NCBI GenBank assembly: GCA_963708185.1
Contig: OY970195.1
Coordinates: 1 to 64,000, forward strand
Source: Candidatus Peregrinibacteria bacterium
GTDB taxonomy: Bacteria; Patescibacteriota; Gracilibacteria; UBA1369
Length of the DNA stretch: 64,000 nucleotides
Direction of reading: 5' to 3'
Shown: piece after piece, positions 1 to 64,000 of the stretch
How positions within the stretch are numbered: the stretch's first letter is position 1
Layout of the letters: each line of letters opens with the position of its first letter
The notes under the pieces: generated by a model
What the model was told of the DNA's origin: nothing
Seen by the model: the letters and a program-made list of their open reading frames with translations, nothing else
Database searches by the model: none
Position numbers and translations under genes: made by a program

Positions 1-370
1 TCTGCTGGAGGTCCATGAAGTTCTGGTTCGCCTTCAGTTCCGGATAGTTTTCGGCAAGAGCAAAGAGGCTTTTCAAAGTTCCGCTCAAAGCGTTTTCAGC
101 CTGGGCCTTGTCGGCGAGCGTTCCTGCGCCCATGGCCGCGGTGCGGGCCTTGGCGACGTTTTCAAAGGTGGATTTTTCGTGACCTGCATATCCTTTGACC
201 GTTTCCACGAGGTTGGGGATGAGGTCGTAACGTCGTTTGAGCTGGGTTTCGATGTCGGCCCAGGCTTCGTCGACTTTGTTCTTGAGCTGAATGAGGCTGT
301 TGTAGACGCCGATCGCGAAGAAAATGATGAGGACGACGACCGCGAGAATGATCCAACCGGTAGTATTCAT
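1..370 (-). CDS. lemA: LemA family protein (3' end runs off window)
   Basis: Manual translation from ATG at 370: [66 protein letters not shown]...[17 protein letters not shown]. Contains the LemA motifs LKRRxDLIPNLV and ENYPELKA. Not in the ORF track because it is truncated. Confidence 0.95.
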
Positions 371-461
371 ATGATAATATTAAAAAATCATGGCTATTAT
401 AGGTGGTGGTGGCCTTTTTGCAAAGGTTTTACCTCTTTTGCTCTTTAGAAGGCTCCGCATA

Positions 462-492
462 TTGACATTTTTTTTTTTCACAGTATTATAAT
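462..492 (+). promoter_or_regulatory. sigma70-type promoter of TPR gene
   Basis: TTGACA (462-467) followed by TATTAT/TATAAT (484-492), upstream of ATG 514. Confidence 0.6.
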
Positions 493-513
493 GCCTTAAA
501 AAAATATTTTTCT

Positions 514-1857
514 ATGAAAAAACGTTTTTTACCTCTAGAAACACCCGCAGACGAATCATCCATTCTTAAAAAAACGAAAGGGAAAAAGGGTCCTTCCGGC
601 AAAAAGGATGAGTTTCTGGTCGACGATAAAATTCTGGAAGCTCTCATGGAAAAACTTTTCGTCGACGCCGCGAATTCACCGTACGGCAGGGTTGATGGAT
701 TTGATTTCAGCAGTTTGCACGGATTGAGTCTCGAAGAGGCTTTTCTCCGCTATCCGAAACTTCTGGAAATCATGGATGACGTCATTATCCGCGTGAACAA
801 AGTCGTTTCGAATGCCATGGAATATGCCGTCCACGAAAAAGAGTCGGCCGAGCACGGACGAAAAAACGCACTGCTTCTGAAAAGGTTCGGCAATCTTTTT
901 TTGAGGAACGGACATTTGCCCCAGGCGCTTAAAGCGTTTGAAGGGGCATTGCATTTTTTGGCTGACGAAGGAGAAATTTACACATTGATGGGTGACGTCT
1001 ACGTGATGATGGGTGATCTTGAGAAAGCGTTGTTCTGTTACGGAGAAGCGCGGCAGTCTCTTGAGGACGACTTTGTGGTTTCAAGAAAACTTGCCGATGT
1101 TCATGTAAAATTTGCCGAAGGATTTTTTGGTTCCGATAACGGGAAAGCCGTTCAGTGTTACGAGCAGGCGCTCCAATGTATCGACGGGTATCCTCCCGCG
1201 ATGAGCGGGCTGGGTGAGATCGCGCTTTTGGAAGGCGATTGTGACACCGCGTTGGAAAATTTCGAAAAGGTTCTTGATCGCGATCCCAGCAATGTCCGCG
1301 CGCTCGTCGGATTTGCCAACGCTCATTCTATGTCCGGCAATCTTGATGAAGCCGATGCACTTTTCCGTGAAGCCATCACCCTGAATCAGTTTTATCTTCC
1401 CGGACTGTACAACTACGCAAGCTTTCATTTTTATTCCACGAAGAATTTTGTCCAGGCCAGGGTTTATATTGATCGCGCCGCAGGATTGGATCCACGGAAT
1501 GTGGAGATACTCCTCCTTAAGGTGGAGATCGCCATGGCGATGAAAGATTTCGATTCCGCCGAGAAAGCCGTTGAGGAGGTGCTGGTGCTCGATCCCGGCA
1601 ACAAAGAAGCTTTCAGTTTTTTCTGCAGACTCAAAAACGGTGAGTGTTTTCTTCCGGAAAATTATATGTCCTCGTTCCAGGCCGTGAAGGTCGAGCGTCA
1701 GGCGTCTTCACGGGATCTTTTTTATTCGTTGAAAAACTTTCAGCGGCTCAACAACGCACGGACATTTGACCGTTACGTCAACGAGGTCTCCAGGGACCAG
1801 CAGGACCGCTTCAGCAGGTTTCGTTCCAAATACGACGGACCTACTTTTCTGAACTAG
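514..1857 (+). CDS. TPR-repeat protein
   Basis: 447 aa with about 7 TPR-like units (e.g. AMSGLGEIALLEGDCDTALENFEKVLDRDPSN; ALVGFANAHSMSGNLDEADALFREAITLN). Confidence 0.85.
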   Translation: MKKRFLPLETPADESSILKKTKGKKGPSGKKDEFLVDDKILEALMEKLFVDAANSPYGRVDGFDFSSLHGLSLEEAFLRYPKLLEIMDDVIIRVNKVVSNAMEYAVHEKESAEHGRKNALLLKRFGNLFLRNGHLPQALKAFEGALHFLADEGEIYTLMGDVYVMMGDLEKALFCYGEARQSLEDDFVVSRKLADVHVKFAEGFFGSDNGKAVQCYEQALQCIDGYPPAMSGLGEIALLEGDCDTALENFEKVLDRDPSNVRALVGFANAHSMSGNLDEADALFREAITLNQFYLPGLYNYASFHFYSTKNFVQARVYIDRAAGLDPRNVEILLLKVEIAMAMKDFDSAEKAVEEVLVLDPGNKEAFSFFCRLKNGECFLPENYMSSFQAVKVERQASSRDLFYSLKNFQRLNNARTFDRYVNEVSRDQQDRFSRFRSKYDGPTFLN

Positions 1858-4564
1858 GTTTCAGGAATTTCTGCAGATTATCTTTCGATCCGTACTCGAT
1901 GCGGATGCCTTCCGGCAAAGCTTCAAGGAACTGATGGCCGTATTTTTTCTGAACGATGCGGGTGTCGAGGACGATGATGGTTCCGGTGTCTTCGCTGCTG
2001 CGGATGAGACGGCCGAAGCCCTGTTTAAACTTGAGAATGGCTTTGGGAAGCTGGTATTCGTTGAAGGGATCGGAATATTTTTTGGAACGGGCTACGATCA
2101 TGGGATCGTTGGGGGGATCGAACGGCAGTTTCTGGATGACGACGCAATTGAGATCGTTGCCGCGGAGATCCACTCCTTCCCAGAAGCTCTGCGTGCCGAA
2201 GATGGCCGAGGTTTCAGGTTCATCCTTGAAATGTTCGACGATCTTGCCGCGACCTCCGCTGATCTGCTGGGCAAGGACGTTAATGCCTTCTTTTTTGAGT
2301 TCGGGTGCGATCTGATGGTATGTGGCCGACAGCGCTTTTTTCGCCGTGAAGAGCACAAGCGTCCTGCCGCCGTTGGCCTTGATGATGTTTTTGATAAGCT
2401 TGGCGCAGCTCATGAAATATCCTTCGGTCGCCGGTTCGGGCAGGTCTTCGGGGATAAGGATCTTTACCTGGTCGGGGTATGAAAAATGTGAGGGGAGATG
2501 GGTCTCTTCGAAACTCTGGTCTAGCCCGAGCTGGTCGCGGATGAAGTTGAAGGTGTGATCGGTGCGTAGGGTGGCGGACGTGAGGATGATGCTGGATTTT
2601 TGATTCCAAAGAACGTTCGTCAGCAGCGGGCCGACGTCAACGGGGGAGCGGCGGATGGTGATGTTGTCTTCGTAGGTTTTGTTGATCCAGGTCATCTGGT
2701 TGAAGGTTTCTCCTTCGCTTTGGAGGACGGACTGGAGGTCCGCGAGTTTTTTTTCGCATTCGTACATGTAGCCTTTGACCTCTTTCCATGGCACGCTGTT
2801 TTTTTCCGGCGCCGCTTCATGGATTTTCGAGAGTTGTTCCATGAGTTCTCTCGCGGAATCGGAAACGGTTTTCCCCGCATCTCTCGTCTGGAGCCATTCT
2901 TTGCTCATCACGTCGGCGTCGGAGAGGTTGAGCTGGCTGTAGAACTGGCTTTGGCCGAGATGTTTTTCCAGGAAAATTCCGGCGAGGCCGAAGAAAATGT
3001 CGATGCGGCCGACGAGATGTTCCGTGGTTTTTCGTGCGGACTGGATTTCATCGAGGACGGAAGCCTCCTTGATGAAACGTCCGAGGACGTCGAGACTTTT
3101 CTTGAGTTTCTCGAACGGACGTTGGAAAGAATGGAACGCCAGAGCTACGGTGAAGGCGTCCGTTGCAACCTTTTCCAGATGGTGGGCTTCGTCGACGATG
3201 AGGTCGTCGTATTCCGGAAGAATCGGGTTTTCGGCGTTGCTGTCCTGCAGCAGCAGGGCGTGGTTGACGATGACAATATCGGCGTTCATGGCTTTCTGGC
3301 GGGCTTTCATCAGGTAGCATCCGTTTTTGAATTCCGGATCGTCGTGGGAGCAGGCGTATTCGGCGCAGCAAATTTCATCGAGCAGTGAATACTCTTTTCC
3401 CACGAAAGTGAGTTCGTCGAGGTCACCGGTCTGGTCGCTTCCGCTTGAAGACGACATCCCGCTTGAGCTCGAGCTGCGGGTGAGCCAGAGCAGAATCTTA
3501 ATGATGAGCGTGGTTTCGACGTCGTCAAAAGCATCTTTCATCATGAGCAGTTCGAGCCGTTTGTAGGAAAGATAGTTTCTGCGGCCTTTGACCAGGGCGA
3601 TTTTGAAAGCCGACGGCGCGATGAGTTTTTCAACCAAAGGAACGTCTTTTTTCAACAACTGTTCCTGGAGATTGTGAGTGTAGGTCGAGATGACGATTTT
3701 TTTGTGCTGTTTGAGGGCGTAGTGGACTGCAGCCATAAGATAGGCGAGCGTCTTGCCCACGCCCGTACCGGCTTCAATAAGTCTTTTTTTGTCCTGTGCA
3801 AAAGCCTCCAAGATCAGCTCAGTCATGTGCTGTTGGCTGGGGCGGGTTTCGTAGCTTTTTACGATCTTTGCAAGTTTTCCTTCAGGACTGTAGGTCGCCA
3901 GGAGTTCTTCGGCGCTTTGTTCGTACGGCGCTGCTGCGATGTCTTTTGGAAATGCGGATGAATGTTCTTTTTTTGGTGCCGCCGGGGTTTCGGTTTCAAG
4001 AAAAATTTCGCGAAGGTGCCAGGTGCTTCTTTTGAGAATGGTCTGGATTTTTTTGAGCGTCGTCCCGTCGATCTCATGGATTTTTTCCTGAAGGATGAGG
4101 AAAAGTTTGTAACAGGCGACCGTGTCCGACATGGCCCGGTGTTTCTGGTCGTGATGCAGTTTGAGGGTGCGGCCAAGCGTGTCGAGGCTGTACGAAGGGA
4201 GTCCTGGAAGGAGTATCATGCTCAATTGGAGCGTGTCGTAGAGCGGTCCGGTAATGCTGACGCCTTTTGCTCTCAAAAAATTCACGTCAAAATCGATGTT
4301 ATGGCCCACGATGGGAGCATCGCCAATAAACGCTTCAAGTTTTTCCCTGAGCGATTCGAGTGTCGGAGCTTCGGCAACGTCCTGGTCCTTGATCCCGGTA
4401 ATATGGGTGATGATATGCGGGATGGGGATTTGGGGATTGATGAAGGTTTCAAAAGTATCGATGATTTTGTCTCCTTCGAACTTTACGGCGGCTATTTCAA
4501 TGACCTGATCTGTTCTGGGATCGAAGCCGGTACTTTCAATATCAAGAGCGATGCACGTTTTCAT
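1841..4564 (-). CDS. dinG: DnaQ-family 3'-5' exonuclease fused to DinG-family helicase
   Basis: N-terminal DEDDh motifs (LDIESTG, GHNIDFD, HRAMSD), Walker A EAGTGVGKT, DEAHH, SFWEGVD and KQGFGRLIRS. Confidence 0.92.
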   Translation of the reverse strand: MKTCIALDIESTGFDPRTDQVIEIAAVKFEGDKIIDTFETFINPQIPIPHIITHITGIKDQDVAEAPTLESLREKLEAFIGDAPIVGHNIDFDVNFLRAKGVSITGPLYDTLQLSMILLPGLPSYSLDTLGRTLKLHHDQKHRAMSDTVACYKLFLILQEKIHEIDGTTLKKIQTILKRSTWHLREIFLETETPAAPKKEHSSAFPKDIAAAPYEQSAEELLATYSPEGKLAKIVKSYETRPSQQHMTELILEAFAQDKKRLIEAGTGVGKTLAYLMAAVHYALKQHKKIVISTYTHNLQEQLLKKDVPLVEKLIAPSAFKIALVKGRRNYLSYKRLELLMMKDAFDDVETTLIIKILLWLTRSSSSSGMSSSSGSDQTGDLDELTFVGKEYSLLDEICCAEYACSHDDPEFKNGCYLMKARQKAMNADIVIVNHALLLQDSNAENPILPEYDDLIVDEAHHLEKVATDAFTVALAFHSFQRPFEKLKKSLDVLGRFIKEASVLDEIQSARKTTEHLVGRIDIFFGLAGIFLEKHLGQSQFYSQLNLSDADVMSKEWLQTRDAGKTVSDSARELMEQLSKIHEAAPEKNSVPWKEVKGYMYECEKKLADLQSVLQSEGETFNQMTWINKTYEDNITIRRSPVDVGPLLTNVLWNQKSSIILTSATLRTDHTFNFIRDQLGLDQSFEETHLPSHFSYPDQVKILIPEDLPEPATEGYFMSCAKLIKNIIKANGGRTLVLFTAKKALSATYHQIAPELKKEGINVLAQQISGGRGKIVEHFKDEPETSAIFGTQSFWEGVDLRGNDLNCVVIQKLPFDPPNDPMIVARSKKYSDPFNEYQLPKAILKFKQGFGRLIRSSEDTGTIIVLDTRIVQKKYGHQFLEALPEGIRIEYGSKDNLQKFLKPSSEK

Positions 4565-4591
4565 GGATTAATCTTGCCTGAAATTTGACCG

Positions 4592-4759
4592 TTAGGGAAG
4601 TCTTTGAAGGTTCAGGCTTCTGACTTTGAGTTCAAGCTTGTGAACGGATGAATGTTTGCGGCCCTTGAAAGAGTTTTCCACCAATCCGAGGTTCTGGAGA
4701 TAGTCCTGGATGGCTTGATAGAGTTGTTGCTGGCGCAACTGCGGTGATCTTCTGGTCAT
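4592..4759 (-). CDS. small hypothetical protein (55 aa)
   Basis: Manual ORF MTRRSPQLRQQQLYQAIQDYLQNLGLVENSFKGRKHSSVHKLELKVRSLNLQRLP*. It lies between a consensus promoter and dinG and is below the ORF-track cutoff. Confidence 0.55.
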   Translation of the reverse strand: MTRRSPQLRQQQLYQAIQDYLQNLGLVENSFKGRKHSSVHKLELKVRSLNLQRLP

Positions 4760-4789
4760 TGGCGCGTGCTTAGGAAGTATATCAATTTC

Positions 4790-4818
4790 AGTATAGGTGA
4801 GTATATACTCACCGTCAA
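4790..4818 (-). promoter_or_regulatory. sigma70 promoter with perfect 18-bp palindromic operator in the spacer
   Basis: Minus strand reads TTGACG-N17-TATACT. The spacer region forms the palindrome GGTGAGTATATACTCACC (4796-4813). Confidence 0.75.
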
Positions 4819-4939
4819 GAAATTTTGTTTCGTGAGGTTTCTTGTAGAATTTTAATTTTTTTAATTGCGGTGAAAAGCCAATAATTTCGCTGTTTTTTTA
4901 AATTATAAAATACTTTAGTAATCTTCCAATGCCTAAAAT

Positions 4940-4967
4940 TTGCGTAATAGATTTTTTTTGATATGAT
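4940..4967 (+). promoter_or_regulatory. promoter of putative ncRNA
   Basis: TTGCGT-N16-TATGAT with an extended -10 (TGn). Confidence 0.55.
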
Positions 4968-4971
4968 TATC

Positions 4972-5534
4972 TGAAACCTCGGAGTTGGAAAATCAATCTT
5001 CCTTCTTAACATCTGGACATTCTGGAGTTTCAAAAAACAAAAACAAATGGTTCCTTAAAAAAACATAAAATAAAATATCTGCAGAGATTGATGGGAAGGT
5101 GAACTGGTTGCCTCAGGAGGATCAATGTCCTCCGTAAAATCTTCACAACCTGGTCAGGAGTGATGGAGTACCAACGCCCTAGAACTTTTCACCTTCTCTC
5201 TGCCTCTACAGGTCGCGTTCGCTTCACTGCGACACGTCGCCTTAGCTCAGGCTATATATGCTCGGTAATGGCACTTGCGGATGACTTCCGCTCCTGCCGT
5301 TCACAGTTGTCCGGTGTCCTTCGTTTGTTCCTTCGGGAGCCTCAGGATACGCCAAACGGACGGTGGCTGGCCCCACTGGAAAAATAAGCCGAAACCCAGC
5401 ATATATACGGGCTCGTCAGCCTTCAAACAAATTCCAAAAACAAAAATACCTTGAGTTCTCACAAATTTTTCTTTCCCTGAGAACCCATAAGGACCGGAAT
5501 TTCACCCCGCTACCCGTTAGCGGGGTTTTCTTTT
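4972..5534 (+). ncRNA. putative large structured ncRNA, family not recognised
   Basis: Many nested complementary segments, a C(UUCG)G tetraloop, A-rich linkers, an upstream promoter and a downstream intrinsic terminator. No convincing ORF. Confidence 0.65.
5504..5534 (+). terminator. intrinsic terminator
   Basis: Stem ACCCCGCTA/TAGCGGGGT followed by TTTCTTTT. Confidence 0.8.
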
Positions 5535-5541
5535 GTCCGCG

Positions 5542-5577
5542 TAAAAAAAGGGAGCTTCTCGAAGCTCCCTTTTTTTA
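5542..5577. terminator. bidirectional intrinsic terminator (ends the SLH gene)
   Basis: A7-GGGAGCTTC-TC-GAAGCTCCC-T7. Confidence 0.85.
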
Positions 5578-5602
5578 CCGGTGAATTTTCCGAGAAGTAT
5601 TT

Positions 5603-8062
5603 TTAGTAGACGTTCGGTCCGGTTGTCTGTTCGGTGCCCTGCTGGGTGTAGTCGATCGGACGTAACATGCCCGGTTGTTGGACGTCCCCGCCTGAAGGAG
5701 CTGATCCGAATTCGAGGTCGCGGAGAAGCTTGATGATCTTGGACGCTTCGGCGCGGGTAATGTTGCGGTGGGGTTCGAACCTGTCGGCACTTACGCCCTG
5801 GACCAATCCGTCAGCGTAGGCTGCGTGGATGGCGTTGGTGAACCAGTCGCCTGACGAAACGTCGCTGAACCGGGTGAAGTTGGCTACCGGGCTGACGTCT
5901 TTGAGGCTCGCGCTGACGTTGTAAAGAATCTGGACGGCTTCGGCGCGGGTAATAGGATCGTCGGGATGGAAGGTGCCGTCATTGTAACCGGTGATATATT
6001 TTTCCGATGCCGCGGCGTTGATGTACTGGGCGTACCATACTGAGGTGTCGGCCGGAACGTCTTTGAAGTAAGCGGTGGTTCCGTCGTAGTTCGGGGTGTA
6101 GGTCATGTCTTCGGCTTCCATGACCATCTTGATGAATTCGGCACGGGTGATGGCATTGCCGGGACGGAAGCATCCGTCACTGTAGCCGCTGATGATGTAG
6201 TCTTTGGAGAGATCGTCGACATAAGGTTTGAACCAGTCGGTCGAGCGGACGTCGCAGAAGGTTTTCGGAGTGGGCACGTACTGGTAATTCTGTGCGGACT
6301 GTTCCACCTGGAAGGCGTTCTGGAACAGTTCACCGTATTTTTGGAGGCCGGCAATGTCCACGTTGACGGAACCACTGCCCCACACGGTGTCGGAGGTGGC
6401 GGAACCGGTTTCGTACACGTCGTGCCATGGATCAAGAAGTCCGTTGATGAACGTTGAGACGTCACTCGGCGCGCTGAGAAGATCCATGAGCATTTTGGCG
6501 TAATCGTGGATGCTGTCGAAACTGACGTATCCGACGCCGGCCATACTTTGATTCGGAACAAAAGCCTGGCTGAACGTGGCGTTATTGAGCATGCCTTTGC
6601 CGTCCAGCGTATAGGCGTCGTTGACGTTCGGGGAGGTGGTGATGACAAGCAGTCCGTCCGTCGTCACCGCGGCGTTCACGGTGAAGAGCGTTTTGTCACC
6701 GGGCAGACTTTGCATGAGGGGATCGGCATCGGGTGATTTGCTCGGATCGAACGTGAGATGGTAGTAAGCGGTGCCGTTCGAAGTCACGATGCTGCGGTTG
6801 TAGAAGTCGACGCCGCTGTCTTTTTCCATGGCGTTGAAGGTTTTATCCACGTAATCCACCAGCTTGACGAGAACGGTGCCGGCCTTGCTTTGCATGGTCC
6901 TGACGTCCACGACCAGTGTCGCCGCCGGGTAGATTTGATCGGTTTTATGGAAGGACATGGCGTATTTCCCCTGAAAGAGAGGAAGCAGGTCTGCGTCGAA
7001 GTCCAGTCCTGAATCCGCTTTGAAGTTGTTTTTCCAGGCGGTGAAATCGGAGTTCGCCTGGGCGTCGTTCACGATGAATTTCATGAAATCCTGCACTTTG
7101 CCCTGCAGGTTGTTCCCTTCACCGAAGATCATCACGTTGTTGCTGTTGATGTATCTGTAGAGTTCAGGAATGAAGTTGTAGCGGTCAAAGGAGAGGTTGA
7201 GTTGTTTGAGTTTGGCATCATCGCCTTTGACGACCACACTGAAGTTGAAACCGGTATCGGTCTCACCAACGCTGATGCCCTCGGCGTTGAGAGCCGCCAT
7301 AAGGTCTTTTTCTGCTGAAAGGAGATCTCCGAGTCCAAGCACTTGTGAAGCATCTACGCTGTTTTGATACATGCTCGGGTTAACGTACATGTTGAGGAAG
7401 CTTCCCGGGAGGTCTTTCGAGCGGACCGCCATGTAGCCGTCGGTCTGTGCGAGCGGGGTGCCGGTTTTTTGCGTGTACATGTCGAGAAGTCCGGTCATGC
7501 GGTCCTCTGTGCCCGTTACGACAACCAGATCGCCGATCATCGTGATAAAGGTATCTGAAGAAGGACTGTAGACGGTCATGTTGTCCACGGTCGTCACGGT
7601 TGTGTCGGTCGGAAGCAGGCTGACGAGTGTCGCGTAATCATCAGAGGTCATGTGCATGGAAGCGTAATTTTCAGGTGAAGGATATGTGTACGCGGATGAA
7701 TAGGATGTCGCTGGTTCGGTCATCATGACGTTCTTGGTGGCAACGGTGAGTTTGTTGTTTGCGAGTTCTTTGTTGAGGATGTCTTTGAGCGTGGCGGTGT
7801 CCTGGTCAGACATACCGGTGATCCCGCCGTTGGTGAACTGTTCGATAAGCGAACTGAAGTCGTTGTTGAACGGATTGGGCGCTCCGGTGTTGAACTCAAC
7901 AAGCTGGTCGATGTCCGAAGGTAGAAGCTGTGCCAGTTCCACGTGAGCGGTTGGCGGTGGGTTTTGCGTTGCCGTCTGTGCGGAAGCGACGTTGACGAAC
8001 GATGCCCCGTATATGGCGAGCATGCTTAAAGAGGCAACAATTTTGTTGGTGTGTTTTTCCAT
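5603..8062 (-). CDS. secreted protein with three C-terminal SLH domains (DUF3352-like N-terminal region, tentative)
   Basis: Signal peptide. SLH motifs FCDV..DWF..GYSDGCFRPGNAITRAE, GYNDGTFHPDDPITRAE and FEPHRNITRAE. Confidence 0.85.
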   Translation of the reverse strand: MEKHTNKIVASLSMLAIYGASFVNVASAQTATQNPPPTAHVELAQLLPSDIDQLVEFNTGAPNPFNNDFSSLIEQFTNGGITGMSDQDTATLKDILNKELANNKLTVATKNVMMTEPATSYSSAYTYPSPENYASMHMTSDDYATLVSLLPTDTTVTTVDNMTVYSPSSDTFITMIGDLVVVTGTEDRMTGLLDMYTQKTGTPLAQTDGYMAVRSKDLPGSFLNMYVNPSMYQNSVDASQVLGLGDLLSAEKDLMAALNAEGISVGETDTGFNFSVVVKGDDAKLKQLNLSFDRYNFIPELYRYINSNNVMIFGEGNNLQGKVQDFMKFIVNDAQANSDFTAWKNNFKADSGLDFDADLLPLFQGKYAMSFHKTDQIYPAATLVVDVRTMQSKAGTVLVKLVDYVDKTFNAMEKDSGVDFYNRSIVTSNGTAYYHLTFDPSKSPDADPLMQSLPGDKTLFTVNAAVTTDGLLVITTSPNVNDAYTLDGKGMLNNATFSQAFVPNQSMAGVGYVSFDSIHDYAKMLMDLLSAPSDVSTFINGLLDPWHDVYETGSATSDTVWGSGSVNVDIAGLQKYGELFQNAFQVEQSAQNYQYVPTPKTFCDVRSTDWFKPYVDDLSKDYIISGYSDGCFRPGNAITRAEFIKMVMEAEDMTYTPNYDGTTAYFKDVPADTSVWYAQYINAAASEKYITGYNDGTFHPDDPITRAEAVQILYNVSASLKDVSPVANFTRFSDVSSGDWFTNAIHAAYADGLVQGVSADRFEPHRNITRAEASKIIKLLRDLEFGSAPSGGDVQQPGMLRPIDYTQQGTEQTTGPNVY

Positions 8063-8079
8063 GACGGTGAGGTAAAGGG

Positions 8080-9147
8080 TTAAAGAATTTTTACGAATTT
8101 ATCAAAAAGGTTTTCCGTGTCCGTGGGGCCGGGAGCGGCTTCCGGATGGAACTGTACGGAAAAGAAAGGGAGCTTGGTATGCTTGATGCCCTCGACGGTT
8201 TTGTCGTTGGCGTTTTCAAACCAGACCTTCCAGTCCTTTGGGAGTGATTTGCGGTCGATGGCGAAGCCGTGGTTCTGGGAGGTGATGTAGCAGCGGCCGG
8301 TTTCGAGATCAACGCATGGGAGGTTCTGGCCGCGGTTGCCGTAACGGAGTTTGTAGGTTTTGGCACCGGCCGCGAGGCCCATGAGCTGGTTGCCGAGGCA
8401 GATGCCGAAGGTCGGGATCTTTTTTTCAAAACCTTTGCGGATGAGGTTGATGGTTTCCTTACACATGGCCGGATCTCCCGGGCCGTTGGAAATGAAGACA
8501 CCGTCGAATTTTTCTTTGGCGGCAAAGTAGTCGTAGTTCCAGGGGACGCGGATAACGGTGATGTCCCTGTTCAAAAAGTTGCGGATGGTGTTGTTCTTGA
8601 CGCCGCAGTCGATCATGATGACGCGTTTTTTCCCGGCTTTATACACTTTCGGTTTTTTGGGACTGACCTCTTCGACGATATTGTAAGTGTTGGGGTTGTA
8701 CTCTTCGACGTCTTTGTCTTCAACGAGAATTTTGCCGAGCTGGGAACCTTTGTCGCGCAAAAGCTGGGTGAGTTCGCGGGTGTCGATGCCGGTGATGCCC
8801 GTGACCCCCTGTTCTTTGAGCCATTTTCCGAGGCTTTTGGCTGCGTTCCAGTGGTTGTAGTTTTGTGAATATTCTCCGACCACGATCCCTTTGGCGTGGA
8901 TGCGGTCGCTTTCGAACACCTTGCTGATTTTATGTTTGTCGTTTTTTTCTTCAGGCACGCCGTAGTTGCCGATCAGCGGGTAGGTGAACGTTAAAAGTTG
9001 TCCCTGGAACGAAGGGTCGGTCAGACTTTCGGGGTATCCCACCATGCCCGTTGAAAAAACGACTTCTCCGGAGGTGCTTTTTTCTGCACCAAAGATGTAA
9101 CCCTCATAACTGGTACCATCTTTGAGAACGAGTCGTCCTTTTTTCAT
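8080..9147 (-). CDS. carA: carbamoyl-phosphate synthase small subunit
   Basis: GEVVFSTGMVGYPESLTDPS, SNGPGDP, GICLGNQ and SVQFHPEA motifs. Confidence 0.97.
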   Translation of the reverse strand: MKKGRLVLKDGTSYEGYIFGAEKSTSGEVVFSTGMVGYPESLTDPSFQGQLLTFTYPLIGNYGVPEEKNDKHKISKVFESDRIHAKGIVVGEYSQNYNHWNAAKSLGKWLKEQGVTGITGIDTRELTQLLRDKGSQLGKILVEDKDVEEYNPNTYNIVEEVSPKKPKVYKAGKKRVIMIDCGVKNNTIRNFLNRDITVIRVPWNYDYFAAKEKFDGVFISNGPGDPAMCKETINLIRKGFEKKIPTFGICLGNQLMGLAAGAKTYKLRYGNRGQNLPCVDLETGRCYITSQNHGFAIDRKSLPKDWKVWFENANDKTVEGIKHTKLPFFSVQFHPEAAPGPTDTENLFDKFVKIL

Positions 9148-9206
9148 GAAAAGTGTTTAGTTCCTGCACACTATAACGATGGGAGTACAGGCAGGCAAGA
9201 GCTTTT

Positions 9207-10043
9207 TCAAGGTTTCAGGAGAATATCGATGATGACTCCCGGATCAGAGTATTTCATGAGAAGTCTGTGAAGTTCCGTGCAGTGATCCTGTAGTTCTTTT
9301 CCCGCCATTTTTTTTGAATCCTGGATGAAAGCTTCTTCAAAAGAATCTGTTATTTTTCCCCGGATGTCCTTTCTCATGAGGAGGACGTTCTGGTCCACTT
9401 TTCCTTCCTTGACCAGTACTCTGAGTAGCTCATCGGGGTCTTTTTTCATGCTTTTCATTTCAGCGGCATCGGCAATTTCGAAACTGAGCTCTTCTTTTTC
9501 TTCGTCGGAAAGAAGTTCGATGAGGGAGTTCGGGATATCGATTCCGAACCAAGCGCATTCCACGGCCAGCGCGAGCCGGAAGCGTTGTTTGCAGACTTTT
9601 ATGAAATTTGCGTCCATGGCAAAAAGGACCATCAGTCCCCGGAGTTTGGCGATGTGTGATTTGAGTTCGTCATGTTCATAAGGATCGGCCAGGGTATGAT
9701 CCCATTCTTCAAAGTAGGATTCTTCGGAAAACAGCATTTCAAACTTGTCGATAAAATTTTGATCCATATTTTCTTTTTTTAATCCTTCGATGATCGCGAC
9801 GACGCCAAAAACAGGATCGTCCTCTGTAAGATAAATCAGCGCCCATTCGACCGAAAAGTGCTGGCTGAGATCGTCAAACTCGGCCGGGAGTTTATTGATG
9901 TAGCGTTCAAAATGCTCAGGAGTATCCATATTCAGTCTTTTTGCAAAAAAGAGCGCTCGCATGTGGTTCAGTTCAGCAAGCTGTTTCTGAAAAGGGGTTG
10001 GCTCTTGCGGTTTTTCCGATCCCGACAACTGATCCTTGGCCAT
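9207..10043 (-). CDS. hypothetical acidic helical protein
   Basis: Long ORF filling the gap between genes; likely start MAKDQ at 10043. No recognised motif. Confidence 0.7.
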   Translation of the reverse strand: MAKDQLSGSEKPQEPTPFQKQLAELNHMRALFFAKRLNMDTPEHFERYINKLPAEFDDLSQHFSVEWALIYLTEDDPVFGVVAIIEGLKKENMDQNFIDKFEMLFSEESYFEEWDHTLADPYEHDELKSHIAKLRGLMVLFAMDANFIKVCKQRFRLALAVECAWFGIDIPNSLIELLSDEEKEELSFEIADAAEMKSMKKDPDELLRVLVKEGKVDQNVLLMRKDIRGKITDSFEEAFIQDSKKMAGKELQDHCTELHRLLMKYSDPGVIIDILLKP

Positions 10044-10208
10044 AACATCATAAAAACAGGAGCTCAATGTAGCCATTCCTTGATATCACGTCAATTAAAA
10101 AATATTTGAATGTTTGTTCAAGTCCAAATTTCGTTTTGTGTAATTTTTCAAGGACGAACCGTTATATCCTATTGAATACAGGTTTACATTTTCACCCCCC
10201 AAAAATCT

Positions 10209-13163
10209 ATGCGGAAAATTTTTAAAATTTGGGCCGGCGTTAGCCTCGCCGCTCTTGCGGCGAGTCTTTTGCCGACGGCTTTTGCCCAGACAGCGACAAC
10301 CACGACAACAAGCTCGGGCGTTTCAACGTCAAGTGCCATGACCCAGGCTTCGGCCCCTTTTCCCGACGTTTCTTCGGATTACGTCAATGCCGACGCCATT
10401 GATTATTTAAAGACTCAGGGCGTCGTTCAGGGCTATCCTGACGGGGATTATCATCCTTCGGATGAGATCAACCGTGCGGAATTCACCAAGATTGTCATGG
10501 GGTCCCTTGATTCCAATCCTTCGGGAGCGAACTGCTTTCCGGACGTGAAGGACGAATGGTTCGCGCCGTATGTGTGTGAAGCCAAGTCCAAGGGGATTAT
10601 TTCCGGATACGATGACGGAACGTTCAAACCTGCCGATACGATAAATTTTTCTGAAGCTGCAAAGATCATCGTCAACGCCTACGGAATTCAGGAAGGGCAG
10701 ACCGGTGATCAATGGTTTAAACCTTACGTGACTGCACTGCAGGGCAAGAACGACATTCCTTTGTCCGTCGAATTTTTCAACGAAAATGTCAAAAGAGATG
10801 CCATGGCGGAGATGATTTATCGTTTGAAGGCGAACGTGAGCGATAAAGCCACGAGAACCTACGACGAAGTGGTCGGTGATAATTTTGTGACAGTGAACTC
10901 CTGCCAGGATCTCCAGCAGCGTTTCGACGAACAGAGTGCCTATAATTCCGCTGCAGGAGTGGGATCGGTTTCAAGAGATGTCATGCTGGAACAACCGGTC
11001 GGAGCTCCAGTTCCTACGACGAGCCAGATGGCCCCTGAGGCGGCTCCAACCTCGGGCGCCCAGCTTCAGACAACATCCAACGCTCTTTCCTCTGCTGATC
11101 AGGGAGCGGCAACGTCACAAGGAGCCGCCACGGATTTTTCTACAACCAATGTTCAGGTCGCTGGCGTCGATGAAGGTGATGTCATCAAGAATGACGGAAA
11201 ATATATTTATATCATTAAAGGAAGCGAACTGAGGGTCGTTGAGGCATATCCGGCGGAAAACCTCAAAGAGCTTGTCAGTTTTACGCTCGGTAATCCTGAT
11301 GAAACGTTTAATCCCACGGAGATGTACGTGGACGGGAACCAGCTGACGGTCGTCGGCTCCGACTATAAGACCCCGTATGGAACTCCGACACCGGTACCGA
11401 TGGAGTCGACGACTTCGGGCGGGTCAACCGGTTCGGCTGGTGCTGTCAGCGGTTCCGGCGGAACCGCGGTGCCCGATGCAACGGGAGCTCCGGCAATGCA
11501 GGGGACAACTGTACAGGTTACTCCGACGTCGGCACCGAACATGATGATATATCCTTACTATAATTCAACCCGCACCAAGGTTTTCGTCATCGACATTACC
11601 GACAGGACCAAGCCGGTCGTTACCAGGTCCGTTGAGTTCGACGGGAACTACTACACCTCGAGAAAAGTGGGGAGCACGCTTTATATGGTCATGAACTATT
11701 ACTATTCACCGATTGTGTATTACGGCGCGATGCAGCCGGGAGTCGTGGACTCCGCGAGCGGCGGTACTGCCACTTCGACTTCCGCTTCGACCGTGGATCC
11801 CGCACTCGTCCCGCAGATGGTCGATACGAAAACGGGAACACAGGAAGCCATCGCTTCATGTTCGCAGATCCGCATCCTGCCCAAGGAAGATAATTTCAAT
11901 TATCTTATCACCGCCGCGGTGCCGTTGAGCGACCTTTCGAAAAATGTTTCGCGAAGTGTCGTTATCGGGAGTTCGGACAATGTCTATGCATCGCAGAATA
12001 ATCTTTACGTCGCCGCCAATGACTGGGGTGGTGGTTTTTACCGCCCTTACGGCGATTACGATACGGCCGTCTACAAGTTCGCCCTTGGCAACGGAACCAT
12101 CACCTACAACTCCAAGGGAAAGGTTCCCGGCCAGTTGCTCAATCAGTTCAGCATGGATGAGTCCAACGGTTATTTCCGCGTCGCCACCACCAAGAACGAG
12201 TATGTTCCAGGATCTGAGATCAACAACAACGTTTATGTCCTCGATTCGGGGATGAAACTGACGGGGAAGATTGAAAATATCGCTCCGGGTGAGAAACTTT
12301 ATTCCGCACGATTTATGGGCAACAAGGCGTACCTCGTGACCTTCAAGCGAGTGGATCCGTTTTTTGTTCTTGATCTGAGCAGCCCGACGAACCCGAAGAT
12401 CGCAGGGAAGCTCAAGATCCCGGGATACAGCGAATATCTCCAGCCGTACGACGATAACCACATCCTTGGTTTCGGTTACGACGTCGACGCTTCACTGGTG
12501 ACTCCGGATACGGATTTTTTGCCTTACAACGCCAAAAAGGGTTTGAAGATCAGCATGTTTGACGTCACCAATCTCGCCAATCCGAAAGAGATGTTTACCA
12601 CCATCATCGGTGACCAGGGGACGTACAGCGAAGTGCTTGATAATCATAAAGCTTTGCTTTTCGATAAGGACAAGCAACTCCTGGCTCTTCCGATCACGGT
12701 GTATCAGCAGCAGTCGTCCGCAGCCTGCACGGACTATACCTATTCGACCTGTCCGACGTCCTGCCAGCAGATCTGCGTTCCGTCTTCATGTACCTATAAT
12801 AACGGCATCAAGGTATGCACTACGGATTGTGACGGCGCTAACAGCTGTCTCCAGCCGAGCAACGTGTACCCGGTTCCGGTTTTTGACGGGGCGTACGTCT
12901 ACACCGTGAATTTGACCGACGGGTTCCAGCTGAAAGGAAAGATCACACACTATAATGCCGACGAGCAGGCTTCGCTTGCCACCAACGGTTATACGAACTA
13001 TGAAAAGACTATCCAGCGTTTGCTGTACATGGGAGAGGATCTCTACAGTGTTTCGCAGGGAGCAGTGAAAGCCAACGCGCTTTCCGATCTCAGTGAAAAG
13101 AACATGATCGAGCTCGCGGGGTCGGTGTACCAGATTTATTACGGCAAACCCTTGCCGCTGTAA
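10209..13163 (+). CDS. secreted SLH + beta-propeller (Beta_propel-like) protein
   Basis: Signal peptide and N-terminal SLH repeats. STTNVQVAGVDEGDVIKNDGKYIY, GEKLYSARFMG..YLVTFKRVDPFFVLDLS and GKLKIPGYSEYLQP are typical of the family. Confidence 0.88.
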   Translation: MRKIFKIWAGVSLAALAASLLPTAFAQTATTTTTSSGVSTSSAMTQASAPFPDVSSDYVNADAIDYLKTQGVVQGYPDGDYHPSDEINRAEFTKIVMGSLDSNPSGANCFPDVKDEWFAPYVCEAKSKGIISGYDDGTFKPADTINFSEAAKIIVNAYGIQEGQTGDQWFKPYVTALQGKNDIPLSVEFFNENVKRDAMAEMIYRLKANVSDKATRTYDEVVGDNFVTVNSCQDLQQRFDEQSAYNSAAGVGSVSRDVMLEQPVGAPVPTTSQMAPEAAPTSGAQLQTTSNALSSADQGAATSQGAATDFSTTNVQVAGVDEGDVIKNDGKYIYIIKGSELRVVEAYPAENLKELVSFTLGNPDETFNPTEMYVDGNQLTVVGSDYKTPYGTPTPVPMESTTSGGSTGSAGAVSGSGGTAVPDATGAPAMQGTTVQVTPTSAPNMMIYPYYNSTRTKVFVIDITDRTKPVVTRSVEFDGNYYTSRKVGSTLYMVMNYYYSPIVYYGAMQPGVVDSASGGTATSTSASTVDPALVPQMVDTKTGTQEAIASCSQIRILPKEDNFNYLITAAVPLSDLSKNVSRSVVIGSSDNVYASQNNLYVAANDWGGGFYRPYGDYDTAVYKFALGNGTITYNSKGKVPGQLLNQFSMDESNGYFRVATTKNEYVPGSEINNNVYVLDSGMKLTGKIENIAPGEKLYSARFMGNKAYLVTFKRVDPFFVLDLSSPTNPKIAGKLKIPGYSEYLQPYDDNHILGFGYDVDASLVTPDTDFLPYNAKKGLKISMFDVTNLANPKEMFTTIIGDQGTYSEVLDNHKALLFDKDKQLLALPITVYQQQSSAACTDYTYSTCPTSCQQICVPSSCTYNNGIKVCTTDCDGANSCLQPSNVYPVPVFDGAYVYTVNLTDGFQLKGKITHYNADEQASLATNGYTNYEKTIQRLLYMGEDLYSVSQGAVKANALSDLSEKNMIELAGSVYQIYYGKPLPL

Positions 13164-13189
13164 TCCGGCGTGAATTTATTTTGTGCGTT

Positions 13190-13217
13190 AAGAAGCCCCT
13201 TGAAAAAGGGGCTTCTT
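13190..13217 (+). terminator. intrinsic terminator hairpin
   Basis: AAGAAGCCCCTT-GAAA-AAGGGGCTTCTT. Confidence 0.75.
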
Positions 13218-13295
13218 GGTAATTTGTAAAAACCCCTTTCTTTTTAGAGCGGGTTGGGGGTATAAAAGGAACGGCCAGATTTTAACTCTCCTTCT

Positions 13296-14225
13296 ATGAA
13301 GAACTTTGCCGGGTCGGACATCCTCTCCACCACGGATTTATCGAGGGACGATATTGAACATATCTTCAAGGTTTCCGAGCAGTTCCTGCCGGTGGCTTTG
13401 AAGGAAAAAACGTCCAACTTGCTCGAAAATAAGTTGATGGCTGCGCTTTTCTACGAGCCCAGCACGCGAACGAGGTTGAGTTTTGAGGCTGCCATGAACC
13501 GTCTCGGCGGTCGTGTGCTTACCGTTGTCGGTTCGGAATATTCTTCCCTGGCCAAAGGAGAAACGTTGTGGGATACGGGAAAAATGATCGAAAAATACGT
13601 CGATGTCATCGTGATGCGTCATCCTCAGCCGGGTTCGCCCAAAGAAATTGCTGAAAGTGCGTCGGTACCGGTCATCAACGCAGGAGACGGTTCCGGAGAA
13701 CACCCCACGCAGGCTTTGTTGGACGTATTCACCATTACCCAGGAACGCAAAAAAGTCGACGGCCTGACGATCGCCCTGGTCGGTGACCTGAAGTATGGCA
13801 GAACGGTTCATTCGCTTTCGCATCTTCTTCCGCATTTTAAAATCAAACTGATCCTTGTCTCTCCCGAAAAACTGCGTATGCCTTCGGAAATTACCGATAA
13901 ACTCAAGCAGAACAATGTTGAGTTTGAAGAGACGGAAGATCTTGAGGTCGCTTTAAAAAACGCTCAGGTGATTTATGATACCAGGGTCCAGAAGGAACGT
14001 TTTTCCGATCCTGCTGAGTACGAAAAATATAAACACTACTACGTTCTGACCAGAGCGCTCATCGAGAAACATAATTCAAACATCACCATCATGCATCCGT
14101 TGCCCCGTGTGGGAGAGATCAACCAGGACGTTGATGATCTGCCCGGTGCGGCGTACTTCCGCCAGGCCCAGAACGGTGTTGCGGTGAGAATGGCGCTGTT
14201 GGCTCTGGTTCTTGGGAAAGCCTAA
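13296..14225 (+). CDS. pyrB: aspartate carbamoyltransferase
   Basis: FYEPSTRTRLSFE, INAGDG..EHPTQALLD and MHPLPR. Confidence 0.97.
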   Translation: MKNFAGSDILSTTDLSRDDIEHIFKVSEQFLPVALKEKTSNLLENKLMAALFYEPSTRTRLSFEAAMNRLGGRVLTVVGSEYSSLAKGETLWDTGKMIEKYVDVIVMRHPQPGSPKEIAESASVPVINAGDGSGEHPTQALLDVFTITQERKKVDGLTIALVGDLKYGRTVHSLSHLLPHFKIKLILVSPEKLRMPSEITDKLKQNNVEFEETEDLEVALKNAQVIYDTRVQKERFSDPAEYEKYKHYYVLTRALIEKHNSNITIMHPLPRVGEINQDVDDLPGAAYFRQAQNGVAVRMALLALVLGKA

Positions 14226-14278
14226 TGGCAATTTGCCGTCGCTTTTGATAAGCTTTGCGTAACATCAAAGTTTTTTTC

Positions 14279-15625
14279 ATGAAAGAGTTTGTCCTCCACA
14301 ATGCGAATATCGTGACTCCCGCCGGGATCGTTGCGGGATACGTTGTCGTTCGGGACGGAAAAATAGAGACCGTTGAGAAAGGTTCGTACGCGGGCACACT
14401 TGAAGCGATCGATCTTGGTGAAAAATATCTTCTGCCGGGGTTGATTGACGCGCATGTGCATTTTCGTACGCCCGGAATGGAACAGAAAGAGGATTGGACT
14501 TGCGGGTCAAAAGCCGCACTCGCCGGAGGCGTGACGACGGTTCTGGACATGCCGAATACCAATCCTCCGACGACCAGCGAATCTTCTCTGGAGTTGAAAC
14601 GCACGTTGGTGAAAAAGGATGCATTGGTGAACTACGGTTTTTTTGCCGGAGCCACCAAGGATAACCTTCAGGATCTGAAGGCTATGAAGGGTATCGCCGG
14701 GATCAAAGTGTACATGGGGAGTTCGACCGGGAATCTTCTCGTCGACGACGTCAAGGCGCTGGAAGCGTTGATGAAGGCTTTCGGGTCCGATGGTGATGAA
14801 CAGCGGATTTTGGCTTTACATGCGGAAAACGAGGAATGCATCCAGAAGGGTTTTCACGACCATGAAGGTGAAGATGATCCCGCGGTTCATTCCAAAATCC
14901 GCGCTCCCGAATGTGCGGAGGAAGCGGTACAAACGGCACTGGGACTCGTTGAAAAATACAAGACGCGCGTCCACCTTTGTCACGTAACGACCCGTGCGGA
15001 ACTTGCCCTGGTACGGAAATTTCGCAAAGAGCAATCCAAAGATATTGCAGAGTTGGTGAGCGTTGAGGTAACTCCTCATCATCTTTTTTTGAGCGATAAG
15101 GATTATGAAGTGTACGGCAACCTGGTGAAAGTGAATCCGCCGCTGCGTTCGGAAGACGACGTGAAGGCTTTATGGGAGGGAATTGCCGATGGTACCGTGG
15201 ATATGATCGCCACCGACCATGCTCCGCATTTGTTGTCTGAAAAACAGTTACCTTACGCGCAGGCGCCGTCGGGCGTTCCGGGCGTGCAGACGATGCTGCC
15301 TCTGCTTTTAAACGCCGTGCATGAAGGAAAGCTTGCCCTGAAAAGGGTCGTTGAACTTTGTTCGACCCATCCCGCGCAGCGATACGGTATCAAACGAAAA
15401 GGTGCCATCACTGAAGGGAATGATGCGGACTTTACCGTTGTGGATATGAATCTCCATGAAAAGATCTGTCATCATTATTTATGGACGAAGCCGGACTGGT
15501 CGCCGTTCCACGGCTGGATGCTTACGGGCTGGCCTGTGATGACGTTTGTGTATGGGACAAAGATGTACGAGTGGAGGGAGACGTTTGGTCAAGAACTTGG
15601 AAGGGAAGTGGAGTTCGGGAGCTGA
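14279..15625 (+). CDS. pyrC: dihydroorotase
   Basis: PGLIDAHVHFRTPG, GGVTTVLDMPNT, KVNPPLR and IATDHAPH; follows pyrB. Confidence 0.93.
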   Translation: MKEFVLHNANIVTPAGIVAGYVVVRDGKIETVEKGSYAGTLEAIDLGEKYLLPGLIDAHVHFRTPGMEQKEDWTCGSKAALAGGVTTVLDMPNTNPPTTSESSLELKRTLVKKDALVNYGFFAGATKDNLQDLKAMKGIAGIKVYMGSSTGNLLVDDVKALEALMKAFGSDGDEQRILALHAENEECIQKGFHDHEGEDDPAVHSKIRAPECAEEAVQTALGLVEKYKTRVHLCHVTTRAELALVRKFRKEQSKDIAELVSVEVTPHHLFLSDKDYEVYGNLVKVNPPLRSEDDVKALWEGIADGTVDMIATDHAPHLLSEKQLPYAQAPSGVPGVQTMLPLLLNAVHEGKLALKRVVELCSTHPAQRYGIKRKGAITEGNDADFTVVDMNLHEKICHHYLWTKPDWSPFHGWMLTGWPVMTFVYGTKMYEWRETFGQELGREVEFGS

Positions 15626-15702
15626 TTTTCATCAAGGCGCTCGTGACTTTAGTTTAATATTATTGTATAATAATATAATATATTTATATTGTACGTTTTG
15701 TC

Positions 15703-16653
15703 ATGTCTCAAGCCTGCTCAATGAAGCCAAAATTCCAGACCCAGTTCAAGGTTTCCGTCATAGGATGCGGAAGCGTGGGGTCTACTGCGGCATACGCCAT
15801 GCTTTTGGACAGTACTCCGTCCGAGCTTGTTCTTGTTGATCAAAACAAGGATAAAGCCCACGGGTTGCTTCTGGATTTTGAACATTCGCTTCCTTTCGTG
15901 AATTACACCAAAGTAACGGCTTCCGACGGTTATGAGGCATGTGCCGGTTCCCAACTGGTCGTGATCACCGCGGGGGCGCGGCAGGCTCCCGGAGAAACCC
16001 GCCTGCAGCTTATTGATAAAAACCGCAAGATTTTCGAAGATATTATTCCCAAAGTGGCCAAGGCCGCGCCCGATAGTATCTTGCTCATTATTTCCAATCC
16101 CGTTGATGTTCTGGTGTATGAAGCGTTAAAGCTTTCCGGATTCCCGGAAAATCGCGTTTTTGGAAGCGGAACGATGTTGGATACTTCGCGTTTTCGTTTT
16201 CATATTTCCGAGCAACTTTGCCTCAGCCCGAAAAGTATTGAAGCTTTTATCCTGGGAGAACATGGGGATACTTCGTTCCCCGTATTCAGTTCCGCAAATG
16301 TTGCCGGGAAACGTCTTTTCGACTTCGAAGGGTTCACCCGGAAAGTTGCGGACCAATGTTATGAAGATACAAAAAATGCCGCGTATCGTATTATCCACGA
16401 CATGGGCTTTACCTGTTATTCCATCGCCACCGTCATCCGAGAGATCATGACCAATATTTTCCAGCATTCCAAGATCGTGGTGCCGCTGTCGGTGAAATTG
16501 AAAGATTATTACGGCCACAGCGATGTCGCCTTGAGCGTGCCGTGCGTGCTTGACAGCAGCGGCGTTTCGGAGGTCATCAAAGTTCCGCTCGACCAAAAAG
16601 AGCAGGAGATGCTGGCGGAGTCGGTCAAGGCCCTCAAGGGGTATCTTGGTTAG
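15703..16653 (+). CDS. ldh: L-lactate dehydrogenase
   Basis: GCGSVG, ITAGARQAPGETRLQL (Gln at the specificity position), SNPVD, GSGTMLDTSR and GEHGD. Alternative start at 15721. Confidence 0.9.
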   Translation: MSQACSMKPKFQTQFKVSVIGCGSVGSTAAYAMLLDSTPSELVLVDQNKDKAHGLLLDFEHSLPFVNYTKVTASDGYEACAGSQLVVITAGARQAPGETRLQLIDKNRKIFEDIIPKVAKAAPDSILLIISNPVDVLVYEALKLSGFPENRVFGSGTMLDTSRFRFHISEQLCLSPKSIEAFILGEHGDTSFPVFSSANVAGKRLFDFEGFTRKVADQCYEDTKNAAYRIIHDMGFTCYSIATVIREIMTNIFQHSKIVVPLSVKLKDYYGHSDVALSVPCVLDSSGVSEVIKVPLDQKEQEMLAESVKALKGYLG

Positions 16654-17480
16654 GTTTTGGGGAGCAAAAGTGTGAAGGTGCAGCCTGGCCCGTCATCGTT
16701 GTTTCTGGCGCTTACCGATCCGCCGTGTTCTTCCATGATGATTCTTGTCGACGCAAGGCCGATGCCGTAGCCGCTTACTTCGGTCGTTTCACCTCTTCGG
16801 TAGGGTTGGAAAATGTCCTGATGGTTTTCAGGTAACCCGGGTCCGTGGTCTTTGATGTTGATATAACTGAAGTTTTCGTCTTCGTCGAGAAGAATTTCGA
16901 TCTTCGCGTCTTCATCGTGTCCGCTGTGTTTGACTGCATTGTTGACAAGGTTGAGTACAGCTCTAGAAAGCTGGTTTTCAAAACCATGGAAGTTCGAGAT
17001 GTTGAGGGGGTTTACCAGATTACAGTATTTTGCGAACGGTCCGAGCGATCTATGGAAAAATTTTGATACACTTATATTTTTCTTTGGAGTCTCTTTCAAC
17101 GGTATTCTTTTTGATTGTTTTGCCCTGTTTACGGTCAAAGCCTGGTCAGCCATAAGGAGGACGCTTTGTAAACTTAAAGCGATGTCATGACGGATCTGGC
17201 CTTCTTCACAGGTTTCGAAGTCACCGGATTCGAGGACTTCAAAGTTGTATACCACGGTTGCGATCGCGTTTTTTATATCATGCACTACACATGCAAGCAG
17301 GAGATTTCCGTCGGGGTCTGCATCGTCAGGAGTGGTTCTTTTTTCCCTTGCCCCAGAGGCGGGCGGGGTTGTGTTTGCTATGTTCAGTGGCGGATGGCCG
17401 GTTTCTACTCTTCGTTTAAAAACGCCTGTTGTCCGGGATGTATCATCAATCCGCTCTCCTATTTTTTTTCTGTCGTTCAT
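16650..17480 (-). CDS. histidine kinase without a sensor domain (HisKA + HATPase)
   Basis: H-box VVHDIKN, N-box NLVNNAVKH, DHGPG, and G2 GYGIGL. The ~55-aa N-terminus looks disordered and there is no TM segment. Confidence 0.88.
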   Translation of the reverse strand: MNDRKKIGERIDDTSRTTGVFKRRVETGHPPLNIANTTPPASGAREKRTTPDDADPDGNLLLACVVHDIKNAIATVVYNFEVLESGDFETCEEGQIRHDIALSLQSVLLMADQALTVNRAKQSKRIPLKETPKKNISVSKFFHRSLGPFAKYCNLVNPLNISNFHGFENQLSRAVLNLVNNAVKHSGHDEDAKIEILLDEDENFSYINIKDHGPGLPENHQDIFQPYRRGETTEVSGYGIGLASTRIIMEEHGGSVSARNNDDGPGCTFTLLLPKT

Positions 17481-17481
17481 C

Positions 17482-17507
17482 TGTAAACGTAAAATGTAAA
17501 CGTAAAA
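17482..17507. repeat. 13-bp tandem duplication TGTAAACGTAAAA x2
   Basis: Seen directly, in the 5' leader of the kinase. Confidence 0.8.
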
Positions 17508-17514
17508 GGAAGTC

Positions 17515-17557
17515 ACTGTATCAGCCTTCAGGTCATTTTAGTGATATTTTTATGATA
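17515..17557 (-). promoter_or_regulatory. promoter with 11-bp-phased TATCA repeats (OmpR/PhoB-type box)
   Basis: Extended -10 TGaTACAGT (hexamer 17515-17520). TATCA repeats at 17542-17546 and 17553-17557. Confidence 0.5.
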
Positions 17558-17572
17558 TTTACTTATATGACT

Positions 17573-18900
17573 TTAACTTTCTTCAGATGTGAACAAATGT
17601 TCATTTTTTTTGGGTGAGGCATATACCGGAATCGTGACGGTGAACTCGGTTCCTTTTCCTTTTGGATTTTTTTTGACCTGAATTGTCCCTTTCAGCTTGT
17701 GTACTATCTTTTTTGCGACATAAAGTCCAAGTCCCAATCCTTCCTGTCTTTCCCCGACCCCAGGTGTCTGCGGTAAAATTGTTCGAAAATTTTATCGTGT
17801 TCTTTTTCAGGGATACCGACCCCCGTATCCCTCACAATCGCCTGAAGCTCTTTATTGTTCAAGACGATTTCTAAAACCACGGCCCCCTTTTTTGTATATT
17901 TGATGGCGTTATCAAGAAGTATCGTGATGATCTGTTCGAGCTGCACGATGCCGCCATAATATTTTTTGTTTGAGGAAGTAATATACACTTCAAAAGCAAT
18001 TCCTTTATTTTCGGCTTTTCGCTGGAAATTTCTGATAATGGCCTCAAGCTGCTGTTCAAGGTTAAGTTTATGGATGTCCTGCGGAACTTTCGCCTCTACC
18101 TCGCGAAGGCTGAAAATGGAGTTGCAGATTTCGGCCATTCGATTGATGCTTTCCTGAATGTCCTTGGCTTTTGCGCTCAATTCCCGGTGAGTCGCCTCAT
18201 CCATATTTTTTTTCGATTTTTCCAGGAGGAAATAGATCAATTGGGAACTGTTATGGGCAATGGCGATCGGGGTTTTCAGTTCATGGCTCAGAATTGATGT
18301 CGTCGTTTTTTCAATCTCATACTGTTTTTCCAGTTTTTCGAACTGGATGCTGTTATTGATGGCTATTCCTGAAAGGTTTGCGTATAAAGCAAGCATGTCC
18401 AATTCTCTTTTGTTCAGTTGTTTTTTCCTGCTTCCAAAAGCAATGGCTCCGATCACTTTTTCACCGTGGAGAATCGGTATGCCGACGCATGATTTGATTC
18501 CTAGAAGTTTCTGAATCAGATCGAGAAGAGCGCCGGGTTTAAAAACAGGTGAGAAAAACCTGCGCAGTTTGTGGGATTGTACGATTTTCCCTTTGTTTAC
18601 GCATTGAGTGATCAACGTGTCCTTCATGGTCAACGGGTATTTGATTTTGAATACGTCAAAGGGGATGATTTTCTGTAAAATTTTATGAGCGCCTGTCGTG
18701 AAAGACTGGAGGACTAAATTGTTGTTGTCGTCTATTAAAAAATAGACGTAAAACAACGTTTTTACTTTTTGACTGATAAGTTCAAGAATGTTTGAACTTG
18801 TACTCGACAAATTGCCCTTGGTAAGGATCATTTTTGAAATGTCCTGCAAGAACAACACGTCATTGACATATTCTGATTTTATATTATTTTTATCGCTCAC
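17573..18900 (-). pseudogene. cytoplasmic GAF-domain histidine kinase, frameshifted just before the G2 box (or sequencing error)
   Basis: GAF-like region (VGIPILHGEKVIGAIAFG..RELDMLALYANLSGIAINN), H-box LSHELKTP, LLDNAIKY and DTGVG. The frame stops at 17704, but the -1 frame continues QEGLGLGLYVAKKIVHKLKGTIQV..GKGTEFTVTIP to TAA at 17573. GTG start at 18900. Confidence 0.85.
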
Positions 18901-21464
18901 GCTGCATTTATACCACAATTTTGCAGTTGTTGGAAGAAGTTTTTGACCATTGGGCGCTTCGCTTCACGGTAGTGTGTGCCGTTGTAAAAGAGCTCTCCAA
19001 TCCTGGCGCGCTGGAGGGCCACGCCGATGCCCAATTCGATTGGAGACGTCCGATGTCTTTTTTGGAATTCCGTAATTGAACCGTAGAGCGATTCTCGAAG
19101 GGAGAGCATGAGTTCCCTTAGTTGTTTGTACCCCAGGGATTCACTTTGTTCAGGGTTCTTTTTGGAGTTATATTTTGCTGAAAGGATCTGGACGGCACTG
19201 ATCTTGCTGTCTCGGTCTTCTGGAGCGCGTGAATATTCCGCAAGGTCGTTTGCGATACGAAAATAGTAGTTGATTAATGCGCATATTGTATCCAGATCTT
19301 TACTTGCTTCCTGGCTTAAGGGAGTATCTTTGGAATCTATGCATGCCATCGTTTTATAGATATTTCCGGAACCGATGCTTTTTTCGATGTCGACGAGGTA
19401 TGTATACAGTTTGAGGTCGTAAAAATGGTTTCTTTTCTGGATATCGTCGGCGGATTCGTAGTTTGCGCGGCTTTGTCGGATTAACTCGCGTACGGTTGGA
19501 GGTATGCTGTCGTTTAGATACTTTGCATCGAATTTTTCGTCGAGCTCCACACCGACCCTTTTGAGTAAAGGATTACTGAGAACTTCGTTTTGCCATTCGT
19601 TGTACATGCACTCCATAATCCCGGTCATGCTTTTTTTCCAACTGTTAAAACTGTCTTCGTCTGCCATTTGTTCAAGTTCAGCCGAGAGCTTCGCGAACTC
19701 GTCGGTAAGCGTGCTGAGAATTTTTGGTATTGCCGGTCTGACCCCAGATGTTGCTTTGGTTTTTCCCCCTTTTTCCTTATTACTCGGGAATTCCGCATGT
19801 CTATGGTGTTCAGGATGTCTGTGAACCGAGGCGACGAGTAGTTCGGTCGCCGTCGCAATGAAATCTTTTTTTTCATTTTCGGGGAGTTCGGTGTCGTAGA
19901 TGAAGTCGTCCATGGCATAGGTCAGGATCATGTATTTTGCTAGAACCTCGGCTTTTTTCAGCCAATTTTTCTCAAGTCCGTTTTTCCATTCCGGGTGATT
20001 TGGAAAATATGCGAAGAAGAAACTCGTAAAAGCGTAATTGATAAAGGCCCTGAAGGCCGGAGAAGATGGCCATTTGATTTTTGCATTTTCAGACCAGTCG
20101 AGAATCTGTGCGGCAAAGAGGTCAGCCATGCGGTTGTAGTGATCTTCGTCAGTATTTTTCACCCTATGCTCTTCTTCCATCGATTTTTCTATCTCATCAA
20201 GGGATTTTCCTTTCTGTCCCTTCAGTTTTTTTCTCAGAGTGAAGTATCTTTCAAATTCAGGCAGATCTTCAATCTTCAATTCTCTTTCAGCACCCAATAA
20301 TTGCGTTGTCCCCATTGCGAAATCCACTGCTTTCCGTATCCCCATAATGATTTCCGCACTGCTCTCCGGACATGTATGGACGTTTGCATAGTCGATCTTT
20401 GGCCTGATGGGTATCGTTACCCCGTTGATGGACTGGCCCGGTGCCACGAATGCCGTATAAGTTTTCGGGTTGTCTTCTGTTCCGTCGTTATTTTCTGAAA
20501 GGCTTGCTCCGTGAACAAGCCTGATGGTCAATTCGCTTTTGACATTTCCGAAATTTTTCCTTTTTTCCCCATTTCGATCGTAGAGTTCGACAAGTATGTT
20601 TCGGAGACTTCTTTTTGTTCTGAAAAATTCATTAAGAATCGAATCCATATCTTTGGAAGACGAATGATAGGGGATGGTTATGGAATGGGTTCCATTTTTA
20701 TTCACGTTTTCCAAATTGACCGCTTCCAAGATTTCAAGAATTTTTTGAGACGAGTATCCCAGTCGGAACTGTTTTTGGAGTTTTGAACGGACATCTTCGA
20801 TTGCCGTGTGGATTTCTTCAGCCTGAACGTCGGGCCAGAGGGTTGTCGATCCGTAGTTTCTGATTCCTTCATGTACTCTGATGCCGCTTGTTCTGAAGTT
20901 ATCTGGTTTTTCCATTCCTGAGCGATATATAATGTTGACGCCCAGATCTATCGCAATGTCTTCATCGTAGTTTACTCCCAAAAGAAGCCGCAGGGCTGGT
21001 TTTTGAATGTGTGCGGTTTTTTGACAGGCTTCATTAATCGTCCGAGCCAGTTCTTCATCGACGGGACTCAGCATGGCCATTTCCTGTAAATTTCCGTACG
21101 GTTCAAGTCTGATCTCTGATTTTACCAACAGACCTCTCGAATCTATCCTGCGGGATAACATGTCAAAGGCACCGATGATTTTTCTTTTGAAACCGGGAGG
21201 TCTTTTTTTTACGTTATCCGGTCCAAGGATGCATGCCACCATCATTGAAACATCGCCGCGTTTTGCCAGCTCTTCCGCGATTCTTATGACATTTTGTCCT
21301 CCATCGTCGTAATTTTTATTTTCGAAACTGGCACGATTGTTGCCGTCAGTGAGAATAAGAATGCGAAGGTCGTTTTCAAGGGCACTCTCAAAGAGCGGTA
21401 AAACAAAAATATTTGTTTTTTTGTCAGCATTTTCAAAAGCTTGAGGAGCTTTTTCAATAGCCAT
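18897..21464 (-). CDS. cis-prenyltransferase-like / class I terpene synthase-like fusion protein
   Basis: N-terminal UPPS-family motifs ILTDGNNR, GPDNVKKRP, LLLGVNY, IIYRSG..RTSG and TLWPDV. C-terminal helical domain with MDDFIYD, YL..IEKSIG, FRIANDLAE and a terminal HY. Confidence 0.75.
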   Translation of the reverse strand: MAIEKAPQAFENADKKTNIFVLPLFESALENDLRILILTDGNNRASFENKNYDDGGQNVIRIAEELAKRGDVSMMVACILGPDNVKKRPPGFKRKIIGAFDMLSRRIDSRGLLVKSEIRLEPYGNLQEMAMLSPVDEELARTINEACQKTAHIQKPALRLLLGVNYDEDIAIDLGVNIIYRSGMEKPDNFRTSGIRVHEGIRNYGSTTLWPDVQAEEIHTAIEDVRSKLQKQFRLGYSSQKILEILEAVNLENVNKNGTHSITIPYHSSSKDMDSILNEFFRTKRSLRNILVELYDRNGEKRKNFGNVKSELTIRLVHGASLSENNDGTEDNPKTYTAFVAPGQSINGVTIPIRPKIDYANVHTCPESSAEIIMGIRKAVDFAMGTTQLLGAERELKIEDLPEFERYFTLRKKLKGQKGKSLDEIEKSMEEEHRVKNTDEDHYNRMADLFAAQILDWSENAKIKWPSSPAFRAFINYAFTSFFFAYFPNHPEWKNGLEKNWLKKAEVLAKYMILTYAMDDFIYDTELPENEKKDFIATATELLVASVHRHPEHHRHAEFPSNKEKGGKTKATSGVRPAIPKILSTLTDEFAKLSAELEQMADEDSFNSWKKSMTGIMECMYNEWQNEVLSNPLLKRVGVELDEKFDAKYLNDSIPPTVRELIRQSRANYESADDIQKRNHFYDLKLYTYLVDIEKSIGSGNIYKTMACIDSKDTPLSQEASKDLDTICALINYYFRIANDLAEYSRAPEDRDSKISAVQILSAKYNSKKNPEQSESLGYKQLRELMLSLRESLYGSITEFQKRHRTSPIELGIGVALQRARIGELFYNGTHYREAKRPMVKNFFQQLQNCGINAA

Positions 21465-21491
21465 AATTTATTTTAACTTTTTGTTATTTGT

Positions 21492-21534
21492 ATAATAGGA
21501 AAAACCCTGAAAATTTTGTGATAAATTGATGACA
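21492..21534 (-). promoter_or_regulatory. Pho-box-like promoter of the synthase-kinase operon
   Basis: Minus strand: TGTCA-N6-TATCA-N6-TTTCA-N10-TATTAT (11-bp period). The repeats occupy the -35 position. Confidence 0.6.
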
Positions 21535-21600
21535 TTATCGTTATTCTATGAAAAACCTTCCCCGTATGGAAGCGATAATAAAAAAGAGGGGAGTGATTCT

Positions 21601-22278
21601 CTAGCGGGAAAGATTGATGCAATATCCGATGCCGTGGCGGTTTTCGATGAGTTTGTGTTTGAATCCTTCATCGACTTTTTTCCTGAGACGTCGGATCGTT
21701 GCCTGGACGACGTTGGAGTGATAGGTGATTTTTGCTCCCCAGATTTTGCGTATAATGTCCTCGGTGCGTACGGTTTTACCTTCGTTCTGGAGAAGGAACT
21801 CAAGGAGTTCGCCTTCTTTTTTCGTAAGCGTAATTTCCTTGCCGTTTCTTTTGATTTTGTTCTGGTTGCGATAAAAGGTGAAATCCCCATAACTGAGCTG
21901 ATCCTTTCGTTCCGTATGGAGGTTGCGGCGATAAATGGCATTCACACGGGCTATCAGTTCTTCCGCATCGAAGGGTTTCGTCATGTAATCGTCGGCGCCG
22001 AGATTGAGCAGTTCGATTTTGTTGCTGATACGGTTGAGAGCGCTGAGGACTAGAATAGGAACATTCAACCGTTTTTTCCTGATTTCCTTCACGTAAAACT
22101 CGCCGCGTTTTCCCGGGAGCATGAGATCAAGAATAATAATGTCGTTGGTCATTTCGTAACCGTGCGTGGAAGCGTCCTCGATAGATTCGCAAGTTGTTAC
22201 AGTATTTCCTTCCACTTCCAGGACGTTTTGGATGAAAGAAGCTATTTTTTCTTCATCTTCAATAACAAGGATTTTCAT
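21601..22278 (-). CDS. OmpR/PhoB-family response regulator
   Basis: MKILVIEDE, ILDLMLP, GADDYMTKPF; winged-helix region LTKKEGELL..IRRLRKKV..RHGIGY. Confidence 0.95.
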   Translation of the reverse strand: MKILVIEDEEKIASFIQNVLEVEGNTVTTCESIEDASTHGYEMTNDIIILDLMLPGKRGEFYVKEIRKKRLNVPILVLSALNRISNKIELLNLGADDYMTKPFDAEELIARVNAIYRRNLHTERKDQLSYGDFTFYRNQNKIKRNGKEITLTKKEGELLEFLLQNEGKTVRTEDIIRKIWGAKITYHSNVVQATIRRLRKKVDEGFKHKLIENRHGIGYCINLSR

Positions 22279-22486
22279 GGGGATTATGGCGATAGGTAGG
22301 AATTGCAATTGTAATCGGCTTTCTATCATAACACATTTGTTTTGCCTGACAATGGGTTGTCAGTTTTATTTCATTATTTTGTTATAGTGTATCGCGGGTT
22401 TATTGTTAAGGATGATTTTTTCATGAATATTTTGTTTGTTTCTTGGGAAAAAAAATGATTAAATGGTGGCGACCTCAACCAAGGAT

Positions 22487-23437
22487 ATGCAATTACACGT
22501 AGAATTTTGCGGCGTGAAATTCAGGAACCCACTGGTTCTGGCTTCAGGCGTTTTAGGCGTAACCGGAGCCAGTTTGCGCTATGTGGTGGAAAACGGCGCG
22601 GGCGGCGTGACGACCAAGTCGATCTGGAGGGAAGGTCATACCGGTCATCCCAATCCGGTGATCATCGCCAATGACCATTTTATGCTTAATGCGGTCGGAT
22701 TGCCAGATGCCGGCATCGCCAAGGCTCATATTGAGATCGGTGAGTACATGAAAAACAAACCCGCGCCCCTTATTGCCAACATCGTGGAGGCCCGTATTGA
22801 CGATTTTGCCGAAGTCGCCGAGAAAGTTTCAGCTTTGAACCCGGATATGATTGAAGTGAACATCTCCTGTCCGAACGTGGAGGATGAGTTCGGGAAACCT
22901 TTTTCGTGCTCCGCCCATGATGCGGCTGCTGTTACGAAAGCCGTGAGGAAAAAAACGAAACTTCCCATTGTCATCAAGCTGTCCCCGAACGTTTTGAATA
23001 TCGCCGAAATTGCCAAGTCCGTCGTGGATGCCGGTGCGGATGGGATCTGTGCCATCAACACAGTGGGCCCGGGGTTGCTTATTGATCTTGAGACCCGCGA
23101 ACCGATTCTCGCCAATAAAGTGGGCGGGGTTTCCGGTCCAGCCATTAAGCCGTTGTCTTTAAAGGCGGTGTACGACATCCATAAAGCCCTGCCGAAGGTT
23201 CCCATCATCGGAACCGGCGGGATTATTTCCGGGGAGGACGCTTTGGAAATGATCATGGTCGGAGCGACCCTGGTCGGCGTTGGAACGGCCGTATATTATC
23301 GCGGCGTTGACTGTTTCAAGAAAATGACCGATGAAATGACGAAATGGGGAAAAGCCCATAAGGTGAAGAGTCTTCACGATCTGCGTGGCGTTGCCCATGC
23401 AGGAGCGTATTCCAAGAAATTTCAAAACTATAGTTAA
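22487..23437 (+). CDS. pyrD: dihydroorotate dehydrogenase (class 1B catalytic subunit)
   Basis: NPLVLASG, NISCPN, IKLSPN, INT, GGVSGPAIKP and IIGTGGI. Confidence 0.96.
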   Translation: MQLHVEFCGVKFRNPLVLASGVLGVTGASLRYVVENGAGGVTTKSIWREGHTGHPNPVIIANDHFMLNAVGLPDAGIAKAHIEIGEYMKNKPAPLIANIVEARIDDFAEVAEKVSALNPDMIEVNISCPNVEDEFGKPFSCSAHDAAAVTKAVRKKTKLPIVIKLSPNVLNIAEIAKSVVDAGADGICAINTVGPGLLIDLETREPILANKVGGVSGPAIKPLSLKAVYDIHKALPKVPIIGTGGIISGEDALEMIMVGATLVGVGTAVYYRGVDCFKKMTDEMTKWGKAHKVKSLHDLRGVAHAGAYSKKFQNYS

Positions 23438-23456
23438 TCACGCCAGGCGCCGTATT

Positions 23457-24275
23457 ATGATCCGAAACGACATCCCCAAAGCCATTCCGATCAAGAAAAT
23501 CGTGCAGGAGACTCCGCACGTAAAGACCTTTATCTTTGAACATGAACTGAATTCCAAACCAGGTCAGTTTGTGAATTTGTGGATTCCACGCGTTGACGAA
23601 AAGCCGATGAGCATCGCAAACGACACGGGCAAGGAGTTCTGGATCACGATGTTCGCGGTGGGACCTTTTTCAAAAGTCATGCATACGCTTAAGGTCGGTG
23701 ATCTGGTGGGCGTGCGCGGCCCTTACGGGAAACCGTTTGATTTCAAGAAAGGTCAGCGGCTCGTGATGATGGCCGGCGGGTACGGAGCCGCGCCTTTATA
23801 TAATTTGACGCTGAAAGCGATCAAGCATGGCTGCAAAGTGGACTTTGTGGTCGGTGCCCGCAGCAAAGAACACCTTTTGTATATCAGCAGAATCAAAAAA
23901 CTGAAGAACGTGAAACTGCACGTAGCTACGGACGATGGATCCGTGGGGCGAGAAGGGTATAACACGCTTATTTTGGGTGATCTTCTTGAGGAGTCCGGTT
24001 CATCAAAAAACCGCATCGATTGCGTCTATGCCTGCGGTCCGGAAATGATGATGAAGAAAATTTCCGACATGAGTTTCGCGGCAAACGTCGATGCGCAGCT
24101 TTCCGTCGAGCGTTACATGAAATGCGGATTCGGGGTGTGCGGGCAATGCTGCGTGGATCCCAAGGGCCAGCGTATGTGCATGGAGGGTCCGGTGGTTCAT
24201 AACGCCCAGGCCCGCAAGATTACGGAATTCAGCAAATACCACCGTGACAAGACCGGGAAAATGCACACGCTTTAA
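23457..24275 (+). CDS. pyrK: dihydroorotate dehydrogenase electron transfer subunit
   Basis: PGQF, GPYG, GGYGAAP, ACGP and MKCGFGVCGQC ([2Fe-2S] motif). Confidence 0.94.
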   Translation: MIRNDIPKAIPIKKIVQETPHVKTFIFEHELNSKPGQFVNLWIPRVDEKPMSIANDTGKEFWITMFAVGPFSKVMHTLKVGDLVGVRGPYGKPFDFKKGQRLVMMAGGYGAAPLYNLTLKAIKHGCKVDFVVGARSKEHLLYISRIKKLKNVKLHVATDDGSVGREGYNTLILGDLLEESGSSKNRIDCVYACGPEMMMKKISDMSFAANVDAQLSVERYMKCGFGVCGQCCVDPKGQRMCMEGPVVHNAQARKITEFSKYHRDKTGKMHTL

Positions 24276-24296
24276 TTTTTAACATTCAATACCGAC

Positions 24297-24971
24297 ATGC
24301 AGCAATACAAGGAAGATTTCATCAGGTTTCTCGTCAAGACCGGAGCACTGAAGTTCGGTGAGTTCAAGCTCAAGAGCGGACGCATCGGTCCGTATTTTTT
24401 GAACATCGGCCAATTTAACAGCGGGAAATCCATTGAAGAACTTGGTTCTTATTATGCCCAGGCCATTGAGGAGCACGTGAAACAGTATGATGTGGTTTTC
24501 GGTCCGGCGTATAAAGGAATCCATCTCGCCGTGGCTGCCGTTATCGCTCTCAACGACAAGTTCCACAAAGACGTTGCTTACGCCTACAACCGCAAGGAAG
24601 CCAAGGACCACGGCGAGGGCGGAATGCTCATCGGCGCGCCCATCACCAAAGACACCAGGCTTGTCATCTTGGATGACGTCATTACCGCCGGTACCGCTTT
24701 GCGTCTGGTCATTGATGTTTTGAAAGGCGTTGGTTCACCGAAAGTGAACGGCGTCGTGGTCGCCGTTGATCGCATGGAAAAAGGGAAAGGTGACAAAAGC
24801 GCCATCCAGGAACTCAAAGAGGAGTTCGGTATCGACGTTTATTCCATCGTCAACATCGATGAGATCGTGGAGTATCTTTTTAACCGCGAGATTGACGGAC
24901 AGGTCTACATCGACGACGAAAAACTGGCGAAGATCAAAGAGTACCGCAAGCAGTACGGGGTTGCCGCATAA
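24297..24971 (+). CDS. pyrE: orotate phosphoribosyltransferase
   Basis: FKLKSGR, FGPAYKGI, NRKEAKDHGEGG and LDDVITAGT. Confidence 0.97.
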   Translation: MQQYKEDFIRFLVKTGALKFGEFKLKSGRIGPYFLNIGQFNSGKSIEELGSYYAQAIEEHVKQYDVVFGPAYKGIHLAVAAVIALNDKFHKDVAYAYNRKEAKDHGEGGMLIGAPITKDTRLVILDDVITAGTALRLVIDVLKGVGSPKVNGVVVAVDRMEKGKGDKSAIQELKEEFGIDVYSIVNIDEIVEYLFNREIDGQVYIDDEKLAKIKEYRKQYGVAA

Positions 24972-24980
24972 AGGCGATGT

Positions 24981-25418
24981 TCATCCGAAGAGATCCTGCT
25001 CCAGGTCCCGGCGCTGGATTCGTTGAAGCTCTTCCTGAACGAGCAGTTGAGCCGCGGGGTTGTTTTCGATCAAAAGCCGCAGGTCTTCGATCACCTGTTT
25101 TCTGAGTGCGGCGGGATTGGTTTGCAGAGCTTCGATGATGAGGGCTTTGGCTTTTTCGCCGAGCGCTTCGATTTCTTGCGGATCGGTGGCTGCCGAAAGG
25201 CTTAAAAGGTCGATCTGATCGATTCTTTTTTTCCATTCCCGCTGATGGTCGATGAGCCTTCGTCCCGCTCCATTTTCCGTAAAAACGATCAGCTGCCGGC
25301 GGACGGCCAGGCGGAGGTTTTCAATTTCTTCGGTTCTTTGAATTTCTCCGGACGGACGGTCGCCGTCTTCGCGTTCGTGATCGAATGCTCTCAATCCTTC
25401 AAAATCCCTCTGAGACAT
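24981..25418 (-). CDS. hypothetical protein
   Basis: Charged helical ORF filling the gap; likely start MSQRD at 25418. Confidence 0.6.
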   Translation of the reverse strand: MSQRDFEGLRAFDHEREDGDRPSGEIQRTEEIENLRLAVRRQLIVFTENGAGRRLIDHQREWKKRIDQIDLLSLSAATDPQEIEALGEKAKALIIEALQTNPAALRKQVIEDLRLLIENNPAAQLLVQEELQRIQRRDLEQDLFG

Positions 25419-25501
25419 AAAGTGAAAAAGACACAAAGTTGAACTGCTCTTGATAACTACTATAAATCCGCCGGGCTTCCCTGACAATCCATTTTATTTG
25501 T

Positions 25502-26431
25502 TTATTGGTGAGCAGCAGCTTTCTGGAAACGAGGTTTGGCCGCGCACTCCTTGCTGCAGGCGTCGTTCCAGATGGCGCGGCAGGCCGGGCAGATGATGAT
25601 CTGCTTGTTGCACTGAGCGTTGATGCAGTTGATGTAGTCGTCGCACGGGTTCTGGCAATGCAGACATTTCGCGAGAATCTTGCGGTTTTGCGGAGTGTTG
25701 ATGGGAACGGCAACGCGTTCGTCAAAAACGTAAAGTTTGCCTTCCCAGTATTTGTCGGGGAACTGCTGTCCGTACACGTGCACGCCGCCGTGGAGCTGGG
25801 AAACGTCCTTGAACCCTTTCTTCTTGAGCAGGGCGGTTGCGGTTTCGCAGCGGATGCCTCCGGTACAGTAGGTCACGACTTTCTTGTCTTTGTATCTGGC
25901 GAGTTCCTTATCCACGATCTCCGGGAGTTGTTTGAAGTTCTGCATCGGGAGGGTGATCGCGTTCTTGAAGCGTCCGATTTCGGCTTCGTAGTCGTTGCGC
26001 ATGTCGATGATGACGAAATCCTCCTCGTTTTCGTAGAGACAGTTGAGTTCGTCCGGTTCGATGTACGTGCCGCCGTGCTTGTTGGGATTGAGCGGTTCGG
26101 GATACTTCATGGTGACGAGTTCCGGACGGTAGCGGACGAATATTTTTTTAAAGGTCGGCTGGGAACTTTCGCTGGTTTTGAACTCCATGGTTTTGAAATT
26201 CGGATCAGCGTGCATGGCTTCGATGTATTTGTCGGTAGCTTCTTTGGGACCTCCCACGGTTCCGTTGATGCCGTCGTCCGCGACGAGAATACGTCCTTTG
26301 AGCACCAGTTCCTTGCAGAATTTGAGGTGGTCGTAAGCGAATTTCGCCGCGTTTGCGATGGGAACGTACTTGTAGTAGAGGAGTACGATCCATCTTTGTT
26401 CTTTTTGGCTTTCTTTTGCCGATTTATCCAT
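25502..26431 (-). CDS. trhO: rhodanese-related tRNA U34 hydroxylase (TrhO/UPF0176)
   Basis: GRILVA..GINGT, IDMRNDYE..IGRF, YCTGGIRCE, GKLYVFDER and a Cys-rich tail. Confidence 0.92.
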   Translation of the reverse strand: MDKSAKESQKEQRWIVLLYYKYVPIANAAKFAYDHLKFCKELVLKGRILVADDGINGTVGGPKEATDKYIEAMHADPNFKTMEFKTSESSQPTFKKIFVRYRPELVTMKYPEPLNPNKHGGTYIEPDELNCLYENEEDFVIIDMRNDYEAEIGRFKNAITLPMQNFKQLPEIVDKELARYKDKKVVTYCTGGIRCETATALLKKKGFKDVSQLHGGVHVYGQQFPDKYWEGKLYVFDERVAVPINTPQNRKILAKCLHCQNPCDDYINCINAQCNKQIIICPACRAIWNDACSKECAAKPRFQKAAAHQ

Positions 26432-26559
26432 AATATTCTTGAAAAGTCAGGTTTATTGTACTGAAAAGTGTGATTTTGGCAAGACTTCGCGGAGACGTCG
26501 GAATTTTTTGCCGTTATGCGTTTCTTCCGTTAAGATATCGATACAACCTTAAGAATTTT

Positions 26560-27564
26560 ATGGAAGAGACTTCCAGAGAAAAAGCCCAGCGTCAGGAGCG
26601 TGAAACCCGGCAACAGCGCGATGAAAAACTGCAAAAACCTTTTCATTTCGCTGACCGGCTTAACGCGGCGATCCATAAAAAAAAGTCTGTAGTGTGCGTG
26701 GGTCTGGATCCGCGTCTGGAGCAGATTCCCGTGTTTATCAAGGAACGCGCACTCAAGGAACACAAGAACACCTTAACGGCTGCAGCTGAAGCGATCCTCG
26801 AGTTCAACAAGGGAATTATCGACGCGGTTGCGGACCTGGTTCCGGTGGTGAAACCTCAGATCGCTTTTTATGAACAGTACGGGCATGAAGGCATCCGGGC
26901 GTTTGAAGAAACGCTTTGGTATGCCCGCGACAAAGGTCTGCTGACGATCGCCGACATCAAGCGTGGGGACATCGGCAGTACAGCGCTCGCTTACGCCAAG
27001 GCTTTTTTAGGCAAGGTGGATCTTTTCGGAAAATCCGTGTTCAGTTTTGACGCCGATGCCGTCACGATCGCTCCGTATCTGGGTTGGGACGGTGTGAAGC
27101 CTTTCGTGGACGAAGCCCGTAAACACGGCAAAGGGATTTTTGCCCTGGTGAAAACTTCCAATCCTTCCTCCAGCGACGTGCAGGATCTTGAGATGAAGGA
27201 CGCTTCCGCGGTCTATGAGATCATGGGACAGTACCTGGATTCCTGGGGTGCCGACGAGATTGGCGAAAGCGGATATTCTCTGGTCGGAGCCGTGGTGGGG
27301 GCGACTTTTCCGGTTCAGGCCAGGAAACTGCGTTCGCTGATGCCGCAGAATATTTTTCTCGTTCCGGGCTACGGTGCCCAGGGCGGTACCGCAGAGGACG
27401 TGAAACCCTGCTTCCAGGAAGACGGAACCGGGGCTATCGTCAACAGTTCACGGGGCATCATTTTTGCCTGGGAAACCTCTGATGTCTATACAGAAAAGGA
27501 TTATGTCGATGCGGCCCGGGATGCCGTCATCAAAATGAATAAAGAGCTGTCTGCGGTGATGTGA
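26560..27564 (+). CDS. pyrF: orotidine-5'-phosphate decarboxylase
   Basis: VGLDP, KPQIAFYE, DIKRGDIGST, KTSNP, GAVVGAT, PGYGAQGG and NSSRGI. Confidence 0.96.
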   Translation: MEETSREKAQRQERETRQQRDEKLQKPFHFADRLNAAIHKKKSVVCVGLDPRLEQIPVFIKERALKEHKNTLTAAAEAILEFNKGIIDAVADLVPVVKPQIAFYEQYGHEGIRAFEETLWYARDKGLLTIADIKRGDIGSTALAYAKAFLGKVDLFGKSVFSFDADAVTIAPYLGWDGVKPFVDEARKHGKGIFALVKTSNPSSSDVQDLEMKDASAVYEIMGQYLDSWGADEIGESGYSLVGAVVGATFPVQARKLRSLMPQNIFLVPGYGAQGGTAEDVKPCFQEDGTGAIVNSSRGIIFAWETSDVYTEKDYVDAARDAVIKMNKELSAVM

Positions 27565-27648
27565 CCTGTTTATCTCGGTTTACGGTCCTCTGGCTTTGAA
27601 TATTTGGCTTTGCTATACTGCGGGTGTTTATTTTTTACCCTAAATTTT

Positions 27649-28200
27649 ATGACATCCAAAACCATGGGAGCAGTGGCTCTTTCTACCCTTGCTCTTTCTC
27701 TTTTAACCGGCTGTGCGAGCATACAGGACCAGATCGCCAAACAGGTGGCTTCAAGCGTCGTCAATCAGGCCAGTGGAGGTAAAGTGAACATGAGCGATCA
27801 AAACGGAAATATTACGTTTAAAGACAACCAGGGCAACGTTGCCCAGATCGGCGGAGGAGACCAGCGTCCTGCTTCGGTTCCGTCCGACATGCCAAGCCTG
27901 CCCGGTGCGACAGGTTACGGATGGTTCGGGAGTAAGGACGGAGGTATTTTGACCTTTACCACAAATGCCGATTTCAATACGGCCTGCACCCAGATGGTCA
28001 CGATGATCAAAGGCGCCGGATGGGCGGAAAACGCGAACGGATTCAACATGGAGGTCGCTGGAAGCAAAACCACTGTGTATCAGAAAACCGGGTATGGACT
28101 CACTTTGACCTGCGCTTCGGATAGCGATAACAAGGTGACGTCGATCACGTTGACGAAAACGACAGACGACAGCAGCGGATCCAACACTTCCTCGAGCTAA
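27649..28200 (+). CDS. lipoprotein, paralog 1
   Basis: Lipobox LLTGC; shares its core with the downstream gene. Confidence 0.8.
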   Translation: MTSKTMGAVALSTLALSLLTGCASIQDQIAKQVASSVVNQASGGKVNMSDQNGNITFKDNQGNVAQIGGGDQRPASVPSDMPSLPGATGYGWFGSKDGGILTFTTNADFNTACTQMVTMIKGAGWAENANGFNMEVAGSKTTVYQKTGYGLTLTCASDSDNKVTSITLTKTTDDSSGSNTSSS

Positions 28201-28233
28201 TCGGTTGCACTTTATCGTTTGACCAAACACGTC

Positions 28234-28716
28234 ATGACCGTGAAAAAATTTTCGGGAACCATCGCGATGCTCGGTATCTCCGGGCTTCTGCTCGGCGGCT
28301 GTGCCGGTGCGGCTCAAAACAGTTCGGCTGACCAGAATACTTCCACGTTCACCAATTCCGAAGGGCAGCAGGAAACGGCGAGTTCGGGTGATCAACGCCC
28401 AGCTGAAGTTCCCGCTGACGTTCCGAGCCTTTCCGAAGGGAAAGATTTCGGTTGGTTGGGAACGCAGGATACCGGGAGCCTTAATTTTGTCATCGACTCC
28501 ACGGACTTTACGGGAGCCTGCGACCGGTTGGGAACGATGGCCAAGTCTTTCGGGTGGAATGATTATCCTGAAAGCAATTCCAACGTGACGAACGATACGG
28601 GCAGAACGGTTATGTACAAAAAGACAGGCTATGCGCTGGAGATTTCCTGCGTCAGCCGCCAGGACGGTGGATCGAGAATAACCTTAACGAGAATCGCGGA
28701 CGAGACGTTACAATAG
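28234..28716 (+). CDS. lipoprotein, paralog 2
   Basis: Lipobox LLGGC; GDQRPAxVPxDxPSL..GWxG..C..GW..YxKTGY.L...C is shared with the upstream gene. Confidence 0.8.
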   Translation: MTVKKFSGTIAMLGISGLLLGGCAGAAQNSSADQNTSTFTNSEGQQETASSGDQRPAEVPADVPSLSEGKDFGWLGTQDTGSLNFVIDSTDFTGACDRLGTMAKSFGWNDYPESNSNVTNDTGRTVMYKKTGYALEISCVSRQDGGSRITLTRIADETLQ

Positions 28717-29565
28717 TTTTGCGGTGATTTTTTCATAAGCCCGGATGAGTGCATTCCATTCGTCCAGGCTTATGTTTTGCGGACGTTCGGTTGAAGCGAT
28801 GCCGCTGATCCTGAACAGTTCGGCGGTTTGTTCCGCTGTGAGGCCGAGCCCGTTGCGCAGGGAGTTGGAAAGTGTTTTGCGCCGTTGGTGAAAAGCTGCT
28901 TTGGCCAGCCTGAAGAAGAGTTTAAGGTTGTTGACGCGCGGATGGGGAAAGGGTTCGATCTTGAGAACCGCAGAATCTACGTTGGGTTGGGGGAAAAAGC
29001 TGCCTTTTCCTACGTTACACACGATGGAGGGCTTCCCGAAAACCTGGACCTCCAGGCTGAGCAGGGTGTGATCGCCGTCTTTGGAACAGATTTTTCGGGC
29101 GACTTCCTTTTGGACCAGCAGGACAATGATTTCTGGCCTTTGTTCCTGCGGAGTGGAAGGCTGGAGAAAGTGGTTGAGAATGGGCGACGTGATGTAGTAG
29201 GGGATGTTGGCGACGAGTTTGTATGGTTCGTCCGGTAAGGGAAAACGGAGCGCGTCTTGATGGACGATCTCAACGTTTTCAACTCCCGTCAGGTTTTTTT
29301 TGAGGACCGGGATGATGTTCCGGTCAAGTTCTACGGCGATCACTTTGCGGGCGTGTTTGGAAAGCTGTTCAGTGAGGATGCCCAGGCCGGGTCCGATTTC
29401 GACGACGAGATCCCTGTCGTTGATCAGTGCTGCTTCGATGATTTTTTCGAGGACGGCCGGGTTGACCAGAAAGTTCTGGCCGAGTTTTTTCTGCGCCCAT
29501 AAATGTTCTCGCTTGAGGAGTTCGATCAGCTCTGCAGTGTTTGAATAGATCATAGGTTGTGTCAC
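28708..29565 (-). CDS. rsmA: 16S rRNA m6(2)A dimethyltransferase
   Basis: LGQNFL, EIGPGLG, VANIPYYITSP and QRRKTL. Confidence 0.97.
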   Translation of the reverse strand: MTQPMIYSNTAELIELLKREHLWAQKKLGQNFLVNPAVLEKIIEAALINDRDLVVEIGPGLGILTEQLSKHARKVIAVELDRNIIPVLKKNLTGVENVEIVHQDALRFPLPDEPYKLVANIPYYITSPILNHFLQPSTPQEQRPEIIVLLVQKEVARKICSKDGDHTLLSLEVQVFGKPSIVCNVGKGSFFPQPNVDSAVLKIEPFPHPRVNNLKLFFRLAKAAFHQRRKTLSNSLRNGLGLTAEQTAELFRISGIASTERPQNISLDEWNALIRAYEKITAKLL

Positions 29566-29837
29566 TGGATGTCGGGATGGATTTCTACAAGTTTCAAGCG
29601 GGCTTTTTCTCCGCTCAGGATCATGATGTGCTGGTATTTGACCTCGAAGAAATCGCTGAGGAGCTCAATGAGTTCTTTATTTGCTTTGCTGTGTTCCGGG
29701 GCCGCTTTGAGTTTTATCTTGAGCGTGCCGTCGGCCATGAGGTCGCCGATTTCGTGTCGTCCGCTTTTGGGGATGACACGGACCCGGAGGCGGATGGTTT
29801 CTCCGAGCGAAAGTTTCGTTTTCAGTTCAGCGAGCAT
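29562..29837 (-). CDS. DUF167 (UPF0235) protein
   Basis: VRVIPKS..LKIKLKAAPE..KANKELIELLS..ILSGEKARLK. Confidence 0.88.
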   Translation of the reverse strand: MLAELKTKLSLGETIRLRVRVIPKSGRHEIGDLMADGTLKIKLKAAPEHSKANKELIELLSDFFEVKYQHIMILSGEKARLKLVEIHPDIQ

Positions 29838-32727
29838 GGATGGTTGGTGAGATTTTGGCTTTGGGTTTTCGGCGGTTCTTGAAGAATTTTCTTGTTTCTT
29901 CGGCGACGATGACCAGGATACTGCAGCCTCCGATAATCAGCCATTCCGAAGCGTCCAGGCTTGCGGTGTGAAAGTAGATCTGAAAGAAAGGAACTTCCAC
30001 GATGAGCAAGGCCATACCGAAGGAAATGAGAATGGACCAGAGCAGCGTAGGGTTGCCCAGGAATTTCAGTTTGAACAGCGAGGTATCCACGCTTCGCGAA
30101 TTGAGGGCGTTGGCAAGTTCGATGGTCACCATGAGGACAAACGCCAGCGTGGACGCCTTGAGGTAGGCCATGCTGTCTCGCCCTATGGTCTGTTCAAAGG
30201 TGACGTGGAGGCGAGAGAGATCCCACATGTAGGCGATAAGGGTCAACGCGCCAACGACAAATCCGATGAAGAAAAAATGCAAAATGAATTCGCGGTTGAG
30301 GATTTTCTGTTTGGGGTGGCGGGGGTTGCGGTCCATGATGTTTTTTTCGGCCGGTTCGACGCCGAGTGCTATTGCGGGCAGTACGTCGGTGGTGAGGTTG
30401 ACGAAGAGGATGAGGATGGCGGGAAGAGGGACGGGCAGGTTGAGGATAATCGCCCCGAAAATGAGGATTAACTCGCCGATGTTGGAGGAGAAAATGTAAA
30501 AGATGAACTTCTTGAGGTTTTCGTAGATGGTGCGACCTTCCTGCACCGCCGAAACGATGGTAGCGAAGCTGTCGTCGCTCAGAATCATGTTGGCGGCTTC
30601 CTTGCTGACGTCGGTTCCGGTTATGCCCATGGCGACGCCGATATCTGCACGCTTGAGGGCTGGGGCGTCGTTGACGCCGTCGCCGGTGACGGCGACGATC
30701 TCACCGTTTTCCTTGAGAGCGGAAACAATTTTGAGTTTGTCGGCGGGACTTACCCGGGCAAAGATGATATCGAGGTATTTCTGGGCAAGGATTTTTTTCA
30801 GTTCCGTGACGGACATTTTTTCGAGCTCTTCGCCGAAAATGATGCGATGCCCGCTTTCCTGGACCAGGCCGATCTGTTTTGCCACGGCTTCGGCGGTGAG
30901 GCCGTGATCGCCCGTAACCATATAGACTTTTATTCCGGCGCGCTGGGTCAATTGGATCGCTTCCGCCGCTTCGGTGCGCGGAGGATCGACCATCCCCATC
31001 AGTCCCAGGAAAATGAGGTTTTGCTCGATGTCCTGTTGTTTGAGCTGGATTTTTCCACCCACCTGAAACTCCCCTCCGGGTTCATGTTTGAGTTTGCGCA
31101 GTTCGTGGGGGGTGAGTTCACGGTAGGCGAAACCCAGGCAGCGGAGAGACTCGCGTGCCATGACTTCGTTTTTTTTGAGGAAGTCGTCATAGGTTTCTTC
31201 GTCGATGAGCACGGGATGATTGTTGAGCATCACGTGACTGCACGCACCAAGGATGCTTGCCGGAGATCCTTTCGTCAAAACGTAGACCTTTTCGGAATCG
31301 GGATCTTTGACGAGGATCGTCATGCGCTTGCGGGTCGAGTCAAAAGGGTATTCGTGGATTTTTTCGTATCTGGTTTTGGCTTCTTCCAGATTGAAGCCGC
31401 TTTTCCTGACCGCGGTGATGAGCGCGGCCTCCGTGGGGTCGCCGATGACTTTCCAGGTTTTGTTTTCGTACTCAAGGTCGGCGTTGTTGCAGAGTCCGGC
31501 GGTCAAGAGCAGGGGATGGAGCGATCCGTACATTTCAGGATGGTCCTTGCCAAGTTTTGCCAGATCCTGACGGTTTTTTTCATAATCTTCATACGGGTCC
31601 TGGGCGTTGCCGATGGTGATGCAATTTTCGTCGGTGTGTTCTATGTGGATCGAACCGCGCGGATCGTAGCCCACGCCGCGGACCGAAGCATTATACCGGT
31701 CGAAGTAGATCTCTTTGACCGTCATTTCGTTCTTGGTGAGAGTACCGGTTTTATCGCTGCAGATGACCGTTGTCGCGCCGAGCGTCTCCACGGATGAAAG
31801 CTGTTTGACGATGGCGTTCTTTTTAGCCAAACGCTGGACGCCTATGGCGAGGGCGATGGTGATGGTTGCCGGGAGTCCTTCGGGAACGGCGGCGACCGCG
31901 ACCGACGTGGCGAAAATAAGGGTATCGATAATGCCTTTCTTCTGCAGCAGCACGCCCACCACGAACAGCACCGCCGTAATAAGGAAGGTGATTTTTCCCA
32001 CGAACACGCCGATGTTCTGAAGTTCTTTTTCGAGCGGGCTTTTATCTTTTTTGGTCTCCGTGGTGAGTTTGGCGATTTTTCCCATTTCGGTATGCATGCC
32101 GGTGTGGAGCACGACAGCCCGCCCGGTTCCGTGAGTGACCATGGTTCCCATGAAAACCTTATGGATTTTTTCCGGTTCATGGTCCCAGTTCGCTTCATAA
32201 AGGATGGACGATTTTCCAACCGGGACGGATTCGCCGGTAAGGATGGCCTCCTGGGTTTCCAGTTCGTTTTCTTCAAAGATAAGGGCGTCGGCGTTGACGG
32301 TGTCACCTTCTTCAAGGATCAGAATGTCGCCGGGAACCACGTCGGCAGCCGCGATTTTGATCTGCTTGCCGTCCCTGAGCACCCGGGCCTGCGGGGTGAT
32401 GAGCTTCCGTAAGGCTTCGATGGCTTTCTCGGCCTTGTACTGCTGGGCGAAACCGATGCAGGCGTTAAGGATGACGATGAAAATAATGATGATGGCGTCG
32501 GCGGTCTCCCCGCTCAGAAAAGCCAAACAAGCCGCCACGATCAGAATGATGACCATGAGATCCTTGAACTGGTCGAGAAATTCCAGAATCAGCGGGCGTT
32601 TCTTTTTTACTTTCAAAAGATTTGCCCCTTTTTCCGCGAGGACTTTTTTTGCTTCGTCCGAACTCAACCCTTTCGGCGTTGAAAGGTGTTTTTTCAGAAA
32701 TGCCTCGAGATTTTTGTTCAGGGACAT
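29827..32727 (-). CDS. P-type II (Ca2+-type) cation-transporting ATPase
   Basis: LTGES, VPEGLP, CSDKTGTLT, MVTGDH, TGDGVNDAPAL and NLTTD. Confidence 0.95.
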   Translation of the reverse strand: MSLNKNLEAFLKKHLSTPKGLSSDEAKKVLAEKGANLLKVKKKRPLILEFLDQFKDLMVIILIVAACLAFLSGETADAIIIIFIVILNACIGFAQQYKAEKAIEALRKLITPQARVLRDGKQIKIAAADVVPGDILILEEGDTVNADALIFEENELETQEAILTGESVPVGKSSILYEANWDHEPEKIHKVFMGTMVTHGTGRAVVLHTGMHTEMGKIAKLTTETKKDKSPLEKELQNIGVFVGKITFLITAVLFVVGVLLQKKGIIDTLIFATSVAVAAVPEGLPATITIALAIGVQRLAKKNAIVKQLSSVETLGATTVICSDKTGTLTKNEMTVKEIYFDRYNASVRGVGYDPRGSIHIEHTDENCITIGNAQDPYEDYEKNRQDLAKLGKDHPEMYGSLHPLLLTAGLCNNADLEYENKTWKVIGDPTEAALITAVRKSGFNLEEAKTRYEKIHEYPFDSTRKRMTILVKDPDSEKVYVLTKGSPASILGACSHVMLNNHPVLIDEETYDDFLKKNEVMARESLRCLGFAYRELTPHELRKLKHEPGGEFQVGGKIQLKQQDIEQNLIFLGLMGMVDPPRTEAAEAIQLTQRAGIKVYMVTGDHGLTAEAVAKQIGLVQESGHRIIFGEELEKMSVTELKKILAQKYLDIIFARVSPADKLKIVSALKENGEIVAVTGDGVNDAPALKRADIGVAMGITGTDVSKEAANMILSDDSFATIVSAVQEGRTIYENLKKFIFYIFSSNIGELILIFGAIILNLPVPLPAILILFVNLTTDVLPAIALGVEPAEKNIMDRNPRHPKQKILNREFILHFFFIGFVVGALTLIAYMWDLSRLHVTFEQTIGRDSMAYLKASTLAFVLMVTIELANALNSRSVDTSLFKLKFLGNPTLLWSILISFGMALLIVEVPFFQIYFHTASLDASEWLIIGGCSILVIVAEETRKFFKNRRKPKAKISPTIHAR

Positions 32728-32730
32728 AGG

Positions 32731-33393
32731 TTATTGTAAATGTTCCAGTCTCCATTTTTTGATGTTGGCGTGGTGTCCGCTCAAAAGAACCTCGGGTACG
32801 GGTTTTCCTTTGAAGGTTCTCGGCTGGGTGTAATGGGGATACTCTTTTTTTCTTTTGAGGGCTTTGGAAAAACTTTCTTCCTCGGTTGAGGCTTCTTCAC
32901 CCAGGACGCCGGGGACGAAGCGGCTCAGGACGTCCATCACCACCATCGCGGGGAGCTCGCCTCCGGTCAGAACGTATTTGCCGATCGAGATCTCTTCGTC
33001 GACGGCAAGGTCGATGACGCGCTGGTCCACGCCTTCGTAGCGTCCGCAAAGAATGATAAGGCCGTTTTTTTTGCCTTTTTGGATTTTTTTATAGAGTTTT
33101 TCGGCCGATTGCTGGGTAAAAAGATTTCCCCTCGGGCTCATGTAGATCACAGGCCCTTTGTTGAGTTTTTTGACGGCCCTGATGCAATCGTAGATCGGCT
33201 GGGCCATCATCACCATGCCCGGACCTCCGCCAAAGGGAGGCGCATCCACTTTATGGTGCTTTTCTTTGCTGTAGGTGCGGATGTCATGAACGTGAATGTC
33301 GATTTTTTCCGATTGGATGGCTCGTTTAATGATGCTTTCCTGGAGGTAAGAGTCGAAAATATTTGGAAAAATGGTAAGGATGTCGAAGCGCAT
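32731..33393 (-). CDS. trmD: tRNA (guanine-N1)-methyltransferase
   Basis: MRFDILTIFP, GGGPGM, CGRYEGVDQR, YVLTGGE and LLSGHH. Confidence 0.97.
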   Translation of the reverse strand: MRFDILTIFPNIFDSYLQESIIKRAIQSEKIDIHVHDIRTYSKEKHHKVDAPPFGGGPGMVMMAQPIYDCIRAVKKLNKGPVIYMSPRGNLFTQQSAEKLYKKIQKGKKNGLIILCGRYEGVDQRVIDLAVDEEISIGKYVLTGGELPAMVVMDVLSRFVPGVLGEEASTEEESFSKALKRKKEYPHYTQPRTFKGKPVPEVLLSGHHANIKKWRLEHLQ

Positions 33394-33488
33394 GAAACAA
33401 AAAAAAGACTTTGTCGTCATTGTATCATAGGTGTTGTAATGAATGAATTATGGTATAATTATAAACTCTAGCAGTTTGAACATTTTCT

Positions 33489-35060
33489 ATGGTCCAGAAA
33501 TTTGCACCGGAATCGGAAAATTCAGAACAGCCATTGAACAGTCTCGAGCTTGAAGCCGGGATTCCGGTCACCATCAATGAGAAAGAGTTTCAGGAGGGGA
33601 CAGTCCTTGAAGTCTTCAGTTCCAATGGAAATCCGATCCTGACTTTGCGGAAAAACCCCCATGGAAATCAAGGGGAGCGTTCCTGTGCCCTCGAGATGAT
33701 TGACGGGCATAAAATCCTTTTGCCCGTGCCTTATTTTCATAGTACGTCGCAATATTTCATCGACGTCAAAGACAACGGAGATATTGAATTAAAGGTTCCG
33801 GCCGAAGGCAAGAATCTCCTCTACCGGCTCGATGACGGTCAGCGCGATATTTCGTCGATTCGAAGCAAGATCGTTGAGAAAGGCGAGCTGAGTCCCGAGT
33901 GGCAGGAAATACCTCTCCAGGATGACCAGTCCCTGGCTTTTTATAACACAAAGAAGGTCTGCGTGGCCCGCTTGTATAAAGTTCCCCATACCACCGAGTA
34001 TATTTTGCGGGACGCGCATGGAATCGCGAGGGAACACTTTATTGAAGGAGAGTCTGCGGAAACTCCCGCAAAAAATTCAAAGAATATTTCGATCGAAGTG
34101 AAACAGGGGAAGTTTCTCATAAAAGGCGGACATAAGCTGCAGATGGTCATAGAACAACTGCCGTCTTTTGAGAAAATTCCCGGGGGTGCCGCGGGATCTT
34201 TTGAAGACGACACAGCTGTGCTGCTGACCGGCACCATAAACGGTGGACGGAGAATAGCTTTGGGAAGTTTCCGCGAGGTAGGTGTCGTGAAAACGGAATA
34301 TTCCGATTGCAACGAGGATAATGCCGGATTCAACATTGATACAGCCGTCGTCGCAGACGGTCTCGGCGGAAACATGAACGGTTCCCACGCATCGGATTAT
34401 GCCGTCGAGTCTTTACTGAAATCCCGGGCGAATTTCAAACAGGCCCTGAATAACGCCCACGAACGGATGATCCTTTTTACCAGCGCTTTCCGACAGCTCC
34501 AGGAAGAAGCCCGCGATTCGCAGGATGCGTGGTTCGATAACGGGCAACTCGCTCAGGTTCCCGTTCCCAAAATAGCCGTTCCGGATACGGTCATGTGCGC
34601 TGTCCGCTTCAATGGCGATGCGATGGAAACGATGGTTCTCGGAGATTGCGCCATTTACGTGGTTCGTGACGGAAGGATTGTTTACCGGTCACGGGAACAT
34701 ACTTATGTGGCCCAGCAGGTGGCCATGGGGAAGATGACAAAACGGGAGGCCATGACTTCTGAGCTTCGCAGTATCGTTGGATCCACCATGGTTGGGGCAT
34801 TTTCTCCGGACCTTGACACTTTTCAGCTTCAAAAAGGGGACAGCATTGCATTGATGAGTGACGGCGGTATCATGCCAGACAGCGTCATCGTCGACTGTGT
34901 TCAGGGCAACACGCCGGAAGTCGCCGTCAAACGTTTATTCGAAGAAAAACGCGATGAAAATATTCTCGGAGGGGCGTATTACGATCCCGATGACGGTGGC
35001 GCACCGGTGGCACAGTCATCGAAAGACAATACCTCCTATCTCGTGATTGAACACGATTAG
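33489..35060 (+). CDS. PP2C/PPM-family phosphatase with a long unknown N-terminus
   Basis: NED, VADGLGG, GDC, LMSDG and DNTS motifs in the C-terminal half. Upstream TGgTATAAT at 33451-33459. Confidence 0.8.
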   Translation: MVQKFAPESENSEQPLNSLELEAGIPVTINEKEFQEGTVLEVFSSNGNPILTLRKNPHGNQGERSCALEMIDGHKILLPVPYFHSTSQYFIDVKDNGDIELKVPAEGKNLLYRLDDGQRDISSIRSKIVEKGELSPEWQEIPLQDDQSLAFYNTKKVCVARLYKVPHTTEYILRDAHGIAREHFIEGESAETPAKNSKNISIEVKQGKFLIKGGHKLQMVIEQLPSFEKIPGGAAGSFEDDTAVLLTGTINGGRRIALGSFREVGVVKTEYSDCNEDNAGFNIDTAVVADGLGGNMNGSHASDYAVESLLKSRANFKQALNNAHERMILFTSAFRQLQEEARDSQDAWFDNGQLAQVPVPKIAVPDTVMCAVRFNGDAMETMVLGDCAIYVVRDGRIVYRSREHTYVAQQVAMGKMTKREAMTSELRSIVGSTMVGAFSPDLDTFQLQKGDSIALMSDGGIMPDSVIVDCVQGNTPEVAVKRLFEEKRDENILGGAYYDPDDGGAPVAQSSKDNTSYLVIEHD

Positions 35061-35108
35061 CAGCTGTGTGTGGTGCTGGGTTACGCCTGATGGGCCCGGA
35101 GGCGTTTT

Positions 35109-35531
35109 TTAACGTTTGCTGAATTGCGGTGCTCGACGTGCGCGCTTGAGACCCGGCTTTTTGCGTTCCTTGACGCGGGCGTCGCGAGTGAGAAACCCGG
35201 CCTTTTTCAGGGTGGAGCGGAAAGTGTCGTTGTATTCGAGCAGGGCACGGGAAATCCCGTGGCGGATAGCGTCGGTTTGGGCGTTGATGCCGCCGCCGCT
35301 TACTTTTACGGAGATATCGAAGTTTTTGGTCATGCCCGTGAGTTTGAGCGGAGCTTTGATCACGGAATGACCGGTGGCAGTTTTGATGAACTCATCGACC
35401 GGTTTGTCGTTGACGGTGATGACGCCTTTGCCGTTTGAATAGAGGCGTACGCGGGCTACGGCGGTCTTGCGTTTCCCGAGACCGTAGTAGTATTCCTGAA
35501 GTTTGGATTTAGCTTTCGTGGTTTCTGCCAT
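35109..35531 (-). CDS. rpsI: 30S ribosomal protein S9
   Basis: [10 protein letters not shown]; C-terminal [10 protein letters not shown]. Confidence 0.98.
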
Positions 35532-35561
35532 TTTTTAGGATGATAGGTTGTAGATGTTCGA

Positions 35562-35993
35562 TTAGAGTTCGAGTGGTTTCGGTTCCTGGGCAATCTGCTT
35601 GTGTTCACTGCCGCCGTAGACCTTGAGTTTTCTCAGGATGTCTTTCTTCAGTTTGTTCTGAGGGATCATGCCGGCAACAGCCTTGAAAATGATGTCTTCA
35701 GGTTTCTTTTCCAATAAACGCTGAGGGGTGGTCGATTTTAAACCGTTTGCGTAGCGGGTATGGTGGTAATAGACCTTCTGGGTGGTCTTGTTTCCGGTGA
35801 ACCTGATCTCCTTGGCGTTGACGACGACGACAAAATCGCCGCAGTCGAGGTGAGGGGAATAGAGGGCCTTGTGCTTTCCGCGGAGAATATCGGCGATTTT
35901 CGTGGCAACACGTCCGACGGTTTTTCCTTTCACGTCAACGAGAAACCATTGGCGCTTGATATCGGTGTTTTTGGGGGAGTAAGTCTTGTTCAC
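35562..35993 (-). CDS. rplM: 50S ribosomal protein L13
   Basis: WFLVD..GRVAT..LRGKHK..PHLDCGD; GTG start at 35993. Confidence 0.97.
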   Translation of the reverse strand: MNKTYSPKNTDIKRQWFLVDVKGKTVGRVATKIADILRGKHKALYSPHLDCGDFVVVVNAKEIRFTGNKTTQKVYYHHTRYANGLKSTTPQRLLEKKPEDIIFKAVAGMIPQNKLKKDILRKLKVYGGSEHKQIAQEPKPLEL

Positions 35994-36018
35994 TGTTGAG
36001 AAATTGATAGGGTGTAGA

Positions 36019-36372
36019 TTAAACCAGTTCGATCTGGACGATCGGAGCCGCGTCACCTGCGCGGAATTTGATCGGAGTGATACGGGTGAAACCGCTTGTT
36101 CTTTCAGCATAACGTTTGGTGAGCTCTTCCATGACTTTGCGGGATGCGAGTTCACTGTGCAAGACGCTGTTGAGTGAGCGGATGGCGAGACGTTTTTCTT
36201 TTTTCTTCGCCGCGTTGATCAGTTCATCGATCAGAGGCTGCACCGCTTTGGCTTTTGCCTGAGTCGTCTGGATTTTTTCATGGATCATCAGTGACGTCGC
36301 AAGATTTCCGAGCATGAGCCGGCGCGTATCACGTTTAAGTCCTAAAGTGTTTTTTCTGTGCTGGTGCCTCAT
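36019..36372 (-). CDS. rplQ: 50S ribosomal protein L17
   Basis: MRH..IQTTQAKAK..GFTRI..RAGDAA. Confidence 0.97.
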   Translation of the reverse strand: MRHQHRKNTLGLKRDTRRLMLGNLATSLMIHEKIQTTQAKAKAVQPLIDELINAAKKKEKRLAIRSLNSVLHSELASRKVMEELTKRYAERTSGFTRITPIKFRAGDAAPIVQIELV

Positions 36373-36412
36373 TGAGGATGGAAAGTAGAGAGTATTAAAA
36401 TGATTGTGTCGA

Positions 36413-37390
36413 TTATTCTTCGGAGAGCATAAGGTCTCGTGACTTCAGCGCGTTCTTTACTTCAGTGAGAGCCTTTTTACCAAACCCGCGGAGATTCGTC
36501 AACTTGCTTTCGGTGCATTTTGAAAGTTGTTCGATGGAACCGATGCCTCCATTGATGAGGGCATTGAGAGTTCTCGGTGAAAAGCCCAGGATTTCAATCG
36601 GAGTGTAGCTTTCCTGAACCGGCTTGTTCTTTTCTTCTGCCTGTTCTTTTTCTACGATCTTCTTGAAGTCGGACATGTAATCCGCTTCAACCATGGCGTT
36701 TTCCTGATTGAAGAGGTTGTAGTACGACTGAAGGATGTTGGAAGCGAACTTGACGGCGTCTTCCGGAGTGATGGAGCCGTCGGTCATGACTTCCAGCATG
36801 AGTTTGTCGAGGTTCGTCATCTGGCCCACGCGGGTAGCTTCTACATCGTAGCGGGCCTTTTTAACCGGGCTGAAGACTCCGTCCAGGATCATGAGAGCTG
36901 GATCCACGCCGTCTTCCTTCTGGCGTGCATGGGCAGGCATATACCCAACGCCTTTTTCAATGCGGAGTTCCATATTGAGTTTCGCACCTTTTTCCAGAGT
37001 GGTGATGTAAAGGTCCTTGTTGAGGATTTCAACGTCGCTCGGGCACTTGATGTCTTTGGCGTAGACGGGGCCTTCCTTGGAGACGCTCAACGTGCAGGTG
37101 GTAGGTTCCTTGCTGGCCTTCTTGATATAAAGTCCTTTGAGGTTGAGGGTGATGTCGAGCACACTTTCCTTGACTCCTTTGACCGTGGAATATTCATGGC
37201 TCACACCGTCGATTTTGATGCCGGTGACGCTTGCTCCGGGCAAGGAAGAAAGAAGAACGCGACGAAAAGCATTACCAATGGTCATGCCGTATCCCGGTGG
37301 GAGCGGGCTGACGGTGAAAATGGCATGATTATCACTGACCTTTTCAGTTTTAATCTTTGGAATGCCGATTTCTTCTTGAATGTAATGCAT
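36413..37390 (-). CDS. rpoA: RNA polymerase alpha subunit
   Basis: PLPPGYGMTIGNAFRRVLLSS; C-terminal domain NLRGFGKKALTEV. Confidence 0.98.
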   Translation of the reverse strand: MHYIQEEIGIPKIKTEKVSDNHAIFTVSPLPPGYGMTIGNAFRRVLLSSLPGASVTGIKIDGVSHEYSTVKGVKESVLDITLNLKGLYIKKASKEPTTCTLSVSKEGPVYAKDIKCPSDVEILNKDLYITTLEKGAKLNMELRIEKGVGYMPAHARQKEDGVDPALMILDGVFSPVKKARYDVEATRVGQMTNLDKLMLEVMTDGSITPEDAVKFASNILQSYYNLFNQENAMVEADYMSDFKKIVEKEQAEEKNKPVQESYTPIEILGFSPRTLNALINGGIGSIEQLSKCTESKLTNLRGFGKKALTEVKNALKSRDLMLSEE

Positions 37391-37471
37391 TATGTTGAGG
37401 TTTAAAGGATGACATACCTTTTTGGTTTGTCCCTGCCGGGACGGAGAAAGTTCCCCTTTAAAATGGGGATA

Positions 37472-38089
37472 TTAAGCTTTCGAATAGTATTCAATCACCA
37501 TGCTTGTCTGGATACCCTGTTCAAGTTCCTGGGGTTCGATTTCACGGGTGACTTCACCGGTAAGGGTTTTGTAATCCACCTTGATCCATTTTGCCGGCGC
37601 AAACTTTTGCTTTTCGAGATCTGAAAAGAGTTTCGATTTTTTCAGACGTCCAATGGCTTCGAACTTGTCGCCGACGGTCACTTGGTATGAAGGGACGTTG
37701 ACCTTGCGGTTGTTGACTTTGAAAAGGCCGTGGCTGACCATCTGGCGAGCCTGTGGACGGCTCTTGGCGAGGCCGGCCTTGAAAATAACGCTGTCGAGAC
37801 GTTTTTCAAGAAGTTTTAAAAGTGCGTTACCGGTAACCTCTTTCATGGTACTCGCTTTCTTGTAGTAGTTGAAAAGTTGGCGTTCCGTAATGCCGAACAT
37901 GATTTTAATGCGCTGTTTTTCACGAAGCTGGCGTGCAAATTCGGACTTCTTGGAGAAGCTTCCCTTTGGGCCGTGCATGCCCGGTTTGTAGTTCTTTTTG
38001 ATCTTGTTGGTATCGAACTTTTCGTTACCGAAGAGATTCATTCCTTCTCTTCTGACCAAACGCATTTTGGGACCGGTATATCGTGACAT
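37472..38089 (-). CDS. rpsD: 30S ribosomal protein S4
   Basis: MSRYTGP, QLREKQ, LEKRLD and ARQMVSHG. Confidence 0.98.
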   Translation of the reverse strand: MSRYTGPKMRLVRREGMNLFGNEKFDTNKIKKNYKPGMHGPKGSFSKKSEFARQLREKQRIKIMFGITERQLFNYYKKASTMKEVTGNALLKLLEKRLDSVIFKAGLAKSRPQARQMVSHGLFKVNNRKVNVPSYQVTVGDKFEAIGRLKKSKLFSDLEKQKFAPAKWIKVDYKTLTGEVTREIEPQELEQGIQTSMVIEYYSKA

Positions 38090-38140
38090 GTGAGAACAGT
38101 ATAAGGTGGATAATATAAGGTGCGGGTAAGCCGCTGCGCT

Positions 38141-38671
38141 TTAGACGCGGCGGGATCTGCGCTTGCGAACGCCGTTGTGGGCGATCGCGGTGATGTCGGT
38201 GAGAGATTCGATGTTGAGTCCGCCGGTGTGGAGTCCGCGGATGGCTTGTTCACGACCCGAGCCGACGCCCTTCACAATAACATGAACCTTTTCCAAACCA
38301 TAGACTTTTGCTTTGTTGACGGCATTTTCGGATGAAACCTGGGCTGCATATGGAGTGGCTTTTTTTGCGCCCTTGAATCCGTTGGATCCTGCGCTGCTCC
38401 AGGCAAGCACTTCACCGTTCATGTCGGTCAGGGTGACGATGGTGTTGTTATAGGTGGCCTGAATATAAGCTTTTCCTTCCAATACCGTGCGGCGTTTTGC
38501 CTTTCCCTTTTTGGACTTTACGGGTTTTGCGGATTTTTCCGGAGTGGCCGCTTTCTTTGAAGCTTTGTCCTTGGCCGGCGCTTTCTGGTCTTTGTCGGCC
38601 CCGGTCTGTTCAGCCGCTGCGTTTTCACCGCTTTCGGAGGCTTTTGCCGTTTTGGTCGTTTCTTCTGCCAT
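38141..38671 (-). CDS. rpsK: 30S ribosomal protein S11 (N-terminal extension)
   Basis: ATYNNTIV, WSSAG, KATPYAAQ and HNGVR. Confidence 0.98.
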   Translation of the reverse strand: MAEETTKTAKASESGENAAAEQTGADKDQKAPAKDKASKKAATPEKSAKPVKSKKGKAKRRTVLEGKAYIQATYNNTIVTLTDMNGEVLAWSSAGSNGFKGAKKATPYAAQVSSENAVNKAKVYGLEKVHVIVKGVGSGREQAIRGLHTGGLNIESLTDITAIAHNGVRKRRSRRV

Positions 38672-38704
38672 TGTTAGTAAATGATGAGAATATGAGTGTT
38701 ACGA

Positions 38705-39088
38705 TTACTTGGTGGCTACTTTTTTGTTGGCAACCGTCTTTCTCTTTCCTTTTCTGGTGCGTGCGTTCGTCTTGGTGTTCTGCCCGCGCACCGGGAGTCC
38801 GCGGCGATGGCGGAAACCACGATAGGAACCGATTTCCTGGAGACGCTTGACGTCCATCTGGATTTTACGGCGAAGATCACCTTCGGTCTGCATTTTGGAG
38901 ATTTTTTCGCGAAGGATATTCAGTTGGTCGTCAGTAAGCTCGCTCACCCGGATGTCCGGACTGATATTGCTTTCCTTGAGAATCTTGTTGCTCAGACTCC
39001 TGCCGATGCCATAAATGGAAGTCAGTCCAATTTCGATTCGTTTTTCCTTGGGGAGTGTAATACCTGCTATACGGGCAACCGTTGCCAT
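38705..39088 (-). CDS. rpsM: 30S ribosomal protein S13
   Basis: RIAG, IYGIG and [19 protein letters not shown]. Confidence 0.98.
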
Positions 39089-39113
39089 AAAACGATGAAG
39101 TTAAGTTTAAAAA

Positions 39114-39227
39114 TTAACCCTGTCTTTGCTTGTGCTTTTTAATCACGCAGATGACCCTCACGACGTTTTTGCGGCGGATGACCTTGCATTTGTTACAAAT
39201 TTTTTTGACTGATGATCGTACTTTCAT
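39114..39227 (-). CDS. rpmJ: 50S ribosomal protein L36 (Zn-binding)
   Basis: Manual translation [37 protein letters not shown]. Confidence 0.97.
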
Positions 39228-39607
39228 GATGGGGATTGGGTTGATTCGGTTGACGGCTCCTTGTTTTCGTCAGGTGTTTTCGTTTCGCCCTCTGGAGGCG
39301 GGGTTCCCTCAGGGGTTACGGCCGGAGCGGCAGCTGGCGGAGTTTCCTGTACCGGCTGGGTGCCGGGTCCCGTTCGCTGATCCTTGTGACGGAAGACGAT
39401 TCTTCCTTTGGTAAGGTCGTAGGGTGTCAGTTCAATGGTTACTTTGTCTCCGGGAAGGATGCGGATGTAGTTTATCCTCATTCGTCCGGAAATATGTGCC
39501 AGGACGGAATGATCAGGATAACGTTCATCGAGAAGTTTGACCCGGAACATAGCATTTGGCAGGGCTTCTGTGACCACTCCCAAAACTTCGATTACCTCTT
39601 TCGCCAT
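39224..39607 (-). CDS. infA: translation initiation factor IF-1 (C-terminal extension)
   Basis: [38 protein letters not shown]. Confidence 0.97.
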
Positions 39608-39733
39608 ACGTTGGATGTAAGTGAGGTTTTATGCCTTGTTTTTCCTCTTTTTCAGGACAAAATTTTACAAAAGAGCGTTAGGATTCTACATGACTAAAAT
39701 GACCATTGCAAGGGAATTTTTATGTCAAAGTTG

Positions 39734-40519
39734 TCAGGTTTCGTCGGGTCGTTTCGTCAGGATTTCACAACCCTTGGGAGTGATGGCAATGGTATGTTCC
39801 ACCTGGACCGCGGGAGAGCCGTCCACCGTGACGATCGTCCAGCCGTCTTTCAGCGTTTTTACCCTTGAGTTTCCCATGGTAAAGATAGGTTCGATGGCGA
39901 TGGTCATCCCGGCCTGTAAAACCGGGCCCGGATCGGAGTCCCGAAAGTTTGGAACCTGAGGGTCTTCGTGGAGGCGGTGTCCGATGCCGTGGCCGATGAG
40001 ATCATGAACCACGCTGTAGCCGTTTTTTACGATAATATCCTCGATGACTCCGCTGATGGTCCTGATCCGTATTCCCGGCTTGGCGGTTTCGGTGGCTTTC
40101 TTCAGTGCTTTTTCCGCTGTAGCGATGAGTTTGGCGAGCTCGGGCTTTATTTTTCCGACGCCTTTCGTGATCGCGGAGTCACTGTGAAATCCTTCATAGA
40201 CAACCCCACAATCCACGGTGACGATATCACCTTCGCGGAAGCCGTGGTGGGTGGGGATGCCGTGGACGACCTGGTCGTTGATGTTGATGCAGCAGACGTT
40301 GGGGAATCCGTTGTAGCCCTTGAAAGAGGGGAGGACTCCATAATCTTCCATCATTTTTTCGGCCATGACGTCAAGGTCCATTCCGGTCATGCCCGGTTGG
40401 ATGTGTTTACCGATTTCGTGAAGAATAAGCCCGAGAATCCGTCCGCTCTCGCGCATTTTTTTCATGTCTTCCGCATCTTTGATGCCGATTTTCATGTGCC
40501 CTTCTCTCCAGTATTTCAT
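39734..40519 (-). CDS. map: methionine aminopeptidase type I
   Basis: VVHGIP, DSAIT, GHGIG..HEDP, AIEP and EHT. Alternative start at 40495. Confidence 0.97.
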   Translation of the reverse strand: MKYWREGHMKIGIKDAEDMKKMRESGRILGLILHEIGKHIQPGMTGMDLDVMAEKMMEDYGVLPSFKGYNGFPNVCCININDQVVHGIPTHHGFREGDIVTVDCGVVYEGFHSDSAITKGVGKIKPELAKLIATAEKALKKATETAKPGIRIRTISGVIEDIIVKNGYSVVHDLIGHGIGHRLHEDPQVPNFRDSDPGPVLQAGMTIAIEPIFTMGNSRVKTLKDGWTIVTVDGSPAVQVEHTIAITPKGCEILTKRPDET

Positions 40520-40536
40520 GGCCTGTATTTCATGAA

Positions 40537-41172
40537 TTAGAGCTTCCCGTCCAAAAGTTTGAAAATTTCCGTCGTTGCATCGGGAATACTCAGGTTTCCG
40601 TTCATCCTGAGCATTTTTCCTTCTTTTTCGTAGTGTTCGATCACGGGCATGGTTTCGTCAAAGTACGCTTTGATGCGGGTCTTGATGCTTTCCGGGTTGT
40701 CGTCGTTGCGGGCCACCAGTTTTCCTCCGCATTTTTCACAAGTTTCTTTGGTGTAGGCGGCGGGATAGACCGTTTTACAGTTTTCACAGATTCTTCGGCT
40801 CATCAGTCTTTTCATGACGACGTCTTCCGGGACTTCGATCAATATACCCAGCATCTGACGGTTGTATTTTTTCATGAGGGCGTCGAAGGTTTCGGCCTGG
40901 ACCATTTTTCTGGGAATACCGTCAAAGAGCACATTTTTGCCGGCAGGAAGTTTTTGCATGAAGTTTTCGATGATGTCCATGACCACTTCGTTGGGGACGA
41001 GATTGCCGGCTTCGACAATACTTTTGACCTTGCGTCCAAGGTCGGAATCTTCCTGGGCGAGTTTGCGCAATTCGCCTCCGGTTTCAAAAACCATGAGTCC
41101 GTATTTTTCGGCGACCGCTTTGCCTAGCGTGCCTTTTCCGGAACCCTGAATTCCAAAGAGGACGATGTCCAT
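40537..41172 (-). CDS. adk: adenylate kinase
   Basis: GIQGSGKGT, DGIPR and a Zn-binding lid CENC..CEKC. Confidence 0.96.
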   Translation of the reverse strand: MDIVLFGIQGSGKGTLGKAVAEKYGLMVFETGGELRKLAQEDSDLGRKVKSIVEAGNLVPNEVVMDIIENFMQKLPAGKNVLFDGIPRKMVQAETFDALMKKYNRQMLGILIEVPEDVVMKRLMSRRICENCKTVYPAAYTKETCEKCGGKLVARNDDNPESIKTRIKAYFDETMPVIEHYEKEGKMLRMNGNLSIPDATTEIFKLLDGKL

Positions 41173-41175
41173 GGA

Positions 41176-42474
41176 TTAATAAAGTTTATTGTAGTCGTGC
41201 ATGACCAGCTGTGCGTTGACCTGGCGGAGCAGTTCGAGCACAACACCGGCAATAATGATCAACCCGGCGCCGCTGATGACGGTTGGTACGCTTCCGAAAG
41301 AGAAGCTGGAAGAGATGTTTTCAAGGATGACGGGCAGGACGGCGATGAGTCCGATGAAAAGACCACCGAAAAGGTTGAGGCGGTCGGAAATTTTCTGGAG
41401 GTATTCCGCCGTTTGTTTTCCCGGGCGAATGCCGGGGATATAGCCGCCGCGTTTCTGGATGTTTTCAGCGACCTGTTCCGGGTTGAAGGTGATGTTGACG
41501 TAGAAGAAGGTGAAAGCGATGACGAGCAGGAAGTAGGCGATGAGGTAGGGAATGCCGTTTTGTTGGAAGTACGTCGTGATGAAGGTCGCGATGTTCTTCA
41601 GCCAATCCTGCGGCGCGTTCTGTAAAAACTGGGCGATGATGCCCGGGAAAGTGATCAAAGAAATGGCAAAGATGATGGGGACCATTCCCGCCTGGTTGAC
41701 GCGGATGGGAAGGGTCGAGTTGTCGCTGCGTCCGCGGATGCCGCGGCCGGCGTAAATGATCGGGATGTTGCGTTGCGCTTCCGTGACGAGGATGACGAGA
41801 ACCGTGAGGATGAGCGTCACCAGGAGCATGATGATGAACGGAATGAGTTTTTCGGACGATTGCTGGGTCAGCGCGAGGTTCTGTCCGATGACGGAAGGGA
41901 TGTTGGCGATGATACCGATGAAAATGATGATCGATGCCCCGTTGCCGACGCCTTCTTCGGTGATGAGTTCACTTAACCACATCAAGAGGAGGGTTCCGGC
42001 GGTTACCGTCACCATGATTGGGAGAATGACCGCAGGGGAGTTGATGTCAGTAAAAAGAGGAACCGGTGATTGTGAGTTCAAAAGAAGGATCATGCCGTAG
42101 GACTGGATGAAAGCGAGCGGCAATGTGATCCAGCGGGTGTATTTGTTGAGCTGGCGCTGCCCCTGTTCACCTTCCTTGGAGATGCTTTCCAGTTTGGGGA
42201 CGATGACCGTGAGCAGCTGGATGATAATGGAGGCGTTAATGTACGGCGAAAGCCCCATCAAGATAATGGAAAAGTTGTGTGCGCTGCCTCCCGTGAGAAG
42301 ACTGAAGAGGCCGAGAATCTGGTTGCGGTTGAAAATGACTTCAAGCGCGCTGAGGTTGACGCCGGGAATCGTGACCTGTGCCAGCATACGGCAAATGATC
42401 ACCATACCGATCGTGAAGAGGATTCTGTTGCGGAGTTCTTTGGAATTCCAGATTTGTTCTAAGTATTTAAACAT
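41176..42474 (-). CDS. secY: preprotein translocase SecY
   Basis: SPYINASII.QLL, GNGAS, AGMVPIIFA and IPGIRPG. Confidence 0.98.
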   Translation of the reverse strand: MFKYLEQIWNSKELRNRILFTIGMVIICRMLAQVTIPGVNLSALEVIFNRNQILGLFSLLTGGSAHNFSIILMGLSPYINASIIIQLLTVIVPKLESISKEGEQGQRQLNKYTRWITLPLAFIQSYGMILLLNSQSPVPLFTDINSPAVILPIMVTVTAGTLLLMWLSELITEEGVGNGASIIIFIGIIANIPSVIGQNLALTQQSSEKLIPFIIMLLVTLILTVLVILVTEAQRNIPIIYAGRGIRGRSDNSTLPIRVNQAGMVPIIFAISLITFPGIIAQFLQNAPQDWLKNIATFITTYFQQNGIPYLIAYFLLVIAFTFFYVNITFNPEQVAENIQKRGGYIPGIRPGKQTAEYLQKISDRLNLFGGLFIGLIAVLPVILENISSSFSFGSVPTVISGAGLIIIAGVVLELLRQVNAQLVMHDYNKLY

Positions 42475-42537
42475 CGGGTGGGTCTTGAGTTAGGGCAGGA
42501 TCGGCCGGGCGGTTGGTAAGGGAACCCGCTCGATCGT

Positions 42538-43068
42538 TTATTTGCTTGCTTTCGCTCCTTTTTTGGCTTTGGCCGGAGTGGGAGCTTCTTCTTTTGATGC
42601 CGGTTCGGCTGCGGCTGCGGTCATAAGCTCGGTTACGGTGCCTTTGGCTTTTTCGATTTTCACCTTGGCGCTCTTGGAAATGCGGTCGATTTTGACGTTG
42701 AGTTTTTTGGTGAGTTCACCGTCACCAAGCAGTTTAACAGGTTTTGTCTTACTGTTAATAAGTTTTTTTTCATAGAGCTTGATCATGTCGATGTCCTCGT
42801 TGTCACCGAAGACGTTGAGTTTACCGACATTCACCACCTGGAAAGAGATATGGTTCGGGTTGTTGAAGCCTCTGTACTTCGGAAGGCGGCGGAAGAGAGG
42901 AGTCTGTCCTCCTTCGAATCCCGGCTTCTTTTTGCTGCCGGTGCGCTGTCTTTGTCCGTTCATACCGCGAGTGGAATACGTTCCGTGGCCGGATCCGGGA
43001 CCGCGACCAACGACTTTACGTTTTTTGCGTGAGCCAGGATTGCTTTGGAGTTTCTGAAGTCTGTCCAT
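42538..43068 (-). CDS. rplO: 50S ribosomal protein L15
   Basis: GRGPGSGHG and FEGGQTPLFRRLPK. Confidence 0.98.
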   Translation of the reverse strand: MDRLQKLQSNPGSRKKRKVVGRGPGSGHGTYSTRGMNGQRQRTGSKKKPGFEGGQTPLFRRLPKYRGFNNPNHISFQVVNVGKLNVFGDNEDIDMIKLYEKKLINSKTKPVKLLGDGELTKKLNVKIDRISKSAKVKIEKAKGTVTELMTAAAAEPASKEEAPTPAKAKKGAKASK

Positions 43069-43095
43069 AAATCTTTTGATGGTAAGTGAGTGAGA

Positions 43096-43770
43096 TTAGT
43101 CTTTCTTCGGAGTTTCCTTGGGAGCTTCGGCTTTTGCCTCAGGGGTTCCGGCTGGTTTTGCTTCAGGGTTCACTGCCGGTTTCGCCTGGGGAGCTTTTTG
43201 GGCGTGTCCGTGTTTTTCGTTGTGAGGGTGGGGTTGCGGTTTCTGTGGTTGTTGGGCAGGCGTTTCGGTCTTCGGGGCGATCTTTTTCTGCCAAGGGAAC
43301 GTTTTGAGTTTTCCGAGCGCCATGATGGCTGCCTGGCTGTTGCTCAAACGGTTTTTGCATCCGAGGACTTTGCTGAGAACGTCCTTCACTCCGGCAAGTT
43401 CAAGGATTTTGCGAAGAGGGCCGCCGGCGATGATTCCGGTACCAGGACAACCCGGCATGATGATCATTTTCGCGCTCTTGAATTTGACCTGGACGCGGTG
43501 AGGGATGGTTTCTCCGATAATAGGAACCTCAATCAGTGATTTTTTTGCCTGGGCCACAGCTTTCTTGATGGCTCCCTGGACTTCAACGGATTTACCGATG
43601 CCCATGCCGACCTTGCCTTTCTTATTGCCAATGACAACGGTAGCCCGGAAACGAAGTCTGCGTCCGCCTTTTACCACACGGGTCACGCGGTCGATCTGAA
43701 TGACTTCTTCTTCGAACTCCTTGTGTTCACGGACAGGAGGTCTGCCTTTTTTGTTCATAGGTCTTGGCAC
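43096..43770 (-). CDS. rpsE: 30S ribosomal protein S5 (C-terminal extension)
   Basis: RVTRVVKGGRRLRF and GTGIIAGG. Confidence 0.98.
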   Translation of the reverse strand: MPRPMNKKGRPPVREHKEFEEEVIQIDRVTRVVKGGRRLRFRATVVIGNKKGKVGMGIGKSVEVQGAIKKAVAQAKKSLIEVPIIGETIPHRVQVKFKSAKMIIMPGCPGTGIIAGGPLRKILELAGVKDVLSKVLGCKNRLSNSQAAIMALGKLKTFPWQKKIAPKTETPAQQPQKPQPHPHNEKHGHAQKAPQAKPAVNPEAKPAGTPEAKAEAPKETPKKD

Positions 43771-43789
43771 GGTTGTTGAAAATTAAGAT

Positions 43790-44140
43790 TTAAAATTGTA
43801 ATCCGCCTTCACGGGCGCCATCGGCGATGGCTTTGACGCGACCATGATATTTATAGCCGTTACGGTCGAAAACACAAGCGGTGATGTTCTTTTCTTTGGC
43901 GAGCTTGGCCAGCTCCATGCCGACTTTTTTGGCACGTTCCGACTTGGTTCCCTTGTCTTTCATCTTGAGATCGTTGCAGTTGATGATGGTGGCGTGTTTC
44001 TGATCATCAACGAGCTGGGCATAGTGGTTGTTGAGACTGCGGTAGATCACGAGGCGTGGTTTTTCTGCAGTCCCGCTCACTTTTGCCCTGATGCGGGCGT
44101 GACGGTTCGTTCGGTTGAGTTCTTTTTTAGAGGTTGTCAT
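43790..44140 (-). CDS. rplR: 50S ribosomal protein L18
   Basis: PRLVIYRS and FDRNGYKYHGRV..AREGGL. Confidence 0.98.
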   Translation of the reverse strand: MTTSKKELNRTNRHARIRAKVSGTAEKPRLVIYRSLNNHYAQLVDDQKHATIINCNDLKMKDKGTKSERAKKVGMELAKLAKEKNITACVFDRNGYKYHGRVKAIADGAREGGLQF

Positions 44141-44153
44141 AGAGGATCAAAGA

Positions 44154-44708
44154 TTATTTTTCTTTAGCTGCTGCTTTTCCTGCTTTGCGGGCGACGTATT
44201 CACCGAGGTATCGGATTCCTTTGCCTTTGTAAGGTTCGGGTTTGCGATAGCTGCGAATCTTCGCCGCTACTTCGCCGACGAGCTGTTTGTCGGCTCCGGA
44301 AACGGTCAAAATGTTTTTCTTTTCCTGGTCGATCGAAATCTGGATGCCGGCCGGGGGTTGGAATTCAACCGGATGTGAGAATCCGAGAGAAAGCACCAGT
44401 TTTGATCCCTGCATATTGGCGCGGTAGCCGACGCCCTGGATTTCAAGCTGTTTGCTGAAACCTTTCGTCACGCCGTGGACCATGTTGGCGATGAGGGTAC
44501 GGCTGAGACCGTGCATGCTTCTGTCGAGCTGTTCTTCCTTCCCCCTTTTGATGGTGACGGTTCCGTCGGCTATCTCCACCGTGATTTTCTTGTGGATGGT
44601 GAAGCTGAGTTCGCCTTTGGGTCCTTTGACGACAATCAGGTTGCCGTCACGTTTTTCAACGGTGACGCCTGAAGGGATGGCAATGGGGAGTTTTCCGATA
44701 CGAGACAT
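44154..44708 (-). CDS. rplF: 50S ribosomal protein L6
   Basis: MSRIGK, GVGYR and PEPYKGKG. Confidence 0.98.
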   Translation of the reverse strand: MSRIGKLPIAIPSGVTVEKRDGNLIVVKGPKGELSFTIHKKITVEIADGTVTIKRGKEEQLDRSMHGLSRTLIANMVHGVTKGFSKQLEIQGVGYRANMQGSKLVLSLGFSHPVEFQPPAGIQISIDQEKKNILTVSGADKQLVGEVAAKIRSYRKPEPYKGKGIRYLGEYVARKAGKAAAKEK

Positions 44709-44735
44709 ATTTGAGAATGGTAGAGTGTAGGATTT

Positions 44736-45122
44736 TTAGTAGACTTCGCAGATCAGTTCGCCTCCGAGTTTCTTTTTCTTGGCTTCTTCTCCGCTCATGA
44801 TTCCCTGTGGGGTGGAAACGACGGCGACGCCGAGACCTCCGTTGATTTTTTTGAGCTGGGAGGTTTTCATGTAAATGCGCTGTCCCGGTTTGCTGATCTT
44901 TTTGAGACTGATATCTCTGTGCTGGGGATGCAGAACAATTTTTATCTCTTCAAAATCGTTGTTTTTCATGTTGTTGAATTCCTGGATGAAACCTTTATCC
45001 TGCAGGACTTTGAGCACGCCCATCTTCATGTTGGAAAATGGTACGGTGACCGTATCCTTTCTTGCCATTGAGGCGTTGCGGATTCTGGTCAAAAGATCTG
45101 CGATAGGGTCTGTTAACATCAT
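44736..45122 (-). CDS. rpsH: 30S ribosomal protein S8
   Basis: DPIADLLTRIRNA, SKPGQR, STPQG and GGELIC. Confidence 0.98.
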   Translation of the reverse strand: MMLTDPIADLLTRIRNASMARKDTVTVPFSNMKMGVLKVLQDKGFIQEFNNMKNNDFEEIKIVLHPQHRDISLKKISKPGQRIYMKTSQLKKINGGLGVAVVSTPQGIMSGEEAKKKKLGGELICEVY

Positions 45123-45156
45123 TTTTTTGTGAATGAGAGAATATATTTTCTGAGTC

Positions 45157-45381
45157 TTACCAGGAGGACTTTTTGATACCCATGATGAGTCCTTTGGCTG
45201 CATTTTCACGGAAACAGATACGGCACATTTCAAATTTTCTCATGTAGCCCCCTCTGCGACCGCACAGTTTGCAGCGGTTGTAGACGCGGCTCGGAAATTT
45301 AGGTTTTTTCCCTGCCGCGAGAGCGTCGAGATAACTTTTCTGTTTGCGTGCCGTTTTCACTTTGAGTGAGAGTCTTGCCAT
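45157..45381 (-). CDS. rpsZ: 30S ribosomal protein S14 type Z
   Basis: RCKLCGR..CRICFRE..KSSW. Confidence 0.96.
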
Positions 45382-45426
45382 TTGTAGGATGATAGGATGT
45401 GAGAATTGAAAATGTAAGGTTTGAAA

Positions 45427-46002
45427 TTACTTCGTTTCGCCGCGTTTGCTCTTGAGTTCCTGGAAAGGGAAGCCGAGTTTTTTGAGAAGCTGAAGTCCTT
45501 CCTTGTCGTTCTTGGCGGTGGTGACCACCGTGACTTCTATCCCGTGGATTTTGTTGAGATCTTCAGGATTGATTTCCGTGAAAACGGTGCTTTCCTTGAT
45601 GGCGACGGTGTAGTTGCCGTGTCCGTCGAAACTTCTCGGCGAGATGCCACGGAAGTCGCGCACGCGGGGGAACACAACGTTGATGAGTTTGTTCAGAAAA
45701 TTGTACATGCGGGTGCCGCGCAGGGTCACGTACACTCCGACGGGCTGGCCCTTCTTCAGTTTGAAGTTGGAAATGGCGATGCGGGCTTTTGCGACCATGG
45801 GTTTCTGTCCGGAAATCGCGGCCAGGTTCTCAACGACGTAGGAATAGTCCTTGCCCATGCCGGTGAGTTTGCCGATACCGACGTTGAGTTTGACCATTTT
45901 TACGCTCGGAACAGCGTTGGCATTCTTGATGTTGAGCTCTTTTTTGAGTTCAGGCTGAATGGTCTTGCTAAACCGTTCTCTTAATGTGAGGAGTTGTGAC
46001 AT
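45427..46002 (-). CDS. rplE: 50S ribosomal protein L5
   Basis: GQKP, VTLRG, PRVRDFRG and FDGHGNY. Confidence 0.98.
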   Translation of the reverse strand: MSQLLTLRERFSKTIQPELKKELNIKNANAVPSVKMVKLNVGIGKLTGMGKDYSYVVENLAAISGQKPMVAKARIAISNFKLKKGQPVGVYVTLRGTRMYNFLNKLINVVFPRVRDFRGISPRSFDGHGNYTVAIKESTVFTEINPEDLNKIHGIEVTVVTTAKNDKEGLQLLKKLGFPFQELKSKRGETK

Positions 46003-46016
46003 GGTTTTTAAAAGTA

Positions 46017-46373
46017 TTAAATTGCTTTTTTCTTGGATGCTTTGGGCTTGGAGGCTTCCGGCATGAGGTCGAGTGAAGCCCCGGTAAGTTTGGAAATGCG
46101 TTCTTTTTTGCCGTTTTCGAGGACCTTGTAACCAACGCGGGTCGGTTTGTTCTCCTTCGGGTCCATCACCATGACGTTTGAAACGTCCATTGGAGCTTCG
46201 AAGGTGATTTTCTGCCCCGGCTGGGTCTGGGTCTTTTTCACGTGTTTGGTGCGCATGTTGACCTTTTCCACCACGATCTGGTTGTGCTTGGCGATCACGC
46301 GGATGACCTTGCTGATCTTTCCTTTGTCTTTGCCGCTGATGACCAATACTTTGTCGTTCGCCTTAATTTTCAT
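46017..46373 (-). CDS. rplX: 50S ribosomal protein L24
   Basis: VISGKDKGK and EAPMDVSNV. Confidence 0.97.
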   Translation of the reverse strand: MKIKANDKVLVISGKDKGKISKVIRVIAKHNQIVVEKVNMRTKHVKKTQTQPGQKITFEAPMDVSNVMVMDPKENKPTRVGYKVLENGKKERISKLTGASLDLMPEASKPKASKKKAI

Positions 46374-46384
46374 AGTTTGTAAAT

Positions 46385-46753
46385 TTAGAGTACTTCAGGG
46401 GCCAGAGAAATGATTTTCTGGAAGCCTTTTTCACGCAGTTCACGTGCGACGGGTCCGAAAATACGGGTTCCTTTGGGTTCGTTTTCTTTGTTGATGATGA
46501 CGATGGCGTTTTCATCGAAGCGGATATACGTTCCGTCTTTGCGTTTGGTCTCTTTTCTTGCACGTACCACGACGCCTTTTTCCACGCTGTGCGCTTTGAC
46601 GGCGCCGCGAGGGGCAGCCTGCTTGATGGTCACCACGACGACGTCGCCGAGGCCTGCATAGCGGCGGCGGCTGCCGCCGAGGACTTTGATGCACTGGGCC
46701 AGTTTGGCTCCGGTGTTGTCCGCGATGTTGATCATGCTGCGTAACTGAATCAT
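46385..46753 (-). CDS. rplN: 50S ribosomal protein L14
   Basis: ADNTGAK and [12 protein letters not shown]. Confidence 0.98.
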
Positions 46754-46783
46754 GGTTGTTTCTTAAAAAGAGGTCTTAAAAAG

Positions 46784-47032
46784 TTATTTTTTTGCCGGTT
46801 GAGCTTCTTCCGGTTTGACTACCGTCCATCTTTTGAGTTTGCTCAGGGGGCGGGTTTCATAAATGGTCACTTCGTCTCCGACCTTGGAGGTATTCTGAGG
46901 ATCGTCCACATAGAATTTTTTCGATACACGGTACTTCTTCCTGTATTTCGAATGCATTTTGTAGCTGTTCACCGTGACGACACGTGTTTTGTCCATTTTA
47001 TCGCTGACGACAATTCCTTTTTTTGTTCTCAT
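46784..47032 (-). CDS. rpsQ: 30S ribosomal protein S17
   Basis: VVSDKMDKT and ETRPLSKLKRW. Confidence 0.98.
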   Translation of the reverse strand: MRTKKGIVVSDKMDKTRVVTVNSYKMHSKYRKKYRVSKKFYVDDPQNTSKVGDEVTIYETRPLSKLKRWTVVKPEEAQPAKK

Positions 47033-47058
47033 GTGAACGTTAGATTAGAGAGATGGAG

Positions 47059-47418
47059 TTATTTTTGTGAAGACTTTGCTGTCGAAGCCTTGCTTTTCTT
47101 GGCAGGAGTTTTAGCAGAAGCCGTTTTCTTTGTCGAAGCCTTTTTCGCGGCGGTTTTCGGCTGAGCTTTTTTCTCTTCGGCTGGCATTGCTGCCGCTGTT
47201 TCTTTCTTTGCCGATTCAGGCTTCTCTTCCATTTTCATTTCTTTCGTCAGGGTGTGGAGGAGTGCAATGTATCGTTTCAGGTTCTTGATCATGTGAGCTT
47301 CCTTGGAGCTTCCGCTGCGGACCTCGAATTTTCTTTTGAGGAGTTCGCGGCGGGATCTTTCGAGTTCGTCCATCAATTCCCTGTTTCCGAGTTGTCGAAT
47401 TTCTTGTTTGCTGAGCAT
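47059..47418 (-). CDS. rpmC: 50S ribosomal protein L29 (long Lys/Ala tail)
   Basis: Operon position and L29-like core (EIRQL..EL..IKNLKRYIA). Confidence 0.92.
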   Translation of the reverse strand: MLSKQEIRQLGNRELMDELERSRRELLKRKFEVRSGSSKEAHMIKNLKRYIALLHTLTKEMKMEEKPESAKKETAAAMPAEEKKAQPKTAAKKASTKKTASAKTPAKKSKASTAKSSQK

Positions 47419-47425
47419 AGGATGT

Positions 47426-47848
47426 TTATAAACTGACGTTACTGTCGATGAAGCGGCATTTTACCGGGAGTTTCTGGGATGCAAGGCGCATGGCTTCCTT
47501 GGCGGTCGCTACGTCCACACCGTCCATTTCAAAGAGAATTGTTCCCGCGTGGATTTCAGCCACGTATTTTTCAACGGTTCCTTTTCCGCTTCCCATGGGT
47601 ACTTCCGCAGCTTTTTGCGTGACAGGTTTGTGAGGGAAAACACGGATCCAGATCTTGCCGCCACGTTTGATGAAGTGTGTCATGGCGCGGCGTGCGGCTT
47701 CGATTTGCCGGCTGTTGATTTCTCCGCCTTCAAGCGATTTGAGGGCGTAAGCCCCGAAAGCTGCAAGGGTGCCCCGGGTCGCAACTCCGTGGGTGGAGCC
47801 GCGGAGGCGGTGAGATTTGCGGTATTTGAGCTTTTTGGGAGTAAACAT
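47426..47848 (-). CDS. rplP: 50S ribosomal protein L16
   Basis: [14 protein letters not shown] and MGSGKG. Confidence 0.98.
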
Positions 47849-47903
47849 AAGGTGAGAATTGAGCTAGCAGAGTATAGCGATTTTCGCTGGATAATCAAGG
47901 TTT

Positions 47904-48575
47904 TTATGCCTGTTCGGCCATTTCGGTGCGTAAGGCGTCTCCTCTTTTCTTGAAGATGTCGCCTCGGTAGATCCATACTTTCACGCCGATGGTTCCGTAA
48001 GCCGTTTTGGCGTGGATGCAGGCGTAGTCGATGTCCGCTCGCAGCGTATGGAGGGGGATCTTGCCGTTGGAGAAGAATTCCGAACGGGCGATTTCAACTC
48101 CATTCAACCTTCCTGCGAGGAAGATCTTGGCGCCGCGTGCTCCGCTTTCGATGGCTTTATCCACAGCCATTTTTGCGGCACGGCGATAGGAGACTCTTTT
48201 TTCGATCTGCTGTGCGATGCTGTCGGCAAGCAGTTTGGCGTCAAGCGCCGGTTTCTTGATCTCTTTAATGTTGAGGGTGAAGTCTTCGTGAAATTTCTTT
48301 TTCAGTTCGTCGCGGAGAGTGTCGATGCTTGCCCCCTGGCGTCCGATGATGACGCCCGGCTTGGCGGAATGGATGAAAACGTTAACCTTTCCTGCGCTGC
48401 GCTGGATTTCAATTCTTGAAACAGCCGCGTCGGCAAGCCTTTCTTCAATGAGCTTGCGAATTTGGATGTCCTGGTGGAGCATTTTGGAATAGTTGCGCTT
48501 GTTGGCGAACCACTTGGAGTCCCAGGAACGAATGATGCCGATGCGTAGGATGTTTGGATTAACTTTCTGACCCAT
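47904..48575 (-). CDS. rpsC: 30S ribosomal protein S3
   Basis: MGQKVNP, GRLNG.EIAR and PLHTLRADIDY. Confidence 0.98.
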   Translation of the reverse strand: MGQKVNPNILRIGIIRSWDSKWFANKRNYSKMLHQDIQIRKLIEERLADAAVSRIEIQRSAGKVNVFIHSAKPGVIIGRQGASIDTLRDELKKKFHEDFTLNIKEIKKPALDAKLLADSIAQQIEKRVSYRRAAKMAVDKAIESGARGAKIFLAGRLNGVEIARSEFFSNGKIPLHTLRADIDYACIHAKTAYGTIGVKVWIYRGDIFKKRGDALRTEMAEQA

Positions 48576-48600
48576 TGTTTTGAATTAAGGATTAGTGAGT

Positions 48601-49086
48601 TTATGCCTTGATGGTTTTGACGCCCTTTTTGGCGGCCGGTTTTTTGGCGGGAGCCGCTTTTTTTACCGGAGCTTTTTTCTTCGGTTCTTCCTGCTTTGCT
48701 TCCGCAGGAGCCGCTTCAGCGGTTTTTGCGGTGCTCTTCTTCTTTGATTCCGGTGCTTCTTCGTTCACGCCGAGGATGACCGTGGCGTGAGCCATTCTTT
48801 TTAAAATCGGGTGGACGCGTCCGCGTGAGATGGGAACGCTGCGTTTGAGGGTTTGCCCTTCCGTCACGATGATCTCTTTGATATAAAGGCTGGACGCTTC
48901 CTGTTTAAAATTGTTTTCAGCATTGGACATGGCGCTGTGAACGATTTTTCTTAAGATCTTTGCGCCTTTTTTTGGTGTGAACTTGAGAATGTCCAAAGCC
49001 GTCTGCACATCCTTCTTGCGAACAAGACCCGCAATAAGGTTGAGTTTTTTGGAAGTGATTCGTAATGATCGTCCGATTGCTTTCAT
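48601..49086 (-). CDS. rplV: 50S ribosomal protein L22 (Lys/Ala/Pro tail)
   Basis: SAMSNAENN and RGRVHPILKR; operon position. Confidence 0.97.
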   Translation of the reverse strand: MKAIGRSLRITSKKLNLIAGLVRKKDVQTALDILKFTPKKGAKILRKIVHSAMSNAENNFKQEASSLYIKEIIVTEGQTLKRSVPISRGRVHPILKRMAHATVILGVNEEAPESKKKSTAKTAEAAPAEAKQEEPKKKAPVKKAAPAKKPAAKKGVKTIKA

Positions 49087-49116
49087 GATGGGGTGTATAA
49101 AACGTTAGAAGTTGAT

Positions 49117-49437
49117 TTATTTCGCTGCTGGAGCCGCTGCCGGCGCAGGTGTTGCCGTGCCGCTTTCGGCCTTGGCCAGTTTACCGCCGTGGCCCTTGAA
49201 CTTGCGAGTGTGAGCAAATTCGCCGAGTTTGTGTCCGACCATGTTTTCAGTGATGAACACGGGAATATGCTGCTTTCCGTTGTGGACGGCGATGGTATGT
49301 CCAACGAATTCAGGAGCAATGGCCGAACCACGGGCCCAGGTCTTGATGATCTTTTTCTGGTTGCCGCCATTCTGCATCTCAATTTTTTTGAGCAGCTTGG
49401 GGTCGACGTGAGGTCCTTTTTTAGTACTTCGTGACAT
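49117..49437 (-). CDS. rpsS: 30S ribosomal protein S19
   Basis: [13 protein letters not shown] and MVGHKLGEF. Confidence 0.98.
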
Positions 49438-49462
49438 GGTGAGGAGTGGTTATGTGAGAGAT

Positions 49463-50314
49463 TTAGGATGCTGAACTGAATTTCTTGTCGTTCTTGCGTT
49501 TGATGATGAACTGGTCGCTGTATTTGCGTTTGCGGGTCTTATAACCGAGAGCAGGCATACCCCATGGAGTTTTCGGTCCGGGGAGACCTGTCGGTTGGTT
49601 TCCTTCACCACCACCGTGCGGATGGTCGATCGGGTTCATGGCTTTACCGCGGACTTCCGGCCTCCAGCCCATCCAGCGTTTGCGGCCGGCTTTGCCGAGT
49701 TTGACGTGGAAGTGGTCGGGGTTGCTGACCGCACCGATCGTAGCAAAACAGTTTTTATCGATATTGCGGACTTCGCCCGATGGAAGCTGGATCTGGGCGA
49801 ATGTGCCTTCAATGGCGACGACGCGAGCTTTTGAGCCTGCTGAACGGACGATCTGTCCGCCGCGTCCCTTCGTGAGCTCAACGTTGTGGATTTCGAAACC
49901 CACTGGAATGTATCTCAAAGCCATGCGGTTGCCGACTTTGATTTCGGCTTTGTCCGTGGTGATGATTTTGGTTCCCACTTTGATCTGGTCCGGGGCGAGG
50001 TGATAACGCTTGTCTCCATCGGCATAATTGACGAGCATAATGAAACATGTGCGGTTCGGATCGTATTCGATGGCTGCGACGGTTCCGGGAACGTTCACTT
50101 TTTTGCGCTGACTGAAGTCAACGATGCGATAGAGCTGTTTGTGGCCTCCACCCTGGTGACGGACGGTGATTTTCCCCTGGTGGTTGCGGCCTGCTCTACG
50201 TTTAAAGCTTTTGGTGAGACGTTTTTCAGGACGTGACTTCGTGAGCTCTTCAAAGGTTGAAGTGCTCATGAACCTGCGTGACGGAGTCGTAGCTTTATAT
50301 TTCTTGAATCCCAT
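49463..50314 (-). CDS. rplB: 50S ribosomal protein L2
   Basis: IEYDPNR and AMNPIDHPHGGGEG. Confidence 0.98.
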   Translation of the reverse strand: MGFKKYKATTPSRRFMSTSTFEELTKSRPEKRLTKSFKRRAGRNHQGKITVRHQGGGHKQLYRIVDFSQRKKVNVPGTVAAIEYDPNRTCFIMLVNYADGDKRYHLAPDQIKVGTKIITTDKAEIKVGNRMALRYIPVGFEIHNVELTKGRGGQIVRSAGSKARVVAIEGTFAQIQLPSGEVRNIDKNCFATIGAVSNPDHFHVKLGKAGRKRWMGWRPEVRGKAMNPIDHPHGGGEGNQPTGLPGPKTPWGMPALGYKTRKRKYSDQFIIKRKNDKKFSSAS

Positions 50315-50341
50315 GTGAGTAAAAAAGAGAATGTAGAGTTA

Positions 50342-50644
50342 TTATTTCTTGATTTCCTTGCCGACCTTGGTGACGTCGAGTTTCTTCCCCCCCCTGAGCG
50401 TCACGATGGCTTTTTTCATGGCGGAGCGTTTGTCGACGAGCATGCGGCGGGCGATACGGGTTTTTGCCGGAGTGTTGATAATGCGGACGGTTGCCACATC
50501 GGCGCCGTAAGCGTCCTTGATGGCTCTCTTGATGTCGATCTTCGTGGCGTTGCGGTTCACCCAGAAAGCGTACTTGAATTTTGTGCTGAGGGCTGTCGCT
50601 TTTTCAGTTACGACCGGCATGATGATGGTGTACAGGGTATCCAT
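50342..50644 (-). CDS. rplW: 50S ribosomal protein L23
   Basis: PVVTEK, ATKIDIK and KKAIVTL. Confidence 0.97.
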   Translation of the reverse strand: MDTLYTIIMPVVTEKATALSTKFKYAFWVNRNATKIDIKRAIKDAYGADVATVRIINTPAKTRIARRMLVDKRSAMKKAIVTLRGGKKLDVTKVGKEIKK

Positions 50645-50649
50645 GAGTA

Positions 50650-51279
50650 TTATTTAAAAAGTTCTTCCATTTTCTTGAGTGCTTTTTCGAAAAACAGCAC
50701 CTGATCGTAACGCTGGAGATCCGCAATATTCAGGTAGTTGACCAACATGGTTTTCACGAATGGAAGGTTACTGCTTGATTTCTGAACGGTGGTGTCTTTT
50801 TCCGGAATAAGAATGAGAACGTCTTTTTCAATAGGGAGCTTATGGAGCATAGCCATGAAGTTCTTCGTTTTGACTTCCTTGGCTTCGTATTTGTCGAGGG
50901 CAATAATCTTTCCGTCCTTGAGTTTTTCGGAAAGGGCGGAGAAAATGGCCATACGGCGCTGTTTTCTTGGCATCATCTGGGTGTAGTTGCGGTTGTTCTT
51001 GGGACCGAAAGCCACACCACCACCTTTCCAGTGGGGGTTGCGGGTCGAACCCTGGCGAGCGCGTCCCGTCCCTTTTTGAGGGAAAGGTTTTTTCCCGCCT
51101 CCGCGGACTTCAGCTTTGGTCTTGGTCCAGGTGATTTCACTGACGCGTGCGTTGGCATGCTGGCGGACAAGAGCCTGATGGACGAGGTCTTTGTTGAACT
51201 TGGCACCGAAGATGGTGTCAGAGACTTCAACGTCTCCTTTCTTTTCTCCTTGCTGGTTGTAGAGTGTAATTTTAGCCAT
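50650..51279 (-). CDS. rplD: 50S ribosomal protein L4
   Basis: [20 protein letters not shown]. Confidence 0.98.
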
Positions 51280-51284
51280 GATGA

Positions 51285-51866
51285 CTAATTAAGTTTCTTG
51301 AGAGATACAAAACTGTTGTTTCCGCCCGGAACGGCTCCTTTGATGCCGACGAGGTGTTTCTTGGGATCCAGATAGACGACGGAGGTGCGAGTGGTGACGG
51401 TTTCAGCTCCCATGTGACCCGGGAGGCGTTTTCCACGGAGGATTTTACCCGGTTTGGCGCGAGCGCCGACTGAGCCGGGTTCGCGATGGAAGTGGGAACC
51501 GTGAGATGCCGGACCGCCAGCCATGTGGTGACGCTTGATGACACCCTGGAAACCTTTACCTTTCGATGTTCCGGTCACACTGACCAGATCACCTTCCTTG
51601 AAGATTTCCACCGTGACGGCGTCGCCCTGTTTCACTTGTTCATCGCCTTTGATGCGAAACTCTTTCATCATGTAGAACTTGCGGGTCTTGGTAGGTTTCG
51701 GAACTTTAGAAAATCCCAGGACTATCGCCGGATATCCATCTTTTTCAACGGTCTTGATCTGTGCTATTTCGTTCGGTTCGCACTGGATCACCGTCATTGG
51801 GATCACGCGGCCATCGTCTTGAATGACTCTCGTCATGCCTAATTTTTTACCGATCAAACCGGTCAT
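51285..51866 (-). CDS. rplC: 50S ribosomal protein L3
   Basis: GKKLGMT, SKGKGFQG.IKRH and KGAVPG. Confidence 0.98.
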   Translation of the reverse strand: MTGLIGKKLGMTRVIQDDGRVIPMTVIQCEPNEIAQIKTVEKDGYPAIVLGFSKVPKPTKTRKFYMMKEFRIKGDEQVKQGDAVTVEIFKEGDLVSVTGTSKGKGFQGVIKRHHMAGGPASHGSHFHREPGSVGARAKPGKILRGKRLPGHMGAETVTTRTSVVYLDPKKHLVGIKGAVPGGNNSFVSLKKLN

Positions 51867-51879
51867 AAGAGTAGAGGTT

Positions 51880-51985
51880 AAGTCTTGGTCCCGCTGGGCG
51901 GGAAGACGGAGGTGAAGATTCCGCCCTTTCAGGCGAGGGGATTTGATCCCGTGGAACCCGCACTTCGCTTCAACATGCTAGGTTG
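51880..51985 (-). promoter_or_regulatory. putative structured RNA leader between rpsJ and rplC
   Basis: GC-rich hairpins GGGAT/ATCCC, CGCCT-GAAA-GGGCG and GTCTT-CCCGC/GCGGG..AAGAC in a 132-nt spacer. Confidence 0.5.
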
Positions 51986-51998
51986 AGTTGTTTCCTTT

Positions 51999-52325
51999 TT
52001 AAGCCGCCTGGAGCATCTTGATTTCGATGTCGACGCCGGCAGGGAGACTTAGGTTGGTAAGTGAGTCAATGGTTTTTGGGGTGCTTTCGGTGATGTCAAT
52101 CAGTCTCTTGTGTGTTCTCATTTCAAATTGATCGCGAGCATTCTTGTGGACAAAGGTCGAGCGGTTGACCGTATATTTTTCAATCTTTGTCGGGAGAGGA
52201 ATGGGGCCAGCTACAATCGCACCAGTTCTTTCGGCCGTTTCGATGATCAATCGGGCTGAATCGTCTACGACTTTGTGGTCGTAGGCCTGAATCTTGATGC
52301 GGATTTTTTGTTTAGCTGCTGCCAT
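51999..52325 (-). CDS. rpsJ: 30S ribosomal protein S10
   Basis: [17 protein letters not shown] and [13 protein letters not shown]. Confidence 0.98.
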
Positions 52326-52363
52326 TTCGGATCAATAAGTTAAGGATCGGGAGAGAACAGGAA

Positions 52364-53548
52364 TTATTCAAGAACCTTGGTAACAACACCTGAACCGACC
52401 GTGCGTCCACCTTCGCGGATAGCAAAGCGGGTACCTTCATCAAGAGCGATCGGAGCACCGAGCTCGATGTTCATCTTGAGGTTGTCTCCAGGCATAACCA
52501 TTTCAACGTTTGCAGGAAGCTCAATGGAACCGGTGACGTCCGTGGTTCTAATGTAGAACTGAGGCTTGTAACCCTTGAAGAAAGGAGTGTGGCGTCCGCC
52601 TTCTTCTTTCGTAAGGATATAGACTTCGCCTTCGAATTTCGTGTGAGTCTTAATGGAACCCGGCTTGGCAAGCACCTGCCCGCGGACGATGTCTTCACGT
52701 TCAACACCGCGGAGGAGCAGCCCGACGTTATCACCTGCCTGACCCTGATCGAGGAGTTTCTTGAACATTTCAACACCAGTCACGACAACTTTGCGTGTCG
52801 GGAGGATACCGAGAACATCAACTTCATCGTTGATCTTCACGATACCGGTTTCAATACGGCCAGTAGCAACGGTACCGCGGCCTTTAATGGAGAATACATC
52901 TTCGACAGGCATAAGGAACGGCTTGTCGAGATCGCGGACAGGATCCGGGATGTAGCTGTCCAAAGCGTCGAGGAGTTCCTGGATGCATTTGGTAGCTTCA
53001 GGATCCGTAGGATTTTCCATGGCCTTGAGAGCGGAGCCGCGGATGAAAGGGGTCTTGTCAGCATCGTATCCATACTTCTTGAGGAGTTCCTTTACTTCCA
53101 TTTCTGAGAGTTCAGCAATTTCAGGATCAGCCATGTCCATCTTGTTCATGAAAACAATGATGTACGGAACGTTCACCTGTTTTGCAAGGAGGATGTGTTC
53201 ACGGGTCTGAGGCATCGGGCCGTCAGCTGCGGAACAGACGAGGATGGCGCCGTCCATCTGAGCGGCACCTGTAATCATGTTCTTCACGTAGTCGGCATGC
53301 CCCGGACAGTCGACGTGGGCATAGTGGCGTTTGGCGGTTTCATATTCCTGGTGGGAGGTCGCAATGGTAATACCACGCGCCTTTTCTTCAGGAGCGTTAT
53401 CAATTTCATCGTACTTGCGGGCTTTGGCCATACCTTTGTTCGCGCAGTACATGGTGATGGCTGCGGTTAAGGTCGTTTTACCGTGGTCGACGTGACCGAT
53501 CGTACCCACATTGACGTGAACCTTGTTTCGATTAAATACTTCTGCCAT
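52364..53548 (-). CDS. tuf: elongation factor Tu
   Basis: [17 protein letters not shown] and REGGRTVG. Confidence 0.99.
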
Positions 53549-53604
53549 AAATTGATAACGTTAAGTAACTTATATTGGTGCGTTTTTGGAGCAAACGCGA
53601 AAGG

Positions 53605-53633
53605 ATATTATAGGAAAAAAAAAGCCAATGCAA
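53605..53633 (-). promoter_or_regulatory. promoter of the tuf/S10 supercluster
   Basis: Minus strand TTGCAT followed by TATAAT/TAATAT at 15/17 nt spacing. Confidence 0.5.
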
Positions 53634-53729
53634 GTGAATTTTTCCAGACTCACAGCTGTGAAGATTTTGTTTGCCGGAAAGGATAAGTGTGGTTTATAGT
53701 TTATCACCTTTTAATTGCGCCTTATTTCT

Positions 53730-54650
53730 ATGAAAAAGTCTTTTAAAAGCTTAGACGGAAGTGATCGTTTGAAAGTGGTCGAAGCAGTTGACGTTCCGCG
53801 GCCCGTGGATGGGGAACTGTTTCCCGATGGGTTGTCGAAACCGAGGAAAACTTTTGGTAAAAGGATACGGGAAACGATTGTTCAACAACCCAAGCGTTTT
53901 TTTGTGACGTGTGTTGTCGGCGGCCTGGCGGGAAGTTTGGGCAGTAGCTATGGTATCCGGACCTATGAGAATTATGAGTATAAGAAACACTTCGGTTTAT
54001 TTCCGAGCGATATGCAGCTTTTTTGTAACGAGCTTTTAGGGAAGGAGGGGGTTCCCATCCGTGAAACTTCTTTCTATAGGAAGTCAGATATACCAGGAGT
54101 TGAAAGTGGGCTTGAGAAGAATGTCATACGGGGAGCCCGTTTTACCATTCCGGACGAAAACGGTGATACCATTGAAGTTGAAGCCGAATGTGAACGTGAT
54201 TTGTACGACATATCATTTGTGGACGGTAAACATTTTGTCCCCCGTGGTTATTACGGCTGGTGTTCTTACGGCCATTTTTTCTGTTTTTCGAATGAGGATA
54301 AAGAAGGCTTTGTATCTTTTAAGATCCAGGAAAAGAGCCTCAAAGATCCTGATAAAAAAGCGGTTTTGGAGGAAAAGCCTCCTTCCTCACAAGATACGCT
54401 TTCTGCTGATGAAAACTTGAATGTTGAGGCATTCAAGGGTGGTGTGACGGCCAGTGAGAGGAAGATTTCGAGGGATGGAGAACATGAAAGGGCTAGCGCT
54501 GAAGAACTCCAGGCACTTCAGCAACGATATCATTATCTCGTTCAGCAGGCCACGAAGAAGCTTCATGATAATGGAGTGGAAATTTATGCTCCGGAAACTC
54601 CGCCTTCACCCTGGAGTGAGATTTGGTATCGTGATCCGGCCAAACAGTAG
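53730..54650 (+). CDS. hypothetical protein with one predicted TM segment
   Basis: Long ORF with hydrophobic segment FFVTCVVGGLAGSLGSSYGI; no recognised family. Confidence 0.7.
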   Translation: MKKSFKSLDGSDRLKVVEAVDVPRPVDGELFPDGLSKPRKTFGKRIRETIVQQPKRFFVTCVVGGLAGSLGSSYGIRTYENYEYKKHFGLFPSDMQLFCNELLGKEGVPIRETSFYRKSDIPGVESGLEKNVIRGARFTIPDENGDTIEVEAECERDLYDISFVDGKHFVPRGYYGWCSYGHFFCFSNEDKEGFVSFKIQEKSLKDPDKKAVLEEKPPSSQDTLSADENLNVEAFKGGVTASERKISRDGEHERASAEELQALQQRYHYLVQQATKKLHDNGVEIYAPETPPSPWSEIWYRDPAKQ

Positions 54651-54654
54651 CTTT

Positions 54655-56133
54655 TTAGTTACCGTACCAGTCGAAATGGAAGACACCCTTTTGATCCCTG
54701 CGTTCAAAGGTGTGCGCACCGAAGTAATCCCTCAGCCCCTGAATGAGATTCGCGGGGAGTTCTTTTGAAGTGATGCTGTTGAAGTAGTTGAGGGTCGCGA
54801 ATAATGCCGGTGCGGGAATGTTTTTTTTGAGCAAAACGGTGAGGAGTTTTTTGAGGTCCGCGAGGTTGACGTTGACGATGGTTTTTGTTTCCTCGGATAG
54901 GAGGAGATGTTCGATATCCGGTTCCGTCTTATATATATGAGTAAGTGTTTTGAGAAGTTCCGAGCGGATGATGCAGCCGCCCTGCCAGATGCGGCAGACC
55001 TCGCTGAGGTCGATGTGCCAGTTTTGTTCTTTTGTGGCGGTCGCGTCGGGCCCCACGAGACTTCCCGCTCCCTCGTTTCGCCCGAGCATGGGATGCTCGG
55101 CGGCTTTCGTTATCAATTGCAGACCCTGGGCGTAGCAGAGGGTCATGGCGAGATAGAGCGCGTTTTCGAGTTCTTCCGTGAGGTTCGAAGGAAGAATTTT
55201 GGTGGTCTTGGATTTGGTTTTGTAGATTTTCTGGAGCGATTTACGGAGGTCTTTCTGGGCGGAGACGCTGCGGGCGAAAACCGCCTCGGTTATTGAGGAG
55301 AGGGGAATGCCGCGGAGGGCCGCGTCAACGACCGTCCAGGCTCCCGTGCCTTTTTGTCCGGCCTTGTCGAGTATCTGATCGATGAGGAATCCTTCACCGT
55401 GATCGTTCTTCTGACGGAGGACCGGTTGGACGATTTCAAACAAAAACGATTTCAGCTTTCCGTTGTGAAGTTTTTTAAAAACGTCGGCGATGCGGCCCGC
55501 GTCCAGTTTGTAGCATTTGCGCAGGTAGTCGTAGGCTTCGGCCATGAGCTGCATCACGGCGTACTCGATGCCGTTATGGACCATTTTGACGAAGTGCCCC
55601 GCACCGTCGGTGCCGATGTGGGTGACGCATGGTCCGCCGTCAAAATCGCGGGCCGCTATTTTTTCCAGTAACGGTTTGAGCGCCTTCCAGGAGTGGTCCG
55701 AACCTCCGGGCATCAGGCTGGGGCCGTGCAGTGCGCCTTCTTCTCCGCCGCTCACGCCCATGCCGACAAAGTGGAGCCCTTTTGCTTCAAGGGTTTGTGT
55801 CCTGCGGATGGTGTCGTGATAGTCGGAATTGCCGCCGTCGATAATGATGTCGTCTTTTTCCAGAAGCGGGGTCAGGTGATCGATGACTTCGTCCACTGCC
55901 GGACCGGCCTGTACCATCACCAGCACCCGGCGGGGTTTTTCAAGGGAGCCGATAAAATCCTTCAGTTCTTTGAATCCGTGCAGATAGTCGTCGCCGTGCT
56001 CGTTCACAAGCAGTTGCGTTTTTTCGTAGGTGCGGTTGAAGACGGACGTATGGATGTTGCGGCTGGCGAAATTGCGGGCAAGGTTTGATCCCATGACCGC
56101 GAGGCCGATAACTCCGATGGAAGATTGAGACAT
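54655..56133 (-). CDS. gndA: NADP-dependent 6-phosphogluconate dehydrogenase
   Basis: IGLAVMG, GVSGGEEGA, KMVHNGIEY, QKGTG and RDYFGAHT. Confidence 0.97.
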   Translation of the reverse strand: MSQSSIGVIGLAVMGSNLARNFASRNIHTSVFNRTYEKTQLLVNEHGDDYLHGFKELKDFIGSLEKPRRVLVMVQAGPAVDEVIDHLTPLLEKDDIIIDGGNSDYHDTIRRTQTLEAKGLHFVGMGVSGGEEGALHGPSLMPGGSDHSWKALKPLLEKIAARDFDGGPCVTHIGTDGAGHFVKMVHNGIEYAVMQLMAEAYDYLRKCYKLDAGRIADVFKKLHNGKLKSFLFEIVQPVLRQKNDHGEGFLIDQILDKAGQKGTGAWTVVDAALRGIPLSSITEAVFARSVSAQKDLRKSLQKIYKTKSKTTKILPSNLTEELENALYLAMTLCYAQGLQLITKAAEHPMLGRNEGAGSLVGPDATATKEQNWHIDLSEVCRIWQGGCIIRSELLKTLTHIYKTEPDIEHLLLSEETKTIVNVNLADLKKLLTVLLKKNIPAPALFATLNYFNSITSKELPANLIQGLRDYFGAHTFERRDQKGVFHFDWYGN

Positions 56134-56257
56134 AAAATTCAAGTGCTAGGTCGTCGCTGGTGGTATTGTATCAAATGTTTGAAAAAATGGCAGTGTTGAC
56201 AATTTTGATTTCTTTCTCGAGAATGCTTTACCGATTATTCATTCTCATCAGCTGTGT

Positions 56258-56788
56258 ATGACTGAACCCAAAGTGCCGCAAGTTTATCAGGAAGATTCAG
56301 AAGATACCCTGCATTCCCGGGGGATTTTCGATCAGGGCGAAAAACCGCGCGACGTGGCAATTTCTCCTGCGGTGGTTTTGCCGCAAGATCCTGTTGCCGC
56401 CCGGGAAAGGATTGATGAAATCCGGCAGGATCAAAGGACCGCTTTTGAAGAGACGATCATTGAGACCTCTCCTTTGAGAGCTTCGCTGGCGCTCCAGACG
56501 ATTAAAAGTCAGATTACGACGTCGGGCACTGTTCTTTTGAATGTGGTTCGCGGACACGGCGTGATGATTTTGAGCACTTTTTTGACGTTGGACGATTTGA
56601 AGGAACGTTTGAAAAACGGCCAGGTCGTTTTGAAGCGAGTCTCCCTCGACGCAAAAGTAAGCGATTTGACTCAAAAATGCATCAAGATTACCACGCAGGA
56701 CGGTCATCTCTTCACTGTGTGCAGTCTGCCCAACGATGTTTTGGGGATCGTGGTGGAAGATGATGAGACTCAGCTTTTTCAGGGCTGA
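56258..56788 (+). CDS. hypothetical protein
   Basis: ORF filling the gap, with upstream TTGACA-N17-GAGAAT (56196-56224). Confidence 0.7.
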   Translation: MTEPKVPQVYQEDSEDTLHSRGIFDQGEKPRDVAISPAVVLPQDPVAARERIDEIRQDQRTAFEETIIETSPLRASLALQTIKSQITTSGTVLLNVVRGHGVMILSTFLTLDDLKERLKNGQVVLKRVSLDAKVSDLTQKCIKITTQDGHLFTVCSLPNDVLGIVVEDDETQLFQG

Positions 56789-56804
56789 TCCGGGTTGAGA
56801 TCCA

Positions 56805-58874
56805 TTATTTCGTCTTCTCAGCGATGATCTTTTCGGCGACGTTGTTCGGAGCTTTTTCGTAATGGTCGAACTCCATGGAGTAGGCCGCGCGGCCCTGGGT
56901 CATGGAGCGGAGGTCGGTGGCGTAGCCGAACATTTCTGCCAACGGAACGCGGGCGTGGATAACCTTTGCCAGGCCGCGATCGGTGGTTTCGTAAATCTGG
57001 CCGCGTTTGGACGAAAGGTTTCCCATGACGTCACCGAAGAAGTTTTCCGGAGTGGTGACTTCGACTTTCATGATCGGTTCAAGGATAACCGGTGCAGCCG
57101 CTCTGGCGCCTTTCTGGAAAGCGAGCGATCCTGCGATTTTGAAGGCAAGTTCATTCGAGTCCACGTCGTGGTAGGAACCGTCGTAGAGTTCAACTTTTAC
57201 GTCCACGACCGGGTATCCGGCAAGGATGCCGCGGGTCAAAGCTTCTTTAATACCTTTGTCGACGGCAGGGATGAATTCGCGGGGGATTTTTCCTCCGATG
57301 ATCTTGTTGACGAATTCGTAGCCCTTACCTGGTTCGTTGGGTTCGAGGCGGATTTTTACATGGCCGTACTGACCGCGGCCGCCCGACTGTTTGACGTATT
57401 TTTCTTCGGACTCCACTTTGTTCTGGATGGTTTCACGGTAGGCGACCTGGGGGCGGCCGATGTTCGCTTCAACTTTGAATTCGCGTTTCATGCGGTCGAC
57501 GATGATGTCGAGGTGAAGTTCTCCCATCCCCGCGATGAGGGTCTGTCCGGTTTCTTCGTTGGTTTTGACCTGGAAGGTCGGATCTTCTTCGGCAAGTTTC
57601 TGGAGAGCGATGCCCATTTTTTCCTGGTCGGCCTTGGTTTTTGGTTCGATGGCGATCTGGATGACCGGTTCGGGGAAGGTGATGGATTCAAGGACGATCG
57701 GGTTGTTTTCGTCGCAAAGGGTGTGACCGGTGAAGGTGCCCTTGAGGCCGACGGTCGCGGCGATGTCGCCTGCGTGCACTTCCTTGATTTCCTGACGGTT
57801 GTTGGCGTGCATCTGGATGAGACGGCTGATGCGTTCCTTATTCCCGGTGCTGGTATTCAAAACGTACGAACCCGAAGCGAGTTTTCCTGAATAGACGCGG
57901 AAGTAGGCCAGTTTCCCCACGAACGGGTCGGTCATGATTTTGAAAATGAGCGCCGAGAAAGGGGAATCTTCCTGCATGGTTCGTTCCTCTTCAGCTCCGG
58001 TGTCAGGGTTGATGCCTTTGACCGCACCGACGTCGAGCGGCGAAGGGAGATAGGCGTTCACACCGTCGAGGACGAGCTGGACGCCTTTGTTGGCGAGCGC
58101 CGATCCGCAGAATACGGGATAGAGTTTGTTGCGGACCACGGCGTGGCGCATTCCTTTCATGAGCTCCTCCATGGTGAAGGCTTCGCCGTTGAGATATTTG
58201 TCGATCATTTCGTCGTTTGCCTCGGCGATTTTTTCAACGAGGGTCGCGTGGAATTTGTCGGCCTGTTCCTTGAGTTCTTCAGGAATGGGGATCTCTTTCA
58301 TGATTTCTCCGAACTTTCCTTCAAAGTTGAAAGCCTTCATCTGTATCAGGTCAACGACGCCGCTGAAAGTGTTTTCCTGACCGATGGGAAGCTGGATGGC
58401 TACCGCGCTTTTACTCAAACGTTCCCAGATGGAATCGAGGGACATGAAAAAGTCAGCACCGATTTTATCCATCTTGTTGACGAAAGCCATGCGGGGAACC
58501 GAGTATTTGTCGGCTTGTCTCCATACGGTTTCGGACTGAGGTTCTACGCCCTGGGAGCCGTCGAAAACGACGACGCCTCCGTCGAGTACGCGGAGTGAAC
58601 GTTCCACTTCGGCGGTAAAGTCCACGTGCCCCGGGGTATCAATGATGTTGTAGCGGCATTCCTTCCAGGAGCAGGTCGTGGCGGCGGAGGTAATGGTGAT
58701 ACCGCGTTCGCGTTCCTGTTCCATCCAGTCCATGGTGGCGGCGCCTTCGTGCACTTCACCGATCTTGTAGTTCTTGCCGGTGTAAAAAAGAATACGTTCG
58801 GTGGTGGTGGTTTTACCGGCATCAATGTGCGCGATAATACCGAAGTTACGCAGTTTACTGAGGTCGTCTGACAT
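56805..58874 (-). CDS. fusA: elongation factor G
   Basis: [32 protein letters not shown] and [10 protein letters not shown]. Confidence 0.99.
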
Positions 58875-59035
58875 GGGCTAAGGAATTAAAAATTAATGTT
58901 GTAAGTATTTTGAGGAAAGCTGTAAGGCAATTTTTAGCCTTCGTATTATAGGTTTTTTGCTCTTGAAGTCAAGAAGAGAGATTTTTCAATTGAGTCCGTC
59001 GTGGTGCGGTTGATTCCAGATTTTCGTCTGGTATT

Positions 59036-59917
59036 ATGCTGACAAGGTTTTTTACTTGTCTTATGCCGCTCTCAAGTTCGATAAATTTTTTCGTTTTTGC
59101 GCTTGGAGTTTTTTTCCAGCTTTTACTTTTTTTCCTGGGCGTCAGGGATTTCAAAAGGCTTGGATTGGTCTTGCTCATGAGTCTTTTCGCCGCCGTTGTT
59201 TTTTACGGCGGGAATCCTCAGGGGGCTACTTTCTCCGCTGCATTTGTGCTTTTTTTGTCGATGCTTTTTTTTGTCGTTTTTCACAACGATCTTCTGCCCA
59301 TCATTGATGAGCGTTTTTTGCTTTTTGTAACCTTTTTGTTCTGGTTTGTCGCGTCGGGGCTGGTTCATTTTAATTTCTCCCTGCTTTCCCCCTGGGTGCT
59401 TCTGGCCGTTCCTCCGACGATCGGAGTTTTTGTTCTGGTTTTTACCAAATTTGAACTTCATTTCGGCTGGAAGTACGTCTTTTTTTTCTGTTTTTTCGCC
59501 GCCGTGTTTTATTTTGGAACGGTGAATCTTGAGTCCAGTCCGCTTGTTTTTGTTTTGATCGGCGCACAGCCCCAAATATCGGGGATCCATGTGTTCGAGG
59601 CTTTCTTTTCCGGCATGGCGTTGACGGGCTTTCTTGCAGCTTTTGATAATTTATTGTCGTTGCTTCCCGCAAAACGTGAGACTCTTGATCGGTGGAAAAA
59701 ACGAACGCAATTGGATCTGGAACATTTTTCGAACCGGCAAATCAATTATCGTGAAAGCGCGCTGATTTTTTTGATTTTCATTGTAGTCTCCGCTTTGACC
59801 ATGTATTTTGATCTGAGCATCGTGCTGATCATGAATATTTTATTTGTTTCAATGATATTCTTCCAGAACGTCGATCATTTACTTCATAAACCGAAAAAAC
59901 ATGCATCCACCACTTGA
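59036..59917 (+). CDS. multi-pass membrane protein, unknown function
   Basis: Phe/Leu-rich with about 9 hydrophobic segments. Confidence 0.75.
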   Translation: MLTRFFTCLMPLSSSINFFVFALGVFFQLLLFFLGVRDFKRLGLVLLMSLFAAVVFYGGNPQGATFSAAFVLFLSMLFFVVFHNDLLPIIDERFLLFVTFLFWFVASGLVHFNFSLLSPWVLLAVPPTIGVFVLVFTKFELHFGWKYVFFFCFFAAVFYFGTVNLESSPLVFVLIGAQPQISGIHVFEAFFSGMALTGFLAAFDNLLSLLPAKRETLDRWKKRTQLDLEHFSNRQINYRESALIFLIFIVVSALTMYFDLSIVLIMNILFVSMIFFQNVDHLLHKPKKHASTT

Positions 59918-60377
59918 ATTGAACAGTTTGGCGCCGGATTTTAAGCTTCCCGACGATGAAGGGAAGGAACGTTCCCTGGCTGATTTTCGCGGAAAAATCG
60001 TTTTGCTCTATTTCTATCCCAAAGACATGACACCGGGATGCACGGTGGAAGCGCAGTGTCTGCGCGACCGCATGAATGATCTTCAGGCTCTCGGAGTCCA
60101 GGTTTTAGGAGTCAGTACCGATGACGTGAAATCGCACAAGAAGTTCAAGGAAAAACAACATTTGAACTATCCCTTGCTTGCCGACACCGAAAAAAAGGTC
60201 GTTGAAATGTACGGGGTGTGGAAGGAAAAGTCCTTCATGGGAAAGAAGTACATGGGGACGTCCCGTGAATCTTTTCTGATCGACAAGCACGGCAAAATCA
60301 TCAAACACTACGAAAAGGTGAAGCCTTTTTCCCATGCCGAGGAGGTCATCAACGACGTGAAGGCGATGGGGATTTAA
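59901..60377 (+). CDS. bcp: peroxiredoxin Bcp
   Basis: APDF.L and YFYPKDMTPGCTVEAQC. Confidence 0.95.
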   Translation: MHPPLELNSLAPDFKLPDDEGKERSLADFRGKIVLLYFYPKDMTPGCTVEAQCLRDRMNDLQALGVQVLGVSTDDVKSHKKFKEKQHLNYPLLADTEKKVVEMYGVWKEKSFMGKKYMGTSRESFLIDKHGKIIKHYEKVKPFSHAEEVINDVKAMGI

Positions 60378-60730
60378 ATTTCGGTCTCATCTTTCGTGAG
60401 CCTCCCGGGTTGCTTGCTGCGAAAGTACAGATTTTTGTCGAACGGAGGGATCCCCGTCTGGCCTTGAAGATGGGCCATTTCATGGAATTTTTTGCTTGGA
60501 ACTCCGTCGATCTGTTCAATGACCTTTTTTCTCAAAGGTTTGAAGTTTCTTTCCGCACGGCTTCTTGCCACGAGGGCCTGGTATTGGAGCAGGACCTTCG
60601 CGCTGATGATGCCGATGTCGGTGGAGAATCCGTCCGCTTCCCCGTCGAGCGCTTCGTTTTTACTGCCGAGTTTTGTGACTTTTTCTCCGGAGAGGACGCA
60701 TCGGTAATCTTTTTCAGGTGAGTTTTGCAT
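60374..60730 (-). CDS. hypothetical protein
   Basis: ORF filling the gap; likely start MQNSPE. Confidence 0.55.
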   Translation of the reverse strand: MQNSPEKDYRCVLSGEKVTKLGSKNEALDGEADGFSTDIGIISAKVLLQYQALVARSRAERNFKPLRKKVIEQIDGVPSKKFHEMAHLQGQTGIPPFDKNLYFRSKQPGRLTKDETEI

Positions 60731-60807
60731 ATTGTTGTAAATAAGTTCCGTTTGAACGGGAATATAGAATTTTTCAGTTCGGCGAGTCAAACTTTTCGTG
60801 CATTTTT

Positions 60808-62112
60808 TTAAGGTCCGACATTTTTCTCAAGATTTTTTTGTGTGAAGTTTTTGACCTGCCGTTGGGTTTTGAGGTCTTTGATGACGTTGAGGACGCCGGT
60901 GGCTTTCGGCGATTTGGGTTCCGGGAAGAGGGCGTCGCGAATCGTTGCTTTCAGGTTTTCCAGTCCTTCCTTGTTTTGGGCGGATACGAAGGAGGGGTGG
61001 AAAATCCTGAACTGTTTTTCAAGCAGTGCCGTGTCCAGGTTCGGTGCGCGGTCGGTTTTGTTGAAAACGTAAATGGTGGGCTTCATTAACGCGTCGATTT
61101 GGAAGAGGATTTCGTTGACGACTTCGATTTTCTGGAGAAAATGCGGGTCGCTGACGTCGATGACGTGGAGGAGAAGATCGGCTTCAATGCTTTCTTCCAG
61201 CGTGGACTGGAACGATTTGATGAGCGGAGTGGGGAGATTCTCGATAAAGCCGATGGTATCGGAAATGAGCACTTCATGAGGTTCGATATACATCTTTCCA
61301 ACGCGGGTATCCAGTGTCGCAAAGAGTTTGTCCGCGGCATAGGCCCCTTTGCGGGTCAGGGCGTTGAGCAGTGTGGATTTGCCCGCGTTGGTGTAGCCGA
61401 TGATGCCCACGGTTTTCAGGTCGCGACGTTTGCGGGCATCGCGGTGGACTTTGCGGACTTTCTTGCAGGATTCAAGCTCCTGTTTGATACGGAACTCCAT
61501 TTTGTCGAGGTGGCGTTTCATCATTTCGATGTTGGTTTCGCCTTCACCGCGGGTACCGATACCGCCTCCCTGTCGTGAAAGTTGCATCCCCATGCCAAAG
61601 ATGCGCGGCCCCATATGTTTGATACTGGCCAGTTCGATTTCCAGACGGGCTTCACGGGTGGCCGCGTGTTTTTGGAAAATTTTGAGGATGAGGTCGATGC
61701 GGTCCCAGGCCTGCATGGCAGGTTTGACGGGCTTGCGGATTTTGCCCTTGAGTTCCGGCGAGGTCGCGGCTTTACGTTCCTCCTCGGCCGCTTTGCGCAG
61801 ACGTTCGTTGATGTTGTAGGTCTGGTGCGGCTTGAGTTCGTTGTTGATGATGAGGATGTTGGCCTCATCCGCTTGATGACGGCACGTCGCCTCAGCTCCG
61901 GCCTCAGTGTCGCGGCTTTCACGGATGATTTCCTCCAGTTTTCCGCTGCCGATGAAGGTTTTGTAATCTGGCGTCTGTCTTTTCTGGATTTTTTTGACGA
62001 CGACGATGCCGCCGTAGGTCCTGATAAGGTTTTCGGCTTCGGTGAGACGATATTCGGCTTCCTCCTTCGTCAGTTGGGGCGGAATGCAATCAACGAGAAT
62101 CGCTTTGAGCAT
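60808..62112 (-). CDS. hflX: GTPase HflX
   Basis: DRIDLIL.IF..HA.TREARL, GYTNAGKST, LFATLDT, DTIGFI and NKTD. Confidence 0.97.
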   Translation of the reverse strand: MLKAILVDCIPPQLTKEEAEYRLTEAENLIRTYGGIVVVKKIQKRQTPDYKTFIGSGKLEEIIRESRDTEAGAEATCRHQADEANILIINNELKPHQTYNINERLRKAAEEERKAATSPELKGKIRKPVKPAMQAWDRIDLILKIFQKHAATREARLEIELASIKHMGPRIFGMGMQLSRQGGGIGTRGEGETNIEMMKRHLDKMEFRIKQELESCKKVRKVHRDARKRRDLKTVGIIGYTNAGKSTLLNALTRKGAYAADKLFATLDTRVGKMYIEPHEVLISDTIGFIENLPTPLIKSFQSTLEESIEADLLLHVIDVSDPHFLQKIEVVNEILFQIDALMKPTIYVFNKTDRAPNLDTALLEKQFRIFHPSFVSAQNKEGLENLKATIRDALFPEPKSPKATGVLNVIKDLKTQRQVKNFTQKNLEKNVGP

Positions 62113-62509
62113 TTAAGGTGTTTCCGATCAAAGTATAGAAAAGTCCTATCGCAAAAAGTGCTATTACATCGTATGAGCCTTCTAATCCTTTGAGAAAGTC
62201 CGGGGAGAACCCTTTTACATGAACCATGAAGAAAGCAACGACCATGATGAACGCCAAGAGAACCCCGAAGAGTCTGGTGATGATGTCTCCGTATTTATTG
62301 TTGATCAGTCCACCGATGATGATGCAAATACCACCGCCAAATTCTCCGAGTGAGGCCATCCACCCAAGGATAACCGGTACATTCAGATGTGCGGCAAAAA
62401 CGGCCGGCCCGGTGATAAAAAGTTTTTCGTACCCGGCGGAGATGAATACAATGGCGAGCGTCAAACGCAGGACCCAGTCGGCGACAAGCGAAGCGGTATT
62501 TTTGTTCAT
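62090..62509 (-). CDS. DoxX family membrane protein
   Basis: LRLTLAIVFISAGYEKL..EFGGG..TR..MVVAFFMVH. Confidence 0.85.
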   Translation of the reverse strand: MNKNTASLVADWVLRLTLAIVFISAGYEKLFITGPAVFAAHLNVPVILGWMASLGEFGGGICIIIGGLINNKYGDIITRLFGVLLAFIMVVAFFMVHVKGFSPDFLKGLEGSYDVIALFAIGLFYTLIGNTLNAQSDSR

Positions 62510-62526
62510 ATGTAAACAGTTAGAGA

Positions 62527-63753
62527 TTATGTGACTGTTTTAGGTTCTACTCGTGGTGGAGCCGGCAGGAAGGAAAAAAGTAGAGCACTCACCAGCGCAA
62601 TGACACCGGCGGCTGCGAACGTCGCTGAGGGGTTATAGGCATTCCAGAGCCAGCCGGCCAGGAGCGAAGCGGGCAGGTAAATGATACCGGTCACAAAGTT
62701 ATAGAGTCCGATCGCCGAGGCGCGATGTTCTTTGGGGGTGATGTCGCTGATGTAGGCTTTGGTCTGCGCTTCGTCAATGGCGTAGAAAATGCCGTAGACC
62801 AAAAAGAGCAGGATGACGCTGACCTTGTCAGCAGCAAAGAAGAATCCGGCGCACATCAACACGTAGATGACGTATTCGGCCATGATGACGGTCTTCCTGC
62901 CGATCTTGTCGCCGATTTTTCCGACGGGAATGGAAATGAGGATGAAGGATGTGTTGAAGAGGGCGTATAAAAGCACGACGTCTTTGATTTCGAACCCCAC
63001 GGAATAGGCTTTCAAGAGCAGGAAAGCGAAGCTGAAGTAGGAGAGCGAGAACAGGCCGGCCACCTTGATGTAGCGGTGGAAAGCTTTTCCGAGGTTTTTA
63101 TAGTTCTTGAAAACATTTTCACGGATCTTGGTGGCCTGCGCTTTTTTTTCATGCACAAATATGGCCAGGATGAGCACCGAAAGCACAGCCGGGACGATGG
63201 CGACCTGGAAAAGGAACTTGAAACCGTCCATGGTCTGGCCGAGCATGCTGAGAATGAAGTACCCCAGGAACGGTCCGAGGATGGCTCCGGTTTTGTCGAG
63301 GGTTTTATGGAAACCGAAGGAGTAGCCGAGTTTTTCCTTGTCGGCGATGGTGGAGATCAATGCGTCACGGGGGGCTCCGCGTATGGACTTGCCCAGACGC
63401 TCGACCACGCGGAACGTAAAAACGGCGGGGATGGTCGTGGCGAAAAGCAGGATGCTTTTTGCCACCGTTGAAAAGCCGTAACCGAACAGGGCGAAACTTT
63501 TCCGTTTGCCGGTCTTGTCCGAAAGGTACCCCGACACATAATCAAGCGAAGAAGCGGAAAAGTCCGCAAATCCTTCCATGGTGCCGATGATGAAACTGGA
63601 TGCCCCGAGGATCGCCACCAGAAAAATCGTCAGGACCGAGAAGATCATTTCCGAGCTGATATCGGTGAGCAGACTGACGACGCCGAGCCAGAAGATCTGG
63701 GGATCGACCCCGAAAATTTTGGTTTTCGCTTGATGAGCCTCCTGGACCATCAT
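62527..63753 (-). CDS. MFS transporter
   Basis: SLLTDISSEM, GYLSDKTGKRK, RLGKSIRGAPRDAL and GKIGDKIGRK. Confidence 0.93.
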   Translation of the reverse strand: MMVQEAHQAKTKIFGVDPQIFWLGVVSLLTDISSEMIFSVLTIFLVAILGASSFIIGTMEGFADFSASSLDYVSGYLSDKTGKRKSFALFGYGFSTVAKSILLFATTIPAVFTFRVVERLGKSIRGAPRDALISTIADKEKLGYSFGFHKTLDKTGAILGPFLGYFILSMLGQTMDGFKFLFQVAIVPAVLSVLILAIFVHEKKAQATKIRENVFKNYKNLGKAFHRYIKVAGLFSLSYFSFAFLLLKAYSVGFEIKDVVLLYALFNTSFILISIPVGKIGDKIGRKTVIMAEYVIYVLMCAGFFFAADKVSVILLFLVYGIFYAIDEAQTKAYISDITPKEHRASAIGLYNFVTGIIYLPASLLAGWLWNAYNPSATFAAAGVIALVSALLFSFLPAPPRVEPKTVT

Positions 63754-63759
63754 GTGGGT

Positions 63760-63957
63760 TTAGATTGTTTTGGCGAGAGCGTCCCGGATAGCGTTTTGTT
63801 GTCGCAGGACGTCTTTCTCTTCGGACGTGAATGTCCGCTGTTCATCCTGGCGGGCCAGGTGAGCGGGAATGATGAATTCGTGGCCTTCATGAGCATCGGC
63901 CGGGGGTCGCGAATCTTTCCGGTCGAAATAACCGATCTCCAAACGTGTCTCTTCCAT
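63760..63957 (-). CDS. small hypothetical protein
   Basis: 65-aa ORF directly upstream of the MFS gene, same strand. Confidence 0.5.
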   Translation of the reverse strand: MEETRLEIGYFDRKDSRPPADAHEGHEFIIPAHLARQDEQRTFTSEEKDVLRQQNAIRDALAKTI

Positions 63958-64000
63958 AGATAAAAATTAGTATCTGGCGTAGTGAGCGAACGCCTTGTTG

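What the first reader, a model, noticed from the sequence alone, without database searches (positions are those of the whole stretch)
4972..5534. Unrecognised ~560-nt multi-domain structured RNA with its own promoter and terminator
Seen pairings: 4972-4983/5021-5032; long-range GGTTCCTTA 5049-5057 / TAAGGACC 5488-5495 closing the body; GCAGAG 5081-5086 / 5198-5203 with GGAAGGTGAA 5094-5103 / 5188-5197, enclosing GGTTG/CAACC and GGAGGA/TCCTCC; GTCGC/GCGAC; TATATATGCT 5253-5262 / 5398-5407, enclosing GCGGA/TCCGC, GTTGTCCG/CGGACGGT, GTGTCCT/AGGATAC and a C(UUCG)G loop (5331-5336); GTTCTCA/TGAGAAC. Domains are joined by unpaired CAAAAA-rich linkers (5031-5047, 5057-5077, 5424-5448). G-U pairs and the UUCG loop indicate the + strand. 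I see no tmRNA, RNase P, SRP, 6S or intron hallmarks. Inference: a standalone large ncRNA in the size class of OLE/ROOL, possibly new.
Basis: partly seen in the sequence, partly recalled or inferred. Interest (0 to 1): 0.78.

Follow-up and report, generated by a model that had tools for sequence, protein, structure and literature searches.

The report
New large structured RNA in Peregrinibacteria
This stretch encodes a roughly 560-base, intricately folded non-coding RNA from a family matching no catalogued RNA family; it is usually present in two versions per genome in one group of ultra-small bacteria, and its job is unknown.

Summary
Window ~4973-5534 (+) is a standalone gene for a large structured ncRNA. 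It has a -10 box, a multi-domain fold and an intrinsic terminator. No Rfam 15 family reaches its gathering score and no conserved ORF overlaps it.

Covariation is strong:
- Core domain (5259-5401): 27 of 36 pairs show compensatory changes in 50 distinct sequences; 93.5% of cells are paired against 34-41% when partners are slid.
- 3' domain: 10 of 23 pairs.
- 5' domain closing helix: 10 of 14 pairs.

The genome holds a second paralog near 905.2-905.66 kb. The family was found in 116 of 151 genomes of the order and in 14 genomes of other orders of the class. The narrower first model found it in none of 150 other genomes of a phylum-wide sample. Named contigs are Peregrinibacteria, Peribacteria or Gracilibacteria (CPR).

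Function is unknown; my best guess is a protein-binding scaffold RNA. Transcription could not be tested.

The parts
4940..4967 (+). Putative promoter: weak -35 TTGCGT (4940-4945), 16-nt spacer, -10 TATGAT (4962-4967). The inferred start is about 4973.
   Evidence: Read. -10-like hexamers align here in relatives. The paralog has TTGACC-17-TATCAT before the same CUGAA start region. The consensus scan did not list it. No transcript data.
4972..5032 (+). 5' hairpin, followed by A/C-rich single strands (5033-5048 and 5058-5078) around a conserved GUUCCUU element (5050-5056).
   Evidence: MFE fold. The hairpin is alignable within the genus only; relatives in other genera have a variable hairpin plus A-rich linker here.
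5081..5203 (+). Domain A: a long closing helix (5081-5086/5198-5203 and 5093-5103/5187-5197), a variable apical part with a window-specific insertion (about 5113-5165), and the conserved unpaired motif GCCCUAGAAC (5176-5185).
   Evidence: 10 of 14 predicted pairs have compensatory changes in 15 sequences. The same closing helix is seen in 19 type-2 paralogs, and the CCCUAGAA motif recurs in 3 of them.
5204..5258 (+). Lineage-specific spacer with the GTCGC/GCGAC hairpin, and the genus-specific extension (GCUAUAUA) of the outer helix of domain B.
   Evidence: Absent from, or much shorter in, the genus relatives. Single-sequence fold only.
5259..5401 (+). Domain B, the conserved core. Outer helix UGCU.GGU / ACC.AGCA. 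P2 hairpin (5268-5298) with loop UGAC at 5282-5285. Long P3 hairpin (5309-5361) capped by UUCG. P4 hairpin (5362-5377) with loop UGGC at 5368-5371. Conserved junction strands (UUCACAG; GGAAA...GCCGAAA).
   Evidence: 22 of 36 pairs compensatory in a MAFFT alignment of 15 sequences. 27 of 36 in 50 distinct sequences: 93.5% paired against 34-41% when slid, and 0 of 500 shuffles reach the observed value. Models R1 and R2 were built from it.
5368..5391 (+). Pseudoknot: P4 loop UGGC (5368-5371) with GCCG (5388-5391) in the 3' junction strand.
   Evidence: 99.0% of 200 cells paired, but nearly invariant. In 22 diverse sequences 93.2% are paired, and one pair reads C-G 11, U-A 6, A-U 2, other 3. That is 8 compensatory cells against a shuffled mean of 2.6, with 0 of 500 shuffles as high.
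5409..5422 (+). K hairpin. Its loop GUCA (5415-5418) is complementary to the P2 loop UGAC (5282-5285): a proposed loop-loop (kissing) contact.
   Evidence: Core G-C, A-U and C-G positions are paired in 75, 76 and 74 of 76 sequences. The flanking position covaries (C-G 36, U-A 21, U-G 5): 63 of 76 paired against a shuffled mean of 50.1, with 0 of 5000 shuffles as high.
5423..5503 (+). 3' domain: the A/C-rich tract (AAACAAAUUCCAAAAACAAAAAUA), helix AAAUUCC 5429-5435 / GGAAUUU 5496-5502, helix CCUU 5449-5452 / AAGG 5489-5492, and hairpin 5455-5461 / 5478-5484 with conserved CCAUAAGG.
   Evidence: 14 sequences: 88.8% paired, 10 of 23 pairs compensatory, 22-56% paired when slid. ACAAAAA[CT]A lies within 90 nt 3' of domain B in 62 of 82 loci.
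5504..5534 (+). Intrinsic terminator: a 9-bp G+C-rich stem (5504-5526) and a U-run.
   Evidence: Homologs have different stem sequences, each followed by a U-run, at the same place.

Best explanation
SHOWN.
- Window ~4973-5534 (+) is a single-copy, standalone gene for a ~560-nt highly structured non-coding RNA.
- It belongs to an RNA family that matches nothing in Rfam 15.
- Members share this order of parts: 5' hairpin; A-rich linker; domain A (a long helix with a GCCCUAGAA motif); domain B (a multi-helix junction locked by a pseudoknot); a short hairpin whose loop is complementary to a domain-B loop; a single-stranded AAAACAAAAA(C/U)AAA tract; a 3' hairpin; a terminator.
- Many genomes carry two diverged paralogs. 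Here they are the window copy ('type 1') and one at about 905.19-905.66 kb ('type 2').
- The family is inherited vertically in Peregrinibacteria and related Gracilibacteria-class CPR bacteria.

INFERRED.
- It acts in trans as a folded particle, not as an mRNA leader or an antisense RNA.
- Domain B, the pseudoknot and the loop-loop kiss form a rigid core. Its invariant junction nucleotides make a binding surface.
- The flexible A/C-rich single strands serve as docking sites for a single-strand-binding protein or for U-rich RNA. That would make it a ribonucleoprotein scaffold or sequestering RNA.

MY ODDS. Genuine standalone structured ncRNA of a new family: about 0.95. Scaffold or sequestration mechanism specifically: about 0.3. 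The single confidence figure (0.6) is a blend of the two.
For: STRUCTURE (covariation).
- 22 of 36 pairs.
- 27 of 36 pairs; 93.5% paired against 34-41% when slid.
- 10 of 23 pairs; 10 of 14 pairs.
- Tertiary contacts.

STRAND.
- Conserved G-U pairs, for example one pair G-U in 50 of 50 and another U-G in 35 of 50. These would be A-C mismatches on the other strand.
- The terminator is on the + strand.

NOT A KNOWN FAMILY. No Rfam match at gathering score and only sub-threshold noise at E<=10.

NOT CODING..

COPIES. Exactly two in the genome, with the same architecture.

DISTRIBUTION.
- BLASTN finds it in 20 of 40 relatives.
- Model R1: 35 of 36 genomes of the family, own genome included.
- Model R2: 116 of 151 genomes of the order, in 17 of 19 families; 27 of 151 of the class, 14 of them outside the order.
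- Model R1: none of the 150 other genomes of the phylum sample.
- Named contigs with model matches of at least 31 bits are 56 of 80 loci. All are titled Peregrinibacteria, Peribacteria, Gracilibacteria, Altimarinota, Patescibacteria or 'bacterium', except one titled Bacteroidetes.

ACTS IN TRANS.
- It has its own terminator and lies tail-to-tail with the next gene.
- Neighbours differ between paralogs and lineages: an SLH/DUF3352 gene in 15 loci, an MscS-type channel gene in 17 loci, housekeeping genes elsewhere.
- The A/C-rich single-stranded tract is kept across the family (62 of 82 loci).
Against: - No transcript evidence: no RNA run holder was listed, so promoter, ends and abundance are all inferred.
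- The promoter scan did not call a + strand promoter.
- No partner protein is identified. Hfq is not detectable (best 12.3 bits, E 0.19).
- No gene is consistently adjacent across lineages, so the scaffold idea rests on anatomy and on analogy to OLE, 6S and CrcZ (recalled).
- The shuffle controls ignore relatedness of the sequences, and alignments A2 and A3 were fitted to the model, which leans the counts towards it.
- The kissing contact rests mainly on one covarying position. An unanchored test showed no signal (own mean 6.37 against cross mean 6.29).
- The model did not find the RNA in family f15 (0 of 16) or f5 (0 of 3) of the order.
Confidence: 0.6

Rival explanations
1. RNA-only quaternary assembly. 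The complementary loops (UGAC and GUCA) pair between molecules rather than within one. Copies of one paralog, or type 1 with type 2, would then build a defined homo- or hetero-oligomer, as reported for ROOL, GOLLD and OLE.
For: - Both paralogs keep both loops, and the loops covary.
- Two paralogs are maintained across families.
- ROOL, GOLLD and OLE form homo-oligomers (PMC12286853; abstract in the search listing only).
Against: - Covariation cannot tell contacts within a molecule from contacts between molecules.
- The P2 loop and the K hairpin flank the same 7-bp helix, so an intramolecular kiss looks geometrically feasible (my inference).
- Many genomes show only one copy.
- In the own genome the type-1 loop pair is only 4 bp (listing).
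Confidence: 0.12
2. A ribozyme or metabolite-binding RNA. The invariant unpaired nucleotides of the domain B junction and the GCCCUAGAA motif would form an active site or ligand pocket.
For: - Highly conserved unpaired nucleotides sit in a pseudoknotted multi-helix junction.
- Size and complexity are comparable to known large ribozymes (recalled).
Against: - No resemblance to any ribozyme or riboswitch family in Rfam.
- No downstream gene on the same strand to regulate.
- No conserved processing site is evident.
Confidence: 0.1
3. A very divergent version of a housekeeping RNA (SRP RNA, 6S RNA, RNase P RNA or tmRNA) that the Rfam models miss.
For: Neither SRP RNA (RF00169, RF01854) nor 6S RNA (RF00013) is detectable anywhere in this 99%-complete, single-contig genome.
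Against: - RNase P RNA (175.6 bits) and tmRNA (123.6 bits) lie elsewhere.
- The genome has no detectable Ffh or FtsY for an SRP RNA to bind.
- The one SRP-like string (CCUGGUCAGG, 5149-5158; the likeness to 4.5S RNA is recalled, from no call) lies in a window-specific insertion.
- A branched, pseudoknotted fold in two paralogs is unlike the rod-shaped 6S RNA (recalled).
- The permissive Rfam scan found no SRP or 6S match.
Confidence: 0.03
4. A cis-acting or element-borne RNA. Either a regulatory RNA tied to the convergent envelope-protein gene (SLH protein for type 1, MscS channel for type 2), or an RNA carried by a mobile element or prophage, as ROOL and GOLLD often are.
For: - The convergent neighbour is conserved: SLH/DUF3352 in 15 loci and an MscS-type gene in 17 loci. 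4 of 4 tested members carry MscS domains.
- A tRNA-like 3' fragment follows the type-2 copy.
Against: - The RNA ends at its own terminator before the neighbour's stop.
- Neighbours differ in other lineages.
- The own type-2 copy is not beside a recognisable MscS gene.
- Near-universal, syntenic, one-or-two-copy distribution in an order fits vertical descent.
- The viral collection gave one pattern match, scoring only 18 bits with the model.
Confidence: 0.05
5. Not an RNA gene: a protein-coding stretch (ORF 5160-5387 or another), or chance structure in a long intergenic spacer.
For: Several ORFs of 44-75 aa overlap the region.
Against: - No Pfam match.
- No ORF is conserved in frame and strand among 15 loci. 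The only link is one 2-member BLASTP cluster within the genus.
- Changes are compensatory in helices.
- Insertions and deletions fall in hairpin tips.
Confidence: 0.01

Closest known systems
OLE RNA (ornate, large, extremophilic; Bacillota)
   Same: - Roughly 600-nt, multi-domain, strongly conserved bacterial ncRNA with many invariant unpaired nucleotides.
- Chromosomal and vertically inherited.
- Function unresolved; works as an RNP (search-listing abstracts only).
   Different: - No match to the Rfam OLE model.
- Different phylum (CPR).
- No adjacent oap-like membrane-protein operon was seen here (the oap genes are recalled).
- Two paralogs per genome.
ROOL and GOLLD RNAs
   Same: - Large ornate RNAs of unknown function.
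- Loop-loop contacts are central to their architecture, and they assemble into RNA-only oligomers (PMC12286853, abstract in listing only).
- One copy here is followed by a tRNA-like fragment.
   Different: - No Rfam match.
- ROOL and GOLLD are frequently phage or prophage borne and patchy (recalled). This family is syntenic and near-universal in one order and was not found in the viral collection.
- Oligomerisation is untested here.
Protein-sequestering RNAs: 6S RNA (RNA polymerase), CrcZ/CrcY (Hfq/Crc, through A-rich 'CA' motifs), CsrB (CsrA)
   Same: - Standalone, terminator-ended RNAs that act by binding a protein.
- CrcZ-type RNAs use repeated single-stranded A-rich motifs (recalled). The conserved AAAACAAAAACAAA tracts here look similar.
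   Different: - No 6S match and no Hfq in the genome.
- This RNA has a large, pseudoknotted tertiary core that those sponges lack.
- No partner protein is known.
raiA motif RNA
   Same: A widespread structured ncRNA of unknown biochemical function, with its own promoter and terminator (recalled; abstract in listing).
   Different: About 200 nt, found in Bacillota and Actinomycetota (recalled). No Rfam match here.

Membership tests
Any Rfam 15 family (4227 models; I expect these to include OLE, ROOL, GOLLD, raiA, HEARO, group I/II introns, riboswitches and ribozymes - their membership of the library is recalled, not checked) | Covariance-model score at or above the family's gathering threshold | tested here: not met
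   0 matches in the whole 64-kb window. At E<=10 over 4700-5700 there are 30 sub-threshold matches. The best is 29.2 bits against 49.5, on the terminator hairpin, and none lies on domains A or B with a credible score. The paralog locus gives the same result.
SRP RNA (4.5S / large bacterial SRP) | Match to RF00169 or RF01854 (helix 8 with its conserved loops), and presence of the Ffh M domain that binds it | tested here: not met
   No RF00169 match even at E<=10 and no RF01854 match. No PF02978 or PF00448. tblastn with E. coli Ffh gives best E = 0.45, while three control proteins hit at 1e-11 to 1e-58.
6S RNA | About 185-nt rod-like helix with a central bubble (recalled); match to RF00013 | tested here: not met
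   No RF00013 match in the genome or in the region. The covariation-supported fold is branched and pseudoknotted.
RNase P RNA / tmRNA | Match to RF00010 or RF00023. These are single-copy housekeeping genes. | tested here: not met
   Both are found elsewhere in the genome, at 185828-186179 (175.6 bits) and 1209539-1209952 (123.6 bits). ARAGORN finds nothing in the window.
Large ornate bacterial ncRNAs as a loose class (works-like, not homology) | Over 400 nt, multi-domain, covariation-supported, conserved unpaired nucleotides, not an mRNA leader | tested here: met
   for structure. for the gene's own terminator and the absence of a downstream gene on the same strand.
Large ornate bacterial ncRNAs as a loose class | Abundant, discrete transcript | not testable with these tools
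   No RNA run holder was available, and read laying was not used.

The most novel reading that the evidence does not exclude
The two paralogous RNAs are subunits of a lineage-defining ribonucleoprotein or RNA-only machine of Peregrinibacteria. It would be held together by the covarying loop-loop contacts and would carry out a core cellular task that these reduced cells perform differently from other bacteria. Examples would be handling of envelope or membrane-protein mRNAs or ribosomes in cells in which I could detect no SRP (Ffh, FtsY or SRP RNA). In that case it is a new functional class of RNA, not one more regulator.
Probability: 0.1. Interest if true: 0.92.

Novelty: categorically new. 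Interest (0 to 1): 0.78.

Why it matters
- Large, intricately folded bacterial RNAs without a known function are rare; OLE, ROOL, GOLLD and raiA are the usual examples. Each has opened new biology or new RNA architecture.
- This one comes from the Candidate Phyla Radiation, where I found nothing in print on non-coding RNAs beyond the universal ones.
- It is about as well supported by covariation as a computational candidate can be.
- It is kept in 116 of the 151 sampled genomes of the order, despite genomes of about 1 Mb, and it is duplicated. That argues for an important role.
- It offers a ready cryo-EM and biochemistry target, with a pseudoknot and kissing loops already mapped.
- It also gives a marker gene for annotating these genomes.
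- 'Categorically new' here means a new family with no detectable relative. As a kind of object it joins the loose class of large ornate ncRNAs.

Tried and rejected
1. EXPRESSION. The look-up of sequencing runs listed 21 runs, none on record as RNA, and the best DNA holder held 0.21 of the words: no RNA holder listed. I did not use read laying, because contigs of DNA runs cannot show transcription.

2. SRP RNA IDEA. Raised because no SRP RNA was found. Dropped because Ffh and FtsY are also undetectable, and because the SRP-like string lies in a window-specific insertion.

3. HFQ SPONGE. No Hfq in the genome.

4. MIMIC OF TRANSLATION LEADERS.
- The ACAAAAA[CT]A motif lies within 60 nt upstream of a long ORF's first ATG at 14 of 96 genomic sites, against about 6% expected.
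- Only 71 of 1187 putative starts carry such an A/C-rich heptamer.
- Verdict: weak; kept only as a remark.

5. SD:ANTI-SD MIMICRY by the domain A helix. The 16S 3' end is canonical and the domain A strands covary freely. I read the likeness as coincidence.

6. KISSING-LOOP TESTS.
- Unanchored 'longest duplex' test: no signal (own mean 6.37, cross mean 6.29).
- Automatic hairpin-anchored version: it mis-placed several anchors (own 5.12, cross 4.80; 1 of 2000 shuffles as high).
- Alignment-anchored version: the one I rely on. 7 of 83 sequences were dropped for lacking an anchor.

7. VIRAL ORIGIN. One pattern match in IMG/VR, scoring 18 bits with R2: chance.

8. GENE-NEIGHBOUR CLUE. Clusters are lineage- and paralog-specific. 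Names other than SLH/DUF3352, DinG-like, MscS, F420-ligase-like and Na/Ca exchanger were read by eye and not tested.

9. LITERATURE.
- No paper in the held library combines Peregrinibacteria with ncRNA or noncoding.
- None of the papers listed for Gracilibacteria or Patescibacteria with ncRNA describes such an RNA.
- Of PMC4736985 I saw only passages found by term; of PMC10768705 only passages; of the others only listings.
- Supplementary files were not consulted; lists of candidate RNA motifs in them could bear on novelty.

Full report
WHAT IS THERE

The finding lies in an ~840-nt gap between two minus-strand genes:
- On one side, a DinG-like exonuclease-helicase (1841-4564) followed by a 55-aa ORF (4592-4759).
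- On the other side, an SLH/DUF3352 surface protein (5603-8062).

The + strand of 4960-5545 folds better than shuffles (z = -4.73, 0 of 100 as good). The - strand does so less clearly (z = -3.03). A + strand intrinsic terminator lies at 5504-5526 and is followed by a U-run.

The consensus promoter scan called nothing on the + strand. By eye there is TATGAT at 4962-4967 with a weak -35. -10-like hexamers align at this place in relatives of other genera. The paralog has a near-consensus TTGACC-17-TATCAT in front of the same CUGAA start region.

IS IT KNOWN, AND IS IT CODING?

- Rfam 15 gives no match at gathering score in the whole window.
- A permissive scan (E<=10) of 4700-5700 gives 30 sub-threshold matches. 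The best is 29.2 bits against a 49.5-bit threshold and lies on the terminator hairpin.
- ARAGORN finds no tRNA or tmRNA.
- ORF 5160-5387 and ORF 4815-5033 have no Pfam match.
- Among stop-to-stop ORFs of at least 90 aa in 15 homologous loci, those overlapping the RNA lie on different strands and frames. Only one 2-member BLASTP cluster, within the genus, links any of them.

HOMOLOGS AND COVARIATION

The window is the first 64 kb of a single-contig, 1.437-Mb genome that is 99% complete. BLASTN finds the region in 20 of 40 relatives, including 18 of 24 in the same family.

- Domain B (5257-5403). A MAFFT alignment of 15 sequences gives an RNAalifold structure of 36 pairs, 22 of them with compensatory changes.
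- Domain B, larger set. A covariance model of it (R1) collected 51 sequences (50 distinct):
  - 93.5% of cells form standard pairs, against 34-41% when the 3' partners are slid by 1-3 columns.
  - 27 of 36 pairs change on both sides.
  - No shuffle of 500 reaches any of the five measures.
- 3' domain (MAFFT, 14 sequences). 88.8% paired against 22-56% when slid; 10 of 23 pairs compensatory.
- Domain A closing helix (15 sequences). 10 of 14 pairs compensatory. The same helix is visible in 19 type-2 sequences.

Two caveats apply. The shuffles ignore relatedness of the sequences. Alignments A2 and A3 are fitted to the model. A1, A5 and A6 are not fitted, and they tell the same story.

Conserved G-U pairs fix the strand as +.

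(i) Pseudoknot. The P4 loop UGGC (5368-5371) is complementary to GCCR (5388-5391).
- In the close set, 99.0% of 200 cells are paired, but with little variation.
- In 22 diverse members, 93.2% are paired. One pair reads C-G 11, U-A 6, A-U 2, other 3. That makes 8 compensatory cells against a shuffled mean of 2.6, with 0 of 500 shuffles as high.

(ii) Kissing loops. The P2 loop UGAC (5282-5285) is complementary to the loop GUCA (5415-5418) of a small hairpin just 3' of domain B.
- With alignment-anchored registers, 76 of 83 sequences could be used.
- The three core positions are paired in 74-76 of 76.
- The next position covaries (C-G 36, U-A 21, U-G 5): 63 of 76 paired against a shuffled mean of 50.1, with 0 of 5000 shuffles as high.
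- Two cruder versions of this test were weaker or null.
- Whether the contact forms within one molecule or between molecules cannot be told from sequence.

- The long-range GGTTCCTTA/TAAGGACC helix is not supported. AAGG 5489-5492 pairs locally with CCUU 5449-5452. That pair changes on both sides in relatives, while the 5' element does not follow.
- The three outer wobble pairs of GTTGTCCG/CGGACGGT are replaced by the covarying P4 hairpin.
- GGTTG/CAACC, GGAGGA/TCCTCC and GTCGC/GCGAC lie in insertions that the genus relatives lack. They rest on the single-sequence fold alone.

A SECOND PARALOG, AND DISTRIBUTION

- R1 hits the own genome twice: the window copy and 905377-905514 (86 bits). nhmmer profiles confirm exactly two copies.
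- The second locus has the same parts in the same order, including a promoter and a terminator. It also matches no Rfam family.
- R1 finds the family in 35 of 36 genomes of the taxonomic family, often twice. It finds it in 64 of 151 genomes of the order and in none of the 150 other genomes of a phylum-wide sample.
- A broader model, R2, built from 22 diverse members, raises the order to 116 of 151 genomes and 17 of 19 families. There is no match in f15 (0 of 16) or f5 (0 of 3).
- R2 also finds 14 genomes in other orders of the class (27 of 151 in all). The limits of the family are therefore not yet reached.
- A degenerate pattern scan of one genome per GTDB species reported 83 stretches, of which 80 became loci.
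  - 61 of the 80 have a model match at E<=0.01, and 56 of those reach at least 31 bits.
  - Those 56 are on contigs titled Peregrinibacteria, Peribacteria, Gracilibacteria, Altimarinota, Patescibacteria or simply 'bacterium'. The one exception is titled Bacteroidetes and is probably mis-binned.
  - The 19 loci without a model match are mostly unrelated phyla, which is what chance would give for this pattern.
- The order name Peribacterales is my recollection of GTDB and comes from no call.

CONTEXT

- Type 1 lies tail-to-tail with the SLH/DUF3352 gene in 15 loci and downstream of the DinG-like gene in 9.
- Type 2 lies tail-to-tail with a gene cluster found in 17 loci. 4 of 4 tested members of that cluster carry MscS domains. 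The own genome's member has no Pfam match.
- Other neighbours look like housekeeping genes (read by eye).
- No gene is adjacent in all lineages. Together with the RNA's own terminator, this argues for action in trans and for vertical descent.
- The viral collection gave one pattern hit, which scores 18 bits.

HOW IT MIGHT WORK

Shown: a compact, pseudoknotted core with invariant junction nucleotides. It is flanked by single-stranded A/C-rich tracts that are kept across the family; ACAAAAA[CT]A occurs within 90 nt 3' of the core in 62 of 82 loci.

Inferred: a trans-acting particle that binds a protein or proteins, or RNA.
- A ribonucleoprotein scaffold or sequestering RNA: most likely, about 0.3.
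- An RNA-only oligomer formed through the loops: about 0.12.
- A ribozyme or ligand-binding RNA: about 0.1.
- A divergent housekeeping RNA: about 0.03.

No partner is identified, Hfq is not detectable, and transcription is untested.

NOVELTY

There is no Rfam family for it. Nothing was found in the held literature for Peregrinibacteria, Gracilibacteria or Patescibacteria combined with ncRNA or noncoding. The Peribacteria genome paper used Rfam for rRNA only (passages).

I rate it a new RNA family without detectable relatives. As a kind of object it joins OLE, ROOL and GOLLD.

SIDE OBSERVATION

- In this complete genome I could find no SRP RNA, no SRP54 M domain and no SRP-type GTPase domain.
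- tblastn with E. coli Ffh gives nothing better than E = 0.45, while three control proteins from the same E. coli locus hit clearly.
- PF02978 was found in 0 of 151 genomes of the order and 0 of 151 of the phylum sample.
- PF00448 gave only weak matches, at most 26 bits, in 100 phylum genomes. Nearly all of them cover just the P-loop end of the profile.
- Since the zeros span the phylum, they do not correlate with this RNA.
- Whether this absence is real across CPR, and whether it is in print, I could not establish.

Noticed in passing
G000:C1:~905190-905660 (+); locus L061:~1390-1860: A second, diverged paralog ('type 2') of the same RNA lies in the same genome. It has its own near-consensus promoter (TTGACC-17-TATCAT) and terminator. 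Its domain B scores 86 bits with R1, and its single-sequence fold has z = -5.47.
   Followed up: yes
L061:1905-1958 (G000:C1:905704-905757, +): A tRNA-like 3' fragment (T-arm, acceptor 3' strand and CCA) lies about 50 nt after the type-2 terminator. It gives a weak tmRNA-model match of 15.8 bits, but ARAGORN calls no tRNA or tmRNA. It may be a remnant of an integration site.
   Followed up: partly
Whole genome G000; samples of the order and the phylum: No SRP machinery was detectable. In the own genome there is no SRP RNA, no PF02978 or PF00448, and tblastn with E. coli Ffh gives best E = 0.45 while controls are positive. PF02978 was found in 0 of 151 genomes of the order and 0 of 151 of the phylum sample. 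PF00448 gave only weak matches of at most 26 bits, nearly all on the P-loop end of the profile, in 100 phylum genomes. This needs an independent check on named CPR genomes. I do not know whether it is in print.
   Followed up: partly
Whole genome G000: Only 66 of 1187 putative start codons have an SD-like core (GGAG, GAGG or AGGA) at -20 to -5, although the 16S rRNA 3' end is the canonical GGATCACCTCCTTTCT. This looks like a largely SD-independent initiation regime. The gene starts were rough (first ATG of a long ORF).
   Followed up: partly
window 5543-5577: A perfect A-tract/hairpin/T-tract palindrome (AAAAAAAGGGAGCTTC..GAAGCTCCCTTTTTTT) lies between the RNA's terminator and the stop of the convergent SLH gene (5603). 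It probably terminates the minus-strand gene and may act in both directions.
   Followed up: no
window ~5113-5165 and ~5210-5249: Two insertions within the RNA, each forming its own hairpins. They are specific to this genome and absent from the four genus relatives. They show where the fold tolerates extra helices.
   Followed up: partly
G104:C1:245844-246000 and 247156-247312; G040:C2:49488-49646 and 52209-52366; G063:C1:90550-90707 and 93285-93443: In some genomes of families f6 and f17 the two copies lie 1.3-2.7 kb apart on the same strand. In G104 the two have identical scores. This points to recent tandem duplication, unlike the old type-1/type-2 split.
   Followed up: no
L108 (contig JAJRSV010000182.1, 14 kb): A contig of a MAG titled 'Bacteroidetes bacterium' carries a full-length member of the family (74.8 bits with R1, 92.5 bits with R2). 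It is most likely a mis-binned Peregrinibacteria contig.
   Followed up: no
window 4592-4759 (-) and 4790-4929 (-): A 55-aa ORF without a Pfam match lies between the DinG-like gene and the RNA. Three minus-strand promoter-like sites lie at 4929-4902, 4876-4849 and 4818-4790. The A+T-rich stretch 4800-4970 therefore probably holds divergent promoters.
   Followed up: no
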